Shown piece after piece: positions 1 through 64,000 of a stretch of DNA of 64,000 nt. The notes beneath the pieces were generated by a model. The model was not told where the DNA came from. It made no database searches and saw nothing but the letters and a program-made list of their open reading frames with translations. The stretch is from assembly GCA_009103225.1 (NCBI GenBank), contig RHPI01000260.1:786317-850316 (forward strand). The letters are read 5' to 3'. The stretch comes from Chlorokybus atmophyticus (lineage: Eukaryota > Plantae > Mesostigma and Chlorokybus algae). The position numbers and the translations under genes are program-made. Position 1 is the stretch's first letter. Every line of letters begins with the position of its first letter.

Positions 1-385
1 GTGTTATGCACCATTAGCTAGGTGGCCTTTCATGTTAGGCTTGTGTAATCGGCATCAGGATGAAGCGTATTAGGGCTATTTGGCACACAATGCACTGTTG
101 CTGTGTGCATTAATGCAGTCTGTCCAAACAGTGATGCTGCATCATTGTGCATGCGTCCATCGTGACATTTACCAGAGAACAGATCCATCACAGACACAAA
201 TAAGCGGCAATGAACAACTGTGCTGCTGTGCAAAATACGGTTTGATCTACTGAATGCAACATGCATCCTACAGATATCAAGCATCAGAAACCTACCTGAC
301 CGTCTGATTGACGAAACTTGCTCCACATTGCTTAATCAATGAATTATCAGCTCTAATTGACTGATTGTGAAAATGTGTTTCGCAG

Positions 386-1890
386 CGGTTAGTGCAACCG
401 AGCCTCCTCCCCCTCCACCTTTCTCCCCTCCTCCTCCTCCCCCCTCTCCCTCTCCCCCTCCTCCTCCCCCAACATGGGTGCCCGAACCCGCTCCCGCACC
501 CGCCCCAAATGGTGAGTTGATAACCTCTTTGTTTGTTCTTGTTATATACTCATGAGCTATTTGATCTGTGTGTACTGATGAGTGATTGTGTTGTGTGTTT
601 GCAGCGTCGTGTCCTGATGGGATGATGGTGTGGACCGACGGTGTGAGGTGCGTGTGTCCCTTTGGCTACGAGTACTTCCCTGAGGGCGACAGCATTTGCA
701 AGGGTGAGAGAGCACAACAGTAAAAACAGTGCATAATGCGCTTTAACAGCTTGTTGCCTTCAACACTATATCTGTATGTGGGCCTGATGCTGATGTGTGT
801 GTTGTGGGTGTTGTGTGCACCAGAGCTGGAGTGCCCTGAGGGAACTTCAGTGGCTCAAGACGAGTGGGGCAACTCATTCTGTGCACGTAAGTGCCTCATG
901 TTGGGCAAGCATTGCTTAACAATGCATCGCAGATATTCTAAGGAGTCTCTTGACCCAGAGAACTGTGAGACATGCACACGTGCACGCATAGACACATACA
1001 TACATACTGAAGTGCATGTCGCCCCATTGCCACATTGCAGAGATGCCTTGCGCGCCCGGCACAGTTCAGATCCCGACTGACACCGGCTTCACCTGCGGTC
1101 CACCTCCCGACTTCAAGGGTAAGCCATCTAAACACACAACCACACACTTACACAATACACATTACCACACACACGTCCACAAAAGCAAACCTCACCCGAC
1201 ATATGTTGTCTTATGCAGCGACGTGTCCGTCCAATGTGACGGGCTGCGTTGTGGAGAACTGGTGCGAGACGTGCGACGCGAGCTGCGAGTACTGCCAGGG
1301 TCAGTCTCCCATGTGCGGACCCAACGACTGCTTCACGTGCCCCGAGGACGCCGAACTCACGCTCACCGGCAACCCCATGCGCACGGGATACTGCACGGTT
1401 CCAGGTGTGTATTGTTGTGGGGTATTGTATGTAACAGTGGTAGTATCCGTGTACACACTGGTGTCCACAAGAGAGAGATGCTGATAGACAGGCAGGTCAA
1501 GTTGGTATGCTATACTGAAACAACATGCGTGCACATTGCAGTGCCACCGGTGGCCGTGTTCATCCCCACCTGCCAGGAGGTGAGGTGTTACTGTGGTCTT
1601 GTTGTTGTCACTGTTCTTCTAGGATTAGCCGCACCCACCCGCACACCCACATGCACACCCACCCGCACACATGCATACTTGTACGCGCACACAAGCTGAC
1701 ACTCTCCTTGACGCGTTTCCAGTTCATTTCCGTCCCGAAGAACGCTCAGGCCGGCTTCGCCGACGCCAAGAACGCCCCCAGGCCGCCCTTCAACGGCGAG
1801 ATCACCTGCTCCGTGCTGCCGCCTCCCCCGACGGCGGATGCGCCTCCTCCGACGGCGGATGCGCCTCAGGACCACCGCCGTCGCCGGTAG
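386..1890 (+). CDS. 3' part of a multi-exon Pro-rich/Cys-rich, probably secreted or cell-wall protein (5' end not located)
   Basis: In-frame GT-AG exon chain at about 386-511, 605-703, 824-887, 1040-1118, 1219-1404, 1542-1579 and 1723-1890. It encodes a poly-Pro/SPPPP tract, Cys-rich modules (SCPDGMMVWTDGVRCVCPFGY; CETCDASCEYCQGQSPMCGPNDCFTC) and ends DHRRRR-TAG. Confidence 0.7.
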
Positions 1891-2506
1891 CTGCAAATGG
1901 CGGTTGATGCGTGGAGGACAACAACAGCGACAACGTCAACAATCATACATGTATCATGATGTGCGTAGTCTATAGCTGGCTGCGAAGCCAGTGGTGGTAA
2001 GCTGTGCCTTTAAAGACACTTCTTATGTTCATTTATCCCTTCAGAATAGCCCGATGTCGTGCAATCATTGCTACACCATGTGCTGTAAGTTATGCCTCAA
2101 GAACTTGTGTTAAGTGTTGGCGACAATGTCAAGAGTGACAAAACGACCTTGCTTTGCAGAGCACTGCTGTGCTGCCCAGCAATGCACAGCGTTTGCTGTT
2201 GATTGCGCAACAATCTGCCACATGACACTAACTGCGCTTTGTTGTCGATGTCATTGCACAGATCTGGCCGTTCCAATTACGCACAACCACACATGTATTG
2301 ACACTCTGCTATGACACACACAACTGGTATACAACTAAACGGAATCCCAACAGCACCAGCAAATAATGCCTGCTTGCCAAACTGTCTTTCACCTTATACG
2401 TAATGCTGCTCTAACTGAGTAATTGTAGGAAATCGTGAAGCCAGCCAACGAGTGTAACGCAGATTGTACTTACAACAAAGCTACTTATCAGTTCAATCAA
2501 ACCATA

Positions 2507-4914
2507 CTATACCTGCACTGCTTGCTTTGAACCAATGCTGGCGTCTACTGGAATGTCCACTGGCACGCGCAAGCCATCATAGCTGAGCTGGACGTCGATG
2601 CCCTCCGAATCTCTCAGCGCTTGCAACTGCTCGTTGATGCTGTAATGCTCCATCGTGTGCATCATTCCTGTCAACAGCGTTCTCCTCGGCTGTATCCGCC
2701 GCACCTCATCAAGCGCCTGTGCAGCAGCAAGTACTCAAGCTTGACACACATGAAGAGACGACACCTCACATCACCTCACAACAACATATGCTGCTCTCAC
2801 CTGAGGCAATGCAAAGTGGCTCGCACTTGGTCGATCGGGCCGCAGCGCATCCTGCCATGTCCGCATAGTTCACTGACACCACCATTGCAACCGCATTTGC
2901 TTGACTACCGCTAACAACAAATAGTACTACGTCAATGCTTGGACATGACTCCCTTCTCGCAGTGAGGACTGTTCTCATGCTTACCAGCACCAGCAGGTCG
3001 CAGTCAATGAGCAGTGGTCTTGTCTCATCAGGTATCTTGCTGACGTCGCTGCGGGCCCCAGGTACTTTAGCACAGTGTCCACCACTTGCCTGCCTTGACA
3101 ATTGTCACTTATTCTGCACCAACCAACCTGATGTAGCACACGTTTCCAACCCTATAGCCGTTGGAAATGTATGTTCCGCCATGGAAAACCGGTAGCGGTG
3201 TTATCTGCATTCATCGCGGTAAGGCAATACTTCAGAGCTGGTTACAAAAACAAAAGGCATTGCATGTTGGACAGTGGAATGGCATGCAATCTGCATAAAG
3301 CAATCTGCATGTTCCATCTACCATCCATTACTTTGCGGCCAGAGGAATGCCTACTTGTATACATGAGTGTATACAGGGTCTAAATTGGCCAAGCTTGTGT
3401 GAAGTTTACAGGCAAAGTGAGGGTAATCGCTCACCGTCAAGCCTTCAATCTGAAAGGGCGCGTTGTCGATGGGAATGAAACAGAGCTCGGACACTGCATA
3501 AGAGTGCCACGGTCAACGCAAGCACAATGAACCACCATGACAACAATCAGGCTGACATGCTGCACACCTGCTGTCCCGGCTGTTATCACTGAGGTGTCAA
3601 CCAAGTAGTAGTGCGTCTTTTCCATCACCTGCACGGCCCGTATTAACTATCGTTCCTAACACTGCTGCTCATGGTCTGCTCGAGGTGCAAGTTGATAGGT
3701 CGAGTGGGCTTACCTCAAGATCTTGCATCCTTGCATAAACTGGGACCCGTGGCTGCACATTGTTTGTCCAATCCCGCAGATCATCAAGACCTGTGCCAAT
3801 GCACTGTGATACAATATCTGTCACAACACATAAGCCCGTACTGCCATTGAATCTGCCACGTACCACCTATAGCGTCTGCATGTGCATGTGTCAACACCAC
3901 TGCGTCCAACTCGCGTATCCTGCACAAGGCAACATAATGTCATTTTCCCTATGCAAGCACCTGCAAGTGTAGTGTAGTGTAGTGTAGTTTGCATGCACTT
4001 ACCCGTACAAAGGGAACCATTGCATGGCGCTGTGGTAGAAGAACCTAACGTGCATAAGACGCAACAAGGTAAGAGGTTGCTGGGAGAAGACGCTTATCCA
4101 GCAACTGATACCCTAGACGTTCCAATGACACAATGCAATGCGGACAGCGCAGCGCTATAGCTTCCACGTTCATTGAACAACCAACTAGCTTGAGTCAAAA
4201 CAAGGCAAAGCGAACCTCACTTGCCAGCATCAATGAGTATGTTCCGCCTACGACCGTCAGGGTGTGCATATCTGAACAACACGCTGGTATTGCGCCGCCG
4301 ATTGCGGTTTCCTGGTAGGGTAGCGTCCATGCACACCTGCGTGGGTAACGATGCAATGCTGAGCTGCAGAACAACCAGTAGGTCTGTTTGTTACATGCCT
4401 CTCATTACGAAGGTCACGCAAGCAATGTAGCCTTGCCACTTAATAGAGCGGCAAACACTACGCCACTGCATGCCAACCACTCCGACCCAATCCTGAATTG
4501 GCATGCACAAACACGGAGGCGGACATTATTGCCTACAAAGAGACGGCTCTATGCCTCATGCAAACCGCCAACGCTTGCAAATGATAAACCAACCTGTCAC
4601 AGACAAGGCGCTATCTTCACCTTACATGTCGGCGGTTGCTTGGTCAGGCAACTTACGCGGGGGATGCCCTCACTTGTTCCGGTGCCGATGAAGATGAGCT
4701 CAGACGCATGGCCTGGATCCGCCTGGAAGCTGCTGTTGCTGCTGCTTGTGCTTTCGCAGCGGACAGCTGGGCGCCTGCGGCACGGAGGAATCCATCGTCC
4801 AAGTTCGCCACTGAGCTTCAACGCGGAGGGTAAACTTGTCCGCCTGCTGCATGCAAACCACCTAGAGCAGGGCCTCAAGCCAACGCCCACCGACAACACA
4901 GCCGCCGTCGCCAT
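2507..4914 (-). CDS. PhnP-like metallo-beta-lactamase-fold hydrolase with an N-terminal targeting-like extension, multi-exon
   Basis: Spliced product contains LIFIGTGTSEGIPRVSCL, RRRNTS, ILIDAGK, LTHAHADAIGGLDD (HxHxD metal motif), VFHGG, YISDVS, LVLDALRP and LSYDGLRV. Confidence 0.9.
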
Positions 4915-4925
4915 ATCTCCTTGAG

Positions 4926-5106
4926 CAGTGCATTCAGTGTCGTAATGGCGGGGATTCAGTGACTTGAAGGTGGTGAAGGTCACGTTAAGACCTTGAATGC
5001 GTTCACAGTTCATGAGTCTCCGTGCGTAATGTCGTTCACATCAGCTTAATCAGTGCATTCAGTGTCGTAATTGAGTACACAGCTGGACGTTAAGGCCCTG
5101 AGTGCA
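4926..5106. repeat. Diverged duplication inside the MBL/SDR divergent promoter
   Basis: CAGTGCATTCAGTGTCGTAAT is exact at 4926-4946 and 5051-5071. Each copy is followed by a related ACGTTAAG(A/G)CC(T/C)TGA(A/G)TGC block. Confidence 0.8.
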
Positions 5107-5161
5107 TGTGCTTGGCGAGAAGTTAGCGTCGGCGTCGGTGAGGGCGGGGGCGGCCTCCGTC

Positions 5162-7166
5162 ATGGCGATGGCTGGGAAGGTTGCTGTTGTAACGGGAGCG
5201 AACACGGGCGTAGGGAAGGCGTGCGCTACGGAGCTTGCTGCCGCAGGTGACTCTTGCTTTTACCCACCTTTCACACGCTAATGGACGTGTTGCGCGCAAC
5301 ATCAACAGTTTTGTCAACAGTGCAAGTGACGGCGCGATGATTTTTTTGAACCTTGCTGTTGTCTAAAAGCCGTGCATCGTGCCTTTGGTTGTCGTATGTT
5401 GCGTACTGCAAGAGAATAAATTCCATACGCAGCTGGGGTCGTGATAACAACACAGTGGCCCTGTCATGCACAAAAGCACCTCGCATGTTCTGTACACCAG
5501 CTGTAGATCAAAAGCATCGTAAGCTGCATGCTTTCTGACTGGGGCCGTTGCATGTTTGGCAGGTGCTCATGTAATCATGGCATGCCGCAGCCGCGCGCGT
5601 GCTACACCTGCCAGGGATGCCATCATCGCTGCAACAGGCAACAGCGGTGTAGAAGTCCTTGACCTGGACTTGGCCAAGTTCAGCTCCGTGCGAGACTTTG
5701 CTCGGGAGTTCACGCATGTAAGCATGCTTGCTATCGTGGTATTCATTGATATACGTGGTGCATGTGAATGACGTTGGGCATGTGTGAGTCAAGGCATCTG
5801 TGTCATGTGCGACTATCTGCATTGATCCTGACGCTGTATTCCAATTCCAATAGAACGGGCATGGGTAATTTGGCTCACGTGTCACATGTGTGAATTGTAA
5901 CCACCTTTACCAACGTCTCTGCTCTGCTACCAAGTGCCATAGCCCGGTTGTTCAGTTTGTTTATTGAACACATGTTTGAATGCCAGTCATGTGCAGGGCA
6001 GGCTGAAAGACAAGCCTCTGCACGTGCTTGTGAACAACGCAGGCATTATGACGGGTCAAAAGGAGATGACTGAAGATGGCTATGAGACAACATGGTGAGG
6101 CCATCTTGCAGCAGCTGTCGGGCATCAGCTGTTTTTGTAAAAGCACATGAACCGTGTTTGACACCTAGGCAGGTAAACTTCTTGGCTCCGTTTTTGCTAG
6201 CAAGCTTGCTTCTTCCCAACATCAAGAAGGCGGCGGCTGCAAACAACAATGCTCCTGGCAGCGCTCGCATCGTTTACGTGGTATTCGCTTCCACACACTA
6301 ATACTCAGTCACACGCACGCACGCACGCACGCGTGCTTACGGCGTGTACGTATGTTTTGGTATGTACCACGACAATGAAGCACATCATGAAAAGCACACG
6401 CACATTACTTTCCTGCAGGGATCACGTTTGGAAAAGACTGCGGATCTCAAGGTTCCAGCTGACATCGACCGCCATGCGACAGCAATTCAAGGGTTCTCAA
6501 CGTTTCCCGCGTACGGTGCGTCAAAGCTTGCAGCCACAGCCGCTACATATGAGCTTGCTCGCAGGCTGCAGGACACCAAAGGTGCAGCTGCTTACTTCAA
6601 TATGCAGCCTTGTGGTCTTGTGGGAATGCATAGGAATCCAAGCAATGGTCGAAGCAGCAATTGAACAAGCTTGCGCAATCACTCACCATATTGATCAACA
6701 CAGGGGTGTCTGTAAATGTCGTCACTCCTGGCATGGTCAACACAGAGCTGTCGCGTTACCTCCCGAGCTACTTGCAGGTATATCCAGTCAGTGGCCGACG
6801 CGCACATGTTCATCTGCATGCGCTTGAGCTTGTGATGCACGTTGATGTGTGCCTACCCTACCATTCAGATCCTGACGTGGCCGCTACGATGGGGTCTTCT
6901 GCGCACACCAGCCAAGGGAGGTGAAACGCCCGCATGGCTGGCTATGTCGGACGAACCTGCGGCCACCGTCACGGGCAGGTGTGGAGTGTGTAGAACTGGC
7001 GTTCATTGTTTCCGCAAGCGTTGCAGCTCGTTTGATGCTTCATGTGTGCGGCAGGTACTTCTACGACAAGAAGGAGATTCAGTCAAGTGCGCCGACATAT
7101 GACGCAGAGCTGGCGAGAGAGCTGTGGGCGCGCATTGAGGCAGCTTTGGCCTTGCAAGCAAAGTAG
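5162..7166 (+). CDS. Short-chain dehydrogenase/reductase, retinol dehydrogenase (RDH11/12)-like, multi-exon
   Basis: MAMAGKVAVVTGANTGVG (TGxxxGxG), LDLDLAKFSSVRDFA, LVNNAGIM, WQVNFLAPFLL, YGASKLA (YxxxK), VTPGMVNTEL; ends ALQAK-TAG. Confidence 0.92.
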
Positions 7167-8216
7167 GCCGTTTCTGGTAGCTCGTTCTATACCATGGTGA
7201 TGCAGACATTAATCGACGTATATGATGCGGGTATGCAGTCAACTCCAGGCTACGGGAGTCGCATTAGACCAGCTTGTAATAATATTGCACCTGACGTTTT
7301 GTGTCCTGCAAGCCAACTTCAGAGGTACCAAGATGTTATGCATGAAGCATGCGTTAATCTTTATGTAAGTGTTACACGAATGCACTTATGTAATAGTGAC
7401 GCGTCTCACCTTATAAATTGATACCAGAGCTCTGGGAAGACATAGGCGGGGACTGCTACTGACATAATTTTGCATGCAACATGTCTAAGTGTAAACCACT
7501 TAACTTCACTTAACAAAGCAACTTGTGTGCGTAGGTATAGCAGTTATTCACATGTGTATACACCAACACAAAACCAAACTCATAGCATAAAACTTGGTTT
7601 TAGGGTAGCCCAAGTCCCTAACAAGCACAAAAATGACATCACCATGTACAGAAAGTGCAGAACACCATTGTACAAGCGTAGAGCATATGATACATGACAC
7701 GCTCAATTGTATCGGTATGCTGCAGTAGCTCACACCCCACATCCAATGCCCATCTAAGCTTGCGAAACATGTTGAGATGTATGACTGCAAACGTTGCTTG
7801 TACAAGGTCAAAATGTCTGTCAACAACAATTGGTATAACCAGCTGCGACTGTATGAACTACATTTCTTGCGTGCCTTTACTCCCTGACTATCATGCTTAA
7901 CTACACTCTGTGTACAATTGTGTAAACCGTCATCAACTTTCAAAGTTAGCATGGTCTTCTCCTGGAACTTGCCGCATTCATGCACCCCACTTGCACAACA
8001 GGAGTATCGCATGGCCAGAACAGTCCTACCTGCCTTTGTTTACCTGACATTTGTGTACCACATGTCCAACACACAATGACACAATTGTACACCCACATTC
8101 ATGAAACACCGGTGCCGAACAAAAACAAACACGAGCTTCATCACGAAGGCGCACACAGAGCACCTGTTGAACGCCCAACTACATTTCCCAAAATCTTGGT
8201 ATCTTCTCACCGGATT

Positions 8217-8250
8217 ACCCCTACCCCTACCCCTACCCCTACCCCTACCC
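8217..8250. repeat. (CCCCTA)n / (GGGGTA)n hexamer run
   Basis: About five tandem units just downstream of the C2 gene stop codon. Confidence 0.9.
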
Positions 8251-8310
8251 TTCGAATCAGTATCTACATATGCACACACGAATCACTCTACACAACCCCC
8301 AACTCCTCCC

Positions 8311-9680
8311 TTACTCCCCTCCGTAGTCCCCTCCCCCATCGTCCCCCCCATAATCCCCTCCATCGTCATCCCCTCCAAACAGCAACCCTCCCAGCAGCAG
8401 CCCCCCGCCGAGTCCCGCGAGTCCCGCGCCCATCCCGCCGGGACGACCGCGCTGCTTGCGACCGTGCTGCTGCTGGGCGTAACCGGCCTGGTTGGGGTAC
8501 ACCACCGTGTTGGGAGGGTAGCCGCCGGGAGCACCGTAGGCGCCGGGGTAGCCGGCTTGAGGGTAGCCTTGGGGAGGGTAACCTGGGATAGACGACATAG
8601 ACAACGACAGAGTTTCAGCAGGGAAGTTGACAGAACTGGCACACGTGACAAGTGTTTGTGTGTTTTGTTCAAGCAGTTATATAGCAGGTGGCATGTGGTC
8701 CAGCAGCAGATCGTCAAGCCCAACTTGACAATGACTGATGGATGGCTGGAAGACCTAACAACTGCTCGTGCAAGTGCTACAGTACAGGAGAGAACGGAAG
8801 CATGATACCAGAAAGAGGCCCAGAGCCAACTGTGAGAAGCCATTGAACAAGAGGATTAAACAAGCATGCATAGCATACTTGATAATGTTGATGTGGCCAA
8901 TAACTTGACGACGTCAACAAGCATGACAGATTGACAAGCGTGATTTGCCTCATGGGTGACCAACCTGACACTCCCTGTGCGGGGTACCCCTGGGGGTACC
9001 CCTGGGGATACCCCTGCGCGTAGCCTGCTTGGCTCGATCCCGCAGGCGGCGCAGCATACCCATACGCAGACCGCTGGCTGTAAGGCTCCGGCTCAGGCTC
9101 CGGAAACTTCCCCTCAGTAAATTTCAAAGAAGCAGATAGGTGGCCCTGCTGCTTGCCGTCGCGCTGAGTGATGGGGACTGTGATGAAGTCGGCGCCGTCC
9201 TTGAGAGACTTGTCGAGCTGTAACCTGGTGGAGGGGAGAGCGGATGAGAGGGGAGATGGGGAGTGGGTGAGATGGGTGAATGAGTTGGGGGAATGGGTGT
9301 GAAAGGGGGAAGAGGATAGGAGTGTACCTGGCGGTGCCAAGATGGTCGTCGTTTTTGATCTTGCGCTTGTTGTAAATGTCTATCACGACAACTGTGATGC
9401 CCTTGTCCAAACGCAGCACAATCCTGGTAGCCATTCGATTGAGTATAAGTAGCCACCAATAGAGCTACGACATGCTTGCAGAGTATGACAAACCATGCCA
9501 CACCCACGCATCCACACACCTGTCTTTCCATGATGGTTCTGTGCCCATATCCTGCGCGATGCTGGTTTTCTTCTCCGCGGCCCCCGCCCTGACGATGGCG
9601 TAGGGGTCCATCTTGCCGAAGCGCTCCTTGTCTGGGACGCCACCTGCCCTCAGGCCAGTCACCTCTATGGTACCCTCCAT
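8311..9680 (-). CDS. C2-domain protein with a Gly/Tyr/Pro/Gln-rich tail (SRC2-like), multi-exon
   Basis: MEGTIEVTGLRAGGVPDKERFGKMDPYAIV...GTEPSWK, VIDIYNKRKIKNDDHLGTA, then GYPQGYPQ repeats and GLGGGLLLGGLL...DGGDYGG. Confidence 0.85.
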
Positions 9681-10146
9681 GCTGACACCCCTCCCCCACA
9701 ACAACCTTCTCTTCTGCTCCTCTTTCTGCTTAACCTAACTCGACACGAACACAACCCAGAGCCGCAAAAGCCTGCCTCACGCCAACGCCACCTCCGCCGT
9801 CGCCTACAGACACAGACACAGCCTCAATGCTGTCGCCGCCTACTACTTGACGCCTGTAGCTCTGAGCAGTCACAGCGCACTCTCAACACTTTGTATGAGG
9901 ATTGTGTCACAAATCCCTGAGTGTCGCATCCGTTCCAATGTCAATCAAGCATGTTGATGACTAAGGGCAACGTGGACACGTGGTCGGCTTTAGATTTGAC
10001 GCGCGAACGTTCATGAGAATGTGCTGCCACAGCTTCGAGAGGGCGAGCCTTGTGCGCAGGAGCACAGGGTGCACAAGCCGCACAAAGTGGGACACAGAGA
10101 AAGTTTGAGTGGTGTTGGCGGGGATGTCCTGCAGGGCGGCGGCGAC

Positions 10147-11420
10147 ATGGCCGCCGCCGGTATGAACGTGTTTGTGTACGGCACGCTCCTGGCAGAGGAG
10201 GTGGTGAGCGTGTTGATTGGAAGGACGCCGCCGCAGAGGGTCGCCACCGTGGCCAACTAGTGCGTGAGTGGTCTGCTGGGCTGCATGCCGCATTGTGTCA
10301 AGAAAACTCGCACATGCACAACACCTCGACTCGTATATACTGCAGTTGAATTGTCAATACAACGTTCAATAGTCTGTTGTTGTGTGGGTTTGCCATTTAT
10401 TGGAAGGGGTGAACGGGTGTTGTTGGGCCTCTGCACCAGCGTGCTCAACCTCAATGTGCCCTGTGACTAATAAGCCTGCTTGTTAGTCATAGATATGGGC
10501 TTCGCGGCAGAGTGTACCCGGCGGTGGTGCCAAAGTTGGGAGCAAGCGTAACTGGGAAGGCAAGCAAATGCTGTTTGCTAACGAGGATACTCTCTGTTAG
10601 CGCGTGTGTGTATCATCCCATTTTCAAGTTACTTACTGCATGTATAGTGTCGTCTTGAATGCAACCAAGAAGTAAACAGGACAGCACAGTGGCGCTATGT
10701 TAACACTGTTGCCAGTGCATGTGCAAGGACATCAAGCCATCACTCCCATCTGCAGGTGTTATTCGGTGTAACGCCGCGCGAGCTGCGTGTCTTCGATGCA
10801 TTCGAAGATGTTGAGTACACTACGCATCAAGTGGCAGCACAGACCGCGGTAAGGTCATGCAGAAAACAGCACTGTTGGTAAAGCATGTACTGCAAGCTGG
10901 CACATGGCCAGCGTGTATGACAGACAATGTGCGGAGGTCGCGGGGAGGAGGCTTGCATGCATTATGATGCGTGTACACGCCTGCGCACCTGCGTGTGCAC
11001 GTTTATACGCGCCCTCGTTTTGGTGCTTGCATAAGCATTGACACCGCACATCCTTCAATTGCTACCCGGATGCATGAGCCAACACATCACTACTTGTACG
11101 TACTGCACGTCCGACGTGCAGTACGTACAAGTAGTTACATATTCTGCATCACAGGCTGATATTGCCGCAACTACTGAGCCAACAGACGACAATAATGCCC
11201 TTGTGAGCGCCAATCTGTACGTTTGGGCCAACCCAGCAGACCCGTCACTGCATGGGACATGGGATTATCAGGTACGTGTGTATTGCATGCGCCCCGACCA
11301 CTCTCATCCTTCGGTTGTTTGCTTATACACATCGGTTTCTATTGGCAGATGTTTCGGGAGCAGCATCTTGACGATTACCTCAAGATGGTGCGTGCGTTTG
11401 CGTCGGAGTTGTCCGTGTGA
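10147..11420 (+). CDS. AIG2-like gamma-glutamylcyclotransferase family protein, 5 exons
   Basis: NVFVYGTLLAEEVV, YHRYGLRGRVYPAVVP, TGKVLFGVTPRELRVFDAFEDVEY, LYVWAN, WDYQMFREQHL; TGA stop. Confidence 0.9.
10560..10755 (+). other. GC-AG intron in the AIG2-like gene
   Basis: Donor AAG|GCAAGC and acceptor CTGCAG|GTG. Splicing gives the family-typical VTGK|VLFG junction. Confidence 0.75.
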
Positions 11421-13725
11421 TAAAGACATTTAGATGAGTGCCCTGTACAGTAGCGTGTAGCACATTCTTCAGTGACATTCTTGGTTGGACTGCTGATCAG
11501 TCAGCAACAAGGCTTGCTGATGTGAGCTGGTAATTTTGCGGTGTGTCGCAATTACGCACGCAAGACAAGGCAGAGCTGTGATGGTCACTTGCGTGGTGCA
11601 TCCATTGAACCTGTATTTTCAAACCAGGTCTTGTATGACACCAGGCATGGAAGTGGTCGGCAAGGCAAAGCCGCCACTAGCCGAGGCTCTTCTCCTTGAC
11701 TGGGCACTGGTTGGCGGAGATGTATAACAACATTACATGCGCGTAAGACCGATATGACATTCGCATTCGCACTCTCACCCAACCAGATTGCTTACACCAT
11801 GTCAAAACACCTTCCACACCACAACCAACTGAAGCAAGCACTGCGTCCAAGCACCAAACTGGAGAAACGCCGGCAGACGCAGGATCAAACCGAGGTGGTG
11901 CTGTCCAACTTCTCTCGTCGCGTTTGCCTACAGAGACGTTGAGCCTGTGCACCCCGCGACCACCACCACAACTGCCGCCGCCGCCGCCGCTACCATCAGC
12001 TCTGCCATACGGTGAAAGCAAGAGCAACTCCACCCCCTAACGTTATTCAGGTATATTATATGCTCACAGCAGCAGGTACTTGAGTAGCGTGACAAGTAAC
12101 ACGTTTACGTGCGTTGGGTAGGGGGTAATAGCCCAGACTAACGTGACACACTCGTGCGCCAATGCATGTGGCGGGTTTTGGTGCCCCCCCGCTTCCTTTT
12201 TGGGGCTCCGCTAAGCCCTCAACTAAGCCGGCTGCTTGGGGGGGCAGGGTCTACGCTGTTGGGGCGGCGTCGTAGTGGTCGTGGTGGCGGTGGTCGCTTG
12301 CTTGCGTGCTTCGGCAGCTGGCTGGGTGGTAGCTGGGAGCAGTGCTCATGTAGATAGAATTGAGCTGGCTGGGTGGGTGGAGTGTGCTTTGGAGGAACAC
12401 CACAGCTTGGAGGTAATATAGCAGTCCACTAGAGTTAAGGGACTTCGTCATTGAAGCATGCATGCCTGCATGCCTGCATGCATGTTTTCAGTTGAGAGCG
12501 AGCTTCAGCATGGTGCCTTAGGAGCCGACATGCATTCCTTGCATGCTCAGTGTCGTGACGCAGTAGTGGTGTTGAACACTCGACTCGAACTGTGCACTTT
12601 GAAGCTGTTCAAAAACAGTTGCGTTCCACAAATCAATGGCACATCCTTTTCAGCGTTGAGGGCAGTGCGATGTACCAAAACTGTGACATTGTACGTGTGG
12701 CAGAGCTCTGCGTTGTGTAGAAGGTCAAGCGTGACGTCTAGTCGTCTATTGCTGGCTCAGAGACAAGTGTGACTTGACTCAACACAAGGTGCAGCCTTTA
12801 TAAGCATGCAAGACAAGTAGTTGCGAGGGACGTAATATGAGCGCCTTGCACTGCAACTGGCCGTCACGGATCAACCGTGGGTGTACGTTACACTGTTGCT
12901 GCCACAATATATGGCAACTTCCTGGTCTGCAGCCCTGATCTAATGAGCCAAGTAGTTCCGTGTCACAGAGACTATAGTTTGCATGCAAGCCTACAGATTT
13001 TTCAAAAGGACTCCCATGCCGGCAATAAGCACACCAGGCTAGACCAGGCCAGCCCAGAATCGAAGTGGTTGCAGTAGCAACAGCTCACCTTTTTACTGAC
13101 ACACACTTCCCTACAGTGAACCAGTCTCCTTGCCAAGTAGAAGCCGAACATAGTCACTTCACAAGCGTCGCTGAAAGCCATAACCGCGTTGTGCTGCTTG
13201 CACACTCTGTCATGGTGCATTGCCACATGCACGTTTCAGCAACCATGCGCTGCTTACCACTCACCCGTTTACAGTGTTTGCGCTACGAAAGTGCGGTGCT
13301 GTGCATGGTAAAAGCTTAAAACTGATTAGGTTACAGTGCGTTGCACCGTTTTGTACAGTCCTCGGTGTTGTCAGAGGGTTGCAGTTGATAGCAGCTGTGT
13401 ATGTAACCAGGTGCCGTTTCTGCGTCATTCCGCCAGTACGGTGTGATTCTCGGGTGCTTTTGTTAGTGTCCATGTTTAAGATTGGCTAAGTTTTACAGAG
13501 GCATGTTCTTGCAGCTGTCTGGATGACACCTTGCGTTGGGTCCAGGCACTGAGCCAGTGTTGGTTTCCTTTGCAAATGGCCACGGAATCCAAGTCAGACT
13601 CTCTTGGCTGAAGTGAAGGCCACGCGGGGGATCCTTCTTCTCGAGTTTCACAGCAACTACTTGTATCCAGCTGTACAGCGTCAACTTGACTGCTGGTTGC
13701 GGAGCGATCCAGAGCAGAGTGTACA

Positions 13726-16700
13726 ATGGAAACAGAACAAGGCGCTCTGGCTCAAATCACCCATCAATACGCTGACATAGCAGAGGAGGTAAGCATTGTG
13801 ATTGCCCTTGCTTACCTCCTCTGCTATTCTTACATTGAATGCGAAGACAGCAACCTCACGTTGTTATCAGCAAGCGCAAGCGGGAGATCCACATGGAGAC
13901 AGCGTGACTGTGTCTCTCGAACCATCACATGCAAACATACGCACACCTGATGTCGCTGCAGAGGAGCCGTCGCATATCTGCCACGAGTGCGGCAAGAGTT
14001 TTTGGACCAGAAGGTCCCTGCTGGGGCACCAGATTCATCATCGTAGTGCTTCAATGAAAGGTATGCAATCGTGCCATACTGATTTCCATTGCATTGCAGC
14101 ACAGCTAAGTCGTGTGCATTTTGAGTTGCAGATATGGTTGAAAGCAAGAAGCTGAACCGGCTCAAGAAGAAGACAAAGAAATGTCAGCCACATGCACTGC
14201 CACGCTCAGTTCAAGTTGTAGTGATTTGTCACACGAAGAGTTAGTTCTGTTGCAAGTAGTCTGATATTAAACCTTGTTGGCTTGTTCAGTAACAAGCATT
14301 GAAGCTCCCGGCAGCGATGAAGTGCAATCACAGCCGCAAGCAGAACTGCAGCTCGTATTTGCTCAGTCGCAGCCTGAAGCTGAAGAGCAGAGAGAGCAGA
14401 CACCTGCGTTGGAGCGAGAGCAGCATCATGATCAGGCAGGCAGTGACAGCTGTCACCAGGCTTCCACAGCTGGTCCATCTCAGCCTGCACAGCCAACACT
14501 GAATGGTAATCAGCATGATATCAAGGATCAGCCCGAAGCTGCTGAGCCACGTAGCAGAGTCAAGAAGCGGAAGATCAAGCCACGCTCAAACCGTGCACCC
14601 GATGGTAGCTGGGTATGCGACATATGCCACGCGCGATTTAGCGACGGACAGTCTCTTGGCGGTCACAAAACTGGCCACCATTATCAAAGTAAGGCTTGCT
14701 GCTTACGCGCACACACGCACGCGTGCGCACGTGCTTACACAACACTTCCCTTCCCTCTTCATTGCATGCCATGCACCCAATACAAAGCACACATGCACGC
14801 ACGCTTGCGTGCACACACACACGTTGACTGTCCGCAAGTGAGGCTCACTCCCTCAGCTGCTCACCCACGCGCTCTCTATCTTGCACAGGCATGCACGCAT
14901 GCATGTGGGCACGCACACCAAGTTACTGGATCTGACCTCCATGTGACTGATAGGACGGCAGGCAAAGATGCGTGCCGCGGACATGGCGACCGTCAACGCA
15001 GCAGCGCTATACGCCGTGCAAGGAGGAGGAAATTACGCACCGTCAACTAAACCTACCACAAACGCGATCACGCCAGACACGGCTTTACCAACCCAAGCTC
15101 AAGTGGCATTGCCCGCCGGGCCTACGAAGCACAAACTGACAGCAACAGCCTCCTTCAGCCACGCAGGAGGACAGCAATCAGAGAAGGTGGTTCACATCTT
15201 GTCACCAAGCGCACCGTTGAACATAAAAGCAGCAGCTAGACTCAGCCCCATCCACGAAGCCCTGCCGACCACTTCTGAAGCTCCTGTAAACGTTCCCAGC
15301 ACAGCCTCTTTGGAACGTACTGCACCAAGCCATGCATTTAGGTGAGTGTAGTGTGGACTCAACGATCTCATGCTGTGTCAACTCTTGTTGCCAAACTGTG
15401 TTGCAATTCATCTTACACATGCATGCGCACGCACACGCACACCCACGTGCACAGACATGCACAGGCATGATGGTTACTGCAGTGAGTCTTTTGCGCAAGC
15501 GGAGGCCGCATTGCAGTCACCTGTTGCGAAGCGGCTGCGTCCAACTCGAGTCGCGAAGAGGTTCCCTGAAGACTCGCTGGCTGCTGCTTCGCATGCGTCA
15601 AAGAAAAGGTTGAAAAGATCCAAAGCCAGTGTCAACACGCGCCAAAACTCCTCAAAGCACTCACGGTACCAACAGATGCTCCGTGGCCAAGGCAGTTCAA
15701 CCACGTTGTAACTCAGCACACGTTGTTCACATGCTGGCAGGCTGGTTCGCGAGAGAAAAGCAACAAACGTCAACAACAGTCCTTCCAATGGCGTGCAAGG
15801 CGATAGAAGCTTTGCAGCCCGCAGAAGCGTCGCGCACTCTGCCAGTAGATCCATCGCACAGACTGCTGCATCAACAGCGTTTGTGGACTCCACTTACGAT
15901 GAACAAGACTTGCTGCCTGGCAGCGCCATGGCTGTCATCCCCGAAGGTGAGAACACTCTCAAGGATGTGTATCCACAACTGTTAAGTCACTTGTAACTCA
16001 CGCTCGGCGAGTCTCCCTTTGTCAGCGCTCACTCGAACGACAGTGACGCCAGCTGGCGATGATATTGACAGCATGGGCACACTTTCCGACTCCGACTGCG
16101 ACACGTACACTGAGTACCTGAAGGGTTCAGAGACTGCCGCCAGCGTGCATGTGCTCACACCGCCACAAGCAACTGCGACCGTGACGGTGAGTTTGTTGCA
16201 TCTGTGCATGCCAGTGACAGGATGAAGATTGTAACAGTCATAGTGTTGCACACGCAGCCAAGGCGCAGTCCTGCTAGACTGCCTGGAAGCCTGCCAGCTG
16301 GATGGATAAGGCTATTGGCGCAGCGCAACGATGGTGAAGGGTATGGCAACACTGCTGAGAACTGGCATTGTCACAAGTCCAGTGGATTTCTTGTCCTGTG
16401 ATCAACAACTCTCATCGTCAACCTCATGCTCTGTGTTCTGCAGCATCTATGCTGTGTGCTATCGCACGCCCTGCGGCTGCCTGCTCTGGTCTCAGCAAGA
16501 TATGAAAAACTTCCTTCTGACCAAAGCTGGCGACACTGACTATTGGCATGTGACACCTCTGCAGGTTCATTACACGTGATGTTGTGTGCTGTTCCGTCTC
16601 ATCGCCAGCCTGTTGAGCACTCACTGCGTACTTGTTGCACAGTTCTCCTTCAACCTGAACCAACCGCTCGGCATGCCGATGCCAACTCAAGCAGCATCTG

Positions 16701-17657
16701 GTCAGCATTCCATGGTGGAGTGGTCCAGAACAGGCGAGCCGGCCGGGTTTGATGCCATGCGCCTTGCTTTGCCACGCCTGCAACACGAGAGGCAGCCGGA
16801 GTTTTTGTTCCACACACCAGTGAGCATGCTGGCTGTTTACTTGTTTGTCGCACAATACCTTTGTGGTTGACCTCTAACATATGCTGTTGTCAGCACTATC
16901 CCAGATTGGGGCCGCAACAGCAAGGAGCAGAGCGGAGCTGGCACATGCGCGCAATCCATGAAGAGGTGAGCATACATCCTAGTTTAAGCGTGTCACACAC
17001 CCAGAGACACGTCCACATGCACGCACGCAGGCAGGTGCAGACACGCATGTGCACACGCATACGTGCTTGGTGGGTCGCATCATTGTTACACTGTAACTGT
17101 GATTATGATCAGGCTGTCGAGGACCAACCAATGTGTAGCCCAACTGCTGCGGCTTCATTTGCAAACGATTTGGACGTCTTCAAGGTTAACTCTCTTTGAC
17201 AATTACTGACATAATGCACGTGCAAAACGTTTGCCCACGTTCAACAATCACCTATGCGTTGCCGGTAACAGGAGAGGAGGCAGTCCTTTGAGAAGTACCT
17301 AAACTCTCCGCCAGAGGTGGAACTGGCCACTGAAGTGGAGACCTCCATGGCCACAGCTGTCACCGACTCAGACTTGGACGTACTATCAGCTTTGCTACAA
17401 GTAAGGTAGGCGAGATCCCCTTTCTGAAAGGCAAGGCAGTGCTTCCCAACCAATTTGAGTATTAGAGCACAGAGTTGCGCGCAGTTTTCAAAGGACCAAA
17501 CATGAGGGTTGGTTTCCTTAACAGGGATGCGGCAGCCATGATAGCAAGACACGACCGCGACAATGACGTTGATGATGAAGCCTTTGAGCGCAGCGCGCAA
17601 GCACTAAATGAAGCGCTACACGAGACCGCGCGTGTTGCCCAAGCACTCCCCAGCTAG
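13726..17657 (+). CDS. Nuclear protein with two C2H2 zinc fingers and a methyl-CpG-binding-domain (MBD)-like module, multi-exon
   Basis: Fingers CHECGKSFWTRRSLLGHQIHH (13979-14041) and CDICHARFSDGQSLGGHKTGH (14616-14678). The MBD-like sequence LPAGWIRLLAQRNDGEG|IYAVCYRTPCGCLLWSQQDMKNFL...Q|FSF spans three phase-compatible exons (16291-16654). A basic KKRK motif is present. Confidence 0.8.
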
Positions 17658-17824
17658 AGATAGCACATAAACAGAGTTGCAGACTAGTATCGTTCTGAAC
17701 AATTGTTCAGAGTCCAGTTCTCACTTGTAATGCTGGTTGTGTGTACACACAACCAGGCTGTGAGTAAACGCAAGTGTTCAGCAACAAATTGTCTCATGCT
17801 GCCCCTATGTGCCGTGTACAAGTG

Positions 17825-18327
17825 CTATGACAGGTACTCAGCGGGTATGGGCGCCCGCGCCGCCTGATCGAAGTTCCATAACTCCTGCCGCAACGACTCC
17901 AACTCAGCTTCGTCCACTAAATCCTCCGTCCCTTCTTCAACGCCCTGCGCCTGGAAAGAGAGAGAGGTTTGTTGGTGCACACACTGTGCATGTGGTGTGT
18001 GGCATACATGTACAGGTTGTTCCACAAACGACTTTTACTTCTTCATGCGCGATACTAGCGCAAACGATAATGACTGTCAGTCTCGGCTTAACAACACAGA
18101 CCAATCCGACAGAGAGAATTGGACATTATGGACGAATCTGCTGGGCGACTTTTATACCAACTAATGCAGATTGGGCTGATAATTAGCAAGATACCATACC
18201 CACCTCCATGTCGTCTAGCAGGCCCAGGGTGTGCTGCAGCACCTGCGCGACCTCCGCCCTGTCGCCGCTGCCATGCCTGCAGCACGTCTCCAAGCCCAAA
18301 ACCTGCCAGAACCAGCTCATAAATACG

Positions 18328-18400
<73 letters not shown>

Positions 18401-20171
18401 GGCACCGCGCGCATGTACTACATGTACTGTGATGTACATGTCGTTCGTGTAGGGGCGCAGACGTGTATTGCGAGCTCAGTCTCTGTGATTGTGTAAATAT
18501 GTTGAGAAGGAGACAACATGGTCTGTGACAGGGCATTATACCTCAGTCTCCAAGGCTTCAAGGTACTCCAGAGCAGGACACAGCCACGCAACGCACTCCC
18601 TTGCTGTTTCAAGCTCTGTGTCCGAGTGCGCCCGAGTGAGTCTACCAGTCCTCTATGCGTGCCAGTGTTTTCTTTCTCATGCATGTGTGCACAACCACTC
18701 GTACCTGTCAGCAGGTACATTGGCAACGTGTCGCCATGCAGCGCTCTCAACCTCTGCTCCAGCCTGCAGACACACAGTCGCAACCAACCTTCTGCTAAGT
18801 AGTCGTGCGGACATGCACACAACAAACATCCCATCCATCTTGCGCAAAACCCCACCTTATGCACGCTTCCGTCAACGCAGCTGCAGAAGCGTCCTTTCCC
18901 GCAATCATCTGTCAAAACAGACACAACACTTGGTTGCTGGCCTCCCCCACCAACATTGTCACAATGTGTACCTTCACTACCAAAGTGTCCCACCTTGCGT
19001 GCGAGTTCGATGGCTCTCTGCACCTCCTCTAGCTCGTCCGCCAGACGTACGCCCTCGCGCCGCGCCTTGTCCAGCGCACGAAGCGTGGTGGTGGAAGGAA
19101 GAAGCGGGGGAGGTTGAGCCTGCAGGACAGTACTATTGACAAGGTTCGCGTACTCTTGTTGTTGCTTGCAGGCAAGGGAGATTGCATGCGTACGCGTGTA
19201 TGTGCACGCGCACACGCACATACACGCATTCCGTCGACGTTCTCTTGTACGCAAGCGCATGCGTGCGTGCGCACGTTAGCATGTGTGATTGCATGCGTAT
19301 ATTCGTGTGTGGCATTCAACGTCATGTACCAGTTTGATTAGATTGTGCTCTTCTTTGGCAACTTCTCGCCAGTGTTTCTCCAACTCCATAACCTGTGCAC
19401 AGAACAGAGCACCCGCACCTAGTCACTAAATGCAGAAGAGATTGAAGCCAGCAACAGTTGTGTATCATGCAGTGTGGGTACGCGTGCACCTGCTCGCGAA
19501 GCTTGTCCAACCTCGTTCGCAGCTCGCGCTTTGGCTCTGACGCTTGCCTGAGTGCATCTGTTTCCCAAACACACGACAAGTATGTACACTTGAACACTAT
19601 GCAGAATGTCAACCAAAGTATGACTGTCTTGCGCGTGACGTACCCATCCATTCTCCAAGCTCCCTCCCGTCTTCTGCCGCCAGTACATAGGTGGCCCGCT
19701 TCACCTCACCCTTCTTCGCAACCTCATTCAACCTGTGACAGACATCAACACAAATTTGTCAAGACTACATCCAGAACCAATGTTTGTTGATCTGTATCAT
19801 GGCGTCAGCTGGTTGTTGCCCACCTGAGAGTGAAAGCGTACTCTCTTTTCGGCAGTGGCGACGGCACGATTGCGCACGCTTCAAGCGGGAGCGTCCCGAC
19901 AGCATCCCCCTTCTCCTGTGTGCCAAGCAGTGAGTGAGTGAGTAAATCATTCACACACCAACAACTGACTCAATGAACTAACAAGTGTCTCTCTCTCACG
20001 TATGCTGAGCGTGACTGAAAGTAGAAGAGCATGCAGTCCCGCACGACAAAGTGGCGACGCTTCCACGAAGAGGCCTTCCCGGGCGGCCCTTGCTTCGAGA
20101 GTGTGCCGGTCTTCTCGGGTGGGTACCATAACGAACGCTGGGGAAGAGCGGTTGTGGTTGTGTGTGTGTGT

Positions 20172-20204
<33 letters not shown>

Positions 20205-20520
20205 ATNNNNNNNNNNNNNNNNNNNNNNNNNNNNNNNNNNNNNNNNNNNNNNNNNNNNNNNNNNNNNNNNNNNNNNNNNNNNNNNNNNNNNNNNNNNNNN
20301 NGGGGGGGGGGGGGGGGGGGGGGGGAGGGGTATTGGTGACATGAGGTATGACAGGGAAAGGCAGATTGTGGCAAATTTGTACGACAGTGATAGACACCGT
20401 TTCATCAAGGTAAAGCATGTGTCGTGATTTAGTTTGAGAAACGAGTGCACGAATGGAGACACCTGCGAGGCGTGCGTGCGTGCGCGTGCGTAAAGTGTAT
20501 TTGACTGGTACCAGTGACAT
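17825..20520 (-). CDS. PH-domain protein with a coiled-coil, Snf7/ESCRT-III-like C-terminal half, multi-exon (start codon uncertain)
   Basis: PH: EKTGTLSKQGPPGKASSWKRRHFVVRDCMLFYF, GTLPLEAC, YAFTL, YVLAAEDGRELGEWM. C-terminal helices: LARKMIAGKDASAAAL...LEQRLRALHG. Acidic tail: EDLVDEAELESL. Confidence 0.75.
18329..18397. repeat. Compound (CA)n(TA)n microsatellite in an intron
   Basis: Directly visible dinucleotide runs. Confidence 0.95.
20172..20328. other. Assembly gap (95 N, 20207-20301) flanked by poly-G tracts, probably intronic
   Basis: N run bordered by long G homopolymers. Confidence 0.95.
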
Positions 20521-21419
20521 TGGTTGCGAAAGGGCAGGACTAACTGGATAGCTCAATGAGTAAAGACTTCATTATCAGTTGGACGATGTGCAGAGTGTAT
20601 TCGCAGCAGCACGGAGGAGATTATGCAAATTTATTCTCGCATTTGCGATGCGGTGTCTACTTGTGCAATGTTGACTTACCTTGTTCTCCATGCAGGAAGG
20701 CCGTTGTTGTGGGGTAGATCAACTCCGATCCGGATTAATCTTGCACTTGTCTTCAAGATTCCGCCCTTGCACGCATCCATCACTCCTGCTCCCTCATCCT
20801 TGGCACTGATCTATCACCCCACAACATGCAGCTGCTCAAGGTGCTGCGCACTTGTTGTTCCACAGGGAGAGTGAGTTGCTCAGCTCTGCCTTGCCTCAGG
20901 TACACTACACTCCTTGTTACAACCGAGCCTACACCTCTGATTGAGCGACTCTGCCTGCCCTTGCATACAACAACACCACTGCCAGCTGGCAGGCAGTGCT
21001 GCCTTGGCTCCTGCTGCGCATGCAACCTGCAATGCAAAGCCCACCCCAAAGCCAAGGCAGAAAGAAAGCAGAGTCATCCAGTATTCAGCGGCGCGACGAT
21101 TCAGTTCTCTCTTCACCTGCGGCGCGGCATACAGCAAGGGTTCTGTACGCGATATCTGCCTGACGGCGACGTAATATCGGCAAGACTGTGATGAAATGCC
21201 CCTGTCCTGCCCCTGCTGCCACGTGGCAGCGGTAGCAGCGGCGGCGGCGGCGGCGGTGCGTAGAGCAGCAGGTGCCTGCGTGTGCTCAGTTGGAGCTGAA
21301 AGTAGCGGTGCCCTGCGTGTATATCTGAGGCAGGAGTCAGGGCATTGAAGTGGCACTAGTTAGGGTCAATCGGAGCTTGGGTTGGACGCTAAGGGTGTTG
21401 GACTCGTCCTTGCTCACTC

Positions 21420-22784
21420 ATGGTGAGCTGCATTTTCATGCAGGCACGAGTGGCATAAGTTTTGACTACTGGTCAACATCACTCGTATGAGGTGTCAGTC
21501 ATTTGCGTGCAAGCTAATTATGAGCACATTGTATGAGTAAATCAACAGTATATCACCAGGTACACAATGCTACAATTCTACAATTGCTGCAACTGCAACA
21601 TCATGATGTCAACGCTTGATGCATGTTGAATATGTTGAAAACAGTAGTGCTGCTTATCTCTTATTCCACTCAGAATACTATTGCGTGTGTCGCTCTTAGA
21701 GATCACTTGCGATCACTTAAGCTTTGCATGCCGCGTGTTTCATCTGCTGCATAGCCAACCACATTCATGATCAATTGACTCCATGAGCAGTTGCTTTGTT
21801 GTCCTTCACATTTTGCTCAATAACATCACCATTCAGGCGTCACGCACGCGGCTTTTCAAAGAGTACAAGGAGCTCCAGCGCGACAAAGGCGCCGCGGCCG
21901 ATGCCGACATCAACCTTGTGCCAGACGAGAACGACATATATAGATGGACAGCATTCATCAAGGTGAATGAGCGCAAAGTAGTAGCCAACAGGGCACATGA
22001 CACAAACAACATATGGAGGCGTGTTTTAGTTGATTATACAACTACGGTAGTGCACTGGTAGATTCAGTTTATTCGTGTTTGTTGTTGTGTGTGTTTCAAG
22101 TGTATCAGACTGTGTTGTGGTTGATATGCAGGGTCCTGAGGGCACGCCCTACGTGGGTATGACGTACGAGGTCTCCCTCCACGTGCCAGAGCAGTACCCG
22201 ATGGTGCCGCCTGGCGCAAAGTTCAGGACCAAGATCTTCCATCCAAACGTCCATTTCAAGGTGCGCACGTGCATCTTTGGTCAAGCACTTGGTTGACATG
22301 CGCGTGCACGTGCACAGAGACACGTACTCGCGCGTACACATACGCGCACATGCGCGCACGTGCATACACTCGCACATGCACATGAACCCACGCTGTCACG
22401 CCGTGTTTGCTCACATCCACATGCGCACGTACCCGCACATACACTTCACACACACACATGACTGTGCACACCCCTCATCAGACGGGTGAGATTTGCCTGG
22501 ACATCTTGAAGTCTGCGTGGACACCCGCGTGGACACTACAATCCGTCTGCCGGGCCATAACGGCTCTCATGGGCTGTCCCGAGCCCGACAGCCCTCTCAA
22601 CTGCGACTGCGGTGAGTGGAATGGAAAGTGGTAAACTCTCATCATGTTGGGATAACAGATAGTCAGTTGATGAAGTATGTTGATTTTGTTGGCAGGTAAT
22701 CTGTTGCGGGCGGGCGATTATAGGGCGTACAAGTCGGTGGCGAGGATGTACACGCAGTTGGCGCAGCAGCAGCAGTTGAGGTGA
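21420..22784 (+). CDS. PEX4: Ubiquitin-conjugating enzyme E2, peroxin 4 (PEX4/UBC21 type)
   Basis: M|ASRTRLFKEYKELQRDK, WTAFIK|GPEGTPY, FRTKIFHPNVHFK|TGEICLDILKSAWTPAWTL (HPN motif and catalytic Cys), PEPDSPLNCDC|GNLLRAGD. Confidence 0.92.
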
Positions 22785-23264
22785 AGTAGTAGGTAGGGCG
22801 TTTTATGGACGGAGTTGGTGGGTGAGATGCACAGTATTGCTGCAGGGTGTCAGCACATTGTATATTGTATATAAGCAACACGGTTTAGTGAGATCTGGCA
22901 CTAAAGTTCATAAATACTTGGTTTCATATGGTTTTCTTGTAAGCCTCGTTGCTTCCTGTGGGCTAGCACGACATGTTGTAAGTTGTCGTTCCCAGTCAGT
23001 AAAATTGTGTGCATTATTACATAGCTGTCCAGCCCAATGTGCAGGCAGTGTAGTTGTGTAGGCGTGCTTGCATGCCGCTGGCATGCGTGTGAGTATGCTT
23101 GTGCAGTGATAGGCAGGGATGACAGCACGTAGCTTGCTGTGACGATGTTGCTGTTAGTGGAGAGAGAGAATGTGCAGGCAGTGAGTGTATTGCAGCTGCT
23201 TCATTGGTGCATGGACACTACCGTGTGCAGTGACTGGTGCTTCCTGGCTGTCAATGTTAAATGG

Positions 23265-23760
23265 TATTCACGATAGTGATAGCCGTCACTATCACTATCA
23301 CTATCACTATCACTATCACCTTGTGACATTACCAACCTAAGTGGTAATCGTAGCAATAGTAATAGTGATAGACGTCTCTCACTATCACTATCACTATCAC
23401 TATCACGACCACTACCACTAGCAGTACCACTATTACTGTCACTATCACGATAGTGACGTCTATGACTATCACTACTACTATCACTATGTTCATCACTACC
23501 ACTATTAGACCTAGCAGTACCACTACTACTATCAAGATAGTCGTCTATCTCTATCACTATCACTATCGCTACCACTATCACCATGTATATCACTATGGCT
23601 ACCATTACCACTATCCCTAGCAGTACCACTATCACTATGACTATCACGATAGTGACGTCTATTATTATCACTATCACTACCGCTATCACTATATACATCA
23701 CTATCACTATTACCATCACCATCGTAGTAACTAGGGCTAGTAATAACAATAGTGGTAGTT
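23265..23760. repeat. Degenerate (CACTAT/CTATCA)n minisatellite with higher-order blocks
   Basis: Hexamer array with recurring CTAGCAGTACCACT and ATCACGATAGTGACGTCT blocks. A (CTAC)n run follows at about 23845-23875. Confidence 0.9.
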
Positions 23761-24662
23761 GTAGTGAAATTGTGGTATGGATAATGACAGTGACAGCATC
23801 AAGGGTAGTAATAACCTATTGCAACATAGGGATAGTGTAGGGATACCTACCTACCTACCTACCTACCTACCTACCTGTATTTTGTTGAAGTAATCACATT
23901 TCAGCCTCCATCTTGATTGCAGTTATATAAGGTTAAAATCAAGAAGTTTCATCTTCACAATCATCAGACCGCCTGCATTATGCAGTTACACTGACGAGGG
24001 TAATGACACTGTTGTAAGGATCAACACATGATTCGCCAATGCCACACAACTCAACATGACACATTGGTACACCAGCATCATGTCACCCGCAATTTGCTTT
24101 CTTCCTTTGTGCCAGCATGCGTGCAGCTTGCTATATCAAACAGTAGCAATAGCACGCCATGAGTGAGCTTTGAGCAACCCTAACCGCAAAGCATGCACGG
24201 GAGGCCATATACATTGTTTGCGCTTCACACCAACCATCCTGCTTCACCCAATCGCCAAGACGAAGTCCGCCCACCCCACCAGCCACATCAAACCGCCAAC
24301 ACCACAAAGACCACAACCTCTATGGACATTGACATACAAGCATCCGACACCACAAACTGCTGGTGCAAAGCGCTGTACCAGACCCCCAGCACGGCAAGGT
24401 CTCTGCAGGGCACCCACCAGACAGCGCTGCAAGGTCCCTGCGCGATGCAGTGCTGACGTTAACACTGCATGGCGAGGGTGACGAAGCCCGCAGCACATGC
24501 AATGCCTGCCTGAGCAGTGAAGATTGGCGAGACAGAGGGAGAGAGCGCGGGAGGGAGTCGTCGTCCTGCATGCTGCTGTGTTTGCTGCCCTACCCTTCAT
24601 CTCCGACTGCTATCCACGCACGTGTGGGCAGGTGTATACACTCCTGCATGCTGACTGTATGA

Positions 24663-24715
24663 CTAACGGGGTAGGCTAAGTTGTAGTGTAGCATAGCAAG
24701 TACTAGCCCGGTGGT
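24663..24715. repeat. Two-box dispersed repeat, copy 1 (further copies at 45225-45273 and 45483-45550)
   Basis: CTAACGGGGTAG followed 25-44 nt later by TAGCCCGGTGGT. Confidence 0.6.
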
Positions 24716-24910
24716 AAGCCATATGTTGTTGATATTGCATGTGAGTGTGGTGCATGTCACTGGCATGTCACAGCACACGATGCATGCCGACATAGTAGCA
24801 CACCCCTCTTGTACCCTTCTTGCAGTGGCATCGCTTACACGTCTACCCAACACTTTACACTTCACCCGCCAAACTTCGCCCGCCAGCCAAAATACTGCCT
24901 GCGCACGCCG

Positions 24911-27900
24911 TCACAACACGTACTGCCTAAAATAAGCCTCGAGCTTTGGGGCGCGATCATACGCAGCAACTTGGCGCTTAAGATGCAGGAAGCTTGAGGT
25001 CAGAATCAACAGCGAAGACAAGCTGAAGTGAACATTGAGGAAACCCGCCAGTGCATACTCGGTGGCCAGAGCAAAGGTGCCCACCAAACCCATCAACACG
25101 CCACCTGGAATGTGGAATGGAATGTGGTGAGACAAGAGCAAGTTGGCAACTCCATGCACACATAAGCAACTGTGCATGTGGACAAGCGCGTGCATATGTA
25201 CACGCACGCACGCACGCACGCATGGGTACCGCGCAATAAGGTGTCGCGCTGCTGCACGGCCATGTATGTAACTGTCTCAAGTCCCGGGCGCACGTTGGGT
25301 ATCCTGGCTTCTATTCTGTGCAGGAAGGAGGACATTGTTGCCGCACTCCTGGCTTTTCCACCCTGAAAATGCAACCGTAATCAGCCAATTATCATGGACA
25401 ACAAGGCTCGTGACCAGTCACGGAAGGTGTGATGGTTGTCTGCAAAGTGGCATAAATCCCGGTACAGATAACTCTCTCACGCACATGCCCAAGCTGATTG
25501 AAGGCAAATAGCAGCACAAAATAGAGGACGTAGTGGAGGCCCGGCACGCTTCCTGGCGGGCTCGGCAGCTCTGGAGACAGCCACCGGACAAGAGGCCGCA
25601 TAGCATCCAGTTCCAAACTGCAGCAACAACATGATGCCATGATGAGCCTTAAATTGAACAGCTTCTAGTTAAGTATGCAAGCTGAGGCTGAAGCGCAGGC
25701 CACCCTTACTAATGCGCAAGCTGGATTGGCAGGGCAGTACACATGCCAGCGTAAATGATGGTGCTCATGCCACCTGCAGCCAGGGTAAAAGGAATGTAAC
25801 CCGTCGGTTCACTCCCGTGCCTGTGACAACATCATTGATAAGACAACCTGCAAGGGCTGCATGCGTATTGGCCAATTGTGCTTTGAGTCACAAAACTCAC
25901 CTGTCTTTTGGCATTGTGTAGTATTCCATAGGCAGGCGGCGTTGTGCGCTGGTTGCCATAATCGCACCAAACAGCGTCACCACAATGCTTGCAACCACGG
26001 CACCCACCTTCAAGGACCCATAAAGCAGAGAGGCTGCGATGCAACATAAGAGGTTGAAATATAGTTAGACAGGTCAGGGCTGCCACGGCCGCAACAGTGT
26101 ACTGCACATGCAATGATTGTTCTTACACGTGCGCCAGGTTTGAAAGACTGTTCCTATGTTCTTCAAAGCTGCTATCACACTCAAGGAAATCATAAGAGAT
26201 TCACCCCGTCCTGTGCCCAAACCCAACCATTAGACTTGTCATATGCATGGAATGCATCATGCTAGCCAACATCAATTAGAGCTGCATGTACCAGTGCACG
26301 TACCCAGCCCGTGATCGGTGATTAACTCGCAAAGCTCCATCAATAGAGTGTGTCCCGCCAACAGCCACAGCGTGCTAACTGCATACGCCCTGAGTCTATA
26401 TGAGAGCCCCCATCGGCACATGCTAAACAATTTAATGCATGGAGCAAGACGTACATGCAGGTGAATGCATACCAGGGACTCTGCTTGCGCATAAATTCTC
26501 TTGCGGAGCGAACCGCGGAGAATGCCATGATGAAGGCCACGACATTGCGCACTTGTTTGCTGCAGTAACATGCAACGTTCAGTCAGTTGAACAACACAAT
26601 GGGCATCGGGCAATGCGTGCACGGCTGCCATCAGATCAAAATATGCACCACACCACTCACAGTTTCCTCATCATCGTCACCGAGTCTTCATTTGCCAGTG
26701 ATGCAAACGATTTGAAGAAAGGTAAGCTCCGTAGATCGTGGGAGGGCACCATTAACAAGAATTGCAGAATAAGGGATGAGACAAACATCGGGGCAATTCC
26801 AAGCTGCATAAAGTTCAGCGGCATGAAGGCGGTGGCCAAATCCAACCTGAACATCTCTACACGCACATACAAGCGGTTACACACGCAATGGTACGCATGG
26901 TACGCATGGGCATTGGACAGAAGCTTCCCTGGCAACAGCATGCAAAAAAAGTGGACTTCACAAGCGCGCTATGTGGGTTCAGCCAGTGCCTAGAAGCACT
27001 ATCCGTGCGTATTGTGTTGGACTCCAACATTATGTGCAAGGCACAAAGTTGATGCAATAATGTGCCTTGACAGCTGAGCAATGCTGACCTCTGTACCACT
27101 CTTCTGGTGCTTGTGGAACAGCGCGTTCGAGATATGTCATGAAGCCCGGCACGGGCACGGCGCGGAGCAGGCGGATGACAACCAGCACGGACAGCGTCAG
27201 CAGGCCCTTGCGCAACACCTCAACCTTGCCGGAGTGAACGCCGTGCACCTCGTCCCGCTTCCTCTGCTTGGGAGGCCTCGCCAACCAATCCCAAAACAAC
27301 TGCACATAATAGAAGATTAGACAACAAGTGCGTGCATGCACAAGTACTCTCAACAAGATAGCACTAAACTGTTGCGGGACCTGTACAGGACTGGGACGGT
27401 ATGGTGGTGGCAAAGGGTGTGCGCTCGCGCAAGCGTGTGTCCTGCATGGCTGTTCTATGCGGCGTTGGTTTTGAGAGTGAAAGGCTGCATGGCGTGGTGA
27501 AAGCGCAGTCCATCTTGGCTGCCGACAGTGAAGGCCTTTACATGCGCTAGTGGCGTGCAGTCCTAGTCCTGCGAAGCAAAATGACATTAAGTATGTTGAA
27601 ACATGCAACCATATACAAACGAGCGAGAATTTGTGCAGGACAACCCAGCATGCAACCAAGCTGGGTTGTCCTGCGCTAGCAGCCAATGTTCGCTTGTTTG
27701 CGCCTATAATCAGCATCTACTACCAAGACTCGTGATTGTGGATGCTGGCTATAGGCTCGACAATTTCAACCCAAATTGCATGCAAGGGGAAATAGACTAG
27801 ACCTGCACATGCTCGCTTGCTCACGACTCTTGGCAGACAGCACTACTTGAAAGCAGCAATCCGATGCTGTTGCTGTGTACAACAACAATGAAATAGATTT

Positions 27901-28166
27901 TGATTAAGAGCATACGCATATTGTACGCACATGTTTAGCAACTACCCTGCCTCACCTTTCAAAGGCTGCTGGCCAATGCTGCTGCTGCAAAGCCTGGAAG
28001 AGGTGTAACTCTTGTGATTGATCGAGATCCCAGTTGTGTGATTATGGACCAACGCAGGTATGAAGCTCAAGTTTCGCTGGCCCGGCAAGCAGGCCAGGCT
28101 GCTGCTGCTGCTGCTGCTGCTATGCGCATGCCAGGCCAGAGAGGAAGCGCCCAACCCCGAGCTCAT
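24911..28166 (-). CDS. SCY2: Plastid preprotein translocase SecY2 (inner-envelope Sec2 system), multi-exon, with a Ser-rich transit peptide
   Basis: RKGLLTLSVLVVIRLLRAVPVPGF (TM1), NFMQLGIAPMFVSSLILQFL (TM2), SAQRRLPMEYY, RIPNVRPGLETVTYM, SLSSLLIL...KRQVAAYDRAPKL. The motifs resemble plant SCY2 more than SCY1. Confidence 0.82.
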
Positions 28167-28772
28167 GCGTGGGGACGCTCGAAAGCAGATAACCACAACC
28201 TAAAATCGACGACAACTACAAAACGACCACAAACAATTAAAACACTAGCATGCAGCAACCGAAGGCAACAACCACGACGACAACAACGCCCACTCCGCCT
28301 CCGCCGCCACACTGCGTACACCGCTGCAAACCAGAGTTTACTGCAAAGCCTTGCTTGCACCAGACTTTGCTCTGTTTCGAGGAATCCTCAAAACCGTCGT
28401 TTGGCACACTCTGAAACGTCTAAGCTTTCTGCGTGAAACCCCTTTTCAGGCTGCGAGCTTGACCGAAGCGTTTCTAGGACGCAACTTGAAACGTTATCGA
28501 GGCAAAATGCAGACAGCAGCTGTGCAGAGATATTTGCCTTGTGTTGCATTGCTTTGGCGGAAAGGTTGTTGAAGGCATGGTCGGCGTGGTTGTAGTCTGA
28601 GCCGGGGAGGGCATTGGTGTGGTTAGGTTTGGTGCTAGGCGTCGTGGAGCGGCCGTCGGTGAAGCGCACGAGCGGCAGCTGCTGCAGCTGCTCCAGCTGC
28701 CTGCTGAGCTCGCTGCAGAGGGCGCGGCTGGTGTGGAAACTGCGCCGCCAGGGTTTTGGCCACCCTGCTGAC

Positions 28773-30192
28773 ATGTCATCAAGACACGGCGCCGTAAGGC
28801 TAGAACGGTGAGTGGATGTGTGGCCCTCACTGAATGTTGTGCTACGCCTGCATTTGGTAGTCACCAACCTTGCTAATACTGTGCCGGCTTGATCTGTGAT
28901 CTGTGGTCGTGGTCGTTGAATTGTTGCATCGCTGGATGTAACGTACTTCATTGCCTATTTGCTCATGTACTTCAAGGGCATCTACTTCTTTACTTTTTTA
29001 CTGAATTTTCGTTAAATTTCAATCATTTACTTCAAGGGCACAACCTCACTTCTTCTGTGTGTTTTTGGACTTCTGAAAACCCGACAAAGGTGCACCTTCT
29101 CACACAGCTTGATGGTGCACATATGTGCGCTTCCAAGCCTCCAATGCGCTTTAAATCTTAACCAGCTGGAATGCTGCTTGTGTGCATGTGCGTGTGCGTA
29201 GTCGATTTTTACACTTAGAGCTTGTTTCAGCGGAGCTTGTAAAACTAGGTTGTAAACGCTAGAGACACTGCTAACAGCTGCTTGATTACTCATTATTATC
29301 ATGCACTTGCGTTGCACACGCGTATGCTTTCGTACAGTGTTGTGACAAAGTTTGCACTTGACAGCACTGCAGATGAGCCAGGCGCCAGAAAAGCGCAGGA
29401 GAGAGCACCAGAACAGAATCAGCACATGGATGGAGACAGTCAACAGGACAGCGGCACGCCAAGCACAAGCGAACCCAGCAACGGACCCTTTGTAAACACA
29501 GGTAGTGTGTGTGTACCTCATTTTCGTTCCAAGCATAAAAAGACTTGCTCCATAAACCTACGCCAGCTAGCAAGGGTGTGCACTTACCTGATTTGACAAG
29601 GAATTCAGTGTGAGACAAGAATTGTACACTGTGCTAATCTGTGGAGGGGTTGTGTGCAGCGCTTGACACGTGGAATGAGCGAAGACGGTTGTGGACCACC
29701 TCCACAAGCACACCTAGTAAAGCACCGCCTCGCAGGCCAGTGTTAAGGTGCACTCCCCTCTTATGCGTGTTTACGTGCCTGCGTGGTGCCACACAGGCAC
29801 GCAGACATATACTATATTCATATCACCTTAGCATCTTCTCTCTCGTGTGCCTACCCTGAGGCCGACACGCTTTGATGCGGTATCAACATCAACATGTGTT
29901 GTCCTGTGACAGTTCTGGAGTTACTTATGATGACATCCTTACAAGCAGTCGCCCCTTTCAACAACGAATACCTTTACCGGTAAGCCGCCGTCATTGCTTG
30001 CCACCACTGTCTCGGGTTGGGTGCTGGGATGGCATGCAACATCTGGTTGTTGCCCGTTGCTGTGTATGGGACAACATTGTGGACAAATCTGCATGCTGCT
30101 CGAGCTGCATAGTAATCGTGATTGCGGTTGCTGCGCAGGAGATGGTAGACTTCTTAGTCGATTGTTGGGATCACGAAGGTTTGTTCAATTGA
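28773..30192 (+). CDS. DUF4050-family protein, multi-exon (start uncertain; frame open from about 28596)
   Basis: FVNT|ALDTWNERRRLW, TYDDILTSSRPFQQRIPLP|EMVDFLVDCWDHEGLFN-TGA, with compatible exon phases. Confidence 0.85.
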
Positions 30193-30459
30193 CACTAGCC
30201 GTTTTTACTGTTAGCAACTGCTGGTTGCAGTTCAGCTGTGGTCAATCACCTTTGTATAATTGGAGGTAGTCTCTCAGTTCCTTGTCAGTAGCCAGTTTGC
30301 ACTGGCTGAGTTAAGTCTACTGTAAGAGAGGTAGCGCAACCTTTGCGCTTGTTCTGGTGCTCTCTACGTCGACTGTATGTATGATTTGCGTAGATCTCAA
30401 TGGCCATAGCAACATGCAGATGTTGCATGTTTACACATTACTTAATGGGCACTGACCTC

Positions 30460-33400
30460 ACTTCAAGACTTAAAGCTGTCATAAGAGACCGCTACAAGGC
30501 GATGCATCCAGCTACAGATGGAAACACAAAACAATAGCATGTGCTGCTGCGTATGTGACAACATGTGGCAGCAACTGGAGGGTCGCTGTTGGTCATACAC
30601 AACAGCGAGGAGGGCAACTTCAAGCTGAGATCCACCGTGGTGGATACCATTCTGACTGTCAACAAGCATTTGCCTCCCAACATGGCTGCAGCAGCTGTTC
30701 ATCAACCCATCTGAAGCCTTAACATCAGGCTCAGGCATGGCGCTGCACAAGTCAAACCCATCTGCCTTATTGACAATGTACATCAAGCATGGCCTGCTTG
30801 TGGAGGCTGCGACACTTGCAATTGGCTATCTCAATGTCTGGTTGGAGAACCCAACTTGCAGAAAAATAAAATGTTGCCGTGTGGTGGCCACAAGCTTTAT
30901 TCGACAAGCTTAGATATGGGCTCAAAGAGGCTGCCAGCAGCGATGATGATGCTTCCAGCGCTGGCGCAGATGAATACCGTTCACTGCACAATAGGCTGGT
31001 TGAAGTACTAGAAGTCCACAAGATCCAGACGCAGCGGAATCTACATGTGTTGAGACAACCGCAGTTGCAGTTGGCTGCAGTTAGGTGAGTGACTCATCGT
31101 GGCTTTGCTCGACTCCTAGCAGCATAGTTATCCAACTTATCCAACGCCTGTCTCAGCGTGGTAGGTTGGGTGTGCAGTTGAAGTTCAGCATCTGCTCTGC
31201 TAATGTATATGCTTTGCATAGGCCTGTGCTGTTGTTTGTGCTCTTGTGCACAAAGCCTGAGGATGTTGATGTTACCGAGGATGAGGATGTTGATGTTGCC
31301 GTCTCATGGCTAGACACCCACGGGTGGGTCTGCGGTGATGCGCTGCAACTGCAACACATAGGACACAAACTGTAAGCACAGCAGCTACAAGCAAGACAAA
31401 GCTATCCAGATGGTCAACACTTGCACACGGGACAAGCAATCAATCGGGCTGGAGTGGTGAGTCACGCCTCAACCATTGCCAACACAACGTATACACCGCA
31501 TCATAAGCAAGTCAGCAGCTTCTGACCACCAAGGTATTAGCAGCTATCTGTCTTGGTGCTGGCGGCACACCCGTGCAGCATATTGTGTTGCGAAAAAAGC
31601 ACATACCGATAGTGGAGATGACGAGCGAGTCAGCACGTCATGCATACAGCATATATGACATGCCGTTGTGCAAACGCAACACCATGCCACATGCACACCA
31701 CTCAAGCAACGCATGCACTATTATACACCTGACCAAGTAGTGTAATGTTGGCATAGCAGTGTGCAGTCAGTAACATACAGGCTGTGAACAGCTAAGGCAT
31801 GCGTGTGCCAGGAAGCACATCCCAACATCAATCACAAGCCAGCACACGCTGCACAGCATTCCCACATGTAAACAACCAAAGAGAATAACTTAAGATCCAT
31901 CGTTTCCAGTGCTCGCTTGCACTGTCTGTACAGCACTTGGCGCCATGCATGTTCTACATTTGGTGCCAGGCATGGCCAACCACCACTGAAACTGCTTCCA
32001 TTTGACCTTAGCGCCATAAGCCTTGACGCTATGCAACATAAGAGAGCGCCAAAGTTATGTCATTCAACTGATGTGATGTCCCTTTCTCAGTCCGCCATGT
32101 GTACGTCCGTGCTCTGCAACTTTTGCCCACACAAACGAGTAAGACACTCATGACGCGCGTGTGCCCGTTATCACGGTCACAGCAGGAACAACATGAATTG
32201 CACATGGACGTGTTGTTATACCAGTGTGTTCAGAGGCACGACGGGCCGCTTGCGCCGTAGCCTCTCTGTTTTCTGCGCAACCTGACACACGCAAAGAACT
32301 GTTTAGGACTGCTAACAACAAACAGTGCACATACCGCAACAAAGAGAGTGTGTTTCTAAACTGAAGGCCTGATAACGTAGAAGCATGGACACTTTACTAT
32401 GTGCTGCATGGCTCACCTGAACACGCGTGCCACCGGTGGGTTGTCGCTGTTTGCCAACTGGATGCCTGCATGATGAAGCATGAGCAACATGTTCATGACA
32501 GACAGCGGCTACTGCATGTGTTGTCATAACAATGACAAATCTGTGGCGCATGTACCTTTGATGCAGTGCCGGCTTCCTTAAAGGTACGCCTTGGGGCTGA
32601 AAAACCCCAAAATCAAAACACGTGATGACAAACCAACGCCACATGTGACTTATGTATGCGTGCGCGCACGCGAGCGTGTGTGTTTATGTGCGCATGTGCG
32701 TGTGTGTGTGCGTCAGTGATTACCTTATTCGCTGCCATCTGTCTCAAGACTCTCACGGGCATCGAGACCGCCTCAGGAACAGCTTGCGATGGTTCTGTTA
32801 GCATAGCATAACAACAAGTTGAACATCATCGACACAGACACAACAAAGCAAGCCAACAGATATGTCACACAGGTACGTGCAGAACAGTGCATGACACCAC
32901 AGCAACACGCTGATCAACCCCACACTCACCTGTTGGGAAGAGCGCGCGTCTGTTGTGCATGAGCTCGTAGCACAGGTAGTGTATGTGGTTGTCATCGCGT
33001 GCATCAAAGGCTTTGTCATCGCTTTGTCGAAACACCTGGTGCACGCAGTCCTGGACAACACGCCGTACGAAGGCCACGAGCGGGAGCCAACATGGGTCAC
33101 GCACGCACGCATGCACGCTGCGCTTCATCCGGGAAGGCAAGTCACCGTAGAAGGTGGCCTCCTCGCCGGGTTCGCACGGCTCATTGTTGACATTGTCACA
33201 ACCCTCGTGTAACATGTCGCTGATGTCATCATCATCGTCGTCATCATCAACAACATCAGCGTGTTCTTGCGCGTGTGCTCCTTCGACACCTTCTGCTTCT
33301 TCCATGTTGTGTGCCGCGTGCTGCAAAGTGTTTCATGGATGAAGATCGTGGGAGTGCATGCAAGTGGGGAGTGCAGCACGACAAAATGCACGTGGTTAAT

Positions 33401-34653
33401 GTTCATTGACACATGTGCTCATAATGATGGTACCTCTTGTTCAGCGCTCCGCACTCTCTTCATGCTCGTGCATTCGTCAAAGTCGTCATCTTCGCCCTTG
33501 CGCTTATCGCGCAGTACTATAAACCTGCCTGTTTCGTCTGCAACCATAGCTTGTCAATGGCATGCACCACATCAAGAGTGCGTGTATGTGTGCGTGTGCA
33601 CATACGTGCGGGGTGGGTGTCCACATGCTGGCGCACATACGCGTGCGCATGCGTGTGTGCATGTGTGTGGTTGTGTGCGCACATGTACATGTGTGTGCAT
33701 GCTTGTGTTTACCTGCTTTGAGCACAAAACTGACAGCAACTGAGCCCTCCAGCTGTCCTCTATACACGCGCCTTTCTTCCGAAAACTCCATCAACTCGGC
33801 AAACGCTACCCACAACTGGGGCAGATTCTGCCTATCAGCATCTGGGGCAAAGCAGCCCATGTCAACAATAGCACCTGCATGAGACATATGAATGCAAAAC
33901 TTACTTGTATTTGTGCAATGCTTACCTACTGCCCATGCCCAGTTGGAGAAGACGCGGCACATGGAAGTGAACCACCGCGCTGTGTCGTATGTGGGGAAGT
34001 TGTGAGCGTACTGCGCGTTGACACTGCTTTGGGCGCGAACGTGATGGCGAGCCAACCGATCACGCACCTAAATGAGTGAATGAGTGAGTGAGTGAGCGAG
34101 TGAGAGAGTGAGTGAGTGAGTGAGTGAGTGTGAGAGAGAGCGAGTGAGTGAGTGAATGAGTGAACGATTGGGTACATGCATGAGTCGACGACGGTGTGAA
34201 TCAGTGGGTGAGTGCGTGAGTGAGTGAGCAAAAGGGTTGGTTGTGGTGTTGCTGGTTGCCACAGTGGATGCATGCTGTTGCTGCAAAGCTCACCAGCGCA
34301 ACAGGCATCCATGCACATCCTCGTCTGGTACTTAGCCTGACCGCCGCCTGCTCCAGCTCACCCACGAAGGCGGCGTCGCCCAAGGCCCTGAGGAGGAGTA
34401 CCTCCGGACTGAGAGGGTTGGTGTCGTCGGCATGGGGCGCGGCGGCGGCGGAGGGGCCAGCAGCTTGGCCAGCAGCTTCGGGGGCGGCGGCGGTGGTGGT
34501 GGTGGTGGCAGGTGCGGCGCCGCCGTCATGGACAGCCACCAGCGCCAGGTTGGGGTTTGACTCCTCAGCGGCGGCAGCGGTGGGAGGAGGAGCAATGCGG
34601 GAGCGCAGCCTGGGTGCCCTGATGATCGCCGGCCTGGGCCTGGTTCTGTTCAT
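30460..34653 (-). CDS. Uncharacterised multi-exon protein (3' end uncertain)
   Basis: GC-rich first exon MNRTRPRP..., then at least six in-frame GT-AG exons (VRDRLARHH...; GAIVDMGCFAPD...; DETGRFIVLRD...; an acidic DDDD tract; DCVHQVFRQ...). No domain recognised. Confidence 0.55.
34070..34230. repeat. (GAGT)n-type tetranucleotide repeat in an intron
   Basis: Directly visible degenerate GAGT/GTGA array. Confidence 0.9.
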
Positions 34654-34944
34654 GGCTAAGCTGAGCTCCTATGCGCCTTTATTCTCCTTTACAGCCGGCA
34701 GAGGAAGTCCCCTAACTCCCTACTCGCCTGTCTTAATCACCTCCTCCTCCTCGTCCTCCTGCTCCTCCTTCTCCTCCGCCGCCGCCGCCGCCGCCAACGA
34801 CAGCAACGCAGCATGAATGTAAGCAAGTGAGAAAAGGCGCTCCCCGCCAAACAGCTTTGAATATTTGAACAAGACACTTGCAGAAAACGGATTGAACCAA
34901 TCAGTCCGAACCGAACGGAGAGAAACATCAATAAGACCGCTGCA

Positions 34945-34956
34945 TTAGGGTTAGGG
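34945..34956. promoter_or_regulatory. TTAGGGTTAGGG telomere-like/telo-box motif in a divergent promoter
   Basis: Two tandem TTAGGG units between the starts of the unknown gene and PPAT. Function is inferred only. Confidence 0.3.
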
Positions 34957-35209
34957 CAGTGCTGATTCACTCATGTCATGTCCTCAAATCAAGCGGGACT
35001 TGCTGCAGCCCAGTGCCTTTTAGGGCTCTGCTTGGGACCGCCATGACATTCTGAACATCCGGCATCGGGACGTGGTGACGTGGCGGGCAGCGCTGGCGGC
35101 GGCGGCGGGGTCATGGTTGAGGGCGGCGGGATCTGCTCCCGTGGCTCTCAGGACAGGGTGGAGGCATAGGGGTGCGTGCGCCAGGGCGGAGCTGAGGGCG
35201 TACCGTAGG

Positions 35210-36454
35210 ATGGCCGCTGCCGCTGAAGGCGAAGGAGAGACGCTCATGCAACGGTTCAGCCATGACCCTGCTTTGAAGGTGAGTGCTGTGTGTTGAAGCA
35301 CACACGAGAAGCTTGCAATTTATTCCCCCCTTGTATGTTGCACAGTTGTTTGGGCTGCATTGTGTTCACGGTAACACTCATGAGTCACAGTCGAGCACAG
35401 GTCCGATGCAGTTGTCATGTCATTTCGCTGCATGGTAACCCAGCTTCTGCATGGCTGCATAGCACAACGGCTCTCTCATCTTTCTCTGTGATGTTGCCTG
35501 CATCCTGTTGTCATGGCATGCTGTGCATGCATTATTGTAATTATTGTAAACGATAGCAACCCGCATGTTACTACATGGCCGACGATACTCTCTTTCCTCG
35601 AAGCCCCGTGTTTGCTCTTGGCCAGTGCTACCAACACAGCGCTGCACACAATTAGTTCATGCATGCTGCCTTTGGTTCCAGGACAGGTTTTCTATCGTGG
35701 TGTTGGGCGGCACATTCGACCGCCTTCACGACGGACACAAGGTGCTGCTCGACGCTGCAGCGTTCGTCGCAAGAGAGCGAGTCAGCGTGGGCGTGACGGA
35801 CGCGAGCATGCTGAAGAACAAGAAGTATGCTGAGCTTATCCAGTCCATTGAGGTGAGCGTGAATGTGCAAACGTGTGAGCGTGAGCCTGAGCCTGAATGC
35901 AAGTGCGAAGACCAAGAGTGCAAGAGTGCGTGACTGTGTGTGTGTGTGTGCATGTGTCAAGTTGTTTGTAATGCAGGTTAGGAAGCAGGCTGTGGTTGAT
36001 TATGTAGAGTCGATCAAGTCCGGCATTGCTGTTGATGCAGTCCCGATATCCGATCCCTTCGGGCAGTCTATCGAGGAGCCGTCCATAGAGGCTATTGTGG
36101 TGAGTGAGGGTACAGAGAGCTCAATTTGCGATTGGGTTTTTTATTATGGCTTGTTGTCTTGTCTGTCACGCAAGGTCAGCCGAGAGACTGAAGCGGGAGG
36201 CTTGGCAGTGAACGAGAAGAGAAAGGAGAGAGGCCTGAACCCGCTGCAGGTAGGGGCTCATTGTTGGTCATGTGCGTGCGTTGCTACGACCAGGCGTGTG
36301 CCTTGACATTTTAATGCATGCAACCTGTCGTCTGTGGTCGTTGCAGATTGTTTCCGTGGACCTTATTGACGACACGCATATACCGTCTGAGAAAATGAGC
36401 TCCACGCTGCTTCGACAGCGCGAAGCTGAAGCCAAGGCCTCTGCGGGCAGGTGA
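35210..36454 (+). CDS. COAD: Phosphopantetheine adenylyltransferase (eukaryote-type CoaD)
   Basis: [18 protein letters not shown] (HxGH), [19 protein letters not shown]|[17 protein letters not shown]. Confidence 0.93.
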
Positions 36455-37486
36455 CAAGCTGATTTGGAGTACGTAAAGCAAACACGACCAAGAACCCTCA
36501 GATATGTGAATTGGAAAGTCAGTAGTGCACTATGTCCTGTGCAATTTGCTGATATGTGTATGTTACTTTTGACGCCTTTAGCCCAGTAGTCGTTGGAGGC
36601 GATTGGCAGGTAGCAAGTTAGTGGGCTGTATACTAGGGCTATCTGTAGCTTGTATTCATGTTTGTTCATCCCAGCCTCCGCGATATGCAGATAATTGGCG
36701 GGGATGGGGAAGACATATGCTGTGCGCGGTTGCTGCACGCACTTCTTTTTTGTGCCTGCTTACCATGTGATACATGCATTACAACTTGCTTGTCAGCTGG
36801 CAAGTCAACAAGACGGTCACCACCATTGTCTATCAATACACAATAGTTTTGGAGATCTATGTACTCACAAACAGCAGCTGATGCACCAGCATCTGGTAAT
36901 CGAAGTCTACTGACAACATGTTGTGGTTGTGCTGTGTGTGGTGTGTATGCCGCTTGTGGACGACAGACCAGCAAATTGCAGAACAGCTTATGCGCCTGCT
37001 GGCCTAAGCGGCTGCTTCTAACAGCATGCCATGTATAGGGTATGAGTCATATCTGCAAGAATGCAAGCAAGCACGCAGTCCGTGCTCACAGCTGCCAATA
37101 GTCACAGTCACACACAAGCTAGCAAGCAAGGCAATACACTTACATCACACCCGGGGCCAATCTACCACTGTAACCTATGTGCAATGCCGTTGGTGAAGCA
37201 GGCAGCTGTAGCGACAGCAAACACCAATCAACCAACCCGAGTGCACAAGTGTAGGCACAGTTAGCGGTGAAGTAGAGGCTTTGGTGTAGGCGCACAGCAA
37301 GGACGTGTGATGTGGTGTGTGTGATGGATGTATGTGAAGCCTGCAATGCAAGCTGAGCTCTGAGAAAGCTGTAAGTTAGTGGCAACTTGATGGCAATGCC
37401 AGAATTGACACTGTGCAATGGAGACCTGAGATTCACCACGTGCAGGCACAGCAACACAACAAGCATGAAGTATCCAGAGCTAACCC

Positions 37487-40400
37487 TCAAGGGTTCTGCA
37501 TGCACAGTCCCTGGGACCGCATCCAATCAAGCCAAGAAGACCAGATGGGATTGCTCCGAAGCGTGGCTGCATTGCCAGCAACAATGACTCCGCGTTTAGC
37601 GCGAGTCAGCGCCACATTCAATCGCCGCGGGTCAACCAGAAAACCCAGTTGGCCCCTGGAATTGGAGCGTACAGTAGATATGATAATCACCTGCACCAAC
37701 CACAAGTGTATGCTACACCGCAGCATGACCTCATCACATCTTTGTGTGGAACACTTGCTATGTTTGCAACGGTGACGTTGTTGGTTATAGGTACAAAGAA
37801 TGCATGTTGTACCTCTTTCTCGCGCCCTTGAAAGCCATCGACAGTTGCTATCTCCAAGTTGTCTCCTATGCCGCTTGCCTGTTACAGGTAGGAACAAACT
37901 TGTACACACCAATCTCGCATTGAATCTGAATGACAGCAGCAGGGTCTCAGGGTAGTTACCAACCTGGCACGTCTCAAGCAGCAAGGCTACTTGCGCTGAG
38001 TATGGAGATATAATGCCAATGTCATCTTCAGTGACCGCGCCATTGGCCAACAAGCCTTGGACAGCATTTAACACCTGGCATGCATGCTTGTTTGTGAGAA
38101 ATGAAATGCCATTGCTGCAAGAATTGGTTCAGTAGTCACAAACGCCATACCAAGTCTGCCTCTCTTTGGTTGAAGTATGATGGGCTGCCCTGCCTGCTGT
38201 TTTCAACACCTAAGCACTGGATAAAAGCGAGGGGTCTTGTACTGTCCGGCCAAGCAAATCTGTCACACAACAGGTCTCTTAACTGTTAGCAAGGTGTGCA
38301 CGACATAGCTTCATGACAACCGCAGAACAGTGGCTCCATTACCCTGCAGGTGGTGTGCGGCCTTCAGGTGTTGGGAACGAGATCAGTCGGTTGCTGTAGA
38401 ATGTCTGTGATGGGAACTCAGCTATGGAGGGGTGCATTCTGTCAGGACACAGCAAAGTTGAGCGTTGCGTTCATTGCATTTGGCTTCTATGCTGGCAGAG
38501 GTAAGCTCACCTGTACTGTGTGTTCAATAGCATCGGCGCAACTCCCGCAGTTTCAAGTCTTTCGTACAAACTAATATCCAGCCTTGCCTGTGGCAAATAC
38601 CAAAACCATGTTGCCACAAATTGTGCATGCATGCAACCGGCATTGCTGCAAGGAACTGTTGTAGGAATCAACACTTGTGCCTGAGTTGAGTCATTGGTAG
38701 GCTACCTCAAGAGCCTTTTGTGAGATAACCGTTGGCGGGAGCTGCTTGGGGTCTCCAACTAGCAAGGCGCTCTCCACGCCCAGGCTGAGTGGAATGATGC
38801 ACACTGGTTCCGTGGCTTGCGTGGCTTCATCAATGACGCATAGTCTGAACTTGCGCCCAGCAAGGATGTCACCACCAGCGCCAACACAGGTTGCGGCCAC
38901 CACATCTGCATTGTCTATGATCTGACCAGAAACGCACATATAACCAATTTTGTACACTCGCACCTGATAGAGAGAAGTCAAAATTGGTGTACCTGTTTTG
39001 CAACCTGATCCTCTACAGCTTCCATGAGTTGTTGGTCTGATCGACTCCATCGCTTTCTTTGCACTTGCTGAGAAGCAATCTCTTGCACTTTTGGATGTGC
39101 CGCCACCAACGCCTCTAGTGAGCGTTGTCTCAGCGCGGGTTGCATCTGAACAATCGCTCGGACTTCATTATGCATCAAGCAGTCAACCCGCATGTGTGCG
39201 ATGTGCAAACCCGCAGTTCATGAGCACACCTTGACAGGTTGACCGATGCGGACAACACGGACACCCAATCCAACCAATCCAGAAACCATGTTGTCCACTG
39301 CGACATTGCTGGACAAGGTCCACATTGCACGGATTGGTTTGCACAGCAGTAGCAAACAGCCAGGCAGCACGCAAGCTCACCTATCAGCGCATGCCAATAC
39401 TTGATGGCCTGTAAGCTGACGGCAAAGAGCAATGAATCGTACGACTGTGTGAGTCTTGCCAGTGCCTGCTCAAACAGGATAGTGTTCAACAGCTGTTCCA
39501 TGTGTGCAGAAGATATCGCGCTTGCCAATAATGTTCATGGTCAACACTAACATGATGCAACAGCAGATGTTGGCACCTGGTGGCCCTTGCCACAATGTCA
39601 GTCGCCGCTGCAGAGCCACTTCAATCGCTTTCTTTTGACTGTCATTCATTCTCTGCAAGCCAGCACTGCTGTCGAAGGCTGCACCGCTGTCCGTTGTAGG
39701 AGCTGCAGCATCCAGTCTTCGCCGTAATTCCCCCCGCAGCTGCGCAGCATGTGTCACAACAAGTGCTGACTTTGCTGTGGACGTCCAGATTGGAACAGCA
39801 TTATTGGACAACACGAGTGGAAGGTAACCTGCCCAGCTGCGGCACCCTTGGCCCAAGGTGAAGTGCAATCAGCCATCATGGTCATGCTTTCTGCAGAGCT
39901 GTCACCTGTCACGAACAATTGCAAGCATCAGTAATGCTAGCAGCCATATTGCACAGCGTATGAGATCCTCCCACCGTGGTCCAACAACAAGGCACATGCG
40001 GGTCTCAACATTCTTGCATCACTACACGTGTTGTGCACACTCTCTTATACCATCAAGCGTGAACTGCAAGATGATATCGCGCAAAGGGGCGCGTTGATTG
40101 GGAGGGGCCTCTGCCAATGTGTCAAGGGCAGCACAGGCCCGAGCGTGCGTGACCTGCACACCGAAGCATCATTGAGTGTCCGACACTGCCCTCAAGCTGT
40201 GTGAAACAGACCAAAGAGTATAGGCCAGCGGCTGTGTACCGAGCTGGTGGCAAAGTCAACGCGCCATTTTCCGCCATGGACGCTCACTATGCTTGCTGCC
40301 TGATTGGCTGGGACGGCGATCTGGAGGAATCTGAACTATGGGTCAAGCACAGCCTTGTATTGCTACCACAGTGCATATTAGGTGGTTGTTGTGCGCCTCA

Positions 40401-41837
40401 CCTGCGTGCACGCTCTGCAACCACTCCTTCAAACCGTTCATCCTCCTCCAACGGGTTACTGGCAATCAGCATACAACCATTGAACCAAACGTCCACAGAA
40501 ACGTGAACTTGCCAGCCATACCGTTGGCTGATGTAGACAATGTCTCCAGGTCGAAAGCGATAGTATGGAGGGAGAGGCCCGTTGTCACCTGGGGAGAACC
40601 GCAGCAGCTCATCCCTACAGTGGCAATGACATGTTATAAGTGCTGTACGGTGACAATCCGTGGATGCACGCAGTGTACATAATGTCAGCGTACTTGTATA
40701 CTCGGCCGTCACTGCTTACTCTAAGATTGAACAGCGCAAATCCTTCTCTTAAAAGCCTGCTGTTGCTCCAAGTCTTGATCCGCGACTCCACTTGCTCCAA
40801 CTCTTCCTCCTGCAGTGCAGCACTGCGCTCAGCAGCTCGTAAACACACAACATGGTTTGTGTTGAAGTAAGTGCACATACCAGCTCATATGCAAGGGCGG
40901 CCTTGAACCGCGTCAAGTAGTCATATAAAGCGCCGAGCTTAGCACTCTTCTTGGCGCTGCGCTGTCGGCCACCCGAGCGCGCCTTATTCAACTCAGCAGT
41001 GTCTTGCGCTGGCCTGAACACTGGCTGAAGCTGGGGCAGATCAGCTGTTTTTGTTTGCGCCGTACGTCTGACCTGGCTTACTTGGCCCCCCTGCTTAGTT
41101 GAACCCGCCTTGTTTTGCCCACCTATAGCGCAATGCCAGTGATGTTGGCACCAAGGTCATGGACTTCTGTTTAGTCACAAGCCGCAATCCATGCACAACT
41201 GCTTATTGAACTGCAATGCATATAACTTCGCGCACAACAGCCACAACCTTACAACAAATACAAAGGGCTGAGCACATTGCGTTAATAGACGTCACTACTG
41301 CTGGAAGCATATGAAGCTTTACGAACGAGCAAGCTCTATTGCACCGAGATTGTTTGTTCAAGACGTGTGAAGTTGATGGCCACCTTACATGGGAAATCAG
41401 GCAAGCAATGTCACACTCCACCTGATAGCACTAGCCAACCGTAGTAGCCAAGCAGAACTGCATTTTCTGCTTGGCTACTACGGTTGGCTAGTGCATGTAG
41501 TGCAAGCTGCATGTAGTGCAAGCTTGCATTGCACACAGTTTGCTGGCACAGCAAATACTTGTCATGAAGACTTACCAGCGCCTTTCCTGCCGCTACGCTG
41601 GCTGCTACGGCTGCCACCACCAGCTGCTGCATGCACCGCGCGCAGAGCCTTCTGCTCCTGCTTCTTCCTCACACAGCCAGCCCGCAGCCGGCGAAGCTTC
41701 ATGCGCTGCTCATCACCATGCACAGTCAAGACCTCCGCAACACCAGCTCCAGGCCATGACAAGCCCCGCAATTGCAGGCCCGCCATGCCCAGCGCCGGCC
41801 TGGTCTGGCCTAGTCTGGCCTGGCCTGCTCTAAGCAT
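37487..41837 (-). CDS. Superfamily 1B helicase, UPF1/IGHMBP2-like, with an N-terminal targeting-like extension, multi-exon
   Basis: WQGPP|GTGKT (Walker A), SNVAVDQ, IDEATQATEP (Walker B), LVGDPKQLPP, GIISPYSAQV, TVDGFQGRE, RLNVALTRAKRG. Confidence 0.92.
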
Positions 41838-42908
41838 TGCATTTAGTGTCTTAACACGTTAAGGCACTGATTGCTGCAACGCTGACGCTGACGCTATTTG
41901 GGCGGCAACGGTAGCCAAAACCATTGCCAAAACGGAACAAGCGAGAGAGATCTGGATTCAGGCGGCGGTGTTGGCGGCATAGCTGGCGAGATCTGTGCGC
42001 CGGGCGGCTGATCCGGCGAGCTGGTTGCCTTACGGGTGTGAGAGTGCCTGTCTTAGGAGGCGGGGAGCTTGTGCAGCGCTCGTCGGGCTGCGTTGTGTGA
42101 AGGCGAGCATCGGCTTGCTAATCCTGCGTGATTGCTGCCTGGCCTCCGGTGCTTATCTCGTTTTTGCCTTGTTTGAGTTGAAAGGCTGATGGTTTTTATG
42201 CTGTAGGCTTTTAGCTGTTGTCGTCAACCTACGCCAGCTTTAAGCCTGGGATCTTCCCTTGTGTAGGATCTATCAACTTCAAACTTTGATGCTGTTGCGG
42301 GCAACACAGGTAAAGCCTACTATCCGAAGCGTTAGCTTGTTCCTTGAGCTCAGATGTCCGTGATCTGTGCACACTCTCTGTATGTTAGCACCACCTCCAA
42401 AGCAAGTATGTCGACTCAGCGGCCATCTGACCATCTGCAGTGCTGTGCAGGTCACTGCCTTGTTTCTAAGCACGCAGCTTTGCGATGCTGGGCTGCACGC
42501 CTTCACCCACAGTAACGAGCTGCTTCCCTTTAAGGTGTGGTAGCAAAGCTAGATTGTAATGAACGAAGGCTAGCTGCTCGTACATTGCCACGCTTGATGA
42601 CTTGTATTGCAGGAGAGGTGACGCAAGTAGGTCACACTTCCAAAGGCATAAAACAACCCACACGCATAGAAGAACAACAAAGAAACAAGCAACAAGATGG
42701 AATCGTCAGGTTAGCAATTGGCATTGACTCTTGCCAAGCAAAGTGGTGTGCATGCTGGCTCGAAATGGACAAGTAGCACAGACTTCACAGTTCTTAGTGT
42801 ACTGCATATATTGAAGCTATATATTGAAAGGTAATGCTTAGCAGACCGTCAACGTTCTATCATCTGCAGATTCGTCGCGCAGTCATAGATTACGCTCAGC
42901 ACGCAAAC

Positions 42909-44556
42909 ATGCACAGCTGCACATGCTCGAAGGAGGATTCACAGGACGCTACTTCTCCCGTTGGCAAGGTGAGCATTGCTGCAGCCCTTGCAACTTGACA
43001 GCTCACTGTGCTCTACGCGCCATCATCGTTGTTACAATGTGAACTAATACAGCATGTTGTTGATGGGGTTTACTATCTGCCACTCAATCATCTTGTGCAT
43101 ACAGCGTGCTTCCCCGTTGAAGTTATTAAAGCGCAGTGGCCAAGCTAATGGGGTCAATGCCCGAGGGGCCACAGCGGTTGTATGCGCAGTGGCATTGGCT
43201 GCATGCTTAGCGGCTGCAGCCACAACGCGCTACCGCGCCTTCCCTTTCAATTTGTTTGCGACCCCAGCCCCTGCGACCCCTCCACCTCCTCCCGTTGTTG
43301 CCGCCGCTGCACCCGTCACGACACCAGTCACAGTAAGCTGATGACCGGCATGCTGCAACGCAATTTCGTGTACATGTGCGCCTTGCACGTTGCCCAGCGA
43401 CATGTTGGCAGTCAGTTGATTGACTATGTTGGTCAGGTCCCCAAGCCACAGTCACCCACTCTCAGAAAGCTATTGCGAGAGGTGCGCGCAGAGGCTATGG
43501 CAAAGGGTGTCTCCCAAAAAACACTTGAGCGCTGTCTTCGAGACCTGCAGCCTATCCCCGCTGTCATTGAGGCGGACAGAAACCAGCCCGAGTTCAAGAT
43601 CAGCTTTCGCGAGTATATCAACAGGGTTGTGTGTGACTTGCGTATCAATGAAGGTGTCGAGAATTTCAAGCAACATGGTGATCTGCTCAAAGGAGTGGAA
43701 ACGCGTTACGGAGTGCCTGCTGATATCTTGACTGCACTTTGGGGCGTAGAGTCCAAGTAAGCATTCATGCCAGTGTAAGGCAGTGTTCTCATGTTACCTT
43801 AGCCTCATTCGTAACGTTCTGGCCAGTTATGGAAGGGTAACAGGTGACTGGGATGTGATGCGCGCGCTGGCTACGCTGGCCATGGACACAGAGAGGGTGA
43901 GTGCGCCAACAACGTGGTGATCATGACGACGATGATGATGATGTTAATAATTGATTATTATTAGCACTTCATTGTTTCTGGAATTGCTGGGTCACATGTG
44001 CTTTGGTCAACAGCCCCGGCGAGCGGCATACTTCAAGAACGAGCTCATTGAGGCGTTGATGATTGTGGAGGCAGGGCATGTTGGAACAAGCGGTGTGCTG
44101 CGTGGCTCGTGGGCTGGTGCCATGGGTCAGCCGCAGTTCATGCCTTCTTCATTCCGTGCTTACGCCGTTGACCATGATGGCGATGGTTGCGCCAACATAT
44201 GGGACTCTCGTGCAGACGTCCTTGCCTCCATCGCCAACTACCTCGTACGTAATGGCTGGCAGGCTGGCCAGCCTTATGCACAGCAAGTCACGGTGCCACG
44301 CGGCTTGGATTCAGCGCTGTTTGGTCTTAAGGTTGACCGAACCATTGATGAGTGGTGGGACTTGGGCTTGCGATCTGCCATTGCGGATGAAGAACTGCCC
44401 GTGTCCTCATTGAAGGCTTCATTGGTAGCACCTGATGGTCCGAGTGGGCTTGCCTTTTTGGTGTATCCCAATTTCCGTGCTGTCATGCGCTACAATTCTT
44501 CCACCTATTATGCTGCCTCTGTAGGGCAACTTGCGCGAGCCATTGCTCGCGGCTAG
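42909..44556 (+). CDS. mltB: Lytic murein transglycosylase B (GH103/SLT_2 type), intron-containing, with an N-terminal hydrophobic anchor; 5' end may extend upstream
   Basis: ALWGVES|NYG (catalytic Glu), ALATLA, YFKNELIEAL, GSWAGAMGQPQFMPSS, VDHDGDG (Ca-binding loop), LASIANYL, YPNFRAVMRYNSSTYYA. At least four GT-AG introns. Confidence 0.93.
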
Positions 44557-45689
44557 AGCTGTATCTTAGTGTTGCATATAGCATATGAGCTACCAGTGCC
44601 GTAGGGTGAGTATAGGGGCACGGAATGTGAGCAGCCACAGCACAGAATGTCATGTATTCTGTACAATGGGACAGTTTTGTGCAGCACTTGAGAGCAATCT
44701 GTTAACCAATTGTTGCTGATTGCTTCATCATTCCCATGCATGATCTCAGTCGGGTGAGGGTGCATGCATGGTCGGGGATGGGACGTGGGGACATGTGAAG
44801 GCAAGTGTGGGAGTTGTGTCTTGTGTGTGACACTTTGTTACAACAAAAAGGTAACGCCAGAGCTTATGACCTGGTGTAGCAAACACTCTGCTGGACACGC
44901 ATTCATGCGCGCCTGCGTGCACACTTGTCATTGCATGCGTTGCACAATTTCGCAAGCACGCATGCTCACTTCCCTGCACACATGTGTTGGCTGCTGTATG
45001 CAGTTCGTTGCGCTCTACTGCATGTGCCCATTACCATATCATGTACATAGCAGCACACCCCTTTTGTACACCCGTGCATGTACATTGACACCCACACGCG
45101 CGCACTAGAAGATCAAAGTCCTCAACTCGTCACCAATACATCAAGCTGGCCCAGCAAGAGTCCATGCTCTACCCAACGCCCATGTGGGCAGGTGATTACC
45201 AACTGCATATTGACTGCTGCATGTCTAACGGGGTAGAGGCAGTAGATTAGCGTGCCAGTAGTAGCCCGGTGGTCAACTAAATGTCATTTGCACGACACCT
45301 TGCATGTGTTGCTGCGTGTTGACTGGACTACACGTTGTGCATGCGCATGCATGTCCTGCATTTGATGTACACTCATCCAAACCGGCAAGAAGAACATGTT
45401 TGAGGCGGGGTCCTAGCCAGCAGATGAAGGCCATGAGCCCGTGTAGGCAGGTAATGCACTGCTAATACGCATGTATGCTTGCCTAATGGGGAGGTCTAGA
45501 CTAGTGTGGTGTCGTGAGGTTTGAACAAACAGTGTGTACAGCCCGGTGGTTATGTTACAATGTGCTTGCATGCTGTTTGGCATGATGTGAGTGATGTCAT
45601 GCATGTCTACAACTACTGGCAGCATATCATGTACATAACTTGAATAGCTCTACTTGTCATTGCAAAGTACCCACAACATTTAAAACACA

Positions 45690-48423
45690 CACAAATATCA
45701 GAACAAGGACTCACTTCAACCAGGTCCTCACCTCTTAAACGCCCTTAAGAAGCTACCAAGGCTCCCGTGAAGCGTCCTATGATGGCCAAAGCCTGTTAAC
45801 AACATCGATGTTGCGTTGACAGTAGGTTACGCCACTCGCAATGTAGCGGTATCAGCTGGTGGTGCCTTCTTGAGATACCTGACAGAAAACACATAGCATT
45901 ATACATCCTCGGTTCAACGGCCCACAATTACAACATTGCTGCATTCAAATGACATATGTGACCTAATAGCGTGTCATGCAAGAATGACACAAGCGACACA
46001 TGCAACACGTTGAGCGTGATGACATGAGTAACTGCACAACACCTCACCAAAGCACGTTGACGCCATACAGCGAGGTGCGTGGCACTCGGTGCACTTACCA
46101 CCATCGCTTCTTCGTCTTAGGGTTGAAAGCACGCATCAACACCACGTGCCCACTCGGGAGAGCACCGAATGGCCAACAATTCAATTGCAATCAACGCATT
46201 GAACGCGCTGATCATGTGATTTCTTGCTGTAGGTGTGTCGCGTCCACGGCAAAGTACTTGGAGTTAAGGATGACAGTGACGGCTGTTTGCAAATCTTCCC
46301 TTTTGTACCCTGCACCGTCCAATGGGGTGTACCCGCGTCGCACGTGCCCTGAAATATTCCAAAGAACATCTTGAACAGCTGCACAACAATCAGCATATAT
46401 CAGGATGCCGCTCTCATAACCTCTCAATATCAACGCTTTTCAATTGACATTATTGCTTACGGCGACATTGCACCAAACATCAGATTCCACATGCAAACCA
46501 TTCAACACCCCTACTGTTACCGATAAAGAAACCCCACCCCACCTTTCTGCCATGAACTGTGTATCATGTAACTGGAAGCGGCGTGATTCAAAGCAACTGC
46601 ATTCCCACTACATCCCTGTAGGCAGACACCATTGTCAGCACATCGAGCTGCATCGTTAGGAGGGCAATGCAAGACACGCATGATGTGCAGTGTGTACCCA
46701 CGTTGTAGATGAGACTCCACTCCTCGTCGCTTAGAGCACTTGTCGTGTACTGCTGTAAATCCTTAAAAATGTATTCTCGTGCCTCTCTTTCTGTGAACTT
46801 ATTGTTAAAGGTTATAGGTTGTTAGATGTACATGTAAAGGCGGCGCTTATATGTAGTTGGTACAATCACTTAACCTTCATAGTTACGGGAGTTATGAGAG
46901 TTACAGAAGTTACGGCAAATATGATCAACCATTGTCAATTTTGACCTTGACCGTTGACTTTGACCATTGACTAGTGTTGACTAGTGTTGACTTTGACTAG
47001 AGTTGACTCAAGTTGACTAGTTAATAGCATGGTATATAAGACATTGTATACTGCTTGATACAGTGGGTTACACATTTTCTCTATAGTTGGCGTGCTTGCT
47101 GCACTTCCTTAATGTGTGCACACTTGTATGTGAGAGGCACATACACACACACTAGGCGCATCACTAGTTCTCAACACTCACCAATCGCATGGATTTGGTA
47201 AAGTCCCTCACCTGCATCTGTACACACGCCAAGCATGCACTTCAACAAAGTGATGTCACGCATCCCTTTTAACGAATCTAGGCCTAGTGTTGCAAACAGT
47301 CACATGCTAAACTGTTGCCTCAACAAACCAACACCGTGGCAAGGCACTTGTAGTATGGTCACATTGCAACAGCCGTCACACATGCACTCAACGTGCGGAA
47401 ACTTACTTTGCACCTTCCAGTTGACGATAGCAGAATCTGAGGTGGCGAGTATCACGTGCGCTCGCTCTTGCTTTGTGTTGCTTATGGAAAAAGCCATCAA
47501 TGCTTTGAGGTCGTCTGAGTATTCACTGGACCACTCCATGATGACATTGGCATAATTAATTACTAGCACAGGGATATCTGTCGCTGTCAAAGTGCCTGCC
47601 TTCCGTGCCGTCTCCCATGCATCCAGCAGAGCATTTAATGCCTGTAAGGCTGACTGCAGGGAGGTGGGCTGCAACGGCTTGCCAAAGAATTGGTCAACAA
47701 GCGCATTCATAATCAATACAAAACACCCAGCACTGAAGTAATTGATGCCCTTTTTGAGGTAAATAAATAAAATGCCCTTTTTGGCCCACGCTGCAGTGGC
47801 TTGTTGTAGCACAACAGAAGCAATCGCGGGCAAAGCAACTTTGATCAAAGCGTACGCCATTTCTTCAGTCCTGCGCATTGGTGTCTCTTTGCATTCAATG
47901 TAACCGCGGGTGCCCTCCAAACCCCTTCACTTCACAAAAGCCTTCAGAACCTTGGTTGTGCCACGGTTAACCGGACCATGAATAACAGAAATGCCTCTTG
48001 GGTTGGCGCTGCACAGTCTTTCCAGGTGGTCCAACTTATATTTGCGGACAGACAGCTCCCCTGGTTTGCCGGCTCCTGCGAGAATGGGGTACGGTTCACC
48101 TTAACTGTCGATTGCACTGCAACTGACAATGCTAACTTGTCTGCTATGCATATACCACGCAGCAGATCATCTAGCAAGGCAGGAGACTCAGACCCAGACT
48201 GCAATGCGCACCAGCAAAGGTCTTTGCACAGCCGCTGTTGCCGCCATCAATTGCTCTAACAACAGTTGTTGAGCGCGCAGTAGCGACAGAGGGCACAATG
48301 GCATGGTGTAGGTGCTGCAACTTTGATTGACGTTGTTGATGCTGAAGGCGGGAGAAGGCAAGAGCTGAAGAAGCCACGCCGTCCCGAACACAGCAAGCAC
48401 AACGCTCTCTCACCCCTCCACAT
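45690..48423 (-). pseudogene. Spliced P-loop ATPase pseudogene (ATPase_2/AAA_16-like, with a winged-helix-like tail)
   Basis: Degenerate Walker A VIHGPVNRGTTK (47954-47980), in-frame TGA at 47927-47929, degenerate Walker B LVINYAN, HVILATSD, LSDEEWSLIYN|GCSGNA, LLAIRCSPEWARG. Further stops and frameshifts; GT-AG introns retained. Confidence 0.75.
46755..47048. mobile_element. 294-bp AT-rich insertion flanked by a 7-bp direct repeat
   Basis: TACTGCT at 46748-46754 and 47049-47055. Removing the insert restores HCIKQ|YTTSALSDEEW. It contains a (TTGAC)-based repeat cluster at about 46940-47020. Confidence 0.7.
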
Positions 48424-50059
48424 GCTTGCAGACTAAATCTGGCAGTACCTAGGAGAGGACCAAGCCTGTTGTTGGAAACTACTGTCGGCAGCATTGCACA
48501 TGCAGACGACGCCCTAATCTTGCTCACCACTCCAACCGAGCGCCAAATGACAATTCTGCTGCAAACAAGCGCGCAAGGTCAATTCTGCTCATGCATTACA
48601 AGCACATGCAGGAGCGCGCGAGTGAGTGAGAGAGCCTTTCAAACAGTTTTTTCTTCTAGTTGCGTGATGATGAATACCGTTCCATGACAGCCATGCATAC
48701 CATGCGTGTGACAGCTATGATTGGACAAGTGAGCTGAGGTCAAACAAACAAACAAACAAAGATGTAGACAACCCTGTGACACAGCGAACAATACACATGT
48801 TGAAAGAGAAAAACCCAGACGTGCTTGTAGTTTGCTGGCATGTGACATGCAAACTGACAGTGATGTTGCGTTTTGCAAGACAGGAGGAGGTCAAGTACGT
48901 GTCTTGAATGAAACCAGTTGACACACATGCCAAATGCGAATGCACAGACATGCGTACGGAAGCAATGATGGGCATGTGACTGACCACTAAATGCGTGCCC
49001 GGGGAACCAAACGGACAGGTATGACTCTGAGCAATATGTCATGCCTAGTGTCCACCCCTACCAGCCTTCATCGGGCATGTCTACATCAAAACCATCACCC
49101 GGCTTACCAGCATACCAACGCGCGCGCGTCACTGACCAGTTGCTAGGTCATGACTCCCGAGTAGCTCATGACCATACCCTACCTAGGCACCGCGCGTAGC
49201 TGTTCAGGTGTGAGTTCAGTCATAAGTTGTGTTCTATATTGAGTGACAATTGCTGTGGAAATAACCTCGATATGACCGTTAGCTTATGTTTTGAACAGTC
49301 GTGATTTGACTTGTATTAGTAGTTACAGTGCTCACCGGATCAGCTGGTGACACTGTGAGTGAGAAAGCTAAGAGCTTGTGAAACGACTTGAACTGCGAAC
49401 ACGCCATCCCGGTTACCAAGAACCCCCTCACTTTGTGAGAGCCTGTGCATGCTCGTGTGTGCATCGTGCTTGTCATCGCTGTGAGCTTGGTGTGCTTGGT
49501 TGCAGTGTGTTTGTTGGCATCAGTCAGGGCATAGTATCCACGTGTTGCTTGCTCATTCACCTCACTTAACAGTGTAACTCATTTTCCGCTCATGCAAAGA
49601 ACTGTGTAAACAGCACTACCTATAGTAGTGGCTTGTTGACTCACAGTGTCACCCTCTTTGCTCATGTGAGTGCGTTGCATTCTGCATTTGATAGTGCAGT
49701 CTGTATCTGGGGACACATCCCTGTGCATTCGTTATCACTGTCATTACATAGTGCGCACACAAGCATTAGTGTGGTGAGTGGTAGCGGCATCGAGACAGGC
49801 GGTAGAGCACAAACACTCTACCCTGCATACACTTTCACCTTCGGATTAGTTGTATGAGCAGGCCCACCCCGTTCTCTTTAATAGACGAGGGTGACCTCCG
49901 CAGCTAGAGCCCAACCTCCAACCTCACCTACATGCGGACCAGCGATGGGAGCAACGATTATAGCAGCAGAGGCTCACGTGCCGTCTCCGACTTCACTCCG
50001 TTCCTGTCCACTCCACGGCATCGAGCTTCCCCACTCTCTTCCGACGGTGACGACTACGA

Positions 50060-51620
50060 GATGGAGTCTTCCAGCTCAACCACGTCCCTGCGTTTCTCCG
50101 GACGTGCTGGCACTACCTCGCTGGACGAATTCATCATCAAGTTCCACTCCACGATGCGACAGTAGGCTCTGAAGAACAAAAACTTGTCAAATGAGATCTC
50201 TTTTCACATTGCTGCTCAATATCTGAACCATGAAGCACATGATGTCTGTTGCTGAACTGCATCGAGTTGATGGCTATGGCGAGCTCGCCAGTATCATAGC
50301 ATCTGCATCACTGAACCGTCCAGCGGCCGTCTTTTCACCTGCCACTCCTGCAACAGTCACCGGGTTGTCCATAGCGGCAGCCATTGACAAAGCAGAGGAG
50401 GAGGAACCTGAGTTGGTGATCGTCAACCTGACCCCTGCAGATATTGAGATCAAGACGGCCGCGCGACGGGCCCGGATCTTGAACCGTTTTGCTGCCATCT
50501 TTGATGGAAAACGAACTGCACCCGTTGAGGTGGGCACACCCCTACCTTTGGCAACACCTGGCTCTCGTACGGGAGGCAGTGCTTTAGCCTTGGGTCAGTT
50601 GCACTGCGCTCACCAGCCATCACTGTAGGTGCTGCCATCGTTGACTCTCCACTCAAGGATCTATACACTGCACTTCGTTGCACCTTCCCACCGCAGACTA
50701 CTAGCAAAGTGGAAGAGTTGAGGTGGTTCCAACGCAAGCCCAATGAGGACCCTCTACGCCTGTACTCCAGACTGGAAGGTCTGTTGAAGGACACTGACTA
50801 CAAGATCGTCAGTGACGAGGCGGCTGCAGTGGTTTATGTCAATGAGTTGGACGCCACCCTGAGCGAGTCGACGCGCCTGACCCTGAACTATAGCAGGCCC
50901 CTTAGCTACACGCTCAAGGAAGCTTTCGAAACTGCACAAGCCCTCCATAAACACTTGGTGTGTGAGAAGGCAGTGCTGGACACCAACCGCAGCGCCTCAC
51001 GGCCTGTAGCCAGCACATTTGTCGAGCCTCCTCGCCGCGAACGTGGCCGGGACGCTCCACCAGCACGCGACAAACGGAAACGGTCAGCGCATACTGCTTT
51101 GTCTGCCCCTGTGATGTGTCATCGTTGTGGACGGCATGGGCACTACCAAAAGGAGTGCACCAAAGAATACTCAACTCTGGTCTGCGACTACTGTCACAAG
51201 ACAGGCCACTTGGAGTCAGTCTGCTGCCTCAAGTTCCCTAAGTTGAGACCCATTAACAGCTACAATGGCAACAACTCTGGTGGCTACAACAGCAACAACA
51301 CTGGAGGCCACAACGGCAACAACTCTGGCGGCTACAACAGCAATCACACCGGAGGCCATAACAACACTAACAACTACGCTAATGCTCGCAAGGAATAGCA
51401 AGGCTACAAGGGGAAGAATCGCCCTCTTCAGCGCAAGGGACTGGAAGGACGTCCGCGCGCTGCTGCTGTTGCCGTCAAGGCTCCAGCCAACCCGCCAGCT
51501 GATGATCATATGGCTGCCCTTATGGCGCGTATGGCACGCTTGGAGGAAGACAAGGAGCAGGACTACCGTGCCTGGCTCTACCCGGTGGGCACTGATGGCT
51601 CCAAAGCGCACGAGAGAAAC
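50060..51620 (+). mobile_element. Retroelement gag remnant A with two CCHC zinc knuckles
   Basis: LRFSGRAGTTSLDEF (stops at about 50163), EELRWFQRKPNEDPLRLYSRL, CHRCGRHGHYQKEC and CDYCHKTGHLESVC (both CX2CX4HX4C), followed by an Asn/Gly repeat. Confidence 0.85.
51267..51362 (+). repeat. 48-bp tandem duplication encoding GNNSGGYNSN(N/H)TGGHN twice
   Basis: Two in-frame 16-aa units after the gag zinc knuckles. Confidence 0.9.
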
Positions 51621-53169
51621 CAGCACTCCATGGCGTATTCAACCATTCCGACGAGTTCAAGGGGAAACCGCAACATCGTCAGCAGCTACCTCCTCCGAAG
51701 CCACCAGTGGTGCTGCACCCGCAGCAACAATCACACCGGCTACGACGTCGACTCCATCAACATCAGCAGCAACTGCTCCAATTTCACCAGAAGTTGGTTT
51801 ACCAGTGAGCACCGTAACGCCAACACTGGTGAGCACGCAGGCAACAGCCACTGCTGTCACCGACCCTGCAGCAGTAGGTTGTATCGGTCCCGCTCCAACT
51901 GCAGGACCACCTGTGTCAGCAAGCCTTGATACCACTCTTGCGCCATTGAGCGGCACTCTCGCCACCACCGGCAGTGCCACCGTCGAGCCTGCTGCCACTG
52001 CAGCAACACGCGCAGCTACATTGCCCGCCCTCGACGTCACTCAAGCTGTCCCGCGAGGTCAGCAAGCTGAGCGTGCTTGGGAGACCATTATGCATGGCGC
52101 AGATCCCACTCCCATTGCTTTTGGGCGCGGAGGGGAGCGCACAACACGTGTTGAACGCAGTGACCGAGTCTTCCCACTGCCTGAATATCACACGCTGCTA
52201 AAACAGACTCAGCGGCAACTGGAGGATGAAATCCTCACCGGCACGGCGCCTCCCATGCGACACCGTATCTTTATAGTCAGAACACCTGTTGTACTGGAGT
52301 TGGCACTACAGCTGTTTTGGACTCTGCATAACGACATGCAGACGGCGCCACGCCAACCCGCACCAGTCCGTTCTAAACCCTGTAAGCCCAGCCCACTGGA
52401 CACGTATTGGAACCGGCAACCCAGCGCACAGCAGCACATCGCTGATACAGCCAACATGCCTCTGGGTGACAACGAAGCACTGAGGCCCCTCAATATCGTT
52501 CGACTTCATGAGCGCTACACCGCGCTGGAACAGGCGTTCACCTGGCGACAGGACCAAGTGGCAGCAATCGACGCAAGAGCGCACGCCCTTGCCAATGCTC
52601 GCGCTGGCGTTCTTCAACTCACAATCGCTGGCCCATCATCCAGTACGACACCTCTCGCCGGTGGGCCCGACATTGACCAGACGAGGGCGCTGGCCCAACA
52701 AACCATGGGGGTGATCACCCCGCTGCTACCCGCCTTGTTGGAAGACTTGCTTGACAATTAACGGGATCCAGCGAAAGGCTACCTCACACCGCAGGGGTAG
52801 ACACAACGAGATGGAGCAGGTTCAATTGGGGAACAGCAACTTCGCACTGCCGTGTTGCGACAAGCAACCATGCTGCACCGACAAGAAGGCATCGGCCTGA
52901 CATGGATGTTGGGGATGCGAAAAGGTGGTAATGCAGCTCGAGCAAGACTGGTGACTTGGCTAGTCACCAATCACCCCGCAGTCCATCTGTTCGCCTTTGG
53001 CACCAGATTGTTCTGGCTGGACGCCTTCCTGCGCTCGCTATGGCAAGCCTATGACGAGGTTGCCTCAGCAGCCAATGACACCTTAAGAGGAGCACAAGAG
53101 GCCATACTGAGGTTGCCAGGGGTGGAAGCAGCACGGCAACGCAGACGCATCGCAGCTGCTTATGAGTAG
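51620..53169 (+). mobile_element. Ala/Thr-rich and unknown-domain coding region downstream of gag A
   Basis: Long open frame to 52761, and a block at 52990-53151 that is homologous to 56492-56653. Confidence 0.5.
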
Positions 53170-53255
53170 CATGTTCAACAGCCAGAGATTTACCTCACTT
53201 TGGGCGCGAGCAACAACAGTGCTGGTGGTGAGAGTCTGCATGCAAGCGTGATAAG

Positions 53256-55600
53256 ATGTTGCTGCGTACGTCCACCGGCAAAAACCTAAATGGCGAGTAC
53301 GTCACCAAGCGTTTTTTGGAAGGCACTACACAAACGGCACTGTACCTCAAGTTCCGAGGTGAAAATCCAGATATCGACGTGCATCAACGAGTTTTCGAGA
53401 AGGACAAGCCGTACTATGTGGGAGGTCGTGACGTGCGGCACGTATGCGTGTGTTCGCACACTGAGATGAAGGAGCTTGTCATGGCGTTGTCTCAATTTCG
53501 GCAAAAAGCACGCCAAATGCAGATGCTAATGCAATGTGTCAGGTAAGACTATGTACGATGCATGTGTGGGTTGTCATGATGCGTCAAGGTATGCGCTTTC
53601 GGATGTAACAACATGTAGGTCAAAAAAGACTGCACCGCTAAAGATGTCATATCTATACAAAGTGCCGGTTACTGAACTCACCACTGTCAGGCTCGTCAGT
53701 TACTGGCTTGCTCGACTGTACTTCTTGCGAGAAAGAAACGGACAGCGTTTACTACAATCACCTCTGCATCACTGGAGACTGCCCTTACTACGACTGAATC
53801 TGATTCCCAACATGCCCGTTAGAGCGAGCAGATAAGCATGAACTGCTGCAAACCAAGCTTTACGTAAAGCGCATGCAGCCAGGCAAAGCAGAGAATGGTG
53901 AAGTTACTGAGTACGCAAGAGTAGATTTTCTCAAGCAGCCGATGACCTTCATGGAGTTTATCAGCCGCCTGCAGAAGCAGCTGAACGACTTCAAGCTCCA
54001 CTCTTTCTTGTCGCAGTGGCAAGCAGAGGAGCAGAGACAATGCTTGCAAATCTTGTGTCAAGGCACCATCATTAGTTTTAGTGACTTCTCTGAGAACTAC
54101 GCTTTCAAGCCAAATAACGAGCTCATGCAGCAGCATTTTGCAAACCGCTCAGTGGCGATCTTGGTGCAACTCATCTATTGCCACGCTCAAGATCATGTCG
54201 ATGGTGAGACATCAACAGACGACTAGCCGGTGCGCGTCAAAGAGGTGAGCTCGCAAACCCGCGTGTTGGTCAAACTTTGCCAACAGATGAGGAGGGGTGT
54301 CAGCATCTAATCACTATGCAGGTTCACTTTTGAATATCCGATGATCTTCAAAAGGACTCCTGCTTTTTACATCATTGCATGAAGCGGTTGCTCAGGAACT
54401 ACAGAGAGAGGCGTAGACGTGCGGAAGGTCATCAGCTGGAGTGACAACTGTGCAGTGCAGTACAAATGTGCCAACCATTTCGCGCAAGTTGCTCAGTACA
54501 GCGCCCCGGCTGGGTACTTGGCGTCCATGGACACGGAAGCAGACGAGTTCACACGATACATATGGAATGGCATTATCCTTGTCCGCAACATGGCAAGGGT
54601 GAACATGATGGTCAAGAAGGAACACTGAAACGGCACCTGGATAGGGCTAGCGACAACGGTGCTGAGATTTTTGATGCCGAAACAATAGTTCAGTATGCGC
54701 AAAAGATGCTTAGCCGAGGAGCGGAGTCATCATACACAGCCCGTGAAGAGCAAGTGAAAGCTCAAAAGCGATTCGTGCATCTTGTCGAACTTGAAGAGGT
54801 GTAACACAAGAAAACCGAGCGCTCATATCGCTTAGTGCCAGGCACTCAGCAATTTTAATGCATAAAGGAAACTGAAGAAGTAAACCGCTTTATTTCCCGA
54901 AGGTTCTCGTGCTTCTGCAGCAGCTGCCTAGAGGAAGACTACAACCACCGTCTTAACAAGTCTCACGTTCCCAAATGGCAGCGACAAAAGTTGATCGCAA
55001 GTGAGGAAGACGGAGAAGAGATTGAGCAAGATGTGAGTGCTACACTTCTGTACGTCGGATTGTCATTGTTATGAGAAGATGATAAGCAAGATGCGAGTGC
55101 TACACTTCTATACGTCGGCTTGTAAGTGTCATAACATGTGCCATGTGCAGTTGCTGTTCACAAACCAAGAGGCGTTGGCGCTTTCCTTAAGCGTCGGAGA
55201 CACATTTGTGGTAGCTGCTGATAAAAGCTCAGATGAGTATGCGGCCATCTGCACCATATTGGGTTTTACAATGCACCAAACAAGTGGCCACAAGCACAGC
55301 CAAGGCGATGAGGCCGGACGCTTATGGTGTCATCATACCTCCAGACACACTTTATGTCACAGGCATCTATTTCCGCAGAGTTGATGACTCTATTGTGACA
55401 GTGGCAGAATATCCCAGGAGGTACTTATGTTTCCTACTAATATCGGTGAACCTATTGAGGTGTGTAGCACGATTTTCGATGGAGCGAGAGAGTCGAGAGC
55501 AGAAGCAAGAGAGATGCAACTCATTAAGAATGACATGGAAAAATCCAAGGAGTTTGTCTTTGCAATTCCCGACAAGTACCATGGGATGTGTTGAGAAGCA
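53256..55600 (+). mobile_element. Degenerate DDE transposase, Sola2-like
   Basis: SFSDFSENY (54083), SDDLQKD, ISWSDNCAVQYK (54443), EWHYPCPQHGKGEHDGQEGTLKR (54588), Cys-rich segments. Several stops and frameshifts. The family assignment rests on recalled motifs. Confidence 0.7.
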
Positions 55601-56100
55601 AGCATGCAAGTGAAGAGGGCAAGCACTGACACACAGGAGAAGGCAACACACTTCCCGATTTATCCGATAGACCGCGGGGTTATATACCCGCCAGTCAGTA
55701 CGCAGTTTGTACACACTGCTGGTCTACATGCAACAGCGTCCGATATACTGAACCATATCCTACGCTGTAAGATGTGCCACGTAGCTAACTTGATAAGCTT
55801 CGTAACAAGCTATGCCACGTCCTATAAGACTGAGTATCCTAAGAGATATGACGATTCTCCTAGGACCCTTCTCTGCAGTCCGCGCCAGGACCTTCATGTC
55901 CGGAGTCTTCGAGGTCCTCCCATCGAGGTCCCTTCTCTTCTCTCTTGTATGCAGGGCAGGCTGACCGGATGTAGGAATATCTTCAACAAGATGATCTTAG
56001 ATGTGCTTTAGTAGCCGATGTGAACACTCATAATAATGGCTGTCGCACAATCGAGCAGTTGACTTGGATGCTTTGCAAATCGTCGATATGACCTCCACAC

Positions 56101-56395
56101 TGTTGGCAAACATCGACCAACTATGGCAGCAACAGCATGTTGTCGTGTCGGTGTGTGACAGATGTTTTGAAACATGAAACATTGCTGTTGGCAAAGTTTT
56201 GATCAGTACAACATTCAGACAACCCTCATCAAACATGTGCAACTGCACCCTTTATGTGCACCTGTTGGCTAAGTCTTTGCAACTTCACGTTTTATAAAAT
56301 CGGTGTAAAACACAAGAAATTGCGCCCTGAATGTGCATTTGTTGGCAAAGCTTTTGCAACATGTTTGCGCAACTGTTGGCCAAAAATTTCCAACA
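56101..56395. repeat. Five copies of TGTTGGC(A/T/C)AA, partly palindromic; possible transposon subterminal repeats
   Basis: Copies at about 56101, 56188, 56264, 56340 and 56374. Two extend to AAG(T/C)(C/T)TTTGCAAC. Confidence 0.65.
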
Positions 56396-56479
56396 AGGTG
56401 GTAGCTGTTGTTTGCAAACACAAGAATCACATGTCGTTTGCAAACAATAGTTTCGTTCACGAGCTGTCCCCCCGGATCG

Positions 56480-57515
56480 TGCGACACGCCGTTTGCCTTT
56501 GGCAATGCAGCATCATGGTTGGGGGCATTCATCCGCTCGCTGAGACAAGCATACGATGAAGCTGCCACCACTGCTCTAGTCACTTTAGTGGGAGTCCAAG
56601 AGGCAATGTTACGGCTGCCAAGAGTAGAAGCAGCACGACAACGTCGGCGCATCTCTATTGCTCATGCAGCTACACGCCTAGCAGGCTGACCTCCAACGCA
56701 CCATACGGGCACACGCCATGACGATGCTCGATGTGGGGGTGGTACAAGGAAGGTGGGATGCCTGCATGGCATGGACCTTGCGAGTCCCCACCATCACCCA
56801 TAACATGCGGCGACCGCTACTACGCAGTGAACCTGCAGCCCATGCCACAACCTCGCCACTGGACCAATGTGGACACGGAGCCCACGGCCATGTGGGAAGG
56901 GACATTGGTCAGAGAGGCAGCTCGTGCTATCCGATGGACCTACGCCGCCGAGCAAGCTGAACGCGAGGCAGGCTCACAAACACCAGGTCTACCGGGCTTC
57001 CCTCCACAGCCGTTGGGGACACCTGCGGGCATGATCCCATCCTCCAAAAGACGGCATCCACCATCACCTCCACCACAACCAGCACCCAAAACCCTAGCTC
57101 AAAGGCCTTCCCGCGTTTATCAACAACCATGACAAGGCCGGTTTGGCAAAGGGAGAGGACGAAGAGGAGGTCCTTAAGACCCAGCAGGCATTGGAGCTCT
57201 AACTGCGACGCGCTCAGCACCCTCAGCTGAGAGACATGAGGCACCGATTCCAGAAACCCGCACAAAAAGGCTGCGCATCAACGCCAACGCTGCCATGGTC
57301 TCCAACAAGGGCAAGCGTGTAACGATCAATGCATTGGCACCCAAGCGGGTGATGCTACACACCGGAGCACAGCCCATCATTATTGGGTGCTTCCTCGCTT
57401 GATCCCTTGGCATCATCAGCTCGGATCTGATGCCCTGCCCATACGTGTTAAACACTGCCACAGGGAGCCGCGGCAAGGTGATGGGGGCTACAGTGGAATT
57501 CGCATGCATTCCAAG
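56480..57515 (+). mobile_element. Retroelement polyprotein remnant ending in a dead aspartic protease
   Basis: One frame from 56731 (stops at about 57130, 57175 and 57400) reaches PKRVMLHTGAQPIIIG...LGIISSDLMPCPYVLNTATG, an LDTGA-type motif with D changed to H. No RT follows. Confidence 0.7.
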
Positions 57516-57519
57516 CCCA

Positions 57520-58900
57520 CCTATGGTAGTTGGCGCTGGACCTGAACTGCGGCTAGCTGAAGTGGCTGTTCCCCTTCCTCCTAAGTCTCTTCCTTTGAGC
57601 CTTCCTCATTTTCCATGGCTGCCACCCACCGTGGTGCTTCCTCTTCTGCTTCTTCCTTAGTCTTTGCTTTGCGAAGAGCGACGTACCCCAAATATCGAGG
57701 TTCATTGATCTGCAACTGAGCCACCATGGAGCGTGACTCCTTCAACTCTCAAGCCAGGTTGTTTTGTGCAGAGTGCTGAGCGACGGGGGCGTGTTTGGTT
57801 GGTTCCCCTCGTCCTCGCCCTCTGACAGCTACTCCATGTCCTCGTTGTCCACCTGATGCTGGCTGGTCCCCCTTCCGGAAAATCGTGGTCGCAGCTATGG
57901 TCTCTTGGCATAGCACACTGCTTTAATGTATCCTTGCTTGTCGCAAAAGGTACAACGAAAAGTGTCCCATGCGCAATTGCATTCTTCAGCAAAGTGGCCT
58001 TAGCCTCCACACTTGTGACATGCTGCTACGGTGACGGCCACATGCGCAACACGTATTTGTTGGTGGTGTTGCTCAGGGTGCTATGAGCGGCCTCCCTCAT
58101 GACGCTCTCCATGCGAGGTTGGCGCGAAATCCTTAGAGCCTCCCCAATTCAACTCAAAGATGGTTCTCTTGTATTCCAACTTTTGGTGAACTGCTGCCTC
58201 AAGTGCTGCTCTTAACGAGTAATGCACCCCCAAATTGCCTGCATGTAGCATGATCTTCACCTCCTGCTCGAGAGCGTGGCTAAAATGCCACGTAGATGGT
58301 ATCTTCTTCTTCTTTTTGCAAAATGCGATAGTCCGTGTCTTGCAGAAAGTGTAGCATGCAGCTATACATCATTTGTGGGCTTTCATAAGGCGTTCGCCTG
58401 AAGTTGGTCAAATCCATAATCTTGTCAGGGGTTAACGGCGGAAACCCCTTTTGCAACCTCTCCCACAGCTCCACCATGAGGCTGGTAGGGTGTATGGCTG
58501 TTGTTATCAGAGGTATTGGTGGTGCAGCACGGTTGTTTCCTCCCGCTAGTAGATGCACAGCCGCCCCCCCCAAGAGTGGTTGCAATGCTGTCGGAGCCAG
58601 TGGCTGGTGTTGTTGCTACCGAAATTGCTGATGTAGTTGCTGCCAGTACTGCTGCAGCCCGTGCGACTCCCTCCCTTTCGATGCGATTTTAATTTACGCT
58701 TTCCCAAGTGTCAAAGGCTTCATGCTTGAGGTACTTGGTGATGAATCGAAATGCCTGCTCTTCCTTCCATCCTGGGATGCGTGCCTCCCACTGTAAAGTT
58801 TCCGCAGCAGGATTCACTTTGCACTCCTCCAGGGACAAGGTGCGATGCCTTCCGCGGAAGCTGAGCTCGTGGGATTAAGGAATGCCCTCGACTTGTCTTC
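57520..58900 (-). mobile_element. Retroelement gag remnant B, inverted paralog of gag A
   Basis: LSFRGRHRTLSLEE, KYLKHEAFDTW, DLTNFRRTPYESPQMMYS...LQDTDYRI, knuckles CHKCGG*GHFAEEC and CTFCDKQGYIKAVC. Many stops. Confidence 0.8.
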
Positions 58901-60925
58901 CAGTTGCCAGAGTCTTGGAACTGGTGTTGAGTCCGTCAGCTTTTTGCTAGCTACTCCTGCAGCTCTGATACTATGGTGGTGTACGAGTCCCTCCTTCTGG
59001 TAGCGGAGGATGAGCTCCCCTCCCTGTAGCAAGTATCTAACCTCAGTAGTGGCATTCACCCTGCGGTTTTTACTAACAGACATGCATTTTCTCTCCAGGA
59101 GTGAGACAGCAAGTTAATAGGCTGAATGCAATCTGAACAGCCTATCTGAGATGTATCAATTAAACTGCCAGCATATGGATTTGCACAAAAGAGACCGTGG
59201 CATGCGCAAATTGAATGATGATGAACAATAACTGATAAAGCTAGGGGACCAATTGCACAACGCAAGCAGTCAAGCATAAGTACGTATAATATTGATGTGC
59301 ATGTACGTGGATGCACTCAAGCAAAGCTAGCATGCATACGCAAGCACGGAGAGGATTAGACTCACGGCATGGCACAATAGCTGGGTTACTCCGGTTTCAC
59401 TTGAACACTTGCTTTCTCACCAAGAAATTATCAATTGCACATGGTATTTATATGAGCTAACAACTGGCAGTTACATTAGCAACCGTGAGGCTAACGATTT
59501 GTAACGCCACGGTTGTGCTTCTTCGAAGCCTCCCGCTCTTCCTTGCGCATGTTCAGCTGCGTGCCGAGTTTCCTGCCATAATGTCCGCGGGCTTCCGCTA
59601 TGGTCAGTCCGCCATGTCGGCGGCGCTTGACCTTTCTCCACCTGCTACGTTGTGCTAACTGATGCTGTCCTCGGGATTGACTATTGTGGTCGATATATGC
59701 TTCTAGCTAAGGAGTGTGCACTGGTTGTAAGGATCTACCGAGGTCATTTGGTCGAGGGTCCCTCGCATGACATGTCCTTAGCTTCGGTTCAATGCGATGC
59801 GAGCAATGTATAGGTACTCTTCCAATAACTTCTATACAACCATTGTGCAACATAGGCTATATTGCACTTGTCCATCATGTTGTAACTTTGTTGTTTCAAA
59901 GGTGCCATTGTTCGACTTGATTTTGAGCATGCGGCGGTACTCCCAATAAACTCAGCCGCGTACGAGCGCAGTCAGGTAATCTCCAACATAAGGTTCAAGT
60001 CAACATATGTATTGTTAATGAATCAAATGCAATCAGAATTTGAGGTGTAGCATGCCCAAGTGCGGAAGTTATTGCATTTGACTCTGTTGCTCATCATGTC
60101 ATGTCACGTGAATTAAGATAAGGTTACAACACTCTCAATGGCATTGGCGACGTGGAGAGCCTGTGGTTGTGGAGCGTGTGATGGGCACTGGCGGCTGGAT
60201 TGTTCGCAGTTTACGTCATGATATATCCGGCATGTTTCTTCCACTGTAGTTGTGACTAATTGTGATGGTTGATGTTAGGTATGTGGTTATTGTTTGGTAT
60301 GTGGTTGTTGTTTTGCAAATTGAATGGATACGGTGTTACCTATTCATGTCATGTGAAAGTATAACATGTAAATTATTGTATAGGTTGTGTTGTCTACGAC
60401 TGAGTTTGGAGGTTTTGCACATGGACGCTTTGATAATGATGACAACATTCGCAAGTTCTTAAAAGTAAAAGATTGTCCATAAAAGGTACCATGAAAAGCA
60501 ACATGTGAAGCTCTCTTGACTTGTGGTTGGACCTTGTTTTCTAGGTGCTTTTCATAGACGTTACTATTCAAGTATACACACATCCTCATTAAACTTAGCA
60601 AAATAAGTGTCGCAGGTACGACTTTTTATTTGTGTGTTATGTTACATGTACGGGCGTTGTAGGACACGGATAAGGTCAGCAATGGGGGTTGCAACAGGGA
60701 TGGGGATATGGCGTCGAAATTGTTACAGTGACATGAGATTGTAGTGATGTGTTATAGACTATAACATTAACCATAACTCAAAGTTAATGCCAATGACCTT
60801 TTGTCAAATGCAACTTGTTATATTGTACTTGTCATTAACATTACCGGTAATCGTGGTAATAGTGTAAGTTTCACATGACATTACTATGTAACGATATAAT
60901 ATGCAATGGTCGCAAAGTGACAATA

Positions 60926-60955
60926 GCTATTGTTGTTAATATTGACAACAATAGC
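60926..60955. repeat. 30-bp near-perfect palindrome in AT-rich DNA
   Basis: GCTATTGTTGTTAATATTGACAACAATAGC: 14 of 15 pairs match, with one T-G. Confidence 0.9.
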
Positions 60956-61699
60956 AATCAAGAATACTATTGATTGATTACCATGAACGATCTAACTATA
61001 CGGTCCAAGTATATGGGTCAAGTGTTTATGTATATTGGTTATCATTTGTAATTGTATTGTACAATAAGGTTTGATTTGCATGCGCATAAGGGCACGTAGT
61101 TGTTTCAACCGCCGAAGGTACAACTTTATTCCCATGCTACCATTGTCTTAACGCTTCCGCCACTAAAATGAGGGTGCTGACGCCAACCTACTCACAACGT
61201 TTTGCACTCTGCTGGGTTGCATTGCTCTACAATGTAACCAGTTGACCCGCGCAACTTATGTTTATGCACGCATGCACGCACATATATACGCACATATGTA
61301 CGCGAATAAATGTGGCTTCCAATGAGCGATAACGATAACGCTACTAGTAGCGTCATTATATGGGCACTACATTGTACAACTCAACTCACATTGCGGATAT
61401 CACCCCTTGTGTAAATGAGGTAGGTATTTGTGTATGTTCTGACTGAGACGATATCCGGCTGCATTCAAGTCTACAGTTCAATGTACATGTTTAGTGCCGT
61501 GTTGGCAACAATACGCTCATGTGCTTGTTTGCAGCATAATGCAGCAGCATACCATTGCCATGCTTACGAAGGAGTCAAGTTGATTGTGTCACACATTAAC
61601 TGCAGGCATTCTGCTACACACAGGCTCATGACCTACGAATGGATCAAAGAAGCCTAAGGCTATAGCCACTTCCAACGACCGCTTCAGGCCAGGTGAGCG

Positions 61700-63915
61700 G
61701 CTGATGTTCTGTGCAAGAAGCTGCCAACTAGCGGATATTTTGCTCAAATATCAGTGGCTGCATCCTGTGTTCAGACTGCAGTGGCGGCATCAAAACGGTC
61801 TGCTGCATGAGGTCATAAGTGCTTGCGGGTATTAATGTGTGTTGTACAGCAGATACACACACTTGCCCCACACAAGCTGACACCCCCGCTCCTGTGGCGG
61901 CAACAGTTCCGGGATGCTCTTCGCATCGGGAACGGCGTTCACGTGACGTTGCTGTAAACGGGGACAACGGGATGCTTCCACGCCACAGCCGGCAAAGCCA
62001 TCGACAGAGACTCGCTCGCGTGACGCATCAGCGACGAGTGAAAATCGCTGCTCACCTGCGGGCGCGATTGCATGTTTGCGTGAATACGTGGATACATGCA
62101 GATATACATACACACGCTCTGCATGCACGTGCACATGCCCACATGCCCACATGTAAGTGTATAGTTGTATGACGTTTGGGTATGTTTACCCGCGTACAAC
62201 TGTGGGCATGTATGTGTGTGCTCGTATGTGGTTGAAAGCTTGTGAACTCCGCATTGCACACCTCTAGAAATGCACGCATGGCGCCCTTTTGTATCGCCAG
62301 AGTGCCAAAGGCATCCATAGCGGCCTGCGTAGTTAAGAAGCTTTACACATTACCTTATCCTGTTGTTATGGTGGTGGTGGTAGGTATTTATGTTGTGTCG
62401 ACAACCACATCAAGGCACACCTTGTGTCCTGAGACAATGCTGCCTTGAGAAGAGAGGTAGTTGGCTACTTCAAGCACATTGTCCGGAAAGGCTCTTCGCC
62501 TATGAATGGCATTGCATGTCTGGTATCACCACTACCAATGACAACGACAACAACAACATTTACCCACACACACCACGCACCTGGTCAATGAGAGGGTGTA
62601 TGTCTGCGTCGTCAAGGCCAATGACCGAAAGCATCTTGTCCGGGCAGCTGCGCTGCGCCGCTGCCGTCATGCTCTCCGCACAACTTCACAAGCTGCAGGA
62701 GCAACACAACAGCATATGGTTGGAACACACACGTAAACACTGACATATACACGTACACACACATGCGTGCGCGCGCGCGTATCCACAAACCCACCTTGAG
62801 GGCGTTCTCAAACGACAATGCGCCTGCGAAAACGAGTGCTGGGTACATGCCCAACGACAGACCCGCCGCGGCGCTGCATTTCTTCATCTTTACGAGCCTG
62901 TCCGCCTGCGCCGCACAAGTCAACATGCAAATGTGAGAGAGGTGCAAGAAGACAGTTGGATTGTATGGACTTTCCAGTTGGTGCGTGCGTGTGTGCCTAT
63001 GCACACGCGTGTGCACGGACTTGTGCGCACACATGCGTGCATGTGCATATGCGTATGTGTCCGCAATGCATGGCGTGTGTGTGTGACAATTGTTTGCAAC
63101 TCCTGCAAACAACCCCTTGCCTTGGTTTTCTTGATGGCGGAGAGGGCCGCGGTGAGCAGCGCAGGCTGGGCGTACTTGGTGTCGTTGAGATGGTCGACGG
63201 GGCCGTCTGCCATCAGCTTTTCAACGTTGTAGCTCAGAACCTCCTTGACCAGCATGGCATTTCACTACAGGGAGCCTCAAACTCTCCTGAACATTGTCTT
63301 TACACTATACACAATGTGAGCTTCCTAGCTTCAAGGAAGCCAACACACACGTGCAAAAGCGCGCACACTCAACTGTATCCGCACACATACATGCACACAT
63401 GTGTGCACACGCATATGCATCGTGCGAGCAACCCCCACCATCTCCAACAACTCATCGTAAACAACCTCACGGCCATCTCCCTTGCGCACCTTGAGCATGC
63501 CAATCGCTTGGGACCCCTGCCCCGGCAAGAGGAACACGACTGGGCTGGATAGATTTTCAGGTAGTAACGCGGTTTAGTTCCCATTGCTGTTGCCAACATT
63601 GTCACCCACCTTCCTTCCCTCCAGGCTGTGATCTCCTCCTCCTTCTTGCGTCTCAGCTCCAGCTCCGGGGGTAGGGATGCTTGTAGTCCTCGTTCCATGC
63701 CTTGAAGGTGGTCCAGCCCGTAGTCGTGGAGTGTGCCCACCAATCGCCACCAATGTCCTCATGGGGATCCCTCACCTTGACCATGGCGGCGTACTTGGCG
63801 TCAAGGGACTTGAGCTTGGTCTGGACGACTGCACTCTACTGAATCTGCCAGGGGAGGTTCTCGCCAGGGTTGATGTAAGGGTCGTAGCGTTCATCTTGGT
63901 GGGGTCAGCGCCTTG
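61700..63915 (-). pseudogene. Spliced malonyl-CoA:ACP transacylase (FabD/AT)-like pseudogene with an N-terminal extension (possibly the end of an ankyrin repeat); upstream exons probably lie beyond the window
   Basis: VFLLPGQGSQAIGML, LNDTKYAQPAL, AGLSLGMY (GxSxG at 62849-62863), VKLCGE (R changed to C), VANYL, FHSSLM, PVYSNVT. Frameshifts near 62670, 62460 and 61940, and stops in the 63570-63830 exon. Confidence 0.8.
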
Positions 63916-64000
63916 TTCGCCAACAACAACAACAACAACAACAGCAGCAGTAATTGTTGTAAAGGGGGAAGGGGAAGGGGTAGGAGAAAGGGCTTAGAGG

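Follow-up and report, generated by a model that had tools for sequence, protein, structure and literature searches.

The closest solved structures to the protein considered here are those of two P. aeruginosa enzymes, SltB3 (5ANZ, E = 4e-41) and SltB1 (4ANR, E = 5e-30). E. coli MltB/Slt35 (1QUS) comes from the same fold family (SLT_2/GH103) and is more distant than SltB3, its match to the last exon of the algal gene having an E value of 7e-26. E. coli MltB is a lipoprotein. On the plastid side, a moss homologue of MltB is reportedly needed for chloroplast division, a result that is attributed to Utsunomiya (2021) where it is cited and that bears on the present gene at the level of the gene family. 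All streptophyte algae encode the ten core peptidoglycan synthesis enzymes (PMC7455551), and the peptidoglycan of moss has been located in the intermembrane space (PMC12681378). Here we describe a member of this family from the alga Chlorokybus atmophyticus and weigh how its catalytic domain might be held at the plastid envelope.

The DNA analysed is a stretch of 64,000 nucleotides, called the window in what follows. A public protein of 445 residues from C. atmophyticus, jgi/Chlat1/1514/Chrsp12S08683 (P0121), maps to it with 100% identity from 42485 to 44553, so the window is nuclear DNA of this alga. Splicing of the window sequence joins five exons on the forward strand between 42909 and 44556, with GT-AG at every border, into an open reading frame of 1221 nt (406 codons) that ends at a stop codon (44554-44556) in the last exon (Table 1). 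Since the introns break up the conserved SLT_2 domain, their removal is needed for an intact domain, and three exons cover SLT_2 in order. The locus is a complete, intron-split, nuclear gene for a family-3 (GH103-type) lytic transglycosylase, as an earlier preliminary description of this DNA had proposed. The same description had placed the gene among eukaryotic genes, and it was right to do so: other open frames in the window encode C2H2 zinc fingers, a PH domain and an AAA_11/AAA_12 helicase, and these neighbours fit a eukaryotic chromosome. No peptidoglycan-related family was found among the 6 Pfam families detected in 131 open frames of at least 110 aa within the 64-kb window, and tRNA and Rfam scans of the window gave no matches.

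Table 1. Exons and introns of the Chlorokybus lytic transglycosylase gene, in window coordinates.
Feature	Position	Strand	Remarks
Possible coding exon 1, start codon of the public model	42485..42534	+	Chrsp12S08683 (P0121) mapped at 100%; GT donor
Possible coding exon 2, public model	42613..42709	+	AG/GT borders; basic, Ser/Thr-rich, resembles a transit peptide
Exon with the ATG of the preliminary description at 42909	42870..42968	+	exon start in the public model is the acceptor at 42870
Intron, 136 nt, phase 0	42969..43104	+	GT-AG; contains in-frame ATG 43054, which could be an alternative start
Exon with basic stretch, hydrophobic segment and linker	43105..43332	+	no Pfam or NCBIfam match
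Intron, 104 nt, phase 0	43333..43436	+	GT-AG
Exon with linker end and N-terminal third of SLT_2, up to WGVES	43437..43756	+	SLT_2 positions 4-99, E = 9e-26
Intron, 70 nt, phase 2	43757..43826	+	GT-AG; splits the codon after WGVES
Small exon, encodes (N)YGRVTGDWDVMRALATLAMDTER	43827..43896	+	SLT_2 positions 101-123, E = 3e-4
Intron, 117 nt, phase 0	43897..44013	+	GT-AG; follows ...DTER
Last exon, C-terminal 60% of SLT_2, with GSWAGAMGQPQFMPSS and DHDGDG	44014..44556	+	SLT_2 positions 122-292, E = 5e-62; match to SltB3 (5ANZ) with E = 4e-41

The identity of the enzyme follows from searches in which the exons were used separately and not as a single spliced query of 406 residues. Against SLT_2 (PF13406, profile length 292, cut-off 24.3 bits), exons 3, 4 and 5 score 91, 21 and 210 bits, and these matches lie far beyond chance. 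WGVES, whose Glu codon is 43749-43751, aligns with WGMES of SltB3 within a match of the exon 43437-43756 to SltB3 residues 55-145. The putative calcium loop DHDGDG (44170-44187) aligns with DFDGDG of the same enzyme, and GAMGQPQFMP is also present. These three motifs, and a fourth, LAAC, to which we return, all lie where the preliminary description had reported them. By published accounts of Slt35 and SltB, the Glu of WGVES is the catalytic acid. The Glu-Ser motif, GSWAGAMGQ.QF.P and all three Asp residues of the loop are invariant in seven eukaryotic homologues, and the Chlorokybus protein retains the invariant residues. Judged by this conservation, the enzyme looks intact and active, and the loop, an EF-hand-like D-x-D-x-D-G, is predicted to bind calcium. 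The fold can be regarded as settled by the sequence matches to solved structures. The protein terminates 5 residues past the end of SLT_2 and therefore has no C-terminal peptidoglycan-binding domain, in agreement with what had been noted before.

Subfamily scores separate the protein from its best-known namesake. The best NCBIfam family is TIGR02283 (MltB_2), with 87.2 bits for exon 3 and 203.6 bits for exon 5; the sum of about 291 bits stands against a whole-protein cut-off of 248.45 bits and is made up of separate pieces with the small exon left out. For TIGR02282, the equivalog of E. coli MltB, the corresponding scores are 42.8 and 135.5 bits (cut-off 281.4), and for PRK10760 they are 22.7 and 119.6 bits (cut-off 449). 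Both sets of scores fall well below their cut-offs, so membership in the E. coli type of MltB was rejected and the protein belongs to another subfamily. It stands nearer to MltB_2/SltB, a subfamily of mostly soluble enzymes, than to the lipoprotein MltB of E. coli.

The public gene model and the five-exon model of the preliminary description differ at the 5′ end. The public model starts at 42485, with an in-frame stop upstream at 42467, and contains two 5′ exons (42485..42534 and 42613..42709) that are absent from the five-exon model and add 62 residues. In-frame ATGs at 42485, 42834, 42909 and 43054 are all candidate starts; the start at 42909 chosen in the preliminary description does splice to an open reading frame and is one option among these several. 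Because of this choice of starts, the transit peptide discussed below is a reading of amino-acid composition only. The public model also splices out 43482-43550 (69 nt, equal to 23 residues) from the exon 43437-43756. These 23 residues have aligned counterparts in the SLT_2 profile, in SltB3 (residues 55-77) and in every homologue, and neither Klebsormidium nor Selaginella has an intron at this place. This intron of the public model probably drops 23 conserved residues and would be either an annotation error or a minor isoform.

Homologues of the Chlorokybus protein were gathered by word searches, alignment queries and one exhaustive profile search. They come from Mesostigma viride (Mv06464, P0122), Klebsormidium nitens (P0097), Spirogloea, Closterium, Selaginella (LOC9649294, P0239), Diphasiastrum, Riccia and Physcomitrium patens (XP_024379744.1, P0344), and also from Cymbomonas, Prasinoderma and several transcript-derived contigs. 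A Closterium model of 773 aa with five matched stretches (P0325) and a 270-aa fragment from Diphasiastrum (P0323) were left out of the trees. In an unrooted IQ-TREE phylogeny (LG+C20+F+G4, 73 rows, 291 columns), 15 green-plant sequences and one environmental contig occupy one side of a branch with SH-aLRT support of 99, and Chlorokybus is sister to Mesostigma, which matches the species tree; the two proteins are 58% identical. A FastTree phylogeny of 139 rows agrees with this result. Exon structures could be mapped exactly for Klebsormidium and Selaginella, and the introns at 43757..43826 (phase 2) and 43897..44013 (phase 0) occupy the same position and phase in both. Klebsormidium and Selaginella have six domain introns in common, whereas Chlorokybus has just two of the six. 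From the two introns that Chlorokybus shares with both species it follows that the streptophyte ancestor already had this gene in its nucleus, with introns. The genes of moss and lycophytes are orthologues of the Chlorokybus gene. The best bacterial identity (about 55%, for the last exon) is near the 58% to Mesostigma, as might be expected had the gene arrived by recent bacterial transfer or entered the assembly as contamination. Nevertheless, the chance of either is negligible: the gene carries 4 to 7 spliceosomal introns, two of them common to other streptophytes, it sits inside the green-plant clade and its neighbours are eukaryotic. Common intron positions and the tree together refute a recent origin or contamination.

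The older origin of the family is another matter, and the preliminary description had left the choice between a cyanobacterial and a proteobacterial source to a phylogeny. In the sampled set, the nearest named bacteria in the unrooted tree are mostly Alphaproteobacteria. Of the best 80 among 596 genome loci, one is cyanobacterial, from Halotia wernerae, and it is nested in proteobacteria and far from the plants. Within the limits of an unrooted tree and of these best 80 of 596 loci, the evidence speaks against a cyanobacterial origin. The extent of the clade, which takes in Prasinoderma and Cymbomonas, is consistent with one early acquisition, with proteobacteria as the nearest sampled bacteria.

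In front of the catalytic domain lies a 21-residue hydrophobic segment, GATAVVCAVALAACLAAAATT (43165-43227), followed directly by a Pro/Ala/Thr-rich linker (43228-43332). The maximum of a 19-residue Kyte-Doolittle window, 2.22, falls on the segment. The region ahead of it, 104 aa in the public model with a start codon that is one of several, contains 20 Arg and Lys residues against 5 Asp and Glu residues and is 20% Ser and Thr. Four Lys or Arg residues lie in the 16 residues ahead of the segment and two Arg behind it. Part of the segment, LAAC at 43195-43206 (residues 51-54 of the five-exon model), has the form of a bacterial lipobox. The N-terminus of the public model has another tetrapeptide of this pattern, VTSC, whose surroundings are not hydrophobic. 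A hydrophobic segment separates the N-terminal extension from the domain in 11 of the 13 orthologue N-termini that were inspected; it is absent from the land-plant-like transcript P0202 and from the Closterium model. The uncharged hydrophobic stretch is 18-22 residues long in most orthologues; in Selaginella it is only about 12 residues and so is too short for a helix anchor. Physcomitrium, Mesostigma, Selaginella and Klebsormidium, all in the same clade, share the order of extension, hydrophobic segment, linker and SLT_2 domain and the lack of a peptidoglycan-binding domain. Their linkers differ, being short and rich in Pro, Ala and Thr in Chlorokybus and Mesostigma and longer and not Pro-rich in land plants.

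We consider it moderately likely, with a probability of roughly 60%, that this orthologue of the green-plant plastid MltB is built as a transit peptide followed by one membrane anchor, a Pro-rich linker and, in the intermembrane space, the catalytic domain. The basic, Ser/Thr-rich N-terminus would serve as a chloroplast transit peptide, and the 21-residue hydrophobic segment would act as a stop-transfer sequence in the inner envelope membrane and stay there uncleaved as a single-pass anchor. With four basic residues before the segment against two after it, the more basic N-side of the anchor is predicted to face the stroma. The Pro/Ala/Thr-rich linker would then reach into the intermembrane space and present the catalytic domain there, and the domain may cut the MurNAc-GlcNAc bonds of plastid peptidoglycan and leave 1,6-anhydroMurNAc ends. 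Cutting of the glycan strands would allow the layer to be remodelled, to grow and to split at plastid division. We infer the role at the plastid wall from orthology to the moss gene family and from the literature, and the interpretation of the preliminary description, which had also placed the enzyme at the plastid wall, is reasonable.

Two other fates of the N-terminus have to be set beside an uncleaved anchor. In the first, the hydrophobic segment would be a signal peptide that, after import, a plastid type I signal peptidase cuts at Ala-x-Ala, releasing a soluble enzyme into the intermembrane space. Relatives give this some weight: among the 197 closest bacterial relatives inspected, a majority carry a Sec-type leader with Ala-x-Ala at its end, and the closest structures are those of the soluble SltB3 and SltB1. 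Candidate sites occur as ALA|A, LAA|A and AAA|T in the Chlorokybus segment, as LAAA|E after the Mesostigma segment and as AAA|S after the Physcomitrium segment. Against cleavage stand the length of the stretch in most orthologues, 18-22 residues, which is that of a helix anchor, and the long Pro-rich spacer behind the segment, which best suits a tethered enzyme. We regard cleavage as unlikely, though a serious competitor to the uncleaved anchor. In the second, translation would begin at 43054 in intron 1, and the resulting MLLMGFTICHSIILCI... would be an ER signal peptide for a secreted enzyme that acts on the walls of outside bacteria. From this ATG the reading frame stays open into the next exon, and the first 16 residues are hydrophobic; however, both gene models splice out the stretch at canonical sites, and the orthologues carry long transit-like extensions and not N-terminal signal peptides. 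The moss orthologue family is, moreover, tied to chloroplast division in the account that cites it, and the organism retains the full pathway of peptidoglycan synthesis (PMC7455551). Secretion is thus a very improbable outcome for this protein.

The preliminary description had drawn its most striking suggestion from LAAC, namely that bacterial lipoprotein anchoring survives in the plastid. LAAC would then be a lipobox, with a plastid Lgt adding diacylglycerol to Cys54 and a plastid LspA cutting before it. The formal part of this suggestion stands: LAAC fits the pattern [LVI][ASTVI][GAS]C and has a basic stretch and 12 hydrophobic residues ahead of it and a Pro-rich tether behind it. A similar VVAC closes the short hydrophobic stretch of Selaginella, and the lipoprotein nature of E. 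coli MltB is established knowledge. The match is, however, no more than chance would give. Two Cys residues lie amid Ala, Val and Leu in the segment ATAVVCAVALAACLAAAATT, and when its 20 residues were shuffled 100,000 times, a strict match to the pattern appeared in 20% of the shuffles. Cys54 is the 14th of 21 apolar residues and is followed by LAAAATT, seven more apolar residues, which puts the Cys inside the hydrophobic core and not at its end. Its distance from the start, 54 to 117 residues depending on the start codon chosen, also argues against a lipobox.

Comparison across relatives points in the same direction. The Cys of LAAC is not conserved in algal and moss orthologues: of the 13 N-termini, only two (LAAC in Chlorokybus and VVAC in Selaginella) have a Cys that fits, and it is missing from Mesostigma, Physcomitrium, Riccia, Diphasiastrum, Cymbomonas, Prasinoderma and three land-plant-like proteins derived from transcripts. 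Mesostigma shares the arrangement of anchor and Pro/Ala linker and has no Cys there. Among 197 close bacterial relatives with a leader, a strict lipobox lies in the first 45 residues of five, and the TIGR02282 scores given above separate the protein from E. coli-type MltB. The N-terminal region has no bacterial counterpart; as the exon that encodes it matches no Pfam or NCBIfam family, there is nothing bacterial there to survive. A precedent is offered by Ycf48, a known lipoprotein of cyanobacteria whose lipoboxes are missing in photosynthetic eukaryotes (PMC8038367). Literature searches gave no report either way on Lgt or LspA in plastids or algae, the abbreviation LGT also being in use for lateral gene transfer. 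Most likely, LAAC is a by-product of a helix rich in Ala, Leu, Val and Cys, a chance motif as far as its composition and conservation tell, and not a site of lipidation; survival of lipoprotein anchoring in this protein did not pass any of the tests applied here and is highly doubtful. Equally far-fetched is the broader notion that LAAC and VVAC are both genuine lipoboxes and that some green lineages still run a bacterial-type Lgt/LspA pathway in the plastid envelope. A lipid-anchored peptidoglycan hydrolase in a plastid would be a real surprise, and the evidence here is against it.

The gene on its own adds little to knowledge. The gene family is known, the gene is already annotated and the presence of peptidoglycan in the plastids of streptophyte algae is accepted; the preliminary description had itself called the gene type not new, and both the public Chlorokybus annotation and the moss family reportedly involved in chloroplast division bear it out. 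Of modest value are the single green-plant clade, the hydrophobic segment and linker, which are widespread in that clade and suggest how a normally soluble periplasmic enzyme stays at the plastid envelope, and the observation that the public gene model probably lacks 23 conserved residues.

The motifs WG[VM]ES, GSWAGAMGQ.QF.P and D.DGDG align between SltB3, SltB1 and the algal protein. SltB3 and SltB1 are soluble enzymes of the periplasm from which a Sec signal peptide has been cleaved, whereas a eukaryotic targeting extension and an internal hydrophobic segment mark the algal protein. SltB3, with 420 residues, continues for about 75 residues past the aligned domain, a tail that is a peptidoglycan-binding domain, and the algal protein has no such tail. 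E. coli MltB is a genuine lipoprotein of the outer membrane, and the NCBIfam scores assign the algal protein to a different subfamily. For the proposed topology and import route, the likeness is to ARC6, a single-pass protein of the inner envelope with its C-terminal domain in the intermembrane space. Proteins of the ARC6 type have a transit peptide, a stop-transfer helix and a C-terminal domain in that space, which is the arrangement suggested here for the algal enzyme. The two sequences are unrelated and the resemblance is one of analogy only, between a protein of the chloroplast envelope and a transglycosylase that may have come to be anchored in the same membrane.

The coding sequence of the MltB gene (SLT_2 family lytic transglycosylase) may begin at any of several places. 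Public protein model P0121 (Chrsp12S08683) carries two extra 5' coding exons, listed in the table, with an in-frame stop upstream of them at 42467. The start codon chosen in the preliminary description, ATG 42909, falls within exon 3 of this model, and a further in-frame ATG was located at 42834 in the interval 42485-42968. Intron 1 of the MltB gene also contains an in-frame ATG at 43054, from which a possible alternative N-terminus, MLLMGFTICHSIILCI..., would be read across 43054-43104; this putative N-terminus looks like a secretory signal peptide.

Among the 13 orthologue N-termini inspected, the Selaginella protein P0239 (locus L082) is the only one besides that of Chlorokybus in which a Cys matches the lipobox pattern. 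In P0239, VVAC lies at the end of a short hydrophobic stretch, LAAVLVVVAC (residues 84-93), which does not have the length needed to form a membrane helix. No Cys was found in the 19-residue segment of Diphasiastrum, the other lycophyte.

An environmental protein, P0343, encoded on an ENA contig of 1632 bp, falls within the green-plant clade and probably comes from a green alga not yet sampled. Of the best 80 genome loci, just one carries a cyanobacterial MltB_2 homologue, that of Halotia wernerae UHCC 0503 (L051); it sits nested in alpha- and gammaproteobacterial sequences, and this placement suggests that the gene was acquired by transfer into that cyanobacterium. Closterium sp. Naga37s-1 P0325 (773 aa) has five separate profile-matching stretches preceded by a long low-complexity N-terminus; because the gene model appears to be either broken up or a fusion, it was excluded from the trees.

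Elsewhere in the window, an AAA_11 match (E = 2e-27) was found in addition to the AAA_12 domain in the table, and the AAA_12 frame probably marks a helicase gene of several exons, located on the opposite strand some 5 kb upstream of MltB. The G+C content is 0.43 at 60001-62000 compared with about 0.51 in the remaining window.

Positions of additional 5' exons and of features in neighbouring genes
Feature	Position	Strand	Remark
Extra 5' coding exon, P0121	42485-42534	+	canonical splice sites
Extra 5' coding exon, P0121	42613-42709	+	canonical splice sites
Open frame with AAA_12 domain (superfamily-1 helicase)	37490-38128	-	E = 2.5e-23
C2H2 zinc-finger motif, first of two	13979-14041	+	upstream of open frame 14271-15047
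C2H2 zinc-finger motif, second of two	14616-14681	+	inside open frame 14271-15047; Pfam zf-C2H2_6, E = 1e-7

P0121 also splices out, as an intron, an in-frame stretch of 69 nt at 43482-43550. Comparison of exon structures revealed no intron at this position in Klebsormidium or Selaginella, and the call in P0121 probably reflects either a mistake in the annotation or a minor isoform. The 23 residues encoded by the stretch can be aligned to the SLT_2 profile, to all homologues, and to SltB3, the soluble family-3 lytic transglycosylase of Pseudomonas aeruginosa.
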